DNA of 46,223 nt, from contig JBDRYG010000003.1 in assembly GCA_039803305.1 (NCBI GenBank), forward strand, positions 1 to 46,223, in the 5' to 3' direction. Below, in pieces: positions 1-46,223 of this stretch; position 1 is the stretch's first letter, and every line of letters begins with the position of its first letter. The notes beneath the pieces were generated by a model that had not been told where the DNA came from, did not search any database, and worked only from the letters and a program-made list of their open reading frames with translations. The translations under genes were made by a program, and so were the position numbers. The DNA comes from a candidate division WOR-3 bacterium. Its GTDB lineage: Bacteria > Hydrothermota > Hydrothermia > UBA1063.

Positions 1-123
1 TTTGAAAATGGCACTGTAAGTTTCAAAAAAATTGACTACGATGTGCAAAAATTAATTTCCGAATTTAAAAGAGCAAGAGTACCTGAAAAATACCAGAGAC
101 ACCTATTAGGAGAAATGTCATGA
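1..123 (+). CDS. 3' end of a partial CDS, probably a metallophosphoesterase family protein
   Basis: Frame 1 is open from the window edge: FENGTVSFKKIDYDVQKLISEFKRARVPEKYQRHLLGEMS*. The YD plus helical tail pattern resembles YfcE/MPP C-termini. The stop overlaps the kdsA start (ATGA), with AGGAG upstream. Confidence 0.5.
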   Translation, partial: FENGTVSFKKIDYDVQKLISEFKRARVPEKYQRHLLGEMS

Positions 124-968
124 TAACAAAAACAATAGAAGTCAGGAACATAAAAATCGGTGGTAATAATCCAATTGTATTGATCGCTGGTCCTTGCGTG
201 ATTGAATCAGAGGACTTAGTAATGCGAACCGCTGAGAGTATAAAGAAAATCGCCGAAAAAATGAGAATACCTTTTATTTTCAAGTCATCATACGCAAAGG
301 ACAACAGATCTTCTGTCGACTACTACTACGGACCAGGAGTAGAAAAAGGAGTAAAAATACTTGAAAAAGTCAAACAAAACTTTGATGTCCCGATTCTTTC
401 TGATGTACACTATCCTGATGAAGTTCAAATCGCTGCAGAAGTATTAGATATTATCCAGATTCCTGCTTTCCTCTCTATGCAGACAAGGCTAACCCTCACT
501 GTAGCAAAAACAGGCAAAGTTATAAACGTTAAAAAAGGGCAATTCCTTGCTCCGCAGGATGTTAGAAACATTATTAGAAAAATTGAAAGCACAGGAAACG
601 ATAAAATACTCTTAACGGAAAGGGGAACTTTTTTTGGGTACCACAACCTTATAGTAGATATGAGATCTCTAAAGATAATGCGAGATACAGGCTATCCAGT
701 GGTTTTTGATGTCACTCACACCGTGAGAGTATATGGCATTCCATCCAAAGATCCCCGAGGTGGAAATCCTGAATTTATCTTCCCGCTCGCCAGGGCCGGT
801 GTTGCCACAGGAATAGATGCTATTTTTATAGAGACACATCCAGACCCAGCTACTGCTCTCTCGGATGCATCAAGTATGCTTCCCCTAAATCAGCTCGAAA
901 ACCTGCTAATTCAGGTTAAAAGAATTGACGAAGCAGTGAAAAGTTTTCTTAACGAGGATTATCACTGA
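120..968 (+). CDS. kdsA: 3-deoxy-D-manno-octulosonate 8-phosphate synthase-like protein (metal-dependent type, variant motifs)
   Basis: IAGPCVIES, QIPAFL, NVKKGQFLAP, LTERG, FIETHPDP and SDA motifs. Cys/His/Glu/Asp metal ligands are present. Confidence 0.88.
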   Translation: MITKTIEVRNIKIGGNNPIVLIAGPCVIESEDLVMRTAESIKKIAEKMRIPFIFKSSYAKDNRSSVDYYYGPGVEKGVKILEKVKQNFDVPILSDVHYPDEVQIAAEVLDIIQIPAFLSMQTRLTLTVAKTGKVINVKKGQFLAPQDVRNIIRKIESTGNDKILLTERGTFFGYHNLIVDMRSLKIMRDTGYPVVFDVTHTVRVYGIPSKDPRGGNPEFIFPLARAGVATGIDAIFIETHPDPATALSDASSMLPLNQLENLLIQVKRIDEAVKSFLNEDYH

Positions 969-1302
969 GGTAGAGTGTAATAATACGCCCTTCTTTTACC
1001 AGGATCCCTCCGGGGGGATCAGTCTTGATAACATACATTCCTTTCCCAACTACTTTCCATTTTAAGTTTTTCTCCTTTAAAGCCTCCAACGATTCATCTA
1101 CTACCATTCCGCTTATATAAGGAACTTCAACCAACTTTCTCGACTTTACGTAAAAATTTAGAACCACCTTATCAACAAACAAGAGAGCGATAATATATAG
1201 AACAAGTAGAAAGAAAGCAGTCATTACGGCCTTTAGAAATAATCTTCCGAATTTGGTTGTCAGCAATACTCGAGCGATCCGGTTACTCTCAAATCTCTTC
1301 AT
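949..1302 (-). CDS. Single-pass membrane protein with one PASTA domain
   Basis: TM helix followed by VEVPYISGM..ALEALKEKNL..VIKTDPPGGILVKEGRIITLYLS, a PASTA consensus. Start moved to ATG 1302 (MKRFES) behind an AAAGGGGG SD. Confidence 0.75.
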   Translation of the reverse strand: MKRFESNRIARVLLTTKFGRLFLKAVMTAFFLLVLYIIALLFVDKVVLNFYVKSRKLVEVPYISGMVVDESLEALKEKNLKWKVVGKGMYVIKTDPPGGILVKEGRIITLYLSDNPR

Positions 1303-2104
1303 CTTGCCCCCTTTGTTCTTCCTCAGATATAGGAACCCAATCCATCTCCTCCCTTGTACCATCATTGAACTCAAGGATTATTTTCCTTGCCACATAGTTA
1401 ATTTCTTTCACTATGCCAGGTCCCCTATCAGTCTCAATTATAGCTCCAGGTTCTGGAAAATGTGACTTTAGCTCTCGGTAGTACTCAAGTTCATATCTGA
1501 GACAACATCTTAATCTTCCACATATACCCGAAATCCTATCAGGCGAAGCAAAAATAAACTGTTCCTTAGCCATCTCAAGTGTAACGGAGGGTAAACTACT
1601 TAAAAATCTCTTACAGCATATTTCAAATCCGCAGATACCTACCCCACCAGTTTGCCTTGCGAGATCTCTTGCACCTATTTGCTTAAACTCAACCCTCACA
1701 TGCAAAATCTTTGATAGACCGGCAGCCACCTTATCCATTTTCAATTTTCGGTCTGCTGTAAAGGTAAAAGTCACGATCCCCCTTGCTATATCAAATTCCT
1801 CATTCACTATTTTAACGTCCCTCAAGTTATTTTCAAATAAAAAACCTTTTGTAATTCTTTTCATTACATTAATGACCTCATCATTTCCGGCAATTCTGAA
1901 CCTATCAAGAATAACACTGGCATCCTTGTTCGAATAATTCCTGACCTTAACAAGAATCTCACCTTCAATGTCTGGCCGTTTCATAAAGATGTAACTCCCA
2001 GGTGAAAGATCAACCTGATAAGGGATGTGAACAATATCAAACCCTCCACCTATAACTGAGATCTCAATTGTATTTTTCTTTTCCCCTTTTCGAAACTTTT
2101 GCAT
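1289..2104 (-). CDS. ricT: PSP1/RicT (YaaT) family Fe-S protein
   Basis: RVEFKQIGARD, GGVGICGFEICC and ISGICGRLRCCLRYE cysteine motifs of the PSP1 C-terminal domain. Confidence 0.85.
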   Translation of the reverse strand: MQKFRKGEKKNTIEISVIGGGFDIVHIPYQVDLSPGSYIFMKRPDIEGEILVKVRNYSNKDASVILDRFRIAGNDEVINVMKRITKGFLFENNLRDVKIVNEEFDIARGIVTFTFTADRKLKMDKVAAGLSKILHVRVEFKQIGARDLARQTGGVGICGFEICCKRFLSSLPSVTLEMAKEQFIFASPDRISGICGRLRCCLRYELEYYRELKSHFPEPGAIIETDRGPGIVKEINYVARKIILEFNDGTREEMDWVPISEEEQRGQDEEI

Positions 2105-4106
2105 TTTTCAACCCCTCAATTTCACCTTTTAGTTTTTTAATTGCATCTCTATATTTTGCAGCCTTTTCGAAGTCCAATAAACTGGCACTCTCGAACATAC
2201 GCCTTTCAAGTTCCTCTATAACGTCAAAGACAGTTAGAGAGCGTCTTAGTTCAGCCACCTCCTGTTCTATATCTATCTCTTCCCTTTTGAGGACCCTCTC
2301 GTCAGCAATAATTGTAGTTCGGAGAATTTCTTCCTGAGTTTTTTTAATAGTTTGCGGGATTATACCGTGCTCCTCATTATATTTAATTTGGATTTCACGC
2401 CTTCTTTTTGTCTCAGCAATCGCTCTCTTCATTGCTTCAGTTATTGTGTCCGCGTAGAGTATTACCTTCCCACAGGCATTCCGAGCAGCCCTTCCAGCGG
2501 TCTGTATCAATGCAGTTTCGGATCTTAAAAAGCCTGTTTTATCGGCATCTGTTATTATAACAAGAGAGACTTCAGGAAGATCCAAGCCCTCTCTCAATAA
2601 ATTCACACCTACTAATACATCAAATTCTCCAAGGCGAAGTCCTCTTATTATCTCAACTCTCTCAAGGGCATCAATTTCTGAATGCAGATATTTCACTCTG
2701 AAGCCCATTGAGGTTAAATATTCTGCTAAGTCTTCAGCAGTCCTCTTTGTAAGCGTAGTGATTAAGACACGCTCATTTCTCTCCACAACCCCCTTAATTT
2801 CACCTATCATATCCTCTACTTGATTTTCTGAAGGCTTCACTACTATTTCGGGATCTACAAGGCCTGTTGGCCTTATTATCTGTTCAACTACGATTCCACC
2901 TGATTTTTTAACTTCAAACTCTGCAGGCGTTGCGGAAACGAATAAAACCTTATCCCAAAGTTTTTCAATCTCCTCAAACTTCAAAGGCCTATTGTCAAGA
3001 GCACTGGGGAGCCTAAACCCATATTCCACCAAAGTCTCTTTTCTTGATCGATCTCCATTGTACATAGCCATCAATTGAGGTATGGTAACATGAGATTCAT
3101 CGATAATCATAAGGTAATCACGCGGGAAATAATCAAGAAGACAGAAAGGCCTTTCACCAGGTTTTCGACCCGAAAGATGTCTTGAGTAGTTTTCTATTCC
3201 GGGACAATATCCTACCTCCCGCAGCATTTCAAGATCAAATTTGGTTCTCCTCTCCAGCCTCTGAGCTTCCAATATCTTTCCCTGGGAATATAGCTCTTTT
3301 AACCTTTGCTCGAGTTCTTCCTCTATGGATTTGATTGCATTTTCAAGTTTTGGTTTCGTTGTGACCCAGTGCCCTGCTGGATAAATTACGATTCTATCAC
3401 GGCTTCCCAAAGTTTTATTGGTAACTGGATCTAAAACTTTAATAGACTCAACAACCCCACTTGGTGCTTCAATTCTAACAATATACTCCTCGTATGCTGG
3501 AATTAAATCAAGCCTTCCACCCCTAACACGGAAATTACCTCTCTTAAGCTCAATATCATTTCTGGTGTACTGAAGTTCCACAAGGCGATCAACAAGAGAT
3601 CGCATGTTAATCTCCTGACCTTTCTCCAAGAATATAAAAAGTTCCCTGATATCCTCTGGATCACCAAGGCCGTAGATGGCTGAAACTGATGCAACAACTA
3701 TCACATCTTCTCGTTCCATTAGCGCCGATGTTGTTCTCAACCTTAATCTCTCTATGTCTTCATTGATATCAGCCTCCTTTTCAATGTAAGTATCTGTTTC
3801 AGGGATGTAAGCTTCAGGTAAGTAGTAATCATAATATGAAATAAAGTACTCTACTGCATTATGGGGAAAAAGACTTTTAAATTCTCCGAAAAGCTGTGCT
3901 GCAAGTGTTTTATTATGAGAAATCACAATAGTTGGCCTTCCAAGCTCCTTTATTACGTGGGCCATTGTAAAAGTTTTACCAGAACCGGTTACACCTAAAA
4001 GTACCTGGAATTTAACGCCTCTTTTAAAATTGTCGACTATTTCCCGGATTGCCTTTGGTTGGTCACCTCGCGGAACTAAATTTGTTACAAGTTCAAAATT
4101 TGCCAT
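2064..4106 (-). CDS. uvrB: Excinuclease ABC subunit B
   Basis: GDQPKAI, LGVTGSGKT, YYDYYLPEAY hairpin, IDESH, NLLREGLDLPEVSLV, C-terminal UVR domain (LDFEKAAKYRD). Confidence 0.98.
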   Translation of the reverse strand: MANFELVTNLVPRGDQPKAIREIVDNFKRGVKFQVLLGVTGSGKTFTMAHVIKELGRPTIVISHNKTLAAQLFGEFKSLFPHNAVEYFISYYDYYLPEAYIPETDTYIEKEADINEDIERLRLRTTSALMEREDVIVVASVSAIYGLGDPEDIRELFIFLEKGQEINMRSLVDRLVELQYTRNDIELKRGNFRVRGGRLDLIPAYEEYIVRIEAPSGVVESIKVLDPVTNKTLGSRDRIVIYPAGHWVTTKPKLENAIKSIEEELEQRLKELYSQGKILEAQRLERRTKFDLEMLREVGYCPGIENYSRHLSGRKPGERPFCLLDYFPRDYLMIIDESHVTIPQLMAMYNGDRSRKETLVEYGFRLPSALDNRPLKFEEIEKLWDKVLFVSATPAEFEVKKSGGIVVEQIIRPTGLVDPEIVVKPSENQVEDMIGEIKGVVERNERVLITTLTKRTAEDLAEYLTSMGFRVKYLHSEIDALERVEIIRGLRLGEFDVLVGVNLLREGLDLPEVSLVIITDADKTGFLRSETALIQTAGRAARNACGKVILYADTITEAMKRAIAETKRRREIQIKYNEEHGIIPQTIKKTQEEILRTTIIADERVLKREEIDIEQEVAELRRSLTVFDVIEELERRMFESASLLDFEKAAKYRDAIKKLKGEIEGLKNAKVSKRGKEKYN

Positions 4107-4141
4107 ATTTTAATTTTAAAGCGAAATACGCTATTTTTCAA
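4107..4141 (-). promoter_or_regulatory. Sigma70-like promoter of uvrB, probably leaderless
   Basis: Minus strand TTGAAA-N17-TAAAAT-N6-ATG, no SD. Confidence 0.65.
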
Positions 4142-4155
4142 TGCTGGCAAAAGTT

Positions 4156-4183
4156 TTGATTTACAGGATTAAGGAATTAAAAT
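4156..4183 (+). promoter_or_regulatory. Sigma70-like promoter of the protease-pfkA-fba-pcrA-yitT unit (divergent from uvrB)
   Basis: TTGATT-N16-TAAAAT, followed by an AAGGATGGTG SD-like sequence before GTG 4209. Confidence 0.5.
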
Positions 4184-4208
4184 TTAAAAACTAAAAGGAT
4201 GGTGAAAA

Positions 4209-7200
4209 GTGTTGTGGAGTTTAGTATTAATTTCAAGTTTTCTTGGTCTAAGAGAAATAGAATATATCAGAAACCGACAGGTTCAGATAGTGCCACAAAT
4301 TTCAAGAGAGGCAAGGATACAGGAGAGAATTAGAAGATTTAGAAGTCAAGGTCCTGAGTTTCATCCTCAAATTAACAAAACTTCAAGGTTTTCTAAACTT
4401 GGACCAAAAGATCAAATTGTAATGCGTGTATTAGCATTAAGAGTCGAATTCGAGGAAGAAAGGCCAGATAACCCAAAGACCACCGGGACAGGAAAGTTTA
4501 AAATGGAATCTAATGGAGAGAATCCAATCCTTGGCCTTGACTGTAGCGGAAGACCTTATTACAATCCTTTTTACGATCCCCCACATGATTGGACCTACTT
4601 CAATAATCAGATGCTTGCTTTATCGTCGTATGTTTATGCTGCAACATACGGTAAAGTGAGACTCGAATGGGTTGTTAAACCCGATTCAGGCCTTCCACCT
4701 TACAAAGTTCCACATCCCATATCCTATTATGGTGACACTTCTCAGATGGAACTGGGACTTGTTACCTTCATGAGAGATGCTTTCAGAGCAGCCGATAAAG
4801 ACCCAACTATCAGTTTTGAGGATTTAGATAACAATGGAATTAAGGACTACATGGAGGGTATATGGGTCAGATACATCATTTTCCATGCTGGATCTGCCTG
4901 GCAAACGGATATTGCTATGGATACACCATACGACCTTGCTGCAGTTACAATACCTCCTGGTGCTCTTGAATATTACCTTGGAAGGGGGTACTTAGTTCTC
5001 AATGAAGGAAGGGATACTGTTTATGATGCCTGTATTCTACCTGAGACGATGTCCCAGGATGGTGTTGAAATAAAACTTCAAGGTACATTATTTCATGAAA
5101 GTGGACACAACCTGTTCTTATTGCCCGATCTTTATGACACTTATGGACGAGGAGCTGGTATAGGTGCGTTTGGAATTATGACCACAGCACCATATCTTGA
5201 CGCCGTTGGTATTCCCGGCGGTTTAATACCACCAATGCCCAACGCTTGGGAACGAATGTTTATGGATTTTGTACTCAGGCTTGTCTATGGTGAGGGCTTT
5301 TTAGACGACAGAATACTTTTAGAAGTTCCACCTACACATCTACCACAAGAGGTGAAAATCCATCCTCTTACAGTTCCTGTTGATTCCTTTACCGTCCATA
5401 AGAGCAGCAGTGGACTTTACTTTGTTTCTGCAAACTTCCTCGAAGACCCATATTCAAAGAAGCGAATTATTAAGATCCCAATCAACTCGAGAGAATATTA
5501 CCTTATTCAAAATATCGAGACTAATTCGCCGGTAAACGATTATGTTTCCTGTGGAGACACCATCAAGGTTTCAGGCAAATGGAGAAACGGAGTTGTTACG
5601 GATTTTAGCGGTGAAAACGACTTTCTTTTACCAGGAGATGGGCTTTTGGTGTTGCATATTGACGAAAAAATAATATGGGACAACTACGCCTATAACACCA
5701 TAAACGCAGTTCGACCTATGGGGGTTTATGTACTAGAAGCAGATCATGTCCAAGATTTTCAGCGATTTAACTGGGATCTCTCGCCCTACGCTTATTGCTG
5801 GTTTGGTAGTCCATATGACCTGTACTTTAAGGGCAACAATGAAATTTTATCATCAACAACTTTACCATCTACCCGCGACAACTTTGGCAATAGGACTGGA
5901 ATAAGAATATACGATATATCCGAAAAAGGACATGAAATGAGTTTCAAAATTGTTCTTGATAAAGCTCTTCCTCCATTTCCATTGAGGATAGGTTATGCAC
6001 TCATTGATTCATCAAATACAATGATGCTTTTTAATGAGGCGAACCAGAGTTACCTGGAGTCCACTGATTCTTTTCTCATAGTATTGCAAAACATTTATAC
6101 TAAAAGAGTTAACATAACAAGCTTTGACACAACAAAGATTGATTCCTTCGGGCTTATTTCAGTCATAACGAAAAGTGGAAACATAATCTGGCAGGACACA
6201 GCAAGAGGCATAAAATTCACGGAGATTCCAGCGGTTGGAGATATAAATGATGATGGCTACCCAGAATTTGTGTGTGCAACAAATAAGAGACGACTTTTGT
6301 TGTATTCCATAAACGATGTTGGTGGGGATTTAAGATTAAATTTAAAATTTGACATATTTTTGCCCGAATCTATCGTTAGTGTTCCCTCCATCTTAGAATT
6401 TGGCGGACAAAAATTCATTGGGTGCGGAACTTATGATCATAACTACTACTTAATTGACACTACTGGCAGAAGAATTTATTCCCTTGATACCGGCGCTCCT
6501 GCAGAAAATACTCCTGCATCAACTGAGCATCAACTCTTTTATCAGAGTGTCGATGGAAGGGTCTTAATACTGACAGACCGATGGGAAATTTATTCCTATG
6601 GAGAATCAAGCCTAAAGCCGTCTCTTGCCACGCCTGCCCTCAAACACGACACTACTAACAATAAGCTTCTTCTAATAACAGCCACTGGAAATGGAAATCT
6701 CGCGATCTACGACGAATCAGGTACAGTTTTAAAATCAAAAATGGGTATTCCATACCCTGTACTGGGAATCGCATTGGGTGATGTTGATGGAGATGGATAT
6801 ATGGATCAATGTTTTATTGCATCAAACTATTTAATTGCTACAAATTCAGAACTTGCACTTTTAAGCGGTTTCCCAATAAGACTTGACACATCATACACCT
6901 ATTTTCAGCCACTTACAGCCGATATTGACAATGATGGCAGAGAAGAAATAATCCTTCCATCATCTAACGGTATTCATGTACACGGGTATCTACAGGACAA
7001 TCTAACTAATTACTTCCCGGTTGGGAAGGGAATCAATTCATGTGCGTCTATTACTGACCTTAACGCAGACGGCAAATTAGAGCTTACATACATTACATCC
7101 GATGGCTACATATATGTTCAAGAGCTAAATAGCACAAAATCAACTTGGAGACATTTTGGACTTAACTCTAAGCACAATCCATTTTTTATCGAGTCAATGA

Positions 7201-7502
7201 AGGGAGGTAACTTTGAGGAAGAAATATCACTATTCTACATATATCCGAACCCTGTCTTCACACCCAGTTTTAACCTTAGATTTAAAGCACCAAGGAGAGG
7301 CGAATTAACCGTTACAATCTACAACTTTGCTGGAAGTAAAAAGAAGAATTATAAGTTTAGTTTCAACGGTGGAGTAATCGAGGAGAAAACCATTTTAATA
7401 GATGATCTCGGTCCGGATATCTACACAATAAACGCCGTTTTCGATTTAGGAGACAAAAAGATTATAAAAAAGTTCAGGTTTACAGTAACAAAGAGGGATT
7501 AA
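4209..7502 (+). CDS. Secreted M6 (immune inhibitor A-like) zinc metallopeptidase with FG-GAP/VCBS repeats and a T9SS-type C-terminal domain
   Basis: IIFHAG, HESGHNLFLLPDLYD (HExxH..LPDLYD), GLLVLHIDE, EAD. Repeats GDINDDGYPE, GDVDGDGYMD, ADIDNDGREE, TDLNADGKLE. C-terminal YIYPNP..IYN..G..IY..KKFRFTVTK. Confidence 0.85.
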   Translation: MLWSLVLISSFLGLREIEYIRNRQVQIVPQISREARIQERIRRFRSQGPEFHPQINKTSRFSKLGPKDQIVMRVLALRVEFEEERPDNPKTTGTGKFKMESNGENPILGLDCSGRPYYNPFYDPPHDWTYFNNQMLALSSYVYAATYGKVRLEWVVKPDSGLPPYKVPHPISYYGDTSQMELGLVTFMRDAFRAADKDPTISFEDLDNNGIKDYMEGIWVRYIIFHAGSAWQTDIAMDTPYDLAAVTIPPGALEYYLGRGYLVLNEGRDTVYDACILPETMSQDGVEIKLQGTLFHESGHNLFLLPDLYDTYGRGAGIGAFGIMTTAPYLDAVGIPGGLIPPMPNAWERMFMDFVLRLVYGEGFLDDRILLEVPPTHLPQEVKIHPLTVPVDSFTVHKSSSGLYFVSANFLEDPYSKKRIIKIPINSREYYLIQNIETNSPVNDYVSCGDTIKVSGKWRNGVVTDFSGENDFLLPGDGLLVLHIDEKIIWDNYAYNTINAVRPMGVYVLEADHVQDFQRFNWDLSPYAYCWFGSPYDLYFKGNNEILSSTTLPSTRDNFGNRTGIRIYDISEKGHEMSFKIVLDKALPPFPLRIGYALIDSSNTMMLFNEANQSYLESTDSFLIVLQNIYTKRVNITSFDTTKIDSFGLISVITKSGNIIWQDTARGIKFTEIPAVGDINDDGYPEFVCATNKRRLLLYSINDVGGDLRLNLKFDIFLPESIVSVPSILEFGGQKFIGCGTYDHNYYLIDTTGRRIYSLDTGAPAENTPASTEHQLFYQSVDGRVLILTDRWEIYSYGESSLKPSLATPALKHDTTNNKLLLITATGNGNLAIYDESGTVLKSKMGIPYPVLGIALGDVDGDGYMDQCFIASNYLIATNSELALLSGFPIRLDTSYTYFQPLTADIDNDGREEIILPSSNGIHVHGYLQDNLTNYFPVGKGINSCASITDLNADGKLELTYITSDGYIYVQELNSTKSTWRHFGLNSKHNPFFIESMKGGNFEEEISLFYIYPNPVFTPSFNLRFKAPRRGELTVTIYNFAGSKKKNYKFSFNGGVIEEKTILIDDLGPDIYTINAVFDLGDKKIIKKFRFTVTKRD

Positions 7503-7504
7503 AC

Positions 7505-8479
7505 ATGGAAATTAAAAAAATTGGCTTAATAACAGCAGGTGGTGATGCCCCGGGGATGAACCCGTGTCTTAGGTTCTTAATAAAAGGGCTAATTGACGAA
7601 AATTATGAAGTTTTCGGGATCTACAGAGGTTTCAAAGGAATAATAGAGAAAAACTACCAGAAATTAACTAAGAAAGATGCAGGCGGAATTATAGAAAAAG
7701 GTGGTACTATCTTAGGGACTTCCAGATACCCCGATTTTGTCAACAAGGAAGTTCAGAAAAAAGCCGTTAAGAATCTTGAAGAGATGGGTATCGATGCGAT
7801 TGTTGTTATTGGTGGCGATGGTTCTATGCACGGTGCATATGCTCTAAGCCAGATGGGAGTTAATGTTATTGGAATACCTGCGTCTATTGACAATGATATA
7901 TACGGTACTGATGAAACGCTTGGCGCAGATACGTCGCTAAACACAATCGTGAAATCTATTGATATAATCAAAGATACTGCTTCCTCCCATGATCGTGCTT
8001 TTATAATAGAAGTTATGGGGCATACATCGGGATTTCTGGCCCTTAATGCCTCAATCACGACCGGTGCTGAAGCCTGTTTCATACCAGAATATGAGACGGA
8101 TGTAGATGAAGTGGTAAGGAGACTAAATCAGAGATATGTGGAAGGGAAGTCCAACTCCATCATCGTTGTCGCAGAGGGGTATGCTTCGGGATATAAAGTT
8201 AAGGAAATACTTGAGAAAAAGGGATGCAAATACGAACTAAGAGTCACGGTTCTTGGTCATCTGCAGCGTGGTGGGTCTCCCACCTTTAAAGACAGAAAAC
8301 TTGCACTGGAATTTGCTACCCATTGTATCCAGCTAATTAAAGAGAAAACATTTGGTATCATGACCATATCAAAAAACGGAAAAATCTCACACATCCCCTT
8401 AAAAGAAGTAGTTTCCCATAAGAAAACCCTCGACGAAAACCTCTTGAAGATGATGGATACGATTAAGTGGGAGGATTAA
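7505..8479 (+). CDS. pfkA: ATP-dependent 6-phosphofructokinase
   Basis: GGDAPGMN, GGTILGTSR, IGGDGS (Gly, ATP type), PASIDND, LGHLQRGGSP. Confidence 0.95.
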   Translation: MEIKKIGLITAGGDAPGMNPCLRFLIKGLIDENYEVFGIYRGFKGIIEKNYQKLTKKDAGGIIEKGGTILGTSRYPDFVNKEVQKKAVKNLEEMGIDAIVVIGGDGSMHGAYALSQMGVNVIGIPASIDNDIYGTDETLGADTSLNTIVKSIDIIKDTASSHDRAFIIEVMGHTSGFLALNASITTGAEACFIPEYETDVDEVVRRLNQRYVEGKSNSIIVVAEGYASGYKVKEILEKKGCKYELRVTVLGHLQRGGSPTFKDRKLALEFATHCIQLIKEKTFGIMTISKNGKISHIPLKEVVSHKKTLDENLLKMMDTIKWED

Positions 8480-8480
8480 C

Positions 8481-9398
8481 ATGCCACTTGTTTCCATGGG
8501 TGAGTTATTAAGGGATGCAGAAATCAGTGGGTATGCAATCGGTGCCTTTAACATAAACAATTTAGAATTCTTCCAAGCAATAATGGAAGCAGCAGAAGAA
8601 GAAAGATCACCCGTAATAATTGCTGTTTCAGAAGGTGCTATAAAATACGCAGGTATAGAGTTCATTAGAGCAATTATAGAAGCAGGGAAAATACGATATA
8701 ACATCCCATTTGCCTTGCATCTCGATCATGGAAAAAAGATAGAGTCTATTCTTTTAGCCTTAAGGAATGGGTTTACTTCGGTTATGATTGATGCATCTGA
8801 AGCTCCTTTTGATGAAAATGTGGCTCTTACAAAGAAAGTTGTTGAAATTTGTAAACCTCTGAACATCACTGTGGAAGCAGAACTTGGAAGACTTGCAGGA
8901 AAAGAAGAAGATATAGAAAGTAAAGAGGCCATTTATACCGACCCCGAAGACGCTTTAAAATTTGTAGAAATTACTTCGTGCGACGCTTTGGCAGTTGCCG
9001 TAGGGACATCCCACGGTGCTTACAAGTTTAAAGGAGAACCGAAAATCGACATTGAAAGAATCTACAGGATTAAGAAACTTGTAAATATACCCCTAGTGTT
9101 GCACGGCGCCTCCGGTGTGTCAGAGGAGATGGTAAAAGAAGCGAATACACTGGGATACAACCTTAAAGGAGCTAAGGGAGTTCCAGATGAAGAGATTAGA
9201 GAAGCTATCAAAGCCGGGATAAGAAAAATAAACATCGATACTGATCTAAGAATAAGTTTCTTAATAGGATTTCAAAAGGCAATAAAAGAAAATCCCTCGG
9301 AAATAGATATCAGGTTGCATTTAAAATCAGGTAAAAAATATGTAAAAGAAAAAGTTAGGGAAAAAATCAAATTATTTGGATCAGCTGCAAAAGCGTAA
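8481..9398 (+). CDS. fba: Class II fructose-1,6-bisphosphate aldolase
   Basis: GAFNINN, LHLDHG, SVMIDAS, VEAELG, GTSHGAYK, LVLHGASG, KINIDTD. Confidence 0.95.
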   Translation: MPLVSMGELLRDAEISGYAIGAFNINNLEFFQAIMEAAEEERSPVIIAVSEGAIKYAGIEFIRAIIEAGKIRYNIPFALHLDHGKKIESILLALRNGFTSVMIDASEAPFDENVALTKKVVEICKPLNITVEAELGRLAGKEEDIESKEAIYTDPEDALKFVEITSCDALAVAVGTSHGAYKFKGEPKIDIERIYRIKKLVNIPLVLHGASGVSEEMVKEANTLGYNLKGAKGVPDEEIREAIKAGIRKINIDTDLRISFLIGFQKAIKENPSEIDIRLHLKSGKKYVKEKVREKIKLFGSAAKA

Positions 9399-9402
9399 AC
9401 CG

Positions 9403-11481
9403 ATGAGAATTCTGGAAAACTTAAATGAGCAACAAAGGCAGGCAGTTACTATACCTGGCGGTCCGGTTCTTGTTATTGCAGGTGCAGGTTCGGGCAAAAC
9501 GAGAGTTCTAACCCACCGGGTTGCTTATCTAATAGGTCATAAAAAGGTTCCCCCACATCGTATCTTTGTTGCAACATTTACCAATAAGGCTGCTGATGAG
9601 ATGAAAGAGAGAATTAGGCATCTAATTGGTGAAGACATCAAGGACTTGTGGATAGGTACATTTCACTCTCTATGTGCGAGAATATTGAGACAGGAGATTG
9701 AAAGACTTGGAACTCATACAAGGTACTTCACAATTATGGACCGCGAGGATCAGAAAAAAATTTTAAAGGATATCCTTGGAGGTGCTATAAAAAACTTGAG
9801 TCTTGATAATTTAGTCGAGACCATTTCCCAGGTCAAAACGGGACGCACTACCCCAGGAGATTATTTCATAAGCGAAATATTAGAGCGATATACGAAAAAA
9901 ATGCTTGACTATAACGCACTGGATTTTGATGACTTACTACTCTACCCCCTTGAGATTTTCAAAAAATTTCCCGAAGTTCTAGAGTACTACTCGTCAAAAT
10001 TCTTGCATGTGCTTGTGGATGAATATCAAGACACAAACCATGAACAATATCTTCTAATCAAAGCCATCTCGCGCGTTCATAGAAATATATTCGTTGTTGG
10101 AGATGAAGATCAGTCAATTTATTCATTTCGCGGGGCGGATGTCCAGAACATTTTAAACTTCGAAAAGGACTACCCTGACTGTAAAATCATCAAACTGGAA
10201 CAAAACTACCGAAGCACTCAAAAAATTTTGAAAGCTGCCACTGCAGTAATTAACAATAACAAACTTAGAATCGGGAAAACGTTATGGACCCTAAATCCAA
10301 AAGGTAAGAACATAGAAATTTTTGAAGCCGAGGATGAAGAAGAGGAAGCTGAATTTGTACTCGATATAATAAAAAAATCAAATAGAAAATTGGGTGACTT
10401 TCTCATCTTATACAGAATAAATGCCCAGTCTCGAGCTTTTGAATCAGTATTTCAGAGAAGTGGAATCCCCTACAAAATCGTAGGAGGTATAAAATTTTAC
10501 GAAAGAAAAGAAATAAAGGACATACTTGCCTACTTCAAGGTAATTGTTAATCCACAGGATGAGATAGCATTAGAGCGAATTATTAATGTTCCCTCAAGGG
10601 GGATAGGAGACGAGACCATTAGACTTCTTAAGAATGCTGCGGCGGTAAATAAAATAAGTTTGATGGAAGCTTTAGAGAGACATCGTGAGATCTTAAGCAT
10701 TTCTGAAAGATCCCACAGAGCTCTGGAAAATTTTAATAAACTCCTTATAACTCTCAGGGAAAACGCTTCCAAATTAAACGCCTACGAATTCGCCCTTTTT
10801 ATGCTGGATGAAATAAAGTATTACGATTATATTTATAGAACTGAAGAGGCTGAGAAAGCAGAAGATAAAGTTGATAACATCAAAGAACTCCTTGGGGAAA
10901 TTAAAAAAATGGTTGAGGAAGCTAACATCAAGCTTGATGAATATATTCAACAAGTAAGCTTAAGAACCGACATTGATGAGTTCAATGCATCACCAGATTT
11001 TGTTACTCTTATGACAGTCCACAACGCAAAAGGCCTCGAATTTCCTGTGGTAATAATAACCGGTATGGAAGAATCCGTCTTTCCCCATTTTAGATCTAAA
11101 AACAGCGAATTGGAACTCGAAGAGGAAAGAAGACTATTTCATGTGGCTCTGACAAGAGCAATGGAAGAAGTATACATATCCTACGCAAAAACTCGATACT
11201 TAAGGAAAGGATATCTTTTACCTTCAAGATTCCTGAATGAATTACCCGCCGAGGTTATAGAGTATCGGTACAAAGATACTGATAATTATTTTGCATCCAG
11301 TAAACAAGATATAGAAAGGAAAAGAGCTGAAGTTTTTGAACCAGGAGACCTTGTCTATCACCAAATATTTGGGATGGGTAAAGTAGTAGAACTTTACGAG
11401 GACAAAATCAGAATAAATTTTTTCAAGGCTGGATTAAAAACACTGGTGGTTGAGTATGCAAATCTTAAGAGAGTGGAATAG
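9403..11481 (+). CDS. pcrA: PcrA/UvrD SF1 DNA helicase
   Basis: LNEQQ, AGAGSGKT, TFTNKAA, VDEYQD, LEQNYRS, TVHNAKGLEF, EERRLFHVALTRA, C-terminal Tudor-like domain. Start set at ATG 9403 (MRILENLN). Confidence 0.95.
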   Translation: MRILENLNEQQRQAVTIPGGPVLVIAGAGSGKTRVLTHRVAYLIGHKKVPPHRIFVATFTNKAADEMKERIRHLIGEDIKDLWIGTFHSLCARILRQEIERLGTHTRYFTIMDREDQKKILKDILGGAIKNLSLDNLVETISQVKTGRTTPGDYFISEILERYTKKMLDYNALDFDDLLLYPLEIFKKFPEVLEYYSSKFLHVLVDEYQDTNHEQYLLIKAISRVHRNIFVVGDEDQSIYSFRGADVQNILNFEKDYPDCKIIKLEQNYRSTQKILKAATAVINNNKLRIGKTLWTLNPKGKNIEIFEAEDEEEEAEFVLDIIKKSNRKLGDFLILYRINAQSRAFESVFQRSGIPYKIVGGIKFYERKEIKDILAYFKVIVNPQDEIALERIINVPSRGIGDETIRLLKNAAAVNKISLMEALERHREILSISERSHRALENFNKLLITLRENASKLNAYEFALFMLDEIKYYDYIYRTEEAEKAEDKVDNIKELLGEIKKMVEEANIKLDEYIQQVSLRTDIDEFNASPDFVTLMTVHNAKGLEFPVVIITGMEESVFPHFRSKNSELELEEERRLFHVALTRAMEEVYISYAKTRYLRKGYLLPSRFLNELPAEVIEYRYKDTDNYFASSKQDIERKRAEVFEPGDLVYHQIFGMGKVVELYEDKIRINFFKAGLKTLVVEYANLKRVE

Positions 11482-12346
11482 AAGGCTTTTTCTTAAAATA
11501 AACTGGGTTGATTTTGTAGTAATAACCCTGGGTACTCTTCTTACTGCTCTTGGTATCGTAGTATTTATTGCACCAAACAAGATCGCAGCTGGAGGTGTAA
11601 GTGGCATTAGCATTATCCTGCATCATCTTTTCCACTTTCCAATCGGACTTACTATGCTTATTATAAACCTATTTCTTTTCGTTTTAGCTTTCTTCCTGCT
11701 CGGTAGTGAATTCGGAATTAAAAGCATATACGCAACTATAATATTAAGTGTCTTCGTTGACTTACTGGGGTGGATTATTCCGAGCTCTCTATACATTGAA
11801 GATATCGTAATAGCTACGATCTTTGGTAATTTACTGACCGGTACTGGCATTGCTTTGGTCATGTCCAGGGGCTCGTCAACTGGCGGTACAGACATAGTTG
11901 CAATGATTGCCAGGAAATATACCAATATTGATGTGGGAAAGGCACTAATGGGGGTAGATTTTGTTATAACCCTTTTTGCTGGTATATTTTTCGGTAAAAT
12001 CATAGGTATGTATTCCTTACTCGCTGTTATAATTAATACGAACACCATTGATTATGTACTGGAGGGTATAACTACTTCATTTCAGGCATTCATAGTAACC
12101 TCAAAACCTTTTGCGATCAAGGATAGGGTTATTAAGGAACTTAATCGAGGAGTTACTTTTCTTAAGGCTATTGGCGGCTACACAGGTGAAGAAAAACTGG
12201 GTATTCTGGTTGTTCTCAAGTCACCTCGTGAAATAGTGAAGCTAAAAGAGATAGTAAAAGAAGAGGACCCCGCAGCTTTTATGACTATCTCTCATGTCCG
12301 CGAGGTCCTCGGAGAAGGTTTTAAAAAGATTTCTTCTTCATTTTAG
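11450..12346 (+). CDS. YitT family (DUF161/DUF2179) membrane protein
   Basis: AAGGVSG, SSTGGTDIVA, RGVT..GGYTG, DPAAF..EVLGEGF. Exact start uncertain. Confidence 0.9.
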   Translation: MSMQILREWNRRLFLKINWVDFVVITLGTLLTALGIVVFIAPNKIAAGGVSGISIILHHLFHFPIGLTMLIINLFLFVLAFFLLGSEFGIKSIYATIILSVFVDLLGWIIPSSLYIEDIVIATIFGNLLTGTGIALVMSRGSSTGGTDIVAMIARKYTNIDVGKALMGVDFVITLFAGIFFGKIIGMYSLLAVIINTNTIDYVLEGITTSFQAFIVTSKPFAIKDRVIKELNRGVTFLKAIGGYTGEEKLGILVVLKSPREIVKLKEIVKEEDPAAFMTISHVREVLGEGFKKISSSF

Positions 12347-12975
12347 TAAGGTTTTATTCCCAGCCACTGGGTTAATAGAAAGTTTAGTCTACCGACAAGG
12401 AGTGATAAACGCGCCATAACAGTGTATCCGAACGAAGCACCGAACCCCAGCATCAGCAATAGTAATCCAGCTTTTGAAATTTGCTTTAGTCCTGGCCTTT
12501 CATGGGGAACAGAAAAATAGAAGAAAAACAGCACCACGATTACTCCGAAGAAAAGGATCAATGCATTAACCCATGCAGCGAGATTTGGATAAGGAGGTCG
12601 AAGGATAGAACCACTGAGTTGTTCAAAAATGTAGGCTTTCATGGAAAGGGGAATACTCAGACCAGAACCGACACCAAGGAGAAATGCCATTGGCCACCTC
12701 ATCAAATAAGAAACCTTCGGTACTGCGAATGTAAAGTATAACAAACCAAGAAGAAATGGAACAATGAAAACAAACTGCTTCTGTACAAAGAGAGGCTCAA
12801 AAAGGTTGGGAAGAAAAGCATTTTTATAAACAATCACAAGACCATAACCAGTTGCAATACCAACAAAAAGATGCTCCGCGAACCTAAAAATCGGATTATC
12901 TTTGTATAAAAAGGTGAAAATAGCGAGAGTCAAAAGAGCTTGAATCCAAACCCAAAAATTTGTTGAAATATGCAT
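12343..12975 (-). CDS. Hypothetical membrane protein, about 6 TM (gene 4 of the DUF6754 operon)
   Basis: Six hydrophobic segments; KDNPIFRFAEHLFVG and GFGASFGYTVMARLSLL motifs. Start ATG 12975 after AAGGAGG. Confidence 0.75.
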   Translation of the reverse strand: MHISTNFWVWIQALLTLAIFTFLYKDNPIFRFAEHLFVGIATGYGLVIVYKNAFLPNLFEPLFVQKQFVFIVPFLLGLLYFTFAVPKVSYLMRWPMAFLLGVGSGLSIPLSMKAYIFEQLSGSILRPPYPNLAAWVNALILFFGVIVVLFFFYFSVPHERPGLKQISKAGLLLLMLGFGASFGYTVMARLSLLVGRLNFLLTQWLGIKPY

Positions 12976-12976
12976 C

Positions 12977-13828
12977 TTATTTCCTCCTTTTCGATGCAAA
13001 ATACCCGATGTTACCAATAATTATAAATAATATTATAAGAAGCTGTCCTATTGAATTTGCATCCATCATTCTTATTGCGGAAGAAGGTGGAGCCTTGTAT
13101 CCCTCTTTTTCCAGAATCTGATTCACTGCATACTCATACTCGGCTGCAGCTTTCATACCTGCCAGCATACCTATGAACTGCCCGGTTTGTATATAAGGAT
13201 AGAAATCACCAGCACTTACCGCAGTGACAGCGGCAGCAACATTTGCACCGTATCGGGTTTTTGCATATATAACCCACGTAACTGGTAAAGAAGAGCCACT
13301 GAAACTGATCACCAAAGAAATATCTTTATAGTTTCTTACAGGTTTTAAAGCATATATATCTTTTGTAGGAGTTCCAAAATAATCCTTATTAAAGACCCCT
13401 TTTATGTCTTCCCCAATTCCAAGGATTACTGCCGATAAACCAGCCTGATAACCTAAGAATACATAATCAGTATCCCTCCTCGCCTTAAGTAGAGACTCCG
13501 CTTCAGCAAAGGCATCAAGCGCAAGGCCTGCCCCCTGCACACCCAGGGTCATACCTATAGGAATAACACCCCTTAGTATGCAATGTTTTACCACAGCTTT
13601 ATACATAGGATGAACTTCAGGTGCCACAGAAGGATCATAATCAGCAGATAGAAGAACATATGAACCCGCCGGGAGGGTATCAATAAATTCAAAAACTCTT
13701 TTTACCTGAGGTGACATTTTCTGGGGAAACTTAGGCGGAAAGATTAAAGGTACAACAAGCCCAACAAGCAGAATAATGTAAATATAGAATCTATTAATTT
13801 TACCAAGTTTTTCAAGAAAAGACCTCAT
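12977..13828 (-). CDS. Hypothetical membrane protein, TM-alpha/beta domain-TM (gene 3 of the DUF6754 operon)
   Basis: Terminal TM helices flank a soluble domain; DYDP..PE..P and YPY..TGQ..G.LAG.K.AAEYE. AGGAGG SD. Confidence 0.75.
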   Translation of the reverse strand: MRSFLEKLGKINRFYIYIILLVGLVVPLIFPPKFPQKMSPQVKRVFEFIDTLPAGSYVLLSADYDPSVAPEVHPMYKAVVKHCILRGVIPIGMTLGVQGAGLALDAFAEAESLLKARRDTDYVFLGYQAGLSAVILGIGEDIKGVFNKDYFGTPTKDIYALKPVRNYKDISLVISFSGSSLPVTWVIYAKTRYGANVAAAVTAVSAGDFYPYIQTGQFIGMLAGMKAAAEYEYAVNQILEKEGYKAPPSSAIRMMDANSIGQLLIILFIIIGNIGYFASKRRK

Positions 13829-13830
13829 AT

Positions 13831-14448
13831 TCAGCCTCCTATCCAGCTTCTTTCTACACCAAGTATTATCTTGACAGAAGTCGCAACTACACCAAGACCA
13901 ACTCCTATCAAAATACCGCGCTTTGATGCAAGATTAGGGACTGCCATTATCCATTCAACAATCTCAGAGGAGCGGGGGATGTAATTCCCAACAGTAGTCG
14001 TACCAATTATGATGAGAAAAGCAGTGATCATGAGAATTGTTGCTTCAAGGCCTCTAACTCTAAAGGCACGATAAGCTGCCGAGGCCATAAAGAAAGCTAA
14101 AAGGGAGAAAGTGGTTGCCTGTAGTGGAACCATAACATTCTGGTACATTTTCTGAAAGAGAGACTGTTTTTCTGTCCCACCGATGAAACCTATAAGAACC
14201 ATTGAGAAAAATGCAACTAAAGCAAGGCCACTATAAGGTGCATAATTCTTATTTTTTAATCTTCTCGTGTGAAACCTTAGAAAACTTATAATTGCAACCA
14301 CATATGCCATGGAGGAGATTGCTCTACTCCACTTAATTGCATAGTCGTACATAGATTGAGAGACAGGATGGGGGATAAAATACTGAAAAGTCATTAAAAC
14401 TCCTGTAATAAATACCAGAAATAAAGGTACACCCTTTTTAAAATCCAT
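13831..14448 (-). CDS. Hypothetical membrane protein, about 6 TM (gene 2 of the DUF6754 operon)
   Basis: Six hydrophobic segments; FSLLAFFMASAAYRAFR and KRGILIGVGLG..KIILGVER. GGAGGTG SD before ATG 14448. Confidence 0.75.
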   Translation of the reverse strand: MDFKKGVPLFLVFITGVLMTFQYFIPHPVSQSMYDYAIKWSRAISSMAYVVAIISFLRFHTRRLKNKNYAPYSGLALVAFFSMVLIGFIGGTEKQSLFQKMYQNVMVPLQATTFSLLAFFMASAAYRAFRVRGLEATILMITAFLIIIGTTTVGNYIPRSSEIVEWIMAVPNLASKRGILIGVGLGVVATSVKIILGVERSWIGG

Positions 14449-14457
14449 ATTCACCTC

Positions 14458-15552
14458 CTAAAAAAGCCCAAGGGTTAATCTAACTCCAAAAAGACCAAAT
14501 ATACTAACCACAACAAGAAGTAAACCAAGAATTAATTTAGACAAATCCTGTCCCTTTATCGTTCCAGTTAAAAGCGGCTCTTTCGAGAGGTAAGCACTCG
14601 CAGCGTAAAGTTCTTCGCCAATAAGAGTATAATCGCAGGTCACAACAAAAAATGGAAGCTGAGCAACCGAATCAGTACCTGCGACCTGAATAGCCCCTGT
14701 AGATGCACCTGTTTCTGATAAAATAAGGGATTCTGCAAAATAGTATCCCATAAAGAAATTAGTAGCACTCTGCTCCCTGACCATTAACGCAGAAACGTGG
14801 GCTGCATATCCAAACTGGCTATCTGTGGCGAAATACACATCCTCCCCTCGAAATAAATCAGGACGTCCAATTGACGTATACGCCTCTTTAACAATTTCCC
14901 TGGCCATTGTATACACCACAGGGTCATAGCATGGAACAATAATCCTCGTTTCATACTCACCAGCTCTTTTAGCGATATGAGAAAGAATATTTAATGCTGC
15001 AATAGTAGCCACATCGGATAATGTGCTTAATCCGCATACATACACTATAGGTCTTCCCATCTCCGTAGCTCTTCCTACCGCCTCATTTACGGCCTCAAGA
15101 CCCGCGATGGGTCTTAAATATAGTGATTTCTGAGCCTTGGCCTGGGAAATGAAATATAGTAAAATAGCAACGTACAGCAATATTGAAAGAAGAAGGGAAA
15201 AACGCGAGGGGTTAAACCATTTCGCCTGAGGCTTAATAAATTCACTAAAATCTGATTCGAATACAGCGTTCCCGTTAATCAGCGCAATAACTTTGTATCT
15301 ATATTCATACTTGTAATTAACAGTATTATCGGAGAATACCCTGTAAAAAGGTAAAATTTCAAGGGTATCAACTATCCCGTCATTTCTCTCCCTAACCAGG
15401 CGGATCGAAGTAACAGCCGGCCTCAGGCTATCCGGAATAGGAAGCTCTATTTTCAACACTTTTCCGGTCCCGTATATATCCTCTTCATGGGGTTGTGGAT
15501 AAAAAACCCTGGGACCGCTGGTTAAAAGAGCCAGCATTAATAATATCCCCAT
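14458..15552 (-). CDS. Membrane protein with an FN3-like N-terminal domain and a DUF6754-like domain (gene 1 of the operon)
   Basis: Signal peptide, beta-rich domain (FSDNTV..YEYRYKVIA), TM helix, then LRPIAGLEAVNEAVGRATEMGRP and QLPFF..CDYTLIGEELYAASAYLS recognised as DUF6754-like. Confidence 0.75.
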   Translation of the reverse strand: MGILLMLALLTSGPRVFYPQPHEEDIYGTGKVLKIELPIPDSLRPAVTSIRLVRERNDGIVDTLEILPFYRVFSDNTVNYKYEYRYKVIALINGNAVFESDFSEFIKPQAKWFNPSRFSLLLSILLYVAILLYFISQAKAQKSLYLRPIAGLEAVNEAVGRATEMGRPIVYVCGLSTLSDVATIAALNILSHIAKRAGEYETRIIVPCYDPVVYTMAREIVKEAYTSIGRPDLFRGEDVYFATDSQFGYAAHVSALMVREQSATNFFMGYYFAESLILSETGASTGAIQVAGTDSVAQLPFFVVTCDYTLIGEELYAASAYLSKEPLLTGTIKGQDLSKLILGLLLVVVSIFGLFGVRLTLGLF

Positions 15553-15557
15553 TCTTA

Positions 15558-15602
15558 CCTCCTGTTAGTCCTTTATTTTAAACTAAAAAACCTCTAAAGC
15601 AA
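15558..15602 (-). promoter_or_regulatory. Promoter and SD of the four-gene membrane operon
   Basis: Minus strand TTGCTT-N16-TAAAAT, then AGGAGGT shortly before ATG 15552. Confidence 0.55.
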
Positions 15603-15647
15603 AATATTACACTAAAATCACAAATAATTTGTTCGAATTACTAACAG

Positions 15648-15659
15648 TATAATTTCAAA
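15648..15659 (+). promoter_or_regulatory. -10 box directly upstream of the MATE gene, probably leaderless
   Basis: TATAAT-N6-ATG, no SD. The -35 box is unclear. Confidence 0.5.
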
Positions 15660-17021
15660 ATGCATGAATCCCATGAAAAAAGAGAGCATGTAAAAATTTT
15701 ATTTGAAAATCCTCAATCATCAATTTTAAAGCTTGCTACTCCGACTGTTGTTGCAAATTTTGTACAAATCTTTTACAGTTTAGTTGACGCATTCTGGATT
15801 TCGACTCTAAAGAACGCCTCTCTTGGAGTGGCCGGCGTAGGCCTTGCCCAGCCATTAAACTTCGCTGCTATATCCTTCGCTGGCGGAATTGGTGTTGGAA
15901 CCAATTCTCTGATTTCCAGATCTATCGGTGCAAAAGATTACAGAAAAGCAAGCAAAGCTGCCTCAACCGGGATTAAAATATCCATCCTTACCTCATTTCT
16001 TGTTGGTCTGATTCTCGTTATTTTCGCAAAAAGAATATTCATAAAACTCGGTGCAGGGGACGCGCTTGAAAATGCAATAAGATATGGAAGAATTATTTTC
16101 CTCTTTTTACCTGTAAGCTTTCTTAACATGATTTTTAACTACATTTTTCGAGCAGAGGGGGACACAAGACGATCAATGTATGCGATGATAACTGGTTCGA
16201 TTCTCAATATTTTTCTCGATCCCATTTTCATTCTCATTTTTAAGATGGGAGTTGTTGGCGTAGCGATAGCAACAGTGATCTCACAGGTGGTTTCTCTTCT
16301 TTTGCTTTTGTTTTGGGCCCTTTTCCAAAAATCTACTTTTATAAGAATAACATTAAGAGATTCTCTGTTAGATTTTAAAACTTGCTGGGAGATAATGGGT
16401 GTTGGTTTCCCTTTTACACTGTCTCAGTTCTTAATATCTTTCTCACAAATGCTTTACAATCATCTTGTCGCAAATTTGAGAGGTCCACAAGGTATTGCCA
16501 TTTACAGTACCGGTATGAGATTAAACCAGTTTGCTGTCCTTCCCTCCCTCGGCATTTCAGCTGCAACAATATCCATAGTAGGTGCCTGGTATGGTGCTAA
16601 AAATAAAGAGATGGTTCGCAAAAGTATAATAGAATCATGGAAACTTGGGATCAAGATACAGAGTTTTATAGCTATTTTCGTTTATTCAGCTGCACCTTTA
16701 CTCGCAAGAATATTTGCGAACGATATAACAATGAAAAAAATTATGCCTGAAGTAGTTACTTTTTTGAGGATTACCTCATTATCCTACATCTTTACACCAA
16801 TAGGAATGTATACATCGTCAGCCTTTAACGGGATGGGACAAGGCATTAATTCTGCAATTCTAACATTTATGAGACTTCTTGTAATAGCATATCCCATTTC
16901 ATTCTTACTAGGCAAATGGTTAAATATGGGACTTACAGGTGTTTGGTGGGGCCTTAATATTGCTCCCATTGGGGCGAGTGTAATAGCTATAACTTGGCTA
17001 AAAATCAAAAAAATTCTCTAA
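15660..17021 (+). CDS. MATE family efflux transporter (DinF/PfMATE-like)
   Basis: About 12 TM; YSLVDAFW, RAEGDT, LNIFLDPIFI, GVVGVAIATVISQ, GLTGVWWG. Confidence 0.93.
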   Translation: MHESHEKREHVKILFENPQSSILKLATPTVVANFVQIFYSLVDAFWISTLKNASLGVAGVGLAQPLNFAAISFAGGIGVGTNSLISRSIGAKDYRKASKAASTGIKISILTSFLVGLILVIFAKRIFIKLGAGDALENAIRYGRIIFLFLPVSFLNMIFNYIFRAEGDTRRSMYAMITGSILNIFLDPIFILIFKMGVVGVAIATVISQVVSLLLLLFWALFQKSTFIRITLRDSLLDFKTCWEIMGVGFPFTLSQFLISFSQMLYNHLVANLRGPQGIAIYSTGMRLNQFAVLPSLGISAATISIVGAWYGAKNKEMVRKSIIESWKLGIKIQSFIAIFVYSAAPLLARIFANDITMKKIMPEVVTFLRITSLSYIFTPIGMYTSSAFNGMGQGINSAILTFMRLLVIAYPISFLLGKWLNMGLTGVWWGLNIAPIGASVIAITWLKIKKIL

Positions 17022-17022
17022 A

Positions 17023-18861
17023 TTATGAATCCTGACTTTTAAGATCGTCATTTGTAGACTTATTCAGGATCTCATCAAGCTCTCTTCCGGTAAGAGTTTC
17101 TTTCTCCAGGAGGAGTTCAGATATTTTGTGTAGGTACTGAATATTGCTCTCTATTATGTTTTTTGCCTTTTCGAATGCCTTATTAACAATTTCTTTTATT
17201 TCCTGATCAATCAACTTTGCTGTTTCTTCGGAAAAATACCTCCTTACACCCAGCTCCCTTCCAAGAAATACTTCTTCTTCGGCTTTGCCAAGAGTAACCG
17301 GGCCAAGTTTCTCTGACATCCCCCAATCAGTTACCATTCTTCGCGCAATCTCGGTCGCTTTACTCAAATCGTCAGCAGCACCTGTTGATTCCTCGCCAAA
17401 CACCAGTAGCTCAGCAGCCCTACCACCCAAAAGAACTGAAAGTTGAGCTTTGATATAAGACTTCGTATAAATATACCGATCCTCTTCGGGGAGAGACTGA
17501 GTAGCGCCAAGAGCCCTGCCATGTGGGATTATGGTAATTTTATGAACCGGGTCTGCTTCGGGAGTAAACTTTGCGACAAGGGCGTGGCCCACTTCATGAT
17601 ATGCAATTCTTCTTTTCTCTTCTTCGGAAATTACCATGCTTCGCCTTGCAATACCCATTATCAGTTTGTCCTTTGCCTCTTCAAAATCTTTCATAGATAC
17701 CTGCTTCTGATTTTTTCTGGCTGCAAGAAGAGCTGCTTCGTTAACTAAATTTGCTAAATCAGCACCAGTGAACCCGGGTGTTGATTGAGCTATTACTTTC
17801 AAGTCAACATCAGGTGCAAGGGGCACTTTGGAAGCGTGAAGTTTCAAAATTTCTTCCCTCGCTTTAACATCAGGGATTGGCACATAAATTCTCCTGTCAA
17901 ATCTCCCGGGTCGTAAAAGAGCTGGGTCAAGAATATCTGGTCTATTTGTAGCAGCCATAACGATTATTCCCTCAGAAGAATCAAAACCATCCATTTCAAC
18001 AAGTAGCTGGTTTAAAGTCTGCTCCCTCTCATCATGTCCACCACCAAGACCCGCCCCTCTCAATCTTCCGACTGCATCAATTTCATCTATGAAAATTATA
18101 CAAGGGGCATTTGCTTTGCCTTGCTCAAATAAATCTCTAACCCTTGCAGCTCCTACACCAACAAAAAGTTCAACGAATTCAGATCCGGAAATAGAGAGAA
18201 ATGGCACACCAGCTTCACCTGCTACAGCTTTAGCCAGAAGAGTTTTCCCTGTTCCCGGTGGACCAACCAATAGAACCCCCTTAGGAATTCGAGCTCCTAT
18301 CTCTCTAAATTTAGCCGGATTCTTTAAGAACTCTATAATTTCTTGAAGTTCTACTTTTGCCTCATCACAACCCGCAACATCTTTGAAAGAAATTTGAGGC
18401 TTTGACTCTCTAAGAACCCTAACTCTGCTTTTCCCAAACTTAATCGCTTCTCTTTGACTTGCACTAATCTGCCTGAAAAAGAAGAACCAGAAGAGAACCA
18501 GCATTAAAAGCCACGGAATAGAGCTTAAAACTACTGTCAAAATAAGGCTTTTTTCCTTTGAATAAACATTCACACCCTTAGACGCAAGGTATTTTATAAG
18601 TTCAGGGTCATCATAGGGGATCTGTACTTTAAACCTTAAGTATTGCTTATTCTCCCTGTTTAAAGGGTTTTTAAAAAGCCCATCTATGTTTTTTCCAGAT
18701 ATAATAATTTCGCTGACATTCCCGCTTTCTACCTGTGCATAAAAATCTGTAAAAGAGATGCTTAAAACATTCCTCTCTGTGGTCAAATAGTTGTACAAGG
18801 ATGCAAAAGCAAGAAATATTAAGAACCAGATTATCAAGTTTTTTAAAAGATCAGCCTTCAT
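17023..18861 (-). CDS. ftsH: ATP-dependent zinc metalloprotease FtsH
   Basis: 2 [34 protein letters not shown]. Confidence 0.98.
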
Positions 18862-19402
18862 TTCCCATTACCTCTCTAAGTTCTTCTTCTCTTATTTCCC
18901 TGATATAAGGTAAATTCCTGTATTTTTCAGCGAAATCGAGACCATACCCTATAAGAAATTTATCGGGGACTTCAAACCCTACATAATCAAGTTCTATATT
19001 AACCTGCCTTCTCTCTTTCTTGTCTAACAACACACAAACTTTTAAACTTCTCGGCTTTCGGCCTTTTAAAAGATCGACCAGATATTTCAAAGTGAGTCCG
19101 CTATCGCAGATGTCCTCCACAAGTAGAATATCCCGCCCTTCAATAGAAACACTTAAATCTTTAACAATTTTAACTATTCCTGAGGTTCTGGTTGATTTAC
19201 CATAACTTGAGACTGCCAAAAAATCAACCTCTACGTTGATAGATAACTCCCTGATTAAATCAGCCATGAAAATAAAGGAGCCTTTCAATACACCTATCAC
19301 AATTGGAACAGTGTCCTTAAAATCATCTTCTATGCTTTTAGCTAATTCTTTAATTCTTCTCTTTATGTCTTCTTCAGTTATCAAAAATCCAGTATTCTCC
19401 AT
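18851..19402 (-). CDS. hpt: Hypoxanthine phosphoribosyltransferase
   Basis: GVLKGS, VSSYG, LLVEDICDSGLTL, GYGLD..YRNLP; tilS-hpt-ftsH synteny. Start set at ATG 19402. Confidence 0.95.
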   Translation of the reverse strand: MENTGFLITEEDIKRRIKELAKSIEDDFKDTVPIVIGVLKGSFIFMADLIRELSINVEVDFLAVSSYGKSTRTSGIVKIVKDLSVSIEGRDILLVEDICDSGLTLKYLVDLLKGRKPRSLKVCVLLDKKERRQVNIELDYVGFEVPDKFLIGYGLDFAEKYRNLPYIREIREEELREVMGNEG

Positions 19403-20687
19403 TACGCACCTTCCCAATATTTATATAGAGTTCATTTCCAAGATCTTTTCTGTAAATACCTGGAATCCAGAAAATTTCCGTTCCTTTTTGCAGCACCGGA
19501 TAAAAATTTCTTTTCCAGGCAGGTATCTTTCTATTGTCAAAAAAACTTGATACTTTCTTGCCCTCAACCTTGTCTCCTGCTCTAAATCCCCTTAAGAGCA
19601 AGGGAAATATATCTCTATTTACTCCAACACTAAACTTTGAACCTTCACCTGTTTGCGTCAACTTAAAAGAAAAATTCAGATCTTCAAGAACGATAGGAAA
19701 ATCATTTTCACTAATTAGTTCCTCATTGATAGTAATAGTGCTGTTCACAAAGCACAACTCAGCAGTGGATGCGTAAACTTTATAATTTCCAACCCTTCCT
19801 ACTTTACGACGCATGATAATGTCAAAAATTTGTCTAAATTCATCGTATTTTAAATTGCAATGTTTATGCAAAAAAAGCTCTTGCAATACAGAATGATACT
19901 TTGCAAAACTCGTATAATCAATTAGTGTAACGAATGGATATGATTTTTTAAGGCAATTCGCAGCTATTTCACCTAACTGCGCATCAAGATAATCAATTAA
20001 GTTATTAACAATTTCTGTAGTCTCCCTTACCTTCTCTATACTGCCCGTCCTGAGCTCCTCGAGAAGAGGGATAAGTCTAAGTCGCACAGCATTCCTTAAA
20101 AATTTCGTATCGAGATTAGTGGAATCGATAACATAATCAAATCCACTTTCATCTAAATACTTAATTATTTCGTCCCTATAAATGTAAATGAGTGGTCTAA
20201 TGATAATATCTCTCTTTACAGGTATACCTCTCAGTCCCCATACACCTGAACCTCTCAAAAGATTTATAAAAAAAGATTCCACTATATCAGATGCAGTGTG
20301 AGCGAGTGCAATCTTGTTGAATCCATTTCTTTGCGCAATTTCGTAAAATTTCTGAAAACGAACCCTGCGAGCTGCCTCCTCGAGGGATTCTTTAGGAAGC
20401 TTGAATTCCCGTACATTGACTCGCTCAATAAAAATAGGAACCCTATGACTTTCACAAAGTCTTCTACAAAAGTCCTCATCCCTGTAAGACTCGTCTCCTC
20501 TCAGTAAATGGTTTATATGCACACAAGCGATATCAATGCCAAGATAAATCCTGGTTTCTAAAAGAATCGTTAGAAGAAAAACTGAATCAGGACCACCTGA
20601 TAAGCCGACCAATACCTTATCGCCTTTTTCGATTAAATTGTATCTATTAACTGCCAAAATAAATTTCTCCAAAAGTTTAGGATCCAT
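19374..20687 (-). CDS. tilS: tRNA(Ile)-lysidine synthase
   Basis: SGGPDS PP-loop, HINHLLR, EEAARRVR, LAHTASD, IIRPL, DSTN..FLRN. Confidence 0.93.
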   Translation of the reverse strand: MDPKLLEKFILAVNRYNLIEKGDKVLVGLSGGPDSVFLLTILLETRIYLGIDIACVHINHLLRGDESYRDEDFCRRLCESHRVPIFIERVNVREFKLPKESLEEAARRVRFQKFYEIAQRNGFNKIALAHTASDIVESFFINLLRGSGVWGLRGIPVKRDIIIRPLIYIYRDEIIKYLDESGFDYVIDSTNLDTKFLRNAVRLRLIPLLEELRTGSIEKVRETTEIVNNLIDYLDAQLGEIAANCLKKSYPFVTLIDYTSFAKYHSVLQELFLHKHCNLKYDEFRQIFDIIMRRKVGRVGNYKVYASTAELCFVNSTITINEELISENDFPIVLEDLNFSFKLTQTGEGSKFSVGVNRDIFPLLLRGFRAGDKVEGKKVSSFFDNRKIPAWKRNFYPVLQKGTEIFWIPGIYRKDLGNELYINIGKVRNGEYWIFDN

Positions 20688-22021
20688 CAGAAAACTACTC
20701 TGAATAAATCTTTTCCAAAGTTCAGAAATACACCAAGAGCATGATCCTTTCCTTTGTAAACAAGGTCAATAATGGAACCAAAGTAGAAAAATTTTTTCTT
20801 CAAACCAGCCATTATAACCAGATCTCTTCTTACCTTTCCGCTCGGAAATGGTATATTCCTCGGGAACCCACTTCCCTCCCACTTCTCGAAAAGAGTTCCT
20901 TCACCTTTGTTCAGGTACGCAACCCTAAAAATCAAGGAATTATCTTCAGATAAATTTCTAAAATATGAAAAATAAAAATCTACAAGGTCATTGCCCCTCG
21001 GGTATCCTATTGGGATCCCCATTATATTCCATCCGTTGGTGTCAGAAACATGTGTATATGTAAACCTGGGAATAAATACTGACGAAAATCTCAAAATTTC
21101 GTTAGAACTTTTTAAGGCTTCAAAACCGGCAAGGATAGCGTATTTGCTTGTACCCCCCTGAAATATTACGATATCATCGTTTAGGACATCAATAAAGACT
21201 GATGTCCTCTTTTTGAAAATGTATCGTAATGCAATTCCTCCCAAAAGGTTATCGCTGTTTGATTTTCCTCGTCTCTGTCGCTCATAATATAAGGTAATTG
21301 GATTAAAATATTTAAACAAATCCTCATCACAATGAGAAACTGCATCATATAAAGTAAATATTAAATTTGGTAGTGGAGTCCACTCTAGAACTTGGTAAGA
21401 AATTGTCCTTCTCAGAAATGTATCCACCGGAACGGCAAACGCCGATAAGATCTTTAAATTATACAATTTAAAACTAGCCCTATAAATATAATCAAGTGGG
21501 AAGGAATTCCCGCTAAAAAGAAGACCTTCACCAATACGAATATTGGCTCTGCCGACGAGTAAACTAAATTCGTTATTGTCATAACTTAAGTAAGCTTCTC
21601 TGAGATTTATATCCAAAATACTCTTTCCACCAATTATAGGCTGCTCGTCAAAACTGTACATTAAGTAAGACGCATCAGAAAGCGGATGCCACGCCGGAAA
21701 TTTATACGATTCTCTAAAGTTAAAGAAATCTACCTTTGCAAAAAAAGACAAATCTTTTGTTTTTATCCCTAATTTAAAAATCAAGTCAAGATAAGAATTG
21801 AGATAACATCTTCCAGCTAGTTTGAAGCCAAGGAGTTTCAATTCCGGAGAGAAAACACCGCTTGGTCGACCCAAAAGTTCTGGTTTATAAAAGTTAATGT
21901 ATGAGCCGCTACCTGCTTTGATTTCCTTACAACGATGAGCCAATAAATCAAGGGATAAATCCTTTTGAAAAATAGGGTCATAAAAATCACAAAGGAGAGT
22001 CAGTAATAGTAAGAATGTCAT
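20687..22021 (-). CDS. Probable outer-membrane beta-barrel, capsule assembly Wzi-like
   Basis: Short signal; LREAYL..LLVGR..G..LLFSGN, YFNP, DNLLGG, FTYTH..PIGYPRGND; alternating beta pattern; C-terminal Phe. Confidence 0.6.
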   Translation of the reverse strand: MTFLLLLTLLCDFYDPIFQKDLSLDLLAHRCKEIKAGSGSYINFYKPELLGRPSGVFSPELKLLGFKLAGRCYLNSYLDLIFKLGIKTKDLSFFAKVDFFNFRESYKFPAWHPLSDASYLMYSFDEQPIIGGKSILDINLREAYLSYDNNEFSLLVGRANIRIGEGLLFSGNSFPLDYIYRASFKLYNLKILSAFAVPVDTFLRRTISYQVLEWTPLPNLIFTLYDAVSHCDEDLFKYFNPITLYYERQRRGKSNSDNLLGGIALRYIFKKRTSVFIDVLNDDIVIFQGGTSKYAILAGFEALKSSNEILRFSSVFIPRFTYTHVSDTNGWNIMGIPIGYPRGNDLVDFYFSYFRNLSEDNSLIFRVAYLNKGEGTLFEKWEGSGFPRNIPFPSGKVRRDLVIMAGLKKKFFYFGSIIDLVYKGKDHALGVFLNFGKDLFRVVF

Positions 22022-22344
22022 AAAATAAGATCAAATGGAGGGAAGCCAAAATCCACAACTTCTTTCAAACGGTCAATATCCTGAACAATTACAGCAATAT
22101 AGAAATTATCATCCGGTCTAAAGAGTCTTACAAGATCAAACTGTTTACCAGTTTCGGCATTCAGAGTATAGAGAAACTCTACAATTTTATCGTCAATAAG
22201 GAAAGAATCGCTAAACTCACTTCGCATAAACGTAACAAGAAGTTTATATCCATCAGCTTTTGTAAGCTCTGCACGATAATTTAAGTCGTTCTTTTTATTA
22301 AAATCCTCAACAACTTTCTGTATCACATCCACAGTGAAATCCAC
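22018..22344 (-). CDS. Hypothetical small acidic protein
   Basis: 108-codon ORF with GTG start directly behind a promoter; stop overlaps the next gene's start. Confidence 0.65.
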   Translation of the reverse strand: MDFTVDVIQKVVEDFNKKNDLNYRAELTKADGYKLLVTFMRSEFSDSFLIDDKIVEFLYTLNAETGKQFDLVRLFRPDDNFYIAVIVQDIDRLKEVVDFGFPPFDLIL

Positions 22345-22379
22345 CTGTTAATTTTAATGTAGAACTTTCTTTTAATCAA
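22345..22379 (-). promoter_or_regulatory. Internal sigma70-like promoter for the hypothetical-wzi-tilS-hpt-ftsH unit, probably leaderless
   Basis: Minus strand TTGATT-N17-TAAAAT-N6-GTG. Confidence 0.6.
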
Positions 22380-22384
22380 TACTT

Positions 22385-24121
22385 TCATTTTGTTTTTTCG
22401 AAAATAACAACCACTTTACCCCCTTGAGGTCCATTGGCTTCAAAGGACTCTCTTATATTTGAAATTTCCTCCGCTGTGAAATAGCGTTTATTAAAGGAAC
22501 TTTCATAGGTTACGATTACTGTCTTCTTGGTATTGGAGAACTGTATTTTTGACTCAAAACCTGGTTGATTTATATAGAAAGACTCTGGTAAGTAGACCAA
22601 TTTATAACCCTTAGGGACTTTTACTTTCATCGTTACCTTCTTGGTTAACTCTTCGTCATTAAAGATAAATTTACCCCTTTGAGACCTACTTGCTATCGGT
22701 ATATCAGGGTTGGGAAGCTCAATAATATAGTATTTATCAACTTTAGAGCCAAGACTTGAAAAGTAAGCCTTTCCCGAGACCTTTATAGGCTTCATAATAT
22801 CAGAAACGTGCTTGAGTTTTAGTTTAATCCTTTTCACGGTACCTACTAACCCAAAGTACCTTTCATACATATTCTTGACTCTCAAACTTGCTTGGTATAT
22901 ATCTTCTTCTAATTGGGCATCACCCGGCAATCTGCCCAAAATCTCTGCAAAAACTGCCTCTCCTTGTTCCGGGTTTATAACAACTTTAAGCTCAAATTCA
23001 GAAAGATTTTCTATGATTTTACTCAAAGCGTTCTTGTTTGAATCAAAAGTTATTGCTTCATACCCAGCAAAATCAGTTATAAAAGCTTTAGTATTGCCTC
23101 TAAAGGGGTTTATAAAGGATTTTCCGTCAAAGAGAATGATGTTTTCCAGGGTAGATAACGATGGTGGTGTATTGTTCATATTGAAACCGTACTTAAGAAC
23201 AAAGGCTGGCATTAGGCCTTTAAAGCTTTGGGTAACTCTGTAAATTTTTTCGGGAAAAGTCATTTTAAAGGAAGAAATAGCCCTATCATAGCTAAATGGT
23301 ATATAACCTTGTATCCACAAAGGTTCAAAATCAGGACTACTAATATTATCACATAATGCCTTTACCTTGCGAATATCAGAGTGCTCCTTTTTGATACTTA
23401 TCTCTTTGTCCAAATAAAAATGGCTTAAATAAGCTATCAGCGAATCCCAGGAGGGGAAGGTTGTATAGACGAGAAAAGAGGAATATAGATGAGATGGAAT
23501 ATGTCCTTCCCATCTACTTACTTCCGGGATAGGCGGGGTATTTAACGAAGAGAATATGTAAACGCTATATTCCAGTGAATCATACACAGTTTCTGAAATG
23601 CTCACCCCTCCTTTATTGCAGTATTTGAAATTAAATGTTAGATATTTTGGTAAACAAAATCTAATCTCCCTATATTCGATCTCTAACTCTTCTTGAAAGT
23701 AAGCAATGCCGTCAAGATATTCAAAAGGCGACTCCTCGATCTCTATTGCATACTCAAGCTTGGATCCCTTTTTTATTCCTAGGAATGAAATATGAAGTTC
23801 TTTTCTGTTACTAAGAAACGGGTACTCCTCGACAATTCTATCAGCTACGATGTTTATTGCATTAGGCGATACAGGTGTAGTATCCCCACCCGCTGAAACT
23901 GTTCGTGCATAAAGCACTCTAACTTTTTGCCGAGAATCATCAAAAGGAATTACAACAGTTCCATATTTTTCCCTAGCAGTCTCACTATTTATAAATATAA
24001 CCTTTTCAATCCGATAAACCAGGGTATCGTTCCTCACAATAAAGCACTCCTTACTCACACTAATTTTACCTAAACTGCTTAGATCCAATTGAACAATAAT
24101 TGAAAAAAGTAGAAAAAACAT
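22385..24121 (-). CDS. DUF3857 domain protein with a degenerate transglutaminase-like core
   Basis: YGTVVIPF..VLYARTV..G, ISFLGIKKGSKLEY, VYTTFPSW, C-terminal VPKGYKLVYLPE. No G-x-C catalytic motif. Confidence 0.7.
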   Translation of the reverse strand: MFFLLFSIIVQLDLSSLGKISVSKECFIVRNDTLVYRIEKVIFINSETAREKYGTVVIPFDDSRQKVRVLYARTVSAGGDTTPVSPNAINIVADRIVEEYPFLSNRKELHISFLGIKKGSKLEYAIEIEESPFEYLDGIAYFQEELEIEYREIRFCLPKYLTFNFKYCNKGGVSISETVYDSLEYSVYIFSSLNTPPIPEVSRWEGHIPSHLYSSFLVYTTFPSWDSLIAYLSHFYLDKEISIKKEHSDIRKVKALCDNISSPDFEPLWIQGYIPFSYDRAISSFKMTFPEKIYRVTQSFKGLMPAFVLKYGFNMNNTPPSLSTLENIILFDGKSFINPFRGNTKAFITDFAGYEAITFDSNKNALSKIIENLSEFELKVVINPEQGEAVFAEILGRLPGDAQLEEDIYQASLRVKNMYERYFGLVGTVKRIKLKLKHVSDIMKPIKVSGKAYFSSLGSKVDKYYIIELPNPDIPIASRSQRGKFIFNDEELTKKVTMKVKVPKGYKLVYLPESFYINQPGFESKIQFSNTKKTVIVTYESSFNKRYFTAEEISNIRESFEANGPQGGKVVVIFEKTK

Positions 24122-24127
24122 AATGTC

Positions 24128-25984
24128 TTACTCCTGCCTCAAAAGCAGCCACAAATTTTTATATCTTTTTAATTGATCATAACTTTTTACAAAATCGTTG
24201 ATTTCTGCGCTTGTGTAAACCTTCTTATCAAAGCCTAATTTCATTGAAAGTTTAAAGGAATCGGATAATCTTTCCGTGCCTAAGAATATTTCATAATTAT
24301 TCTTTGCCTGACCATAGGCTATCCTTTCACATATAGATTTATATGGACTGTAAACAGATTCCTCAAAATAAAATAGAAATGGATAACGAAAAACAAAAGG
24401 CGTTTTCCTTGATATATTAAGAAAGTTCAAATACCAGATGAAAGTCTCAGGGGCTGATGAGATAGCGGGCTTGAAAAGTCTAATCTCATTTGATCCTGAG
24501 AGCGCATGCAAAACCCTACCCTTTACCCTCACCTCAAAATAATCAGTGTAATCGTATACTTCAGTGAAGCTTAAATCTTCGATCTCAGCATCCTTTCCAA
24601 AAAGAGAGCTTAGAACACCTTGCAGATGTCTTCTAAAGTATGCAGACCCTTTTCTGGCGTAACCCCTAAAATTTTGATCCCAGGCACCCTTTGCCTTTAA
24701 AACCATCAAAAATTTCAACGTATCACCAATAAGTGAATCCACAAGCTGAACAGATAATAAATTATGCTCTTTTCCAAGTGATGGGATTTCTCGAAGGGTA
24801 TCTCCTTCTTCCCTCGAAACTAATACACCCTGCCCCCATTCAGAGGATGGTAGCAAATCACGCCCCCCGGAACCAACAGTTGGATCAAGATACACATATT
24901 CAAACGGTGAAACTTCCAGTGCCACTATGGCATGATTTGTCTGGTCAGATGGTATATTCTCTATACGCATGCCAACAGCAGTTGTTGCATAATAAGCTCT
25001 AAATCCCTGTGCACGAAGAAGCGATGCCAGTAGCGCTGCTTTGTCCTTACAAACACCAGACCTCTTAATCAAAGTAAGTGAAGCTCTATGAGGTTCGTAA
25101 CCTTCGTTTTCACTTTCTATCAGTCCTAGATAGCGTATTTCATCGGCGACAAAATAGAATAGTTTTTTTACTTTTTCCTCATCACTTAGACCACTACACA
25201 AGCTATCAGAAACAGCCTTGATTAAGCTATCAGGCTCAATATTGGACTCCGCTCTCTTAAACTCCATCATTGACATTGTTTTCCATGACGGTAAATTGGT
25301 AACAATCAATTTAGGTAATAAATCATATTTTGAGGGTGAAAAAGGCTCAAAATCAAGTCCCTTTATGTTCCTTGCCTCAAACTTATAGACTGTCTTCCCA
25401 CTTATCAAAGTTTTATGCACCTTTATATTACCACCGTTGAAGACCTTAAACTGAACAGGTTTATCTGGTAACTCTTCCAGAACATATACCTTTTTCTTAA
25501 TCTGCACATCACTACCAAAAAGCTCAATTATATTAAAATATCCCGGATAAGGAGTTTTGTAAGTAGTTTCACCTGCAGGTCCCAGCCAGTTTCCACCTAA
25601 TTTATAAACCTGGTATTCAACTATATCGCCTTTTTTTAAATCCGGTAAATCAACAATTTTGTTCCTTGTTCCCCAAAAGATTGTGCCCTCAAGTTCGGGA
25701 GGTGCCAACACATCGGTATAATTTAAAGTATCAATATTAATGATTTTCCCCTTCCTGATTATCCTGACAAAATCAAACCTCGCTGAGTTATAATACGGGG
25801 TGTAAGAAGTAACTACAGACTTCAAACTCTGCGTTGCTTCGTCAGAAAGTACTTTTATTCTCTTAAATTCGTACCGCTCACTTACCCCGCTTTCCAGGTA
25901 CCTTTCATAGGTGGAATCTATCTCAACTATATAAGCCTGTACCCTAATAAGCAGCAAAAAACTAAAAAAAGTGCAGATTAACAT
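24128..25984 (-). CDS. DUF3857 plus transglutaminase-like (Cys-His-Asp) domain protein
   Basis: LPDLKKGDIVEY, FYFVADEIRY, SGVCKDKAALL, TNHAI, YLDPT. Confidence 0.85.
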   Translation of the reverse strand: MLICTFFSFLLLIRVQAYIVEIDSTYERYLESGVSERYEFKRIKVLSDEATQSLKSVVTSYTPYYNSARFDFVRIIRKGKIINIDTLNYTDVLAPPELEGTIFWGTRNKIVDLPDLKKGDIVEYQVYKLGGNWLGPAGETTYKTPYPGYFNIIELFGSDVQIKKKVYVLEELPDKPVQFKVFNGGNIKVHKTLISGKTVYKFEARNIKGLDFEPFSPSKYDLLPKLIVTNLPSWKTMSMMEFKRAESNIEPDSLIKAVSDSLCSGLSDEEKVKKLFYFVADEIRYLGLIESENEGYEPHRASLTLIKRSGVCKDKAALLASLLRAQGFRAYYATTAVGMRIENIPSDQTNHAIVALEVSPFEYVYLDPTVGSGGRDLLPSSEWGQGVLVSREEGDTLREIPSLGKEHNLLSVQLVDSLIGDTLKFLMVLKAKGAWDQNFRGYARKGSAYFRRHLQGVLSSLFGKDAEIEDLSFTEVYDYTDYFEVRVKGRVLHALSGSNEIRLFKPAISSAPETFIWYLNFLNISRKTPFVFRYPFLFYFEESVYSPYKSICERIAYGQAKNNYEIFLGTERLSDSFKLSMKLGFDKKVYTSAEINDFVKSYDQLKRYKNLWLLLRQE

Positions 25985-26568
25985 ATCCCGTAGTTATCAG
26001 TTTTACCTGATAAAATTCGAAAAATAAAAAGAGAAAAGAAAACCTTAAATAAGTCACCCAGTATAAAGGGCAAAAAGCCTACTTTGACCGTTTTTATCAA
26101 AGAATATCCAGTATATATAGCTAGCCAGGGAATTCCGGATAGGTAAATACTAAAATTGGAGATCAGTAAAAATAACAAAAGTTTAATAGTAGTTCCAAAA
26201 CCTCCATTTTGAATGTACTCTACCGCAAATCCTGAGAGATAGGAAGCCATAGGAAAGCCAATTAAATAGCCAAAGGTTGGACTGAATAAATAATGTAAGC
26301 CACCTCCTCTAGCAAAAACAGGAATACCTGAAAGACCAAGCAGTATATAAAAGATTTGACTCAACATGCCTAGTCTTTTTCCTAGGAAAAGGCCAGAGGA
26401 AATTACTGCTACAGTTTGCATCGTAAAGGGAACAGGCCACATTTCCATCTTGATCTTGGAGAAAAGACCGGTGATTAAAGCAAAACTCAGCGCAGTGAAT
26501 AAGTCCACAAAAATTTTTACGACTTTCCTCTCTAAAGTGAATGCCTCATGAACAAGGTTAACAAACAT
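25978..26568 (-). CDS. bioY: Biotin transporter BioY (ECF S-component)
   Basis: PVPFTMQT, G.PVFA.GG, PTFGYLIGF, GFLPFILGDLFK. Confidence 0.95.
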   Translation of the reverse strand: MFVNLVHEAFTLERKVVKIFVDLFTALSFALITGLFSKIKMEMWPVPFTMQTVAVISSGLFLGKRLGMLSQIFYILLGLSGIPVFARGGGLHYLFSPTFGYLIGFPMASYLSGFAVEYIQNGGFGTTIKLLLFLLISNFSIYLSGIPWLAIYTGYSLIKTVKVGFLPFILGDLFKVFFSLFIFRILSGKTDNYGIC

Positions 26569-26570
26569 AA

Positions 26571-27983
26571 CTAACTTCTACCCTTACTCTTTAAATATTT
26601 TTCAATAAATTGTGGTCTTATTCTCTTAAGCTCGGAAGTTGGGAACATGGAGAGAAGTTCCCAACCAAGGTCAAGGGTCTCTTCAATACTCCTATCTTCA
26701 AACTCGCCCTGTCCTACATATCTTTCTTCAAAAAGATCCGCAAATTTGTAATATATCTTATCGATCTCAGATAGTGCACCTTCACCAAGAATAACTGCTA
26801 ACTCCTGGACCTCTTTGCCCCTCGCGTAACATGCAAATAGCTGGTTGAAAACATCTGCGTGATCTTCACGAGTTTTACCCTTTCCAATTCCTTTATCTTT
26901 AAGCCTTGACAGGGAGGGGAGAACGTCAATAGGTGGGTAAATTTTCTTTCTGTGCAAAGCTCTGGAGAGAATTATCTGACCCTCAGTAATATACCCTGTC
27001 AAGTCTGGTATTGGATGGGTTTTATCATCTTCTGGCATAGTAAGAATTGGAATTAGTGTAATCGACCCTTTTTTACCTTTGATTCTACCTGCCCTTTCGT
27101 AAATTGTAGCAAGGTCGGTATAGAGGTATCCTGGATAACCTCTCCTTCCTGGCACTTCTTTTCTGGCGGCGGAAATTTCTCTTAAAGCCTCACAATAGTT
27201 AGTCATGTCAGTGAGAATAACAAGAACATGCATATCCTTTTTGAATGCTAAAAACTCAGCTGTAGTAAGAGCTACACGAGGAGTGGCAATTCTCTCGATA
27301 GCAGGGTCATCAGCAAGATTTATAAATAACACAGACCTTTCAATAGCACCAGTGTCCCTGAAACTCCTAATAAAATACTCAGATTCTTCAAAAGTAATGC
27401 CCATAGCAGCAAACACTACAGCGAAAGATTCCCCTTCTCCTCGAACTTCTGCCTGTCTAGCTATTTGAGTTGCCAGCCTGTTATGAGGAAGCCCGGATCC
27501 TGAAAAAATTGGTAGCTTCTGCCCTCTAACCAGCGTATTTAAGCCATCAATAGCTGAAATTCCTGTTTGAATAAACTCATTGGGATAGTCACGGGCATAT
27601 GGATTTATTGGTGCACCGTTAATATCAGCCCTCTCTTCTGGTACTATTTCTGGACCACCATCAATTGGCCTTCCGAGACCATCAAAAACACGCCCAAGCA
27701 TATCAAGGGATAGGTTAATTTCGAGGCCTTTTGCCAGAAATCTAACAGTAGTCTTCGGAATATCTATCCCAGAGGTACCCTCAAAAACCTGGAGCAATAC
27801 TTTATCTTCTTCAACCTGCAAGACCTCGCCTCTTCTAATCTCACCAGATGGGAGTTCTATTTCAACTAGTTCTCCGTATTTTACCCCTGGAACGCCTTCA
27901 ATTAACATCAAAGGACCAGCAATGTTTGAGACTGCTGCATACTTTGTTGATCTTTTCCTAAGCAATTGGCTGTCTAATTTCAT
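26571..27983 (-). CDS. ntpB: V/A-type ATPase subunit B
   Basis: [48 protein letters not shown] lies inside ntpA. Confidence 0.97.
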
Positions 27984-29715
27984 TTTCTATCTCCTGTAAA
28001 ATTTTCTCAATCTCGTTAAGCTCCGATTCTGCATAATACTTCATTCTGGCTATTTTTTCCCAAACAGCTTTTCTTTTAAGATCACGAACAGAAATCTCCC
28101 CTTTGCTTACAATTTCTTTTGAAACTTCGTATAGCTTCAATATTGTTTTAAGCATTAGGTATTGTTTTCTGATCGAGGCATATGTATCTACTTCATGAAA
28201 AGCATTTTGGTGAAGGAAATCCTCTCTTATACTTCTTGCTATTTCAAGTAGAAGTTGATCATCCTGTGAAAGAGCTTCTGCACCAACAAGACGAACAATC
28301 TCTTCAAGTTCTGCCTCTTTCTCAAGTATCTTCATCGCCTCAGAGACCATCTCAGGGAAATCTATACTCACATTTTTTTCGTAATAGGGTCTTAAATCTT
28401 CACGATAAAGAGAATAGCTTGTTAACCAGTTAATCGCGGGGAAATGTCTCCTGTAAGCCAGTTTATCTTCAAGGCTCCAGAAAACCTTTACCACTCTTAA
28501 GGTAGACTGTACAACCGGGTCTGATAAGTCACCCCCTGGCGGAGAAACAGCACCAATGACACTTAGTGAACCTTCCCTGTTATCACTTCCGAGGCAAATT
28601 ACTCGACCAGCCCTTTCATAAAAACTCGCAATCCTTGTAGCTAAGTATGCAGGATACCCTTCTTCACCCGGCATTTCCTCAAGTCTGCCAGAAATTTCTC
28701 TCATAGCCTCTGCCCATCTTGAGGTGGAATCCGCCATTAGCGCAACTGAGTATCCCATATCTCTAAAATACTCTGCAATTGTAATTCCGGTATATACAGA
28801 AGCTTCACGAGCTGCAACTGGCATATTGGATGTATTCGCAATCAAAACTGTTCTTTTCATCAAAGGTTCACCTGTCCGGGGATCTTTTAACTCGGGAAAT
28901 TCAATTAAAACATCAGTCATCTCATTTCCACGCTCACCACATCCTATATAAACTATTATATCTGCCTCAGACCATTTTGCCAGCTGATGTTGAATAACCG
29001 TTTTACCAGAACCAAATGGGCCCGGTACACATGCGGTTCCACCTTTCGCAATGGGGAAGAAAGTATCTATCACCCTTTGTCCAGTAAACATAGGGCTTTC
29101 AGGCAATAACTTTTCTTTATAGGGCCTTGGAATCCTTACAGGCCATTTTTGCATCATAGTAAGGTGATGTTCTTTACCGGATGGATCTTTCAGAATTGCT
29201 ATAGTGTCCTCGACTGTAAACGAACCCTCACGTATTTCAATGATTACCCCATTAAGACCCGGTGGAACTAATATCTTATGCTTAACAAGTGAGGTCTCAT
29301 TAACCTCACCTATGATATCTCCTTCTTTTACTTCGTCGCCGACTTTTACCTTAGGGATAAAAAACCACTTTTTATCTCTGGGAAGACCTGGGACATGAAT
29401 CCCTCTTGAAATAAAGTCCCCTGCGAGAATCTTTATTTTATCAAGTGGACGCTGAACACCATCAAAAAACGACTCTATGAGACCTGGACCTAACTCTACA
29501 ACAAGGGGTGAACCTGAACCAAAAACTGGATCTCCTGGACCAAGACCGTGAGTATCCTCATACACCTGAATATAAGCCTTATCTTCTTTTAATTCAATTA
29601 CTTCTCCGAGCAATTTCATTTCACCCACATAAACCACATCGTACATCTTCGTCCCAAGCATACCTTCAGCTACCACGAGGGGACCTGAAACTTTTATTAT
29701 CCTACCGGTTTTCAT
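27958..29715 (-). CDS. ntpA: V/A-type ATPase catalytic subunit A
   Basis: [36 protein letters not shown]. No intein. Confidence 0.98.
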
Positions 29716-29724
29716 CTCTACCTC

Positions 29725-30033
29725 CTAAAACACATCTATGCCAATAGCTTTTAGAATAGCACTTCTTAACTTTTCTCTAGCCATTCCAGTGCTGCCTCCT
29801 GCCCCGGGTATGAATGTTACGGCAGGTGTGGCAACTTCTCTCAAACTTTCCACAATATCCTTAATATCTTCGTAATAATCTTCTTCTACAAAAATTAAAC
29901 CATAATCAGCAGAAATCGCTTCTTTAATTTTCTCTCTAACTTCACTGCCAGTTGCACATACGATACAATCCATACCCACAGATTTAAATGGAAAAACGGT
30001 TTCGTACTTCCCAATAACGGCAACCTTTTTCAT
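29725..30033 (-). CDS. V/A-type ATPase subunit F
   Basis: KVAVIG..F..VG, PAVTFIPG, KAIGIDV; position between C and A. Confidence 0.9.
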   Translation of the reverse strand: MKKVAVIGKYETVFPFKSVGMDCIVCATGSEVREKIKEAISADYGLIFVEEDYYEDIKDIVESLREVATPAVTFIPGAGGSTGMAREKLRSAILKAIGIDVF

Positions 30034-31049
30034 ACCACCTCCGGTATCCTCTCCAAGATTTGCTCTTTTGGTAAGTCATTTAACTTCGAAACCATAATCA
30101 TCCTCAGCAGCCCAATCTCGTTTCTTTTTTTGAAGTAATAAGCTATTAAAGGTTCAACTCCAAGGTCCTTAGCCCCACCAAGACGGATAAACCCATTAAT
30201 ATAACTGGCAATATCTCTCTCCAGCCTTACATAGCTACCCGTCTTAAGATAATACTGATATCCAGGTGTTATTACATCACAATATACCGTATGCCTTATT
30301 TCGTGTAGTAAGGTTTGAAAATCACTAACCTTTGAAAAAACCTCCCTTGGGAGGTATCCACCGGGTAAGGAAAAATTACCATAACTTTCAAGCCTATTTA
30401 GGCGTTCAAGCCTGAGAAAAGTGAGGAGATTGTTAAGATCTGCCTTAATATTAAACAGTATTCCCAAATACTCAAAAGCTGTTTTACTTGTCAAATATTC
30501 ATACATAACCCTGTCCACAGCGGTGTCAATCCTGTAAATTTCTTTCTTTTCATAGTAAGATGCAATTGCTTCTTCATAAGCCTTTATTAAAAAAGGTTCG
30601 ACATGTTCCAGTTTGCCTGACTCAATGCAAAATCTTATAACACTTATAGGATAATAGGAATACCTCGTATAGTACGGACTGAAATCAGCCTCAAAAATCA
30701 CACTTTTTACTAATATTTTGATATTCAAAAAATCGTATGTAATCCGTAAATCTCTTTCCAGAGTTTTATCAACAGAAAGTTCGGAAACAAGTGCAAAAAG
30801 CTTCTCCAACTCTCTCCTTAGAATGATCTCATAATCAGCAGGTGAATGTACCTCATTCAAATATTTTGAATAATCGGTGTCCTGAAGCAACTTGAGAAGG
30901 TCTTCGAAATCTTTAGCTGTTGCGAGTCTTTCAAACCTAACTCTATCCAGTAAACGAGTTTCAAGTGCTTTCACACGACCACAGGCGTAAGCATATTCAG
31001 GATCATCCTTACCAAAAACCGGATACTTGCCAAACGGAAGCTTCAGCAT
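30030..31049 (-). CDS. ntpC: V/A-type ATPase subunit C (d)
   Basis: YAYACGRVKALETRLL, YDFLNIK, DLNNLLTFLR, GVEPLIAY..NEIGLLR. Confidence 0.9.
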   Translation of the reverse strand: MLKLPFGKYPVFGKDDPEYAYACGRVKALETRLLDRVRFERLATAKDFEDLLKLLQDTDYSKYLNEVHSPADYEIILRRELEKLFALVSELSVDKTLERDLRITYDFLNIKILVKSVIFEADFSPYYTRYSYYPISVIRFCIESGKLEHVEPFLIKAYEEAIASYYEKKEIYRIDTAVDRVMYEYLTSKTAFEYLGILFNIKADLNNLLTFLRLERLNRLESYGNFSLPGGYLPREVFSKVSDFQTLLHEIRHTVYCDVITPGYQYYLKTGSYVRLERDIASYINGFIRLGGAKDLGVEPLIAYYFKKRNEIGLLRMIMVSKLNDLPKEQILERIPEVV

Positions 31050-31051
31050 AA

Positions 31052-31627
31052 TTAACCAAAGAGTATTTTAGACACGTGTACTTCCGTCTCCTCTCTCACA
31101 ATTTCCATAAATTTCTCTAATGAAGCATCTATTTGAGTATTCTCACCTTTCGCAATAAAGCCACCTTTAATATTGACTCTCTTTTCAGAAATACTGATAT
31201 TCCATCCTTTTTGCCCGTTAATTTTATTTATAAAGTCATCATCGATAACAGGGTCCTTCTCGGCAATGTATAACACTTCGTTACCTTTCAAATCAAGATT
31301 TTCAAGAAGATGGTTTAAAATACTTTCATAGAGCTTCCTGTCAGATAGTATTCTATTGAGAACCTCACCGTAGACTTCTTCTAGTATTTCTCTTTTTAGC
31401 GCAGTAAGTTTTACATTTGACTTAATAACAAAATCTGCAACTAAAGCGTTTACTCTTTGAGAAACCAGCTTAGCTTTCTCCTCTTCAGCTTTTTTGATAA
31501 TCTGTTCTGCCCTTTTCTTCGCATCATCAAGTATCTTATCTCTGTCTTCAAGGGCTTTATCTAAAATCTCTTGCTTTTTTAACTCTGTTTCTTCCTTAAT
31601 CCTTTCTAAGATTTCTTTAAGGCCCAA
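31052..31627 (-). CDS. ntpE: V/A-type ATPase subunit E
   Basis: N-terminal coiled coil, IKGGF, terminal ILFG. TTG start with AGGAGG SD. Confidence 0.88.
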   Translation of the reverse strand: MGLKEILERIKEETELKKQEILDKALEDRDKILDDAKKRAEQIIKKAEEEKAKLVSQRVNALVADFVIKSNVKLTALKREILEEVYGEVLNRILSDRKLYESILNHLLENLDLKGNEVLYIAEKDPVIDDDFINKINGQKGWNISISEKRVNIKGGFIAKGENTQIDASLEKFMEIVREETEVHVSKILFG

Positions 31628-31639
31628 ATTAAGACCTCC

Positions 31640-32110
31640 TTACAGCTTTATTCCAAGAAGTAGGAAGATACTTGCAAGAAGCCCAAGAACAGCGTAAGTC
31701 TCAACGAGCCCTGCATATATAACCGGCTGCATAGATGCTTCGGGTTTCTTCGCAGCCATTTCTACACCAGCCGTACAAACTTTTCCCTGATGAATAGCTG
31801 AGAAGAAACCCAGCGTCATTATCGGTACTGTAGCGAGGAATATTTGGAGACCTGTCATAAAATCAACGGCCTTAACTTCGCCTAAAAGCCCGACTTTAAT
31901 AATCACAAGAAGTGCAGTAATAAATCCATAAAATCCCTGTGTACCCGGAAGAGCAACGAGTAAAAATAACTTTCCAAATTTGCCGGGATCTTCAGACAAT
32001 ACTCCAGCTGCTGCCCTGGCGGTAGTTCCTACTCCAATAGCTGAGCCAAGGCCTGGCAAGAAAGTAGCAAGGCCTGCACCGAGAATTGCTAACCAAAGTC
32101 CGATACTCAA
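31640..32110 (-). CDS. ntpK: V/A-type ATPase subunit K (c ring, four TM, Na+-type)
   Basis: GSAIGVG, LPGTQGFYG, SAIHQG, VETYA, as in Enterococcus hirae NtpK. TTG start with AGGAGG SD. Confidence 0.95.
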   Translation of the reverse strand: MSIGLWLAILGAGLATFLPGLGSAIGVGTTARAAAGVLSEDPGKFGKLFLLVALPGTQGFYGFITALLVIIKVGLLGEVKAVDFMTGLQIFLATVPIMTLGFFSAIHQGKVCTAGVEMAAKKPEASMQPVIYAGLVETYAVLGLLASIFLLLGIKL

Positions 32111-32112
32111 TT

Positions 32113-34083
32113 TTAAACCTCCTGTTTTATATTATTTACAATTTCTGTGTATTTGCCTGTCCATCCTAAAGGATCAAATGAAATTCCTCCGTCATCATAA
32201 AACTGTTTAAAAAACTCAACATACTGTAAACGAAGGGGGTGAACAATGGAACCCAATATATTTATCACTACACTAAATAAATGACCAAAAATAAAAACGA
32301 TTGGTGCGAGAACAAACCCTAAAACGGGAATTTGCCACACCAGTAAGGTTAGAATGTTAATTGCCATGGCTATACCAGAAGAAGTAAGGCCCAAAGCCAT
32401 AAGACGGACATACGAGAGAAGGTCTCCAAGAAAACCTACTCCATTGTAAACATTGTAGGCACCTTTTATTATTCTAATTATGAAATTTCTACTTCGCCAT
32501 GAGCTAAATAAAACCATTAACAAAATGGAAATTGCGATGAGAATTAAAGATAATTTATCAAGGAGAGAGTTCTCTAACCTTCGAGCAAGAGCGAACTTGT
32601 AAAGTAAAGAGATAAGCACCACAATCCATGCAAAAGGAAGGGAAATCGCACCTAAAATATCCCCTTCTTTGATCTTTTTTAGACCATTTACAAAAAGTCC
32701 TACTATCACCTGGATAAAACCAAGCAAGATGGTGAGTCCGAAAAATACTAAAACATCCTGCATAGGATCGAAAAGCATCAACTTCTTTCTTAAGTGATTA
32801 AGAGAAACAATATTCGCTCGTTCTAAAAAGTCTCCAAACCATCCACCTGTTAGTACTCCAAAGATAAATGACGCTATGCCTCCCATGATAAGGATGAGAG
32901 GCAATCCTCCAGAAATTTTAAGTTTCCGCATTATTAGGTATGAGAGAATAGTTAAAATAACTCCATAGGCAGCATCACCAAAGCAAATACCAAAAAACAA
33001 GATAAAGAAGGGAGCAATCAAAGGAGTTGGGTCAGGATCTGATTCGGAAGGTAATCCGTACATTTTTACAAGACCCTCAAAAGGCTTAAATCCCCTCTTA
33101 TTTTCAATGAGTACGGGCACCTGTTCATCCTTTTCAGGAATCAGAAGCTCAAAATAAGCTGTGGGAAAGTCTTTTAAAATTTCCTCAAATTTTGGAAGGT
33201 CGGCCTTTCTCACATAACCAGTGTAAATAGCTGAAAAAGAAGTTTTTACCCCCTTGTTATCAACCAATTCTCTTCTGTAGATCCCATAATAATAGTCACG
33301 GAGCACCAATAATTCTTTAAATCTTTTAGAAACCTCCCTGATAAGTTCCCCTATACTTTCCTTTTCATTCAAAACTGAAGTCAACTTGGACTGGAGCTCT
33401 GCCAGAATGTCCCTGGGTAAACCTGTAAAACCATGAAACTCCACCTGTTCAAATTCCACTTCCTGAAGAATCTGCCTTACAATATCTTCGTCTTTCCTGA
33501 GATAAACTACTACCACATAACTCCTTTTGCCATCATCGCTCACAACTTGAAGCCCGATTGGAGATTTTTCTAAAATATCCTTATATCGAGAGGGAAAAGT
33601 ACCTGCCAGGTATATAACTTCCCCACTTGCTTTAATCATCTCTACCGGGTATTGGAGATTAACCCAGGGCGATATAAATTCAATTTGCGCCTTCAAGTTA
33701 GATTCAATTTGATTTAATTGATTTAACTCCTGTTCTAAAGTCTCGGTCTGAATTAAAATAGCCCCTGGTTCAATACAATTTGCAATTTTTACAAAATCCC
33801 CAAGCGAAACAGGCTCTTTGCGTTCTATCAGATTATCAACAAAAGACTTCTTCCTCGCATAAGGTTCCAGGAACCTTATAGCATTTTCAAGCCTGTGGAT
33901 TAAAGATTCAAGGTGGGATTCAAAAGCTTCCTCAGCAGGGTGATGCGTGTTATATTCATCCTTTATCTCTTTACTTACATCGGAAAAATGGAAAATTTCT
34001 TCATCTTGTAACCTGGCTAGAAGACGCTCCCGCTCAGAATAATGAACATATAATGCTACCTTCTGCAAAGGTATCTTTGCCAT
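32113..34083 (-). CDS. ntpI: V/A-type ATPase subunit I (a)
   Basis: PFE..MYGLP, DPTP, FFG..FGDAAYG, GDLLSYVRLMAL, VHPLRLQYVEFF. Confidence 0.95.
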   Translation of the reverse strand: MAKIPLQKVALYVHYSERERLLARLQDEEIFHFSDVSKEIKDEYNTHHPAEEAFESHLESLIHRLENAIRFLEPYARKKSFVDNLIERKEPVSLGDFVKIANCIEPGAILIQTETLEQELNQLNQIESNLKAQIEFISPWVNLQYPVEMIKASGEVIYLAGTFPSRYKDILEKSPIGLQVVSDDGKRSYVVVVYLRKDEDIVRQILQEVEFEQVEFHGFTGLPRDILAELQSKLTSVLNEKESIGELIREVSKRFKELLVLRDYYYGIYRRELVDNKGVKTSFSAIYTGYVRKADLPKFEEILKDFPTAYFELLIPEKDEQVPVLIENKRGFKPFEGLVKMYGLPSESDPDPTPLIAPFFILFFGICFGDAAYGVILTILSYLIMRKLKISGGLPLILIMGGIASFIFGVLTGGWFGDFLERANIVSLNHLRKKLMLFDPMQDVLVFFGLTILLGFIQVIVGLFVNGLKKIKEGDILGAISLPFAWIVVLISLLYKFALARRLENSLLDKLSLILIAISILLMVLFSSWRSRNFIIRIIKGAYNVYNGVGFLGDLLSYVRLMALGLTSSGIAMAINILTLLVWQIPVLGFVLAPIVFIFGHLFSVVINILGSIVHPLRLQYVEFFKQFYDDGGISFDPLGWTGKYTEIVNNIKQEV

Positions 34084-34085
34084 GG

Positions 34086-34388
34086 TTAAAATCTGCTAAG
34101 AATAAACTCTAAAGCAGTATTTTTATTACCATCTGCACGCTTTTTTATTGTCTCAGCTTTCTTCTCAAATTCACTCCTAAGCTCTATGATCCTCTGTTCA
34201 GCGATCTTCTGCGCGTCATCTTCTACCTGAGATAATAGTTTCTTTCTTTTTTCCTGAGCTTCTTCCAAGATCTCCTTAGACTTTTTTAGAGCTTCTTGAA
34301 TAATCTTTGAGGCGTCTTCTTGAGCCTTCTTTATTATCTCTTCAGACTCTTTCTCAGCCTGTTTAATTCTCTTTATGACATCTTCCAT
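34086..34388 (-). CDS. V/A-type ATPase peripheral stalk subunit H/G
   Basis: 100-aa E/K/A-rich coiled coil (IKQAEKESEEII), first gene of the operon. Confidence 0.8.
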   Translation of the reverse strand: MEDVIKRIKQAEKESEEIIKKAQEDASKIIQEALKKSKEILEEAQEKRKKLLSQVEDDAQKIAEQRIIELRSEFEKKAETIKKRADGNKNTALEFILSRF

Positions 34389-34392
34389 TTTG

Positions 34393-34432
34393 CCTCCCGT
34401 AATATTTTAAATCAGAACGTAAGCAAATGCAA
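34393..34432 (-). promoter_or_regulatory. Promoter and SD of the V/A-ATPase operon
   Basis: Minus strand TTGCAT-N17-TAAAAT-N5-GGGAGG-N4-ATG. Confidence 0.6.
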
Positions 34433-34458
34433 GAAAAATAAACGAATCTTTAATTCGC
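34432..34458 (-). terminator. Possible weak intrinsic terminator after the UDG gene
   Basis: Minus strand GCGAAT-TAAAG-ATTCGT followed by TTATTTTTCT. The stem is short. Confidence 0.25.
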
Positions 34459-34459
34459 T

Positions 34460-35179
34460 CTATCTTGGAATTAAATTACCAACAACTTCACGAAATTTTT
34501 TCAGCAATTCAATATAGCGTTTTTCGTTCTCTGGAGTTTTATTCCGGATGATAAAAGAAGGATGGTGTATAGGAAAAACAGTAATCTCTCCGCTCCTGAT
34601 TTTTCTCGGCTGACCTGCTATAAAGGATATATTAACATTGGGTCCTAAAAAGTATCTTATTGAAGGATTACCCATAGCCAGTATAAACTTTGGTTTAATT
34701 ATACTTATTTGAGCTTCTAGCCAGGTAGAACACGCCTTAATCTCAGAAGGATGAGGCTCCCTGAATGCCTTCGTCCTCCGAAAAGGCTGCGCATTGCCGT
34801 TGATTTTCCCATTCATGTGATTACCGTTAGTAATTTTTATTGGAAAACATTTTAAAACATTAGCAAGATACAGGTCTCTTTCTCTGTCTATACCTGCCTC
34901 TCTCATAGCATGGTCCAGAAATTCACCAGCCCTTCCGACAAAGGGCTTTCCCAACTCATCTTCTTCGGGCCCTGGTGCCTCGCCCACTGCCATAATCCCC
35001 GAGTAGGGGTTCCCCCATCCAAAGACAAACTTATTTCTTGTAGCATATAAAGGACACTTTTTACATTTTACTGCTATTTGTTCAAGCTGATACAATTTAT
35101 AAAGCTTATTACCTTCGGGAATCCAAACAGTCGAATATCCAAGGATATCCCTTAGCAAAGTCACCCTAAAATCTTTCAT
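34460..35179 (-). CDS. Uracil-DNA glycosylase family 4 (4Fe-4S)
   Basis: CKKCPL, VGEAPG.EED..G.PFVGRAG, NVLKC, EIKAC, HHPS. Confidence 0.93.
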   Translation of the reverse strand: MKDFRVTLLRDILGYSTVWIPEGNKLYKLYQLEQIAVKCKKCPLYATRNKFVFGWGNPYSGIMAVGEAPGPEEDELGKPFVGRAGEFLDHAMREAGIDRERDLYLANVLKCFPIKITNGNHMNGKINGNAQPFRRTKAFREPHPSEIKACSTWLEAQISIIKPKFILAMGNPSIRYFLGPNVNISFIAGQPRKIRSGEITVFPIHHPSFIIRNKTPENEKRYIELLKKFREVVGNLIPR

Positions 35180-36344
35180 TGGCTAAAGCAAGGACTTTAT
35201 CAAGTATGAGTTCAGCAAGCTTTTCTTTACAAATATTATCAAATGGAGTCTCATTACCATCTCTGTCTATAATCACCCCACTGGAATTTTCGGAGCCCAT
35301 GGCAGATGCGTAATTCCCTACAATGATATCTAGCTTTTTTTCATGCAATTTCTGTTTGGCATATTCAATCAAATTTCCTGTCTCAAGAGCAAATCCCACA
35401 AATATTTGACTATTTTTCTTTAAACTCGCTATCTGACTCAATATGTCTACGGTCTTTACGAGACTCAGGTTCAGACTGTTCTGTTTCTTTAATTTAAATT
35501 CCAAATAACGCTCAGGTTTGTAATCAGACACGGCAGCTGCCATTATTAATACTGTTGATTCAGGTAGCAAAGTTTTAACACGTTCATACATCTCATCGGC
35601 GGTTTTGACTTTGTAAATTTCACCTCTCTCATACGGCTGAATAGAAGTTTCTCCAACCACTTGAACCAATTTACCCCCGTATTCAATAACCTTTTTACAG
35701 AGATAGTAGCCCATGATACCAGAAGATTTATTTGTTATTACCCTGACGGGGTCCAAAGGTTCTTCAGTTCTACCATAGGAAACAATTACAGACATACCTT
35801 TTAACGGCCTGCCCCTCAGAAGGGATAAAATATCTTCAACTATAAAATCCTCACGATAAAGTCTACCACAACCTGTCTCTCCTGAGGCGAGGGGACCACG
35901 CTCTGGACCTGAAAAGAAAATGCCCCTGTATTCTTTGAGATAACTGACAGTCCCCTGAAGTTCTGGGTTAAGCCACATCTCCTCATGCATTGCAGGGGCA
36001 ACTAAAATTGGACCCTTAAACGCAACAATAGTATTGGTAAGAAGATTATCAGCAATAAGGTGGCGGATCTTGGAGAGTGTGTTTGCAGTGCACGGGACAA
36101 TAGCTAATACATCAGCCCAGTGAGCAAGCTCAATGTGAAGACTTTTACCTGCGTTCCAGAAATCATCTTCAGTAAAAACTCTTCCTCTGGTGAGAGCACT
36201 TACAAGATTTCTCGATATAAATTTTTCGGCAGATGCTGTCAGGATTACATTAACTTCATGACCTTGCTTTTCTAAAGCTCTAATTACATTTATGCTTTTA
36301 TAGAGAGAAATGCTCCCTGTAATTCCGATTAATACTTTACCCAA
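35166..36344 (-). CDS. coaBC: Bifunctional phosphopantothenoylcysteine decarboxylase / phosphopantothenate-cysteine ligase
   Basis: GITGSIS.YK, HIELA, PCTANT, PAMH, TEEPLDPVR.ITNKSSG.MG, AAAVSDY, VGFALET. Confidence 0.95.
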   Translation of the reverse strand: MGKVLIGITGSISLYKSINVIRALEKQGHEVNVILTASAEKFISRNLVSALTRGRVFTEDDFWNAGKSLHIELAHWADVLAIVPCTANTLSKIRHLIADNLLTNTIVAFKGPILVAPAMHEEMWLNPELQGTVSYLKEYRGIFFSGPERGPLASGETGCGRLYREDFIVEDILSLLRGRPLKGMSVIVSYGRTEEPLDPVRVITNKSSGIMGYYLCKKVIEYGGKLVQVVGETSIQPYERGEIYKVKTADEMYERVKTLLPESTVLIMAAAVSDYKPERYLEFKLKKQNSLNLSLVKTVDILSQIASLKKNSQIFVGFALETGNLIEYAKQKLHEKKLDIIVGNYASAMGSENSSGVIIDRDGNETPFDNICKEKLAELILDKVLALANERF

Positions 36345-36345
36345 T

Positions 36346-36597
36346 TTATATGCCCGACTCTTCTAATTTTTGTTCCTCTAATATCTGATACTTTACACCG
36401 TCCCGAAATACTTTGTGAAGAGCAAGAATTGTTGGTTTAACATCCTCATCGACAAGTCCAAGTTTTGCTTTAACTTCATCTTCTTGCTTTGTGTCAGAGA
36501 TGATTTTAGCTACTTTCGAGACCAGTAGAACCATGAGGTACCTGGACCCGTATTTTTCCTTAAGCTCGTCAAAAATCTGAAACTTTTTTAGCGCCAT
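36346..36597 (-). CDS. rpoZ: RNA polymerase omega subunit
   Basis: GSRYLMVLLVSK.AK and KPTILAL motifs; rpoZ-coaBC synteny. Start ATG 36597 after AGGAGGGAGAGG. Confidence 0.7.
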   Translation of the reverse strand: MALKKFQIFDELKEKYGSRYLMVLLVSKVAKIISDTKQEDEVKAKLGLVDEDVKPTILALHKVFRDGVKYQILEEQKLEESGI

Positions 36598-36997
36598 CCT
36601 CTCCCTCCTTAGACATTTTTTTTGCAAATTTATCTGCCAACTTATTAAATTCCCTGGAAATATGATTTATCTCCCAAACCTTGAAACAACTTAAAAGCGA
36701 TCTACAATCCTCATGGAGCTTCTTTAAATTTTCTGCTCTCACTTTGTATTCACCCGTTAACTGCTTTTTCAAAAGTTCTGAATCTGTATTTATAACAACA
36801 TATTCACATCCAAGCTCTTGTGCTTTTCTAAGAGCTTCAATAAGTCCCATATATTCAGCCTCATTATTAGTCCTTATACCAAGACGTTTCATTCCCTCAA
36901 AGGATTTTAAACCATTAATGTAAATTATAAATGCACACCCTGCAACACCAGGATTTCCTCTTGATGAACCATCGACAAAAACTTCACATTTCCTCAT
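36569..36997 (-). CDS. rnhA: Ribonuclease HI family protein (archaeal/actinobacterial-like)
   Basis: VDGSSRGNPG, TNNEAEY, TDSEL..QLTGEYKV, HISREFNKLAD. Confidence 0.9.
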   Translation of the reverse strand: MRKCEVFVDGSSRGNPGVAGCAFIIYINGLKSFEGMKRLGIRTNNEAEYMGLIEALRKAQELGCEYVVINTDSELLKKQLTGEYKVRAENLKKLHEDCRSLLSCFKVWEINHISREFNKLADKFAKKMSKEGEDGAKKVSDF

Positions 36998-37724
36998 GAT
37001 AGTAAATTATTCTTCCACAATTAGGACACCTTGAATAATCCTCCCTCATTTTTAGGTTCTGTACAAAGGCAGGCGGAATTACACTATTACACCCCGAGCA
37101 GGCATAATCAATCTCCTTCCTAACAGAATTTGAAGCCATTATTACTTTGCACACCACTACGGGACCAAGCCGCGCATACAATTTCTCAAAGAGCTCTCTG
37201 TCCTTATTGGGCAACTTTGTGAGAAGAGTCTCTTTTAAAGCTTTCTTCTGTTCAAAGGCTTCATTTAACTTTTCAAACTCTTCTTTCTTGCTATTAAGCT
37301 CTTCCATCTTTAATGCAAGTTCCCCCTCAATCTTTGCAGTTTTGTCAGGCAATTGATTTTTTAGGTTTTCGACGAGTTCCAGTTGGGCGATAATCTCCTC
37401 TTCTTTTTTTCTTTTCTCAAGGTCCGCATGCTCTATTTGAGATTGCATTGCTCTAAATTCCTCGTTCGATTTTACTTGACGAGCTTTCTCCTGAAACGTG
37501 CGAATTTTTTCCTGTATCTCTCTTAGATCAACTTCTAACTCCCTGAGTTTAACTTCCTCTTTCTTAAAATCCGCAACTACTTTCTCTTTCTCTTTTCTAA
37601 GTCTTTCTATTTCAGACTCTAATTCATTAATTTCACCAGGCAAAACCCTTTTTCTCCTCGTAATTTCCTGTATCTCCTCCTCTAAACCCTGAATTTCAAT
37701 TAAAACTTTTAAAACATCGTTCAT
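36984..37724 (-). CDS. Coiled-coil protein with a C4 zinc ribbon (CT398/DUF164 family)
   Basis: Long coiled coil, CSGC..CPNCGRIIY. Confidence 0.88.
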   Translation of the reverse strand: MNDVLKVLIEIQGLEEEIQEITRRKRVLPGEINELESEIERLRKEKEKVVADFKKEEVKLRELEVDLREIQEKIRTFQEKARQVKSNEEFRAMQSQIEHADLEKRKKEEEIIAQLELVENLKNQLPDKTAKIEGELALKMEELNSKKEEFEKLNEAFEQKKALKETLLTKLPNKDRELFEKLYARLGPVVVCKVIMASNSVRKEIDYACSGCNSVIPPAFVQNLKMREDYSRCPNCGRIIYYHEEM

Positions 37725-37761
37725 ACATGTAAATTTTATAGTAAAATTCGCGAAAGAGCAA
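37725..37761 (-). promoter_or_regulatory. Promoter of the zinc ribbon-rnhA-rpoZ-coaBC-UDG unit, near-leaderless
   Basis: Minus strand TTGCTC-N17-TAAAAT-N8-ATG, no SD. Confidence 0.55.
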
Positions 37762-37769
37762 TAAATAAG

Positions 37770-39098
37770 CTACTTGAGAACTTTTAGTGCCTTACTAATA
37801 AGTTCAGAAGCCTTTTCCGATGTTTCGGCTTCGGCGTAAATCCTCAAAATAGGCTCTGTGTTTGATTTTCTAATATGAACCCACTCATGCCGCTTTCTAA
37901 AGTAGATGCCATCAATTTCGCTAACTTCAAAATTCTTAAATTCTTTTCTAAGTTCATCCCGGGGAATTTCACTACCCCATTCAACCTTTCTCTTCACCAT
38001 GTAATAACGAGGCATCTTTGAAAGTACATCATAAATATTTTCCTCTGCCATCAGAGAGAGTATAAGTGCAATTCCGACCAATGAATCCCTGGCTGGGTTA
38101 ATTGCAGGATAAATTACGCCTCCATTTCCTTCACCACCTACTACTGCACCTTTTTCCAACATTGAGTTAACTACATTGGCTTCGCCAACGGGGGTCCTGA
38201 ATACGTTTACCTTATATAAACGTGCAACGTCCTCTATCATCATAGAAGTGGAAAGGTTAACAACCACATCTCCTTTAACGTATTTTAACACATGATAGGC
38301 TGCTAGAGGAACAGAATATTCCTCTGAAAGTATCCCTGTATCTTTGAATCCTACTACCAGTCTGTCCCCGTCCGGATCTGTAGCGAAAGCGACATCAGCA
38401 TCCTCTTTAAACAGTAATGACTCAAGATCCGAAAGATGCTCTTTTTTGGGCTCAGGATTTCTCGAAAATTCACCACTATCATCACAATATAAAGGTATGA
38501 CCCGACATCCAAGCGTCTTAAGAAGGGTTGGAATAGCATCAAAAGCAGCTCCATTTACGCAATCACAAACTACTGTGAATCCCTTTTTTCTTATTTCACG
38601 CAGCCTTATTAAAGGGTGCTCAACTATAGCAGATACATGATCACCGATCGCATTATTATTTATCCTTAACGGTTTATATTCCCAAAATTTGCACCATTCA
38701 GGAGTTTCGTTTACGAGATTCTCTATGCGCATAACATCTTGAGACGAAATAAACATTCCATTAGAATTAACAAATTTCAATGCATTCCATTCAATTGGGT
38801 TATGACTTGCAGTTATCATCACGCCACCAGAAAGATTTTTCGTTCTAACAAAATGAAGAAGAGTTGGAGTGGGGACAATTCCTAAGTCAATAACCTCTTT
38901 TCCACAGGAAAGTATCGTAGATATAACAGCCTTTCGCAATGCAAGACTATGCGGACGTGTATCTTGAGCCACTGCGTAAGTTGTCCCCCCATTATGCCTG
39001 AGAAAAGCTGCTGTATATTTGACAGCTGTTATTAAATCGAGAGATTCACCTACAACTCCCCTTAATCCAGATACTGAAAAAAGTAGTTTACTATCCAT
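37770..39098 (-). CDS. glmM: Phosphoglucosamine mutase / phosphomannomutase
   Basis: SVSGLRG, ITASHNP, DPDGDR, GEGNGG, IRKSNTEP. Start moved to ATG 39098 because the longer ORF runs through the tRNA. Confidence 0.85.
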   Translation of the reverse strand: MDSKLLFSVSGLRGVVGESLDLITAVKYTAAFLRHNGGTTYAVAQDTRPHSLALRKAVISTILSCGKEVIDLGIVPTPTLLHFVRTKNLSGGVMITASHNPIEWNALKFVNSNGMFISSQDVMRIENLVNETPEWCKFWEYKPLRINNNAIGDHVSAIVEHPLIRLREIRKKGFTVVCDCVNGAAFDAIPTLLKTLGCRVIPLYCDDSGEFSRNPEPKKEHLSDLESLLFKEDADVAFATDPDGDRLVVGFKDTGILSEEYSVPLAAYHVLKYVKGDVVVNLSTSMMIEDVARLYKVNVFRTPVGEANVVNSMLEKGAVVGGEGNGGVIYPAINPARDSLVGIALILSLMAEENIYDVLSKMPRYYMVKRKVEWGSEIPRDELRKEFKNFEVSEIDGIYFRKRHEWVHIRKSNTEPILRIYAEAETSEKASELISKALKVLK

Positions 39099-39110
39099 AT
39101 AAGATTTGAA

Positions 39111-39183
39111 AGCTGGCGGGCGGACTCGAACCGCCAACCTGCGCATTACGAATGCGCTGCTCTGCCGATTGAGCTACGCCAGC
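39111..39183 (-). tRNA. tRNA-Thr(CGT), CCA not encoded
   Basis: Reverse complement folds as GCTGGCG TA GCTC-AATCGGCA-GAGC A GCGCA-TTCGTAA-TGCGC AGGTT GGCGG-TTCGAGT-CCGCC CGCCAGC T, followed by TTC. Confidence 0.96.
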
Positions 39184-39190
39184 TTGAGTT

Positions 39191-41842
39191 TCAATGAGCC
39201 GATTCCTGCGGCTTTACTTTCCCTTTTACAGCAGCTTGTGCCGCTGCCAGTCTAGCTATAGGTACCCGGAAAGGAGAACATGAAACATAGTCCATTCCCA
39301 CCATGTGACAGAACTCAACAGATGAAGGTTCACCTCCGTGCTCACCACAGATACCAACCTTTAAATTCGGTCGAGTTGATCTACCTTTCTCTATACCAAC
39401 TTTAACTAAAAATCCTACACCTTCTTGATCCAAAACCTGGAATGGATCTTCCTTAAGTATACCAAGTTCAATGTATTTTGGAACAAATTTTCCTACATCA
39501 TCTCTCGAAAATCCAAAAGTCGTCTGAGTCAAATCATTAGTACCAAAAGAGAAAAATTCTGCCGTTTGTGCAATTTTATCTGCAGTCACACATGCTCTCG
39601 GTAATTCAATCATGGTCCCAACGGAATATTCTATATTAACACCTTTTTCAGACATAACCTCTTTTGCTACCTTATCAATTATTGCCTTCTGATGGTCAAG
39701 CTCCTCCTTTACCGAGACTATTGGAACCATAATTTCAGGAAACACCTTAATACCTTCCTTTACACACTCGCACGCAGCCTCAAAGATAGCCCTTGCCTGC
39801 ATTTCTGTAATTTCTGGGTATACAATTCCAAGTCTGCATCCTCTATGCCCGAGCATTGGATTTGCCTCTCTTAATGACTCAGATTTTACGATAATTTCCT
39901 CCACCGAAACACCTGTCCTTTTAGATAGTTCCTCCATTTGTTCCTTAGTCTTAGGGACGAATTCATGAAGTGGTGGATCTAAAAGCCTTATTGTTACAGG
40001 AAATCCGTCCATCGCTTTAAACAACCCTTTAAAATCCTCCCTTTGCATGGGTAACAGCTTAGCAAGGGCCCTCTCCCTTTCCTGTTTATTTTTAGCAAGT
40101 ATCATTTCCTGCATTGCATAAATCCTCTCCCCTTCGAAGAACATGTGCTCAGTCCTACAAAGTCCTATACCTTGTGCGCCAAACTTTCTAGCTCTCTGAG
40201 CATCAGCAGGTGTATCAGCGTTTGCTCTAACCCCGAGCTTCTTCAGCTCATCCGCCCATTTAAGAAGTTCATTAAATTCAGAGAAAAATTCAGGGTCTAT
40301 CGTTGGTACCTTACCAAGTAAAACTTCTCCCGTTGATCCGTCGATGGTTATAATATCTCCCTTTCTAACTATCACATCCCTAACCCTAAATAAGTTTTCT
40401 TTGTAATCTACCTCAATCTCCTCAGCACCAACCACACAGGGTTTCCCAATACCCCTTGCTACAACTGCAGCGTGAGATGTCATCCCACCTCTTGCAGTAA
40501 GGATACCCTTTGATCTGGCCATCCCGCGAATATCATCAGGAGAGGTCTCATCTCTGACAAGAATTACAGCTTCACCTGCCTCCGAAAGATCAGCAGCTTC
40601 ATCAGCATCAAATATTACTTTACCCCAGGCAGCACCAGGAGATGCAGGAAGTCCTTTCGTTAGAACAACTTTTTCGGCCTTGGGGTCAACCATAGGATGC
40701 AAAAGTTGCTCAACCCTTCTTGGATCTACCCTGAGTATGGCCTCCTCTTTAGTAATCAACCCCTCTCTAACCATGTCGACAGCAATTTTTACCTCAGCTC
40801 TTGCGCTTCTCTTTCCAACCCTTGTCTGCAAGATGTAGACTTTCTCTTTTTCGATTGTAAACTCTATATCCATCATATCCCGATAGTGTCTTTCTAGTTT
40901 CTCAAATATTTCAATAAGCTCTTGATACGCCCTTGGCATTTCTTTCTGAAGTTCTTGCAATTTCTTAGGCGTTCTTATACCAGCTACAACATCCTCTCCC
41001 TGTGCGTTCGGTAGATATTCACCATAAACGGTCTTCTCACCAGTGGATGGATCTCTTGTGAAAGCAACCCCAGTCGCACAATCAAATCCCATGTTTCCAA
41101 AAACCATAGCTTGAACATTACAAGCCGTTCCCCAATCATCTGGAATCTTGTGGAGTCTCCTGTATTCAATAGCTCTCTTGTTGTTCCAAGATTTAAACAC
41201 GGCCTCAATTGCTAACCAAAGCTGTTCTTCAGGATTCTGAGGAAATGACCTTCCAGTTACTTTCATCACGATACTTTTATATTCTTCCACAAGTTCCCTT
41301 AGGTCTCTTGCAGTTAGCTCATAATCTTCCTTAATCCCTAAATTGGCTTTTTTCTCTTTAAGTCTCTCTTCAAAAAGGCTTCGATCGACACCAAGAACTA
41401 CGTCAGAAAACATCTGGATAAACCTTCGGTAAGAATCATATGCAAACCTTTCGTCTGAAGTTCTTTTAGCAAGACCCTGTACCGACTGATCATTCAAACC
41501 AAGATTAAGAATTGTATCCATCATTCCTGGCATCGAAGCTCTTGCACCAGATCTAACTGATACAAGAAGTGGATTATCTATCGAACCAAAAGTCTTACCT
41601 ATAAGCTTTTCCAATCTGCTCAAATTCTCTCTTACTTCCTCCTCGAGTCCCGGTGGAAAAGCACCATTTTTAAAGTAAAAAACACAAGCCTCAGTAGTAA
41701 TTGTAAACCCCGGCGGTACGGGTATCCCCAGATTTGTCATCTCGTGAAGATTAGCACCCTTACCTCCAAGAAGGTTTTTCATATCCTTATCGCCTTCTGC
41801 CTTTCCACCACCGAAGAAATATACGTATTTCTTCCTTTCCAT
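39191..41842 (-). CDS. ppdK: Pyruvate, phosphate dikinase
   Basis: LLGGKGANL, VSVRSGA..SMPGMMDT, GGMTSHAAVVARG, GLCRTEHMF, FSFGTNDLTQ, GICGEHGG. Confidence 0.98.
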   Translation of the reverse strand: MERKKYVYFFGGGKAEGDKDMKNLLGGKGANLHEMTNLGIPVPPGFTITTEACVFYFKNGAFPPGLEEEVRENLSRLEKLIGKTFGSIDNPLLVSVRSGARASMPGMMDTILNLGLNDQSVQGLAKRTSDERFAYDSYRRFIQMFSDVVLGVDRSLFEERLKEKKANLGIKEDYELTARDLRELVEEYKSIVMKVTGRSFPQNPEEQLWLAIEAVFKSWNNKRAIEYRRLHKIPDDWGTACNVQAMVFGNMGFDCATGVAFTRDPSTGEKTVYGEYLPNAQGEDVVAGIRTPKKLQELQKEMPRAYQELIEIFEKLERHYRDMMDIEFTIEKEKVYILQTRVGKRSARAEVKIAVDMVREGLITKEEAILRVDPRRVEQLLHPMVDPKAEKVVLTKGLPASPGAAWGKVIFDADEAADLSEAGEAVILVRDETSPDDIRGMARSKGILTARGGMTSHAAVVARGIGKPCVVGAEEIEVDYKENLFRVRDVIVRKGDIITIDGSTGEVLLGKVPTIDPEFFSEFNELLKWADELKKLGVRANADTPADAQRARKFGAQGIGLCRTEHMFFEGERIYAMQEMILAKNKQERERALAKLLPMQREDFKGLFKAMDGFPVTIRLLDPPLHEFVPKTKEQMEELSKRTGVSVEEIIVKSESLREANPMLGHRGCRLGIVYPEITEMQARAIFEAACECVKEGIKVFPEIMVPIVSVKEELDHQKAIIDKVAKEVMSEKGVNIEYSVGTMIELPRACVTADKIAQTAEFFSFGTNDLTQTTFGFSRDDVGKFVPKYIELGILKEDPFQVLDQEGVGFLVKVGIEKGRSTRPNLKVGICGEHGGEPSSVEFCHMVGMDYVSCSPFRVPIARLAAAQAAVKGKVKPQESAH

Positions 41843-41847
41843 ATCTG

Positions 41848-41892
41848 CCTCCTTTGAAAATCAATTATAAAACAATGTATACGGATGAACAA
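41848..41892 (-). promoter_or_regulatory. Promoter and SD of ppdK
   Basis: Minus strand TTGTTC-N17-TATAAT, then AAGGAGG-N5-ATG. Confidence 0.65.
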
Positions 41893-41903
41893 AGAGACCT
41901 AAT

Positions 41904-43931
41904 TCATTTTTTAATAATGACAGTGGATGCACTACTACCTTCCACTACGATGATATACACACCTAGTTCCCAATCATCGGTTCTAAAGTAATAGATATCC
42001 CCATCTTTTACGGGTTTAAATTCTAACTTTCTAAAGCCGAGATCAAAAACTTTGGGCTCAACCTCCGACTCAATATAAAGCTTCTCTCCTCTCTTACAGG
42101 GATTTGGAAAGATTCTCGTATACCCTCTAAATCCTTTAGGGTAAAGAACTTTTAAAATAGAAAAGCCTTCCTCTCCACCTACGATAATGTCGCCGTTTTC
42201 TGTTACCTCAAGAACATCTCTTACCATATAGAAAGGCTGCGTTATAAAAGTCTTACAAGAGTTTTCTGGCGTTAATTTAAGCTGTACACTATCCCCTCTT
42301 AAAACTAATAATGCTGAATCCTGTAAAACTATGATGTAATCATTGTAAAATTCAAAATCTCTCACATAACCATCAACGAGTCTCTTGACAGTTCCGTTGC
42401 TATACTTCAAAAATCCCGAGGACGTTCCTATATAGATGTTACCTCCTTTTTCTTTAGCCATAGTGACAAGAGCCGAATTTAAATCCGCAGGACTTATTCT
42501 TAAAATAACATTACCGGCTGTGTCAATTTTAATAAGCCCTTCGTTCTCCGTGCCAATAATATAAAAGCCCATTGAACCATGGGTTATTACAAATGGATAA
42601 TCAACCCGGAATACTTCCTTAACATGATATGTATCATTTTCTCTTCTAATCCTATAAATACCCTGTTGCCATAATGCCACAACTGTATCCCAACCAATTG
42701 CAATGTGAGTAACTATAGGCGAAGGAAGTCCCTCAATTTTGTGAAGAAATTTTCCAGTGCTGTCAAAGACATATATCCCAAGAGCATTAGTGCTATAGGT
42801 CCCTACCCATATTTTAAGAGAATCGTCTATTGCAATGCTTCGCACAGCATGGTTGATAGTCTTAAGACTATCCAACAAATAAAAGTTGTCCTTAAAAACG
42901 AACCCTTTGCTTCTGAGAGAGATGGTATCACTTGTCCACATCAAGGTAGCGCACGCTAAAATACCCTTTTTATAATCCATTGAGGTTATTACATTAAAGG
43001 GAGAACCTATTTTTAAGGTATAGGTTCTATTCCCAGAAATTATATTCCATGGAGGTCCATAACCAGCGTACTCCCTATTTATCGCATAAAAAGTAGCAAG
43101 AATTGCTTCCCCTAAGGGTATAGCCAAAGCTGTATTCCTCGAGCTTACTCTTGTTAAAATACCATTGAAAACTTTGTAAACCCCGTTAACAGACGCCACA
43201 TAAAATGAATCTTGCAGATTTGAAATATGCCAAACTTTATTTAAATCAAAAGCCTTAACCGTGTCTGGAGACCAGAAAACAAGCTTATCACCCGTCGAGT
43301 ACAGAATTTTGTTACCAAATTTGCATATTGGACCAAAATTCCTTGTATTTATAGGTAACTCAAGAACAGATACACTATCCTCAGACCAAATGTAAATATT
43401 CGAAAAAGTTGAGACATAAACAATATTTGTATCACTAAAAATATATAGAACTGTATCTCTAATACGAAGCGGTGGATAGATTCTATCATCCGATGGATCT
43501 AAGTTACCACCAGTCTTAACAACGAAAAGTCCATAATCGGTCCCGAGTAATAAATAGTCAGGAGGGTAAAAACGGACTATTTTGCTACGATTAAGAGTGA
43601 GAAGAGGCAATGAATAATAAAGAAAACGATTTTCACCATATGGTTTTACATGGATGCCCATATCCTGTACAAGGACCCAGATGTTACCTTTATCGTCCAG
43701 GGTAATGCTTCTTACTTTGTTACCCCTTAAACCGCTAGATGAAGAATAAACCGAAAAAAGCAAGGAGGCAGAATCCTCTGCGAGAGTAAAATCATCTTTG
43801 TGAAACTTGACAACACCTCCAGATGTAGCCACCCAAACAGTGTCACCCTGTTTTATATACTCAAAAGCATTATTGATACAAGTGTAATCACGACTTGAAA
43901 AAATGTAAGCAATAAGGATAGACAAAATCAT
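41904..43931 (-). CDS. Secreted beta-propeller (Reg_prop) protein with a T9SS-type C-terminal domain, PorZ-like
   Basis: WVATSGGV, GLRGNKVRSITLDDKGNIWV, VRSIAIDD..IWVGT, LPSPIVTHI. C-terminal RIFPNP..GVYIIVV..VIIKK. Confidence 0.65.
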   Translation of the reverse strand: MILSILIAYIFSSRDYTCINNAFEYIKQGDTVWVATSGGVVKFHKDDFTLAEDSASLLFSVYSSSSGLRGNKVRSITLDDKGNIWVLVQDMGIHVKPYGENRFLYYSLPLLTLNRSKIVRFYPPDYLLLGTDYGLFVVKTGGNLDPSDDRIYPPLRIRDTVLYIFSDTNIVYVSTFSNIYIWSEDSVSVLELPINTRNFGPICKFGNKILYSTGDKLVFWSPDTVKAFDLNKVWHISNLQDSFYVASVNGVYKVFNGILTRVSSRNTALAIPLGEAILATFYAINREYAGYGPPWNIISGNRTYTLKIGSPFNVITSMDYKKGILACATLMWTSDTISLRSKGFVFKDNFYLLDSLKTINHAVRSIAIDDSLKIWVGTYSTNALGIYVFDSTGKFLHKIEGLPSPIVTHIAIGWDTVVALWQQGIYRIRRENDTYHVKEVFRVDYPFVITHGSMGFYIIGTENEGLIKIDTAGNVILRISPADLNSALVTMAKEKGGNIYIGTSSGFLKYSNGTVKRLVDGYVRDFEFYNDYIIVLQDSALLVLRGDSVQLKLTPENSCKTFITQPFYMVRDVLEVTENGDIIVGGEEGFSILKVLYPKGFRGYTRIFPNPCKRGEKLYIESEVEPKVFDLGFRKLEFKPVKDGDIYYFRTDDWELGVYIIVVEGSSASTVIIKK

Positions 43932-43965
43932 ACCACAATAATAACATTCTAAAAATGAAAATCAA
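43932..43965 (-). promoter_or_regulatory. Probable leaderless promoter of the propeller gene
   Basis: Minus strand TTGATT-N16-TATTAT-N6-ATG with a TGn extended -10. Confidence 0.5.
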
Positions 43966-44167
43966 AGAGTGAACAAGGTCTATTATAGGATCTCCCGTAA
44001 TACATGATATTTGATAGCCCGATCAACTCATTAGAGGTAACCAATCATAGTACCTTTTGTATATGCCAAATAAATACCTGTCTGTCAAAATGCCCTCTTA
44101 TAACCTATATTTCACAACAAATAATTCAATTTTTTAAATCGCCATTTTCCGTTTTAAAATTACCTAT

Positions 44168-46111
44168 ATGTTGAAACTCTTACTCTTTACGCTGATATCG
44201 CTTATTAACGACTTTGGGGACTTAGCACATCAGAACAGTGAAACAACTCTGAAAGAAAAAGGATTTATTGTTTTTGAGACTGATTATAGTAATTTTCCAG
44301 CAGTTTACAGGAAATTAGAAAGCTCTGGTGAGCCATTATTTATTACCATAGATCCTCTGTTACATGGAGTTCACTTGATTTTCAATTACAGCCTCAGGCG
44401 TATTGAAGAGGACTATCTATTTAAAGAGCTAGAGGATATTCTAACTTATCTACGTACTCGACTTTCTGACCTCGTACTCGTAAAGAATAAACAAATAAGC
44501 GAAGCTGCAAGGACTGACTTAGCATATATTGAAGTAGCAATCAAATTGTTAAACCCTGAATTCAAACCATCGAAAATAGTTGAACACGTGGTTCAGGAAG
44601 AGATTTCACTCATAGAGGAACACAAAGGCTTTGACACATCGCGAGTATTAAACATCTTAGAAGACTACTCTCAGTATAAACCTCGTGGACACTATACAAG
44701 AACTCCGAAATTGGAGAATTATTTCAAAGCCATCATGTTCCTCGGAAGAATGCCTTTCTACATATCACCAGATAACAATAGAGAAAAGGAAAGAAATATT
44801 CACCTTACACGGTGCGCTATTCTTTTAGCTTTCATTCTCGAGGAAAACACACAAATAAAGGAGAAATATGAACGAATCTACAGAGTAACATCCTACTTTG
44901 TTGGAAGTGGTGATGATTTTAGTATTATTGAGATAATACCCTATATTAGGAGACACTTTCCAGCATTTCCTGAAGGGTTCTCAGAAGATATGGAAATAAT
45001 AAAATTTGCTGAAGAACTTAAGAATCTAAAAAGACCTGCTATTTTCTCTACCTACTTCGAAGACATTGAAAATCCTGAACAAAAACTCGTTAGCGTTAAA
45101 TTTATGACACAAAGATTTATACCAGACTCATACATATTTCAGAACCTGGTTTATCCAGTTGTTGGTACCAGAGCTAAGCCCCGCCTTTTCCCGAAAAGCC
45201 TTGATATCCTTGCCGTCCTTGAGAATAACAGGGCAAAGGAAATTTTAATCGAGTATTATAAAGAAAACAAGTATAAAAATTACCAGAAAATGCTTGACTC
45301 CCTTACGAAACAGTTCTCGAATTTCTCAAGGGATGATTGGCATCAAAATGCATACTTTCATTGGCTCTACATTATCAAAACTCTAAATTCTCCCTCTGCA
45401 TTTCCTATTCGAATGAAAACATATAACAAAGCATACCAAGATAAACTACTGGTGACTCAAAGAGCCTTTTGGGCAGAACTCCGCCATGACACAATCCTTT
45501 ATGCAAAACAAAGCTATACTGCGAAGGTAACTGCGCTTCCTCCTGAACCTAAAATTAGCGAAATCCTCATTGAACCCTTACCAGAAACTTACAAAGAGCT
45601 TATTAACTTTTTAGAGAACTTGAAGGATACCTTATCAAGGTATGGAATGTTAAATGAAGAAATTTCCGAAAAAATAAACCACCTTTCAAACTTCACCCAA
45701 AGTCTCTTATATGCTCTCGAAAAACAGCAGAAGGGTGAAAAAATTCCAGATAAATTAAAAGAACGACTTTACAAATTTAGTGATTTTCTGGAAAATATTT
45801 ACACCTTCTCCCCCGACTTTGCGCAGAGTTATGCTGACACCTTACTACCGCTTGTTGCTGATGTTCACACCGATGTTAATACTAAAACGGTACTACAGGT
45901 CGCAGTGGGAAGACCCCTTGAAATTTGGGTATTTCATGACGGAAAGATTTACAAAGGCGCCATGTTTTCCTATTATGAATTCACATACCCCATGGACAAA
46001 AGGCTGACCGATGAGGAATGGCAGAAGGTGGCTCACCAGGGGACTAAGGAAGAATGGCTATCTTTCCCATTAGTCGAAAAATCTAAGCAAAGAACCGAGA
46101 TTAAGGACTAA
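44168..46111 (+). CDS. DUF3160 domain protein, probably exported
   Basis: PLFITID..LH, EDYSQYKPRGHYT, YFKAIMFLGR, QRFIPDS, WAELRHDTILYAKQSY, VADVHT, FSYYEF..RLTDEEW. TAAAAT lies 7 nt upstream of the ATG. Confidence 0.85.
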   Translation: MLKLLLFTLISLINDFGDLAHQNSETTLKEKGFIVFETDYSNFPAVYRKLESSGEPLFITIDPLLHGVHLIFNYSLRRIEEDYLFKELEDILTYLRTRLSDLVLVKNKQISEAARTDLAYIEVAIKLLNPEFKPSKIVEHVVQEEISLIEEHKGFDTSRVLNILEDYSQYKPRGHYTRTPKLENYFKAIMFLGRMPFYISPDNNREKERNIHLTRCAILLAFILEENTQIKEKYERIYRVTSYFVGSGDDFSIIEIIPYIRRHFPAFPEGFSEDMEIIKFAEELKNLKRPAIFSTYFEDIENPEQKLVSVKFMTQRFIPDSYIFQNLVYPVVGTRAKPRLFPKSLDILAVLENNRAKEILIEYYKENKYKNYQKMLDSLTKQFSNFSRDDWHQNAYFHWLYIIKTLNSPSAFPIRMKTYNKAYQDKLLVTQRAFWAELRHDTILYAKQSYTAKVTALPPEPKISEILIEPLPETYKELINFLENLKDTLSRYGMLNEEISEKINHLSNFTQSLLYALEKQQKGEKIPDKLKERLYKFSDFLENIYTFSPDFAQSYADTLLPLVADVHTDVNTKTVLQVAVGRPLEIWVFHDGKIYKGAMFSYYEFTYPMDKRLTDEEWQKVAHQGTKEEWLSFPLVEKSKQRTEIKD

Positions 46112-46222
46112 TCCTTCAACGTAGAATGTAGTTTTCCCATTTTTTATCAAACAAAAACCAGGGATCTGAATAGTACCAAGCCTTTTTTCCAGATCATCAC
46201 TTAATCTAAAAGTTAGGGCTGA
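46070..46222 (-). CDS. Possible 3' end of a convergent gene entering from beyond the window
   Basis: Open frame from the edge: SALTFRLSDDLEKRLGTIQIPGFCLIKNGKTTFYVEGLVLNLGSLLRFFD*. It would overlap the DUF3160 end by 42 nt. Confidence 0.35.
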   Translation of the reverse strand, partial: SALTFRLSDDLEKRLGTIQIPGFCLIKNGKTTFYVEGLVLNLGSLLRFFD

Positions 46223-46223
46223 T

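Follow-up and report, generated by a model that had tools for sequence, protein, structure and literature searches.

A conserved four-gene DUF6754 membrane module in candidate division WOR-3 and its association with a long GlmL-like ATPase

Introduction

In ECF transporters one energising unit is shared by several membrane components that differ in substrate, and the same logic is proposed below for a four-gene operon, g1 to g4 (Table 1), whose first gene encodes a protein of the DUF6754 family. The likeness is one of analogy only: the two systems are related in neither sequence nor fold, the ATPase proposed here is of the actin fold and not an ABC protein, and the DUF6754 module has four subunits where the substrate-specific component of an ECF transporter has one. 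In the SMR (EmrE) and Fluc families, which operate without an ATPase, unlike the proposed DUF6754 system, homology between the halves is demonstrable; the operon resembles them in that g1 and g3 most likely point opposite ways, but no homology is detectable within its pairs. The Rnf and Nqr complexes contain an antiparallel pair of six-TM subunits (RnfA/RnfE, NqrD/NqrE), and g2 and g4 are likewise two six-TM subunits of roughly 200 aa. The closest described relative of the ATPase is GlmL/MutL, the accessory protein of coenzyme-B12-dependent glutamate mutase, together with Or-4 of ornithine degradation. GlmL is thought to be a chaperone or remodeller for B12 mutases, the characterised relatives of the MutL/GlmL ATPase are enzyme accessory proteins and not pumps, and we know of no transporter that uses an actin-fold ATPase.

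DUF6754 is catalogued as PF20539, an entry that records no function or partner, and full-text literature searches found no paper on it. The operon lies in a window of 46,223 nt (the whole stretch of DNA that was analysed) from a candidate division WOR-3 bacterium. An initial annotation, made from the letters of the window, had read it as two paralog pairs of inverted topology forming a candidate transporter or channel. The analysis presented here suggests that g1–g4 probably belong to a membrane machine of a new type, rather than forming a self-contained mirror-image transporter.

Table 1. Features of the DUF6754 operon, in positions of the window.
Feature	Position	Strand	Description and basis
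g1, subunit A	14458..15552	minus	364 aa; ORF list, PF20539 match, AF2 model
g1 FN3 domain, residues ~12-112	15217..15519	minus	FN3 beta-sandwich fold; outside the cell membrane
g1 Rossmann-like alpha/beta domain, residues ~140-325	14578..15135	minus	cytoplasmic; best conserved part of g1
g2, subunit B	13831..14448	minus	205 aa counted from ATG; ORF and SD
g3, subunit C	12977..13828	minus	283 aa; ORF list, AF2 model
g3 outward-facing Rossmann-like domain, residues ~33-249	13082..13732	minus	AF2 model
g4, subunit D	12343..12975	minus	210 aa counted from ATG; ORF and SD
A+T-rich spacer, 107 nt	15553..15659		between g1 and divergent MATE gene

The operon and its four proteins

The initial annotation described four co-oriented genes spaced 1-9 nt apart, each with a strong GGAGG SD, and this description holds: all four ORFs are on the minus strand, successive genes are separated by 9, 2 and 1 nt in the sequence, and a GGAGG stands 4-9 nt 5' of the ATG in every case. 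Sites of the form GGAGG-N4-9-ATG number 12 in the window, where chance alone would give 7.0 +/- 2.6; four of them are the starts of g1–g4. The ORF call for g2 opens at a GTG at 14454, and its tabulated length uses the ATG instead. The operon promoter presumably sits in the spacer upstream of g1; the single promoter claimed earlier found no support, as no promoter could be identified and promoter-like sites are at chance level (11, against 10.4 +/- 2.6 in shuffles). Family-profile searches of the four genes matched no ATPase or enzyme family, as had been noted before, and revealed neither an ABC ATPase nor any known permease family. On either side the operon is flanked by genes for MATE, FtsH, YitT and a helicase.

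The description as a DUF6754 operon is correct for g1 only. This protein matches PF20539 over residues 109-357 (E = 2.9e-109; 364.6 bits against a gathering score of 27 bits), a span comprising TM1, the alpha/beta domain and TM2. The catalogued family covers one domain only, and for g2, g3 and g4 no family was matched in Pfam, NCBIfam or the PDB. In the AF2 model (pLDDT 87.3), g1 has a signal-like N-terminus, an exported FN3 domain, a TM helix, the cytoplasmic alpha/beta domain, and a further TM helix. The cytoplasmic domain has the element order H-(E-H)x6 in the model, and an alignment of 35 sequences shows 28 invariant columns within it, with invariant polar residues at R147, R161, T163, E164, Q246, E274, E280, Q289, Q298, D307, Y308, T309, and E314. 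Such a number of invariant polar residues would suit an enzyme or ligand-binding site as well as a docking surface. No enzyme family was matched by g1, and its best Foldseek matches are generic, with E above 1e-3. Cloacimonadota forms of g1 bear outer extensions of about 700 aa.

The layout of TM, alpha/beta domain and TM that had been read for g3 is confirmed by its AF2 model (pLDDT 92.2), in which a Rossmann-like domain is bracketed by TM helices and by basic N- and C-terminal tails. The tails are short, with 4 K/R each. Together with the exported FN3 domain of g1 and the K/K/R that follow its TM1, they agree with the earlier placement of the g1 domain in the cytoplasm and the g3 domain outside, and the two alpha/beta domains most likely lie on opposite faces of the membrane. 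By topology count g2 has six hydrophobic segments and g4 six to seven, so both are polytopic and, as annotated, similar in size (about 205-210 aa, with about six segments each). The N-in orientation given for g2 is borne out by family-mean K/R of 6.2 in inside loops versus 2.2 in outside loops. The N-out orientation given for g4 is not, since its K/R sums are about equal for either orientation; the g4 family alignment does show the conserved motifs LYKDNP and FGAxFGYTVMAR.

Conservation of the module

Among 35 related loci from several phyla, the order g1-g2-g3-g4 is complete in 20, and another 5 end at a contig boundary and are consistent with this order as far as visible; in the others, g1 is unlinked in 7, and 3 are masked or cut and not judgeable. 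g2 stands directly behind g1 in 24 loci. In the one genome examined of the seven with an unlinked g1, g3 and g4 are found on another contig, and both are present in 5/5 Armatimonadota genomes. The WOR-3 genome itself holds a second, diverged copy of the module (contig G000:C12), packed directly before lspA. Identity between the two copies is 57.0% in the g1 cytoplasmic domain, 15.6% in FN3, 32.9% in the g3 outer domain, 35.1% in g2, and 39.1% in g4. DUF6754 occurs in 57 of the 61 genomes of its own phylum and in 89 of 101 from Armatimonadota, usually in multiple copies per genome. Co-occurrence of the four genes in other genomes, for which the initial annotation had proposed a neighbourhood survey, is seen in the complete loci, and g1–g4 are supported as a conserved membrane set of four subunits that occur together and resemble no characterised complex. 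The genes adjoining the modules vary by lineage and have no envelope theme. An AMP-binding enzyme is encoded directly downstream in 8/8 Cloacimonadota-type loci scanned, which amount to one lineage, and a lipoate-protein-ligase-like gene follows the modules in genome G044.

A long GlmL-like ATPase and its partner protein

Although the operon itself lacks an ATPase, one that seems to belong to the system is encoded at another place in the genome. A single PF13941 gene (608 aa; contig G000:C50) encodes a protein of the actin (ASKHA) fold that matches Pfam MutL across all 450 positions (E = 5.8e-132), and there is one homologue (60% identity, E = 4.7e-142; contig G000:C1) of a partner protein of 375 aa with a barrel-sandwich domain. 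The ATPase is about 150 aa longer than the GlmL/MutL and Or-4 proteins. Its identification as GlmL or Or-4 was rejected, as it falls far below the cut-offs of NF040745, NF040744 and TIGR01319 (235.7 vs 475, 224.5 vs 600, and 174.4 vs 204.05 for the three NCBIfam models), and no mutase genes lie beside it at the loci inspected. In Bacillota the long form makes a separate score class, at 600 bits or more versus 230 bits or less. Identity across phyla is 55-79%, and the ATPase is among the most conserved proteins examined.

In the module's own phylum (61 genomes), DUF6754 and the ATPase are both present in 55, DUF6754 only in 2, the ATPase only in 1, and neither in 3, these last belonging to one genus and being 94-95% complete. 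The corresponding figures for Armatimonadota (101 genomes) are 89, 0, 2 and 10, and in a Bacillota-type phylum (151 genomes) the long-form ATPase is found in 8/10 genomes with DUF6754 versus 1/141 without. Summed over the three samples, both occur in 55+89+8 genomes, DUF6754 only in 4 (G023, G060, G182, G266), and the ATPase only in 4 (G035, G067, G136, G173), counts in which kin are not independent and co-absences represent few evolutionary events (in the own phylum, the one genus). Both were also found in 5/5 further genomes from other phyla. The short GlmL-type genes of about 50 Bacillota-type genomes are unrelated to the presence of DUF6754.

The association is in part physical. In 12 of the 55 own-phylum genomes, no more than about 3 kb separates the ATPase gene from a DUF6754 gene. 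In some relatives the ATPase and partner genes stand immediately upstream of the module; the order in G044 is ATPase, partner, module, module, and linkage is likewise present in L011 and L007. In the WOR-3 genome the ATPase, the partner and the two modules occupy four separate loci, so there is no sign of co-regulation here. Genomes of this genus have one ATPase gene and two to three diverged modules. The Bacillota genome G246 yields 4 matches to the long-form ATPase but 1 to DUF6754, copy numbers that conflict with an arrangement of one ATPase and many modules in Bacillota.

When the ATPase was modelled in complex with g1 residues 138-338, the score was 0.55 (runs 0.55, 0.57 and 0.55), with a best score of 0.02 among three controls, at least 93% contact agreement between runs, and a pLDDT of the docked partner of at least 75. 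In calibration the pass mark was reached by 58 of the 80 pairs that form solved complexes and by 2 of the 110 that were mismatched, counts that hold only roughly here because our own alignments were used. Passes scoring 0.60 or less comprise only 7 of the 80 solved complexes and both passing mismatches; a score of 0.55 is therefore in a weak band where, by the tool's calibration, wrong predictions outnumber right ones unless the pairing was already likely. No similar solved complex for g1 and the ATPase was found, as judged by sequence. The prediction thus weakly suggests that the cytoplasmic domain of g1 may contact the ATPase.

Proposed function and alternatives

A transport function is inferred from the architecture, and our best guess for the module is ATP-driven modular uptake. 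It may well be, although we hold the matter evenly balanced, that the operon is one of two diverged in-genome DUF6754 modules serving as interchangeable specificity units of an ATP-driven, likely uptake, machine. The shared ATPase would bind the conserved cytoplasmic domain of g1, its ATP-driven motion would pass via the two TM helices of g1 into a membrane core of g2 and g4, and the fast-diverging outer parts (FN3 and the g3 domain) would set a separate ligand for each module copy. The broader proposition is more doubtful, namely that the module and the long GlmL-like protein form an unrecognised class of membrane machine, present in many bacterial phyla, that would run on an actin-fold (ASKHA) ATPase instead of an ABC, P-type, V/F-type or AAA+ motor and would have interchangeable four-subunit modules that carry their own outward-facing binding domains.

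The original proposal, in which antiparallel A-B-A'-B' paralog pairs, as in SMR or Fluc, would make up a self-contained secondary transporter or channel with no ATPase, now appears improbable. g1 and g3 do share a layout and an element order, H-(E-H)x6-TM, in most likely opposite orientations, g2 and g4 are alike in size and TM-segment spacing with g2 N-in, and the operon contains no ATPase. However, the fold common to g1 and g3 is a generic Rossmann-like sandwich, the commonest kind, with the same element order, and the alignments made by eye within the pairs did not stand up. BLASTP gave a best E of 4.0 for g1 vs g3 and 0.061 for g2 vs g4, hhalign profile-profile probabilities were 2.3% and 8.5% (0.4% when g3 was given a deeper profile and the comparison with g1 was confined to the domains), and paralogy within either pair was not supported, no sequence homology being found by either method. 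Of the opposite topologies proposed within the pairs, that of g1/g3 is supported, while an antiparallel g2/g4 pair is not supported because the orientation of g4 is ambiguous. The ATPase-free reading is weakened further because a dedicated actin-fold ATPase and the partner protein accompany the module across genomes and, in relatives, are physically linked to it.

A larger, if still minor, likelihood attaches to the module being a non-transporter membrane anchor or transducer, with the GlmL-like protein as an ATP-dependent chaperone, remodeller or scaffold on the g1 domain; it would couple events outside the cell, at the FN3 and g3 domains, with the cytoplasm, and could serve, for instance, in envelope biogenesis, surface attachment or signalling. 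Membership of the ATPase in Pfam MutL/GlmL, with its enzyme-accessory relatives, points this way, as do the second copy directly before lspA and a cross-phylum conservation typical of a core housekeeping factor, and FN3 and the long Cloacimonadota extensions would suit large or surface ligands. On the other hand, an anchor should not need two polytopic subunits whose intramembrane motifs are conserved, the neighbouring genes are variable, and the presence of several diverged modules in a genome is easier to reconcile with specificity variants than with one structural role. There is a slight chance that the module is instead a membrane-bound enzyme or group-translocation system, in which the g1 domain would be catalytic or substrate-binding and the actin-fold protein would chemically modify a small molecule, such as a carboxylic acid, as it comes in. 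Many kinases have the ASKHA fold, and the dense invariant polar residues of g1 and the carboxylic-acid theme of the AMP-binding and lipoate-protein-ligase-like neighbours are in keeping with this; yet g1 has only generic structural matches and no enzyme-family match, neighbours differ among lineages, and one enzyme for the products of several diverged modules ill fits different substrates.

The module is near-universal in its own phylum and in Armatimonadota, and three of its four proteins belong to no family. If the link to the ATPase is true, the module would be part of the first membrane system powered by a GlmL-type actin-fold ATPase. Thousands of genes now listed as 'hypothetical' would then gain a function, in lineages that are uncultured and for the most part anaerobic or thermophilic. 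Nutrient uptake in these lineages is poorly understood.

Comparison with Rnf and Nqr

The resemblance of g2 and g4 to the six-TM subunits of Rnf and Nqr did not extend to sequence. A relationship to RnfA/RnfE was rejected, as hhalign against the RnfE and RnfA of this genome (single-sequence templates) gave probabilities of 1.3% or less; a PF02508 search of g2 and g4 gave no match, and no redox cofactor motifs were seen in the comparison. RnfC and NqrA carry a barrel-sandwich N-domain. The partner protein has a weak RnfC_N match (E = 4.3e-5; 23.9 bits vs a cut-off of 25.6), and in sister clusters RnfC_N or NQRA_N is found in 10-30% of members.

Organization and conservation of the module

The four genes, designated g1 to g4, are separated by spacers of 9, 2, and 1 nt (g1/g2, g2/g3, and g3/g4, respectively), and GGAGG precedes all four ATG codons, bearing out the initial annotation of tightly spaced, co-oriented genes with strong Shine-Dalgarno sequences. 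The window contains 12 GGAGG-N4-9-ATG sites (7.0 ± 2.6 expected by chance), four of which are the starts of g1-g4. A single promoter for the module is plausible; promoter-like sites were found at chance level (11, against 10.4 ± 2.6), as were terminators, and an Rfam search of the g1-g4 region gave no match. Metatranscriptome contigs from one library (X9), derived from a relative 95-99% alike, span nearly all of g1-g4, though contigs do not prove transcription. The contigs, all from one study, do not reach into the spacer at about 15552-15710, which a DNA run does cross; being contigs only, they are no evidence of a transcript start. A membrane gene of the YitT/DUF2179 family is convergent with g4 and overlaps its stop region; this family is also found downstream of the module in a relative (L006).

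Coordinates of the module genes and other features (G, genome, with G000 the source genome; C, contig; L, extracted locus)
Feature	Location	Strand	Size
g1	window 15552..14458	-	364 aa ORF
g2	window 14448..13831	-	205 aa ORF, counted from ATG
g3	window 13828..12977	-	283 aa ORF
g4	window 12975..12343	-	210 aa ORF, counted from ATG
YitT/DUF2179-family gene	window 11450-12346	+	
Overlap of YitT/DUF2179-family gene with g4 stop region	window 12343-12346		4 nt
Second g1-g4 copy	G000:C12, L003:454-3845	-	368, 264, 274, 216 aa
Second-copy g2	L003:1935-2729		264 aa
ATPase gene (PF13941)	G000:C50, L042:4446-6272		608 aa
Regular Rnf complex	G000:C45, L066:867-2067		
Locus with ATPase, partner, and two modules (L040)	G044:C3:186500-200500		
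Armatimonadota g1	L028:5543-7594		
Apparent g1-S49 peptidase fusion (artefact)	L010:5782-8169		
Cloacimonadota g1 forms	L064:10800-13727 and L064:5489-8323 (minus)		975 and 944 aa

The co-occurrence of the four genes in other genomes, suggested earlier as a check, was found in several phyla. A one-genome-per-species scan gave 35 loci with a g1 relative, sorted by tblastn with g2-g4, from lineages that include Hydrothermia/Hydrothermota, Cloacimonadota, Zixiibacteriota, Coatesbacteria, Eisenbacteria, Acidobacteriota, Armatimonadota, and Bacillota. The complete g1-g2-g3-g4 order is present in 20 of these; five others end at contig ends and agree with the order as far as they extend, three are masked or cut and were left unjudged, and seven, all of the Armatimonadota type, have g1 alone despite downstream room. 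That such DUF6754 genes are truly solitary was ruled out in the one genome checked (that of L028), where a different contig carries g3 and g4; both genes were found in 5/5 Armatimonadota genomes, directly behind g1 in four. In the g1 of L028, unlinked to g3/g4, a cytoplasmic zinc ribbon replaces the fibronectin type III (FN3) domain at the N-terminus, and the next gene encodes an M48 (HtpX-like) peptidase. In two Cloacimonadota forms of g1 (L064), the place of the single FN3 domain is taken by an N-terminal extension of about 700 aa without a Pfam match. An apparent fusion of g1 to an S49 peptidase (L010) proved to be an artefact, in which masking of the public record lets g1 read through into the peptidase frame. 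A survey of neighboring genes across phyla revealed no common theme. Within one lineage, all eight scanned Cloacimonadota-type loci (L012, L015, L016, L017, L018, L020, L022, and L038) have an AMP-binding (acyl-CoA-synthetase-like) gene after g4, in the same orientation, and 3/3 scanned loci of this type encode a fused ABC-2 transporter of about 1090-1115 aa upstream of the module.

The source genome contains a second, diverged copy of g1-g4, located 8 nt behind an AdoHcy-hydrolase gene (itself preceded by metK) and with its last gene overlapping the start of lspA. The g2 of this copy is longer than that of the window, with about 55 additional residues between TM5 and TM6 that form two more hydrophobic segments. 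Identity between the two copies is highest in the g1 cytoplasmic domain (57.0%), followed by g4 (39.1%), g2 (35.1%), the g3 outer domain (32.9%), and the g1 FN3 domain (15.6%). Such a gradient would be expected of an inside domain working with one single-copy partner common to the modules, and of outside parts whose specificity diverges. The module is a conserved four-subunit membrane set, with several diverged modules per genome.

Protein folds, topology, and paralogy

Only g1 belongs to a named family, matching Pfam DUF6754 (PF20539) over residues 109-357 (E 2.9e-109); g2, g3, and g4 had nothing above cut-off in Pfam or NCBIfam and no relative in sequence profile searches of the PDB, in which g1 matched by its FN3 domain only (E 0.05). 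Foldseek with g1 returned nothing at 1e-3 or better, and with g3 a single borderline match, OtsA (E 9.8e-4, TMq 0.34); VIA-align gave generic Rossmann folds only. A profile search with g3 gave 272 matches among 7998 scored candidates, the best 120 of which were all unnamed and without a Pfam domain, and Protein Atlas likewise yielded only unnamed clusters for g3.

In the predicted model of g3 (pLDDT 92.2), TM helices at residues 13-29 and 250-280 bracket an alpha/beta domain (40-241), and the short tails carry four K/R each. Because the FN3 domain of g1 is exported and K/K/R follows its TM1, and the g3 tails are basic, the two alpha/beta domains most likely lie on opposite faces of the membrane, in agreement with the initial annotation. 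The N-in orientation proposed there for g2 also held, since across its six hydrophobic segments the family-mean K/R count is 6.2 in presumed inside loops versus 2.2 outside. In g4, which has six to seven hydrophobic segments, either orientation yields almost the same K/R sum.

The further proposal that g1/g3 and g2/g4 are paralogous pairs found no favorable sequence test. The best BLASTP E values were 4.0 for g1/g3 and 0.061 for g2/g4, and hhalign of the family profiles gave probabilities of 8.5% for g2/g4 and 2.3% for g1/g3, the latter from an alignment confined to the last TM helix; the g1/g3 domains alone, with a deeper g3 profile (Neff 4.5), gave 0.4%. The layout and element order of g1 and g3 are identical and the two may be of common origin; the fold that they share is among the commonest known.

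Genomic association with an actin-fold ATPase and a partner protein

The module is tied genomically to a dedicated actin-fold ATPase, a long GlmL/MutL-like protein (PF13941), and to a putative barrel-sandwich partner protein. The source genome has one PF13941 gene, flanked by RseP-like and sigma-70-family genes. This long form is unusually conserved, being 55-79% identical to relatives of other phyla, has an invariant ATDCGSTTTKAI motif near its N-terminus, and constitutes a separate subfamily, because its scores fall well short of the NCBIfam cut-offs for GlmL, Or-4, and the GlmL family. PDB sequence profile searches with the ATPase and with the partner found nothing.

Co-occurrence of DUF6754 and the ATPase (related genomes are non-independent, co-losses represent few events, and completeness figures cover one of the three samples; the Bacillota-type ATPase count is of the long form, at least 600 bits)
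Sample	Genomes	Both	DUF6754 only	ATPase only	Neither
Hydrothermota	61	55	2	1	3
Armatimonadota	101	89	0	2	10
Bacillota-type phylum	151	8	2	1	140

Of the Bacillota-type genomes, 8/10 with DUF6754 and 1/141 without it carry the long form, and GlmL-type genes of the short kind (at most 230 bits) occurred in about 50 genomes irrespective of DUF6754. The Hydrothermota genomes that do not have both are G023 and G060 (DUF6754 only; 87% and 94% complete), G035 (ATPase only; 77%), and three genomes of one genus with neither (G011, G025, and G047; 94-95%). Five more genomes from other phyla all have both. The ATPase gene lies within about 3 kb of a DUF6754 gene in 12 of the 55 Hydrothermota genomes with both. 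One locus (L040) in a relative from this phylum reads gcvPB, a 110-aa ORF, the ATPase, a 373-aa partner, g1-g4, a second set g1'-g4', and a lipoate-protein-ligase-like gene; the 110-aa ORF belongs to no family. The one homologue of this partner in the source genome (375 aa, 60% identity) is encoded on contig C1, with TMEM260-like/TPR and aminotransferase genes on either side, and has weak barrel-sandwich matches only (RnfC_N, E 4.3e-5, under cut-off, and Biotin_lipoyl).

A single complex prediction, pairing the ATPase profile with g1 residues 138-338 and using our own alignments, scored 0.55 (runs of 0.55, 0.57, and 0.55), and the best of three controls scored 0.02. The runs share at least 93% of contacts, with partner pLDDT of at least 75. 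In calibration, whose counts apply here only roughly, the pass mark was reached by 58/80 solved complexes and 2/110 mismatched pairs, with passes at 0.60 or under comprising seven of the solved complexes and both mismatches. The predicted model lends weak support to contact between the g1 cytoplasmic domain and the ATPase, and the score is taken as modest support, short of proof, in view of the independent genomic link between ATPase and module.

Proposed function and relationship to known systems

The system is far from every known kind, and the function suggested here is a proposal. We would put at roughly even odds the view that the module and ATPase make up one machine, in which the ATPase would dock onto the g1 cytoplasmic domain, the g1 TM helices would relay ATP-driven motion to a g2/g4 core, and the g3 and FN3 domains would bind an outside ligand. 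The logic of one energiser serving several specificity modules suggests uptake, as in ECF systems; that the machine is an ATP-driven transporter is a tentative reading, and a somewhat doubtful one. Carboxylic acids would be a candidate class of substrate, on weak grounds. Among its rivals, a non-transport role would have the proteins act in membrane anchoring or remodelling, and an enzymatic or group-translocation role would fit the many invariant polar residues of g1. The initial annotation favored a self-contained antiparallel transporter, a rival consistent with the opposed g1 and g3 domains and lacking sequence support for its paralogous pairs.

No characterized complex matches the module, and ABC/ECF and SMR/Fluc systems are analogies only. 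A full-text literature search on DUF6754, PF20539, PF13941, and GlmL with ASKHA found nothing, and titles and abstract openings on GlmL, glutamate mutase, and membranes contained nothing relevant. The two six-TM subunits and the RnfC_N-like partner resemble Rnf/Nqr; this identity was rejected, as g2 and g4 fail a homology test against the RnfE and RnfA of the source genome. These belong to a regular Rnf complex, with rnfE beside rnfA on a contig apart from the module.
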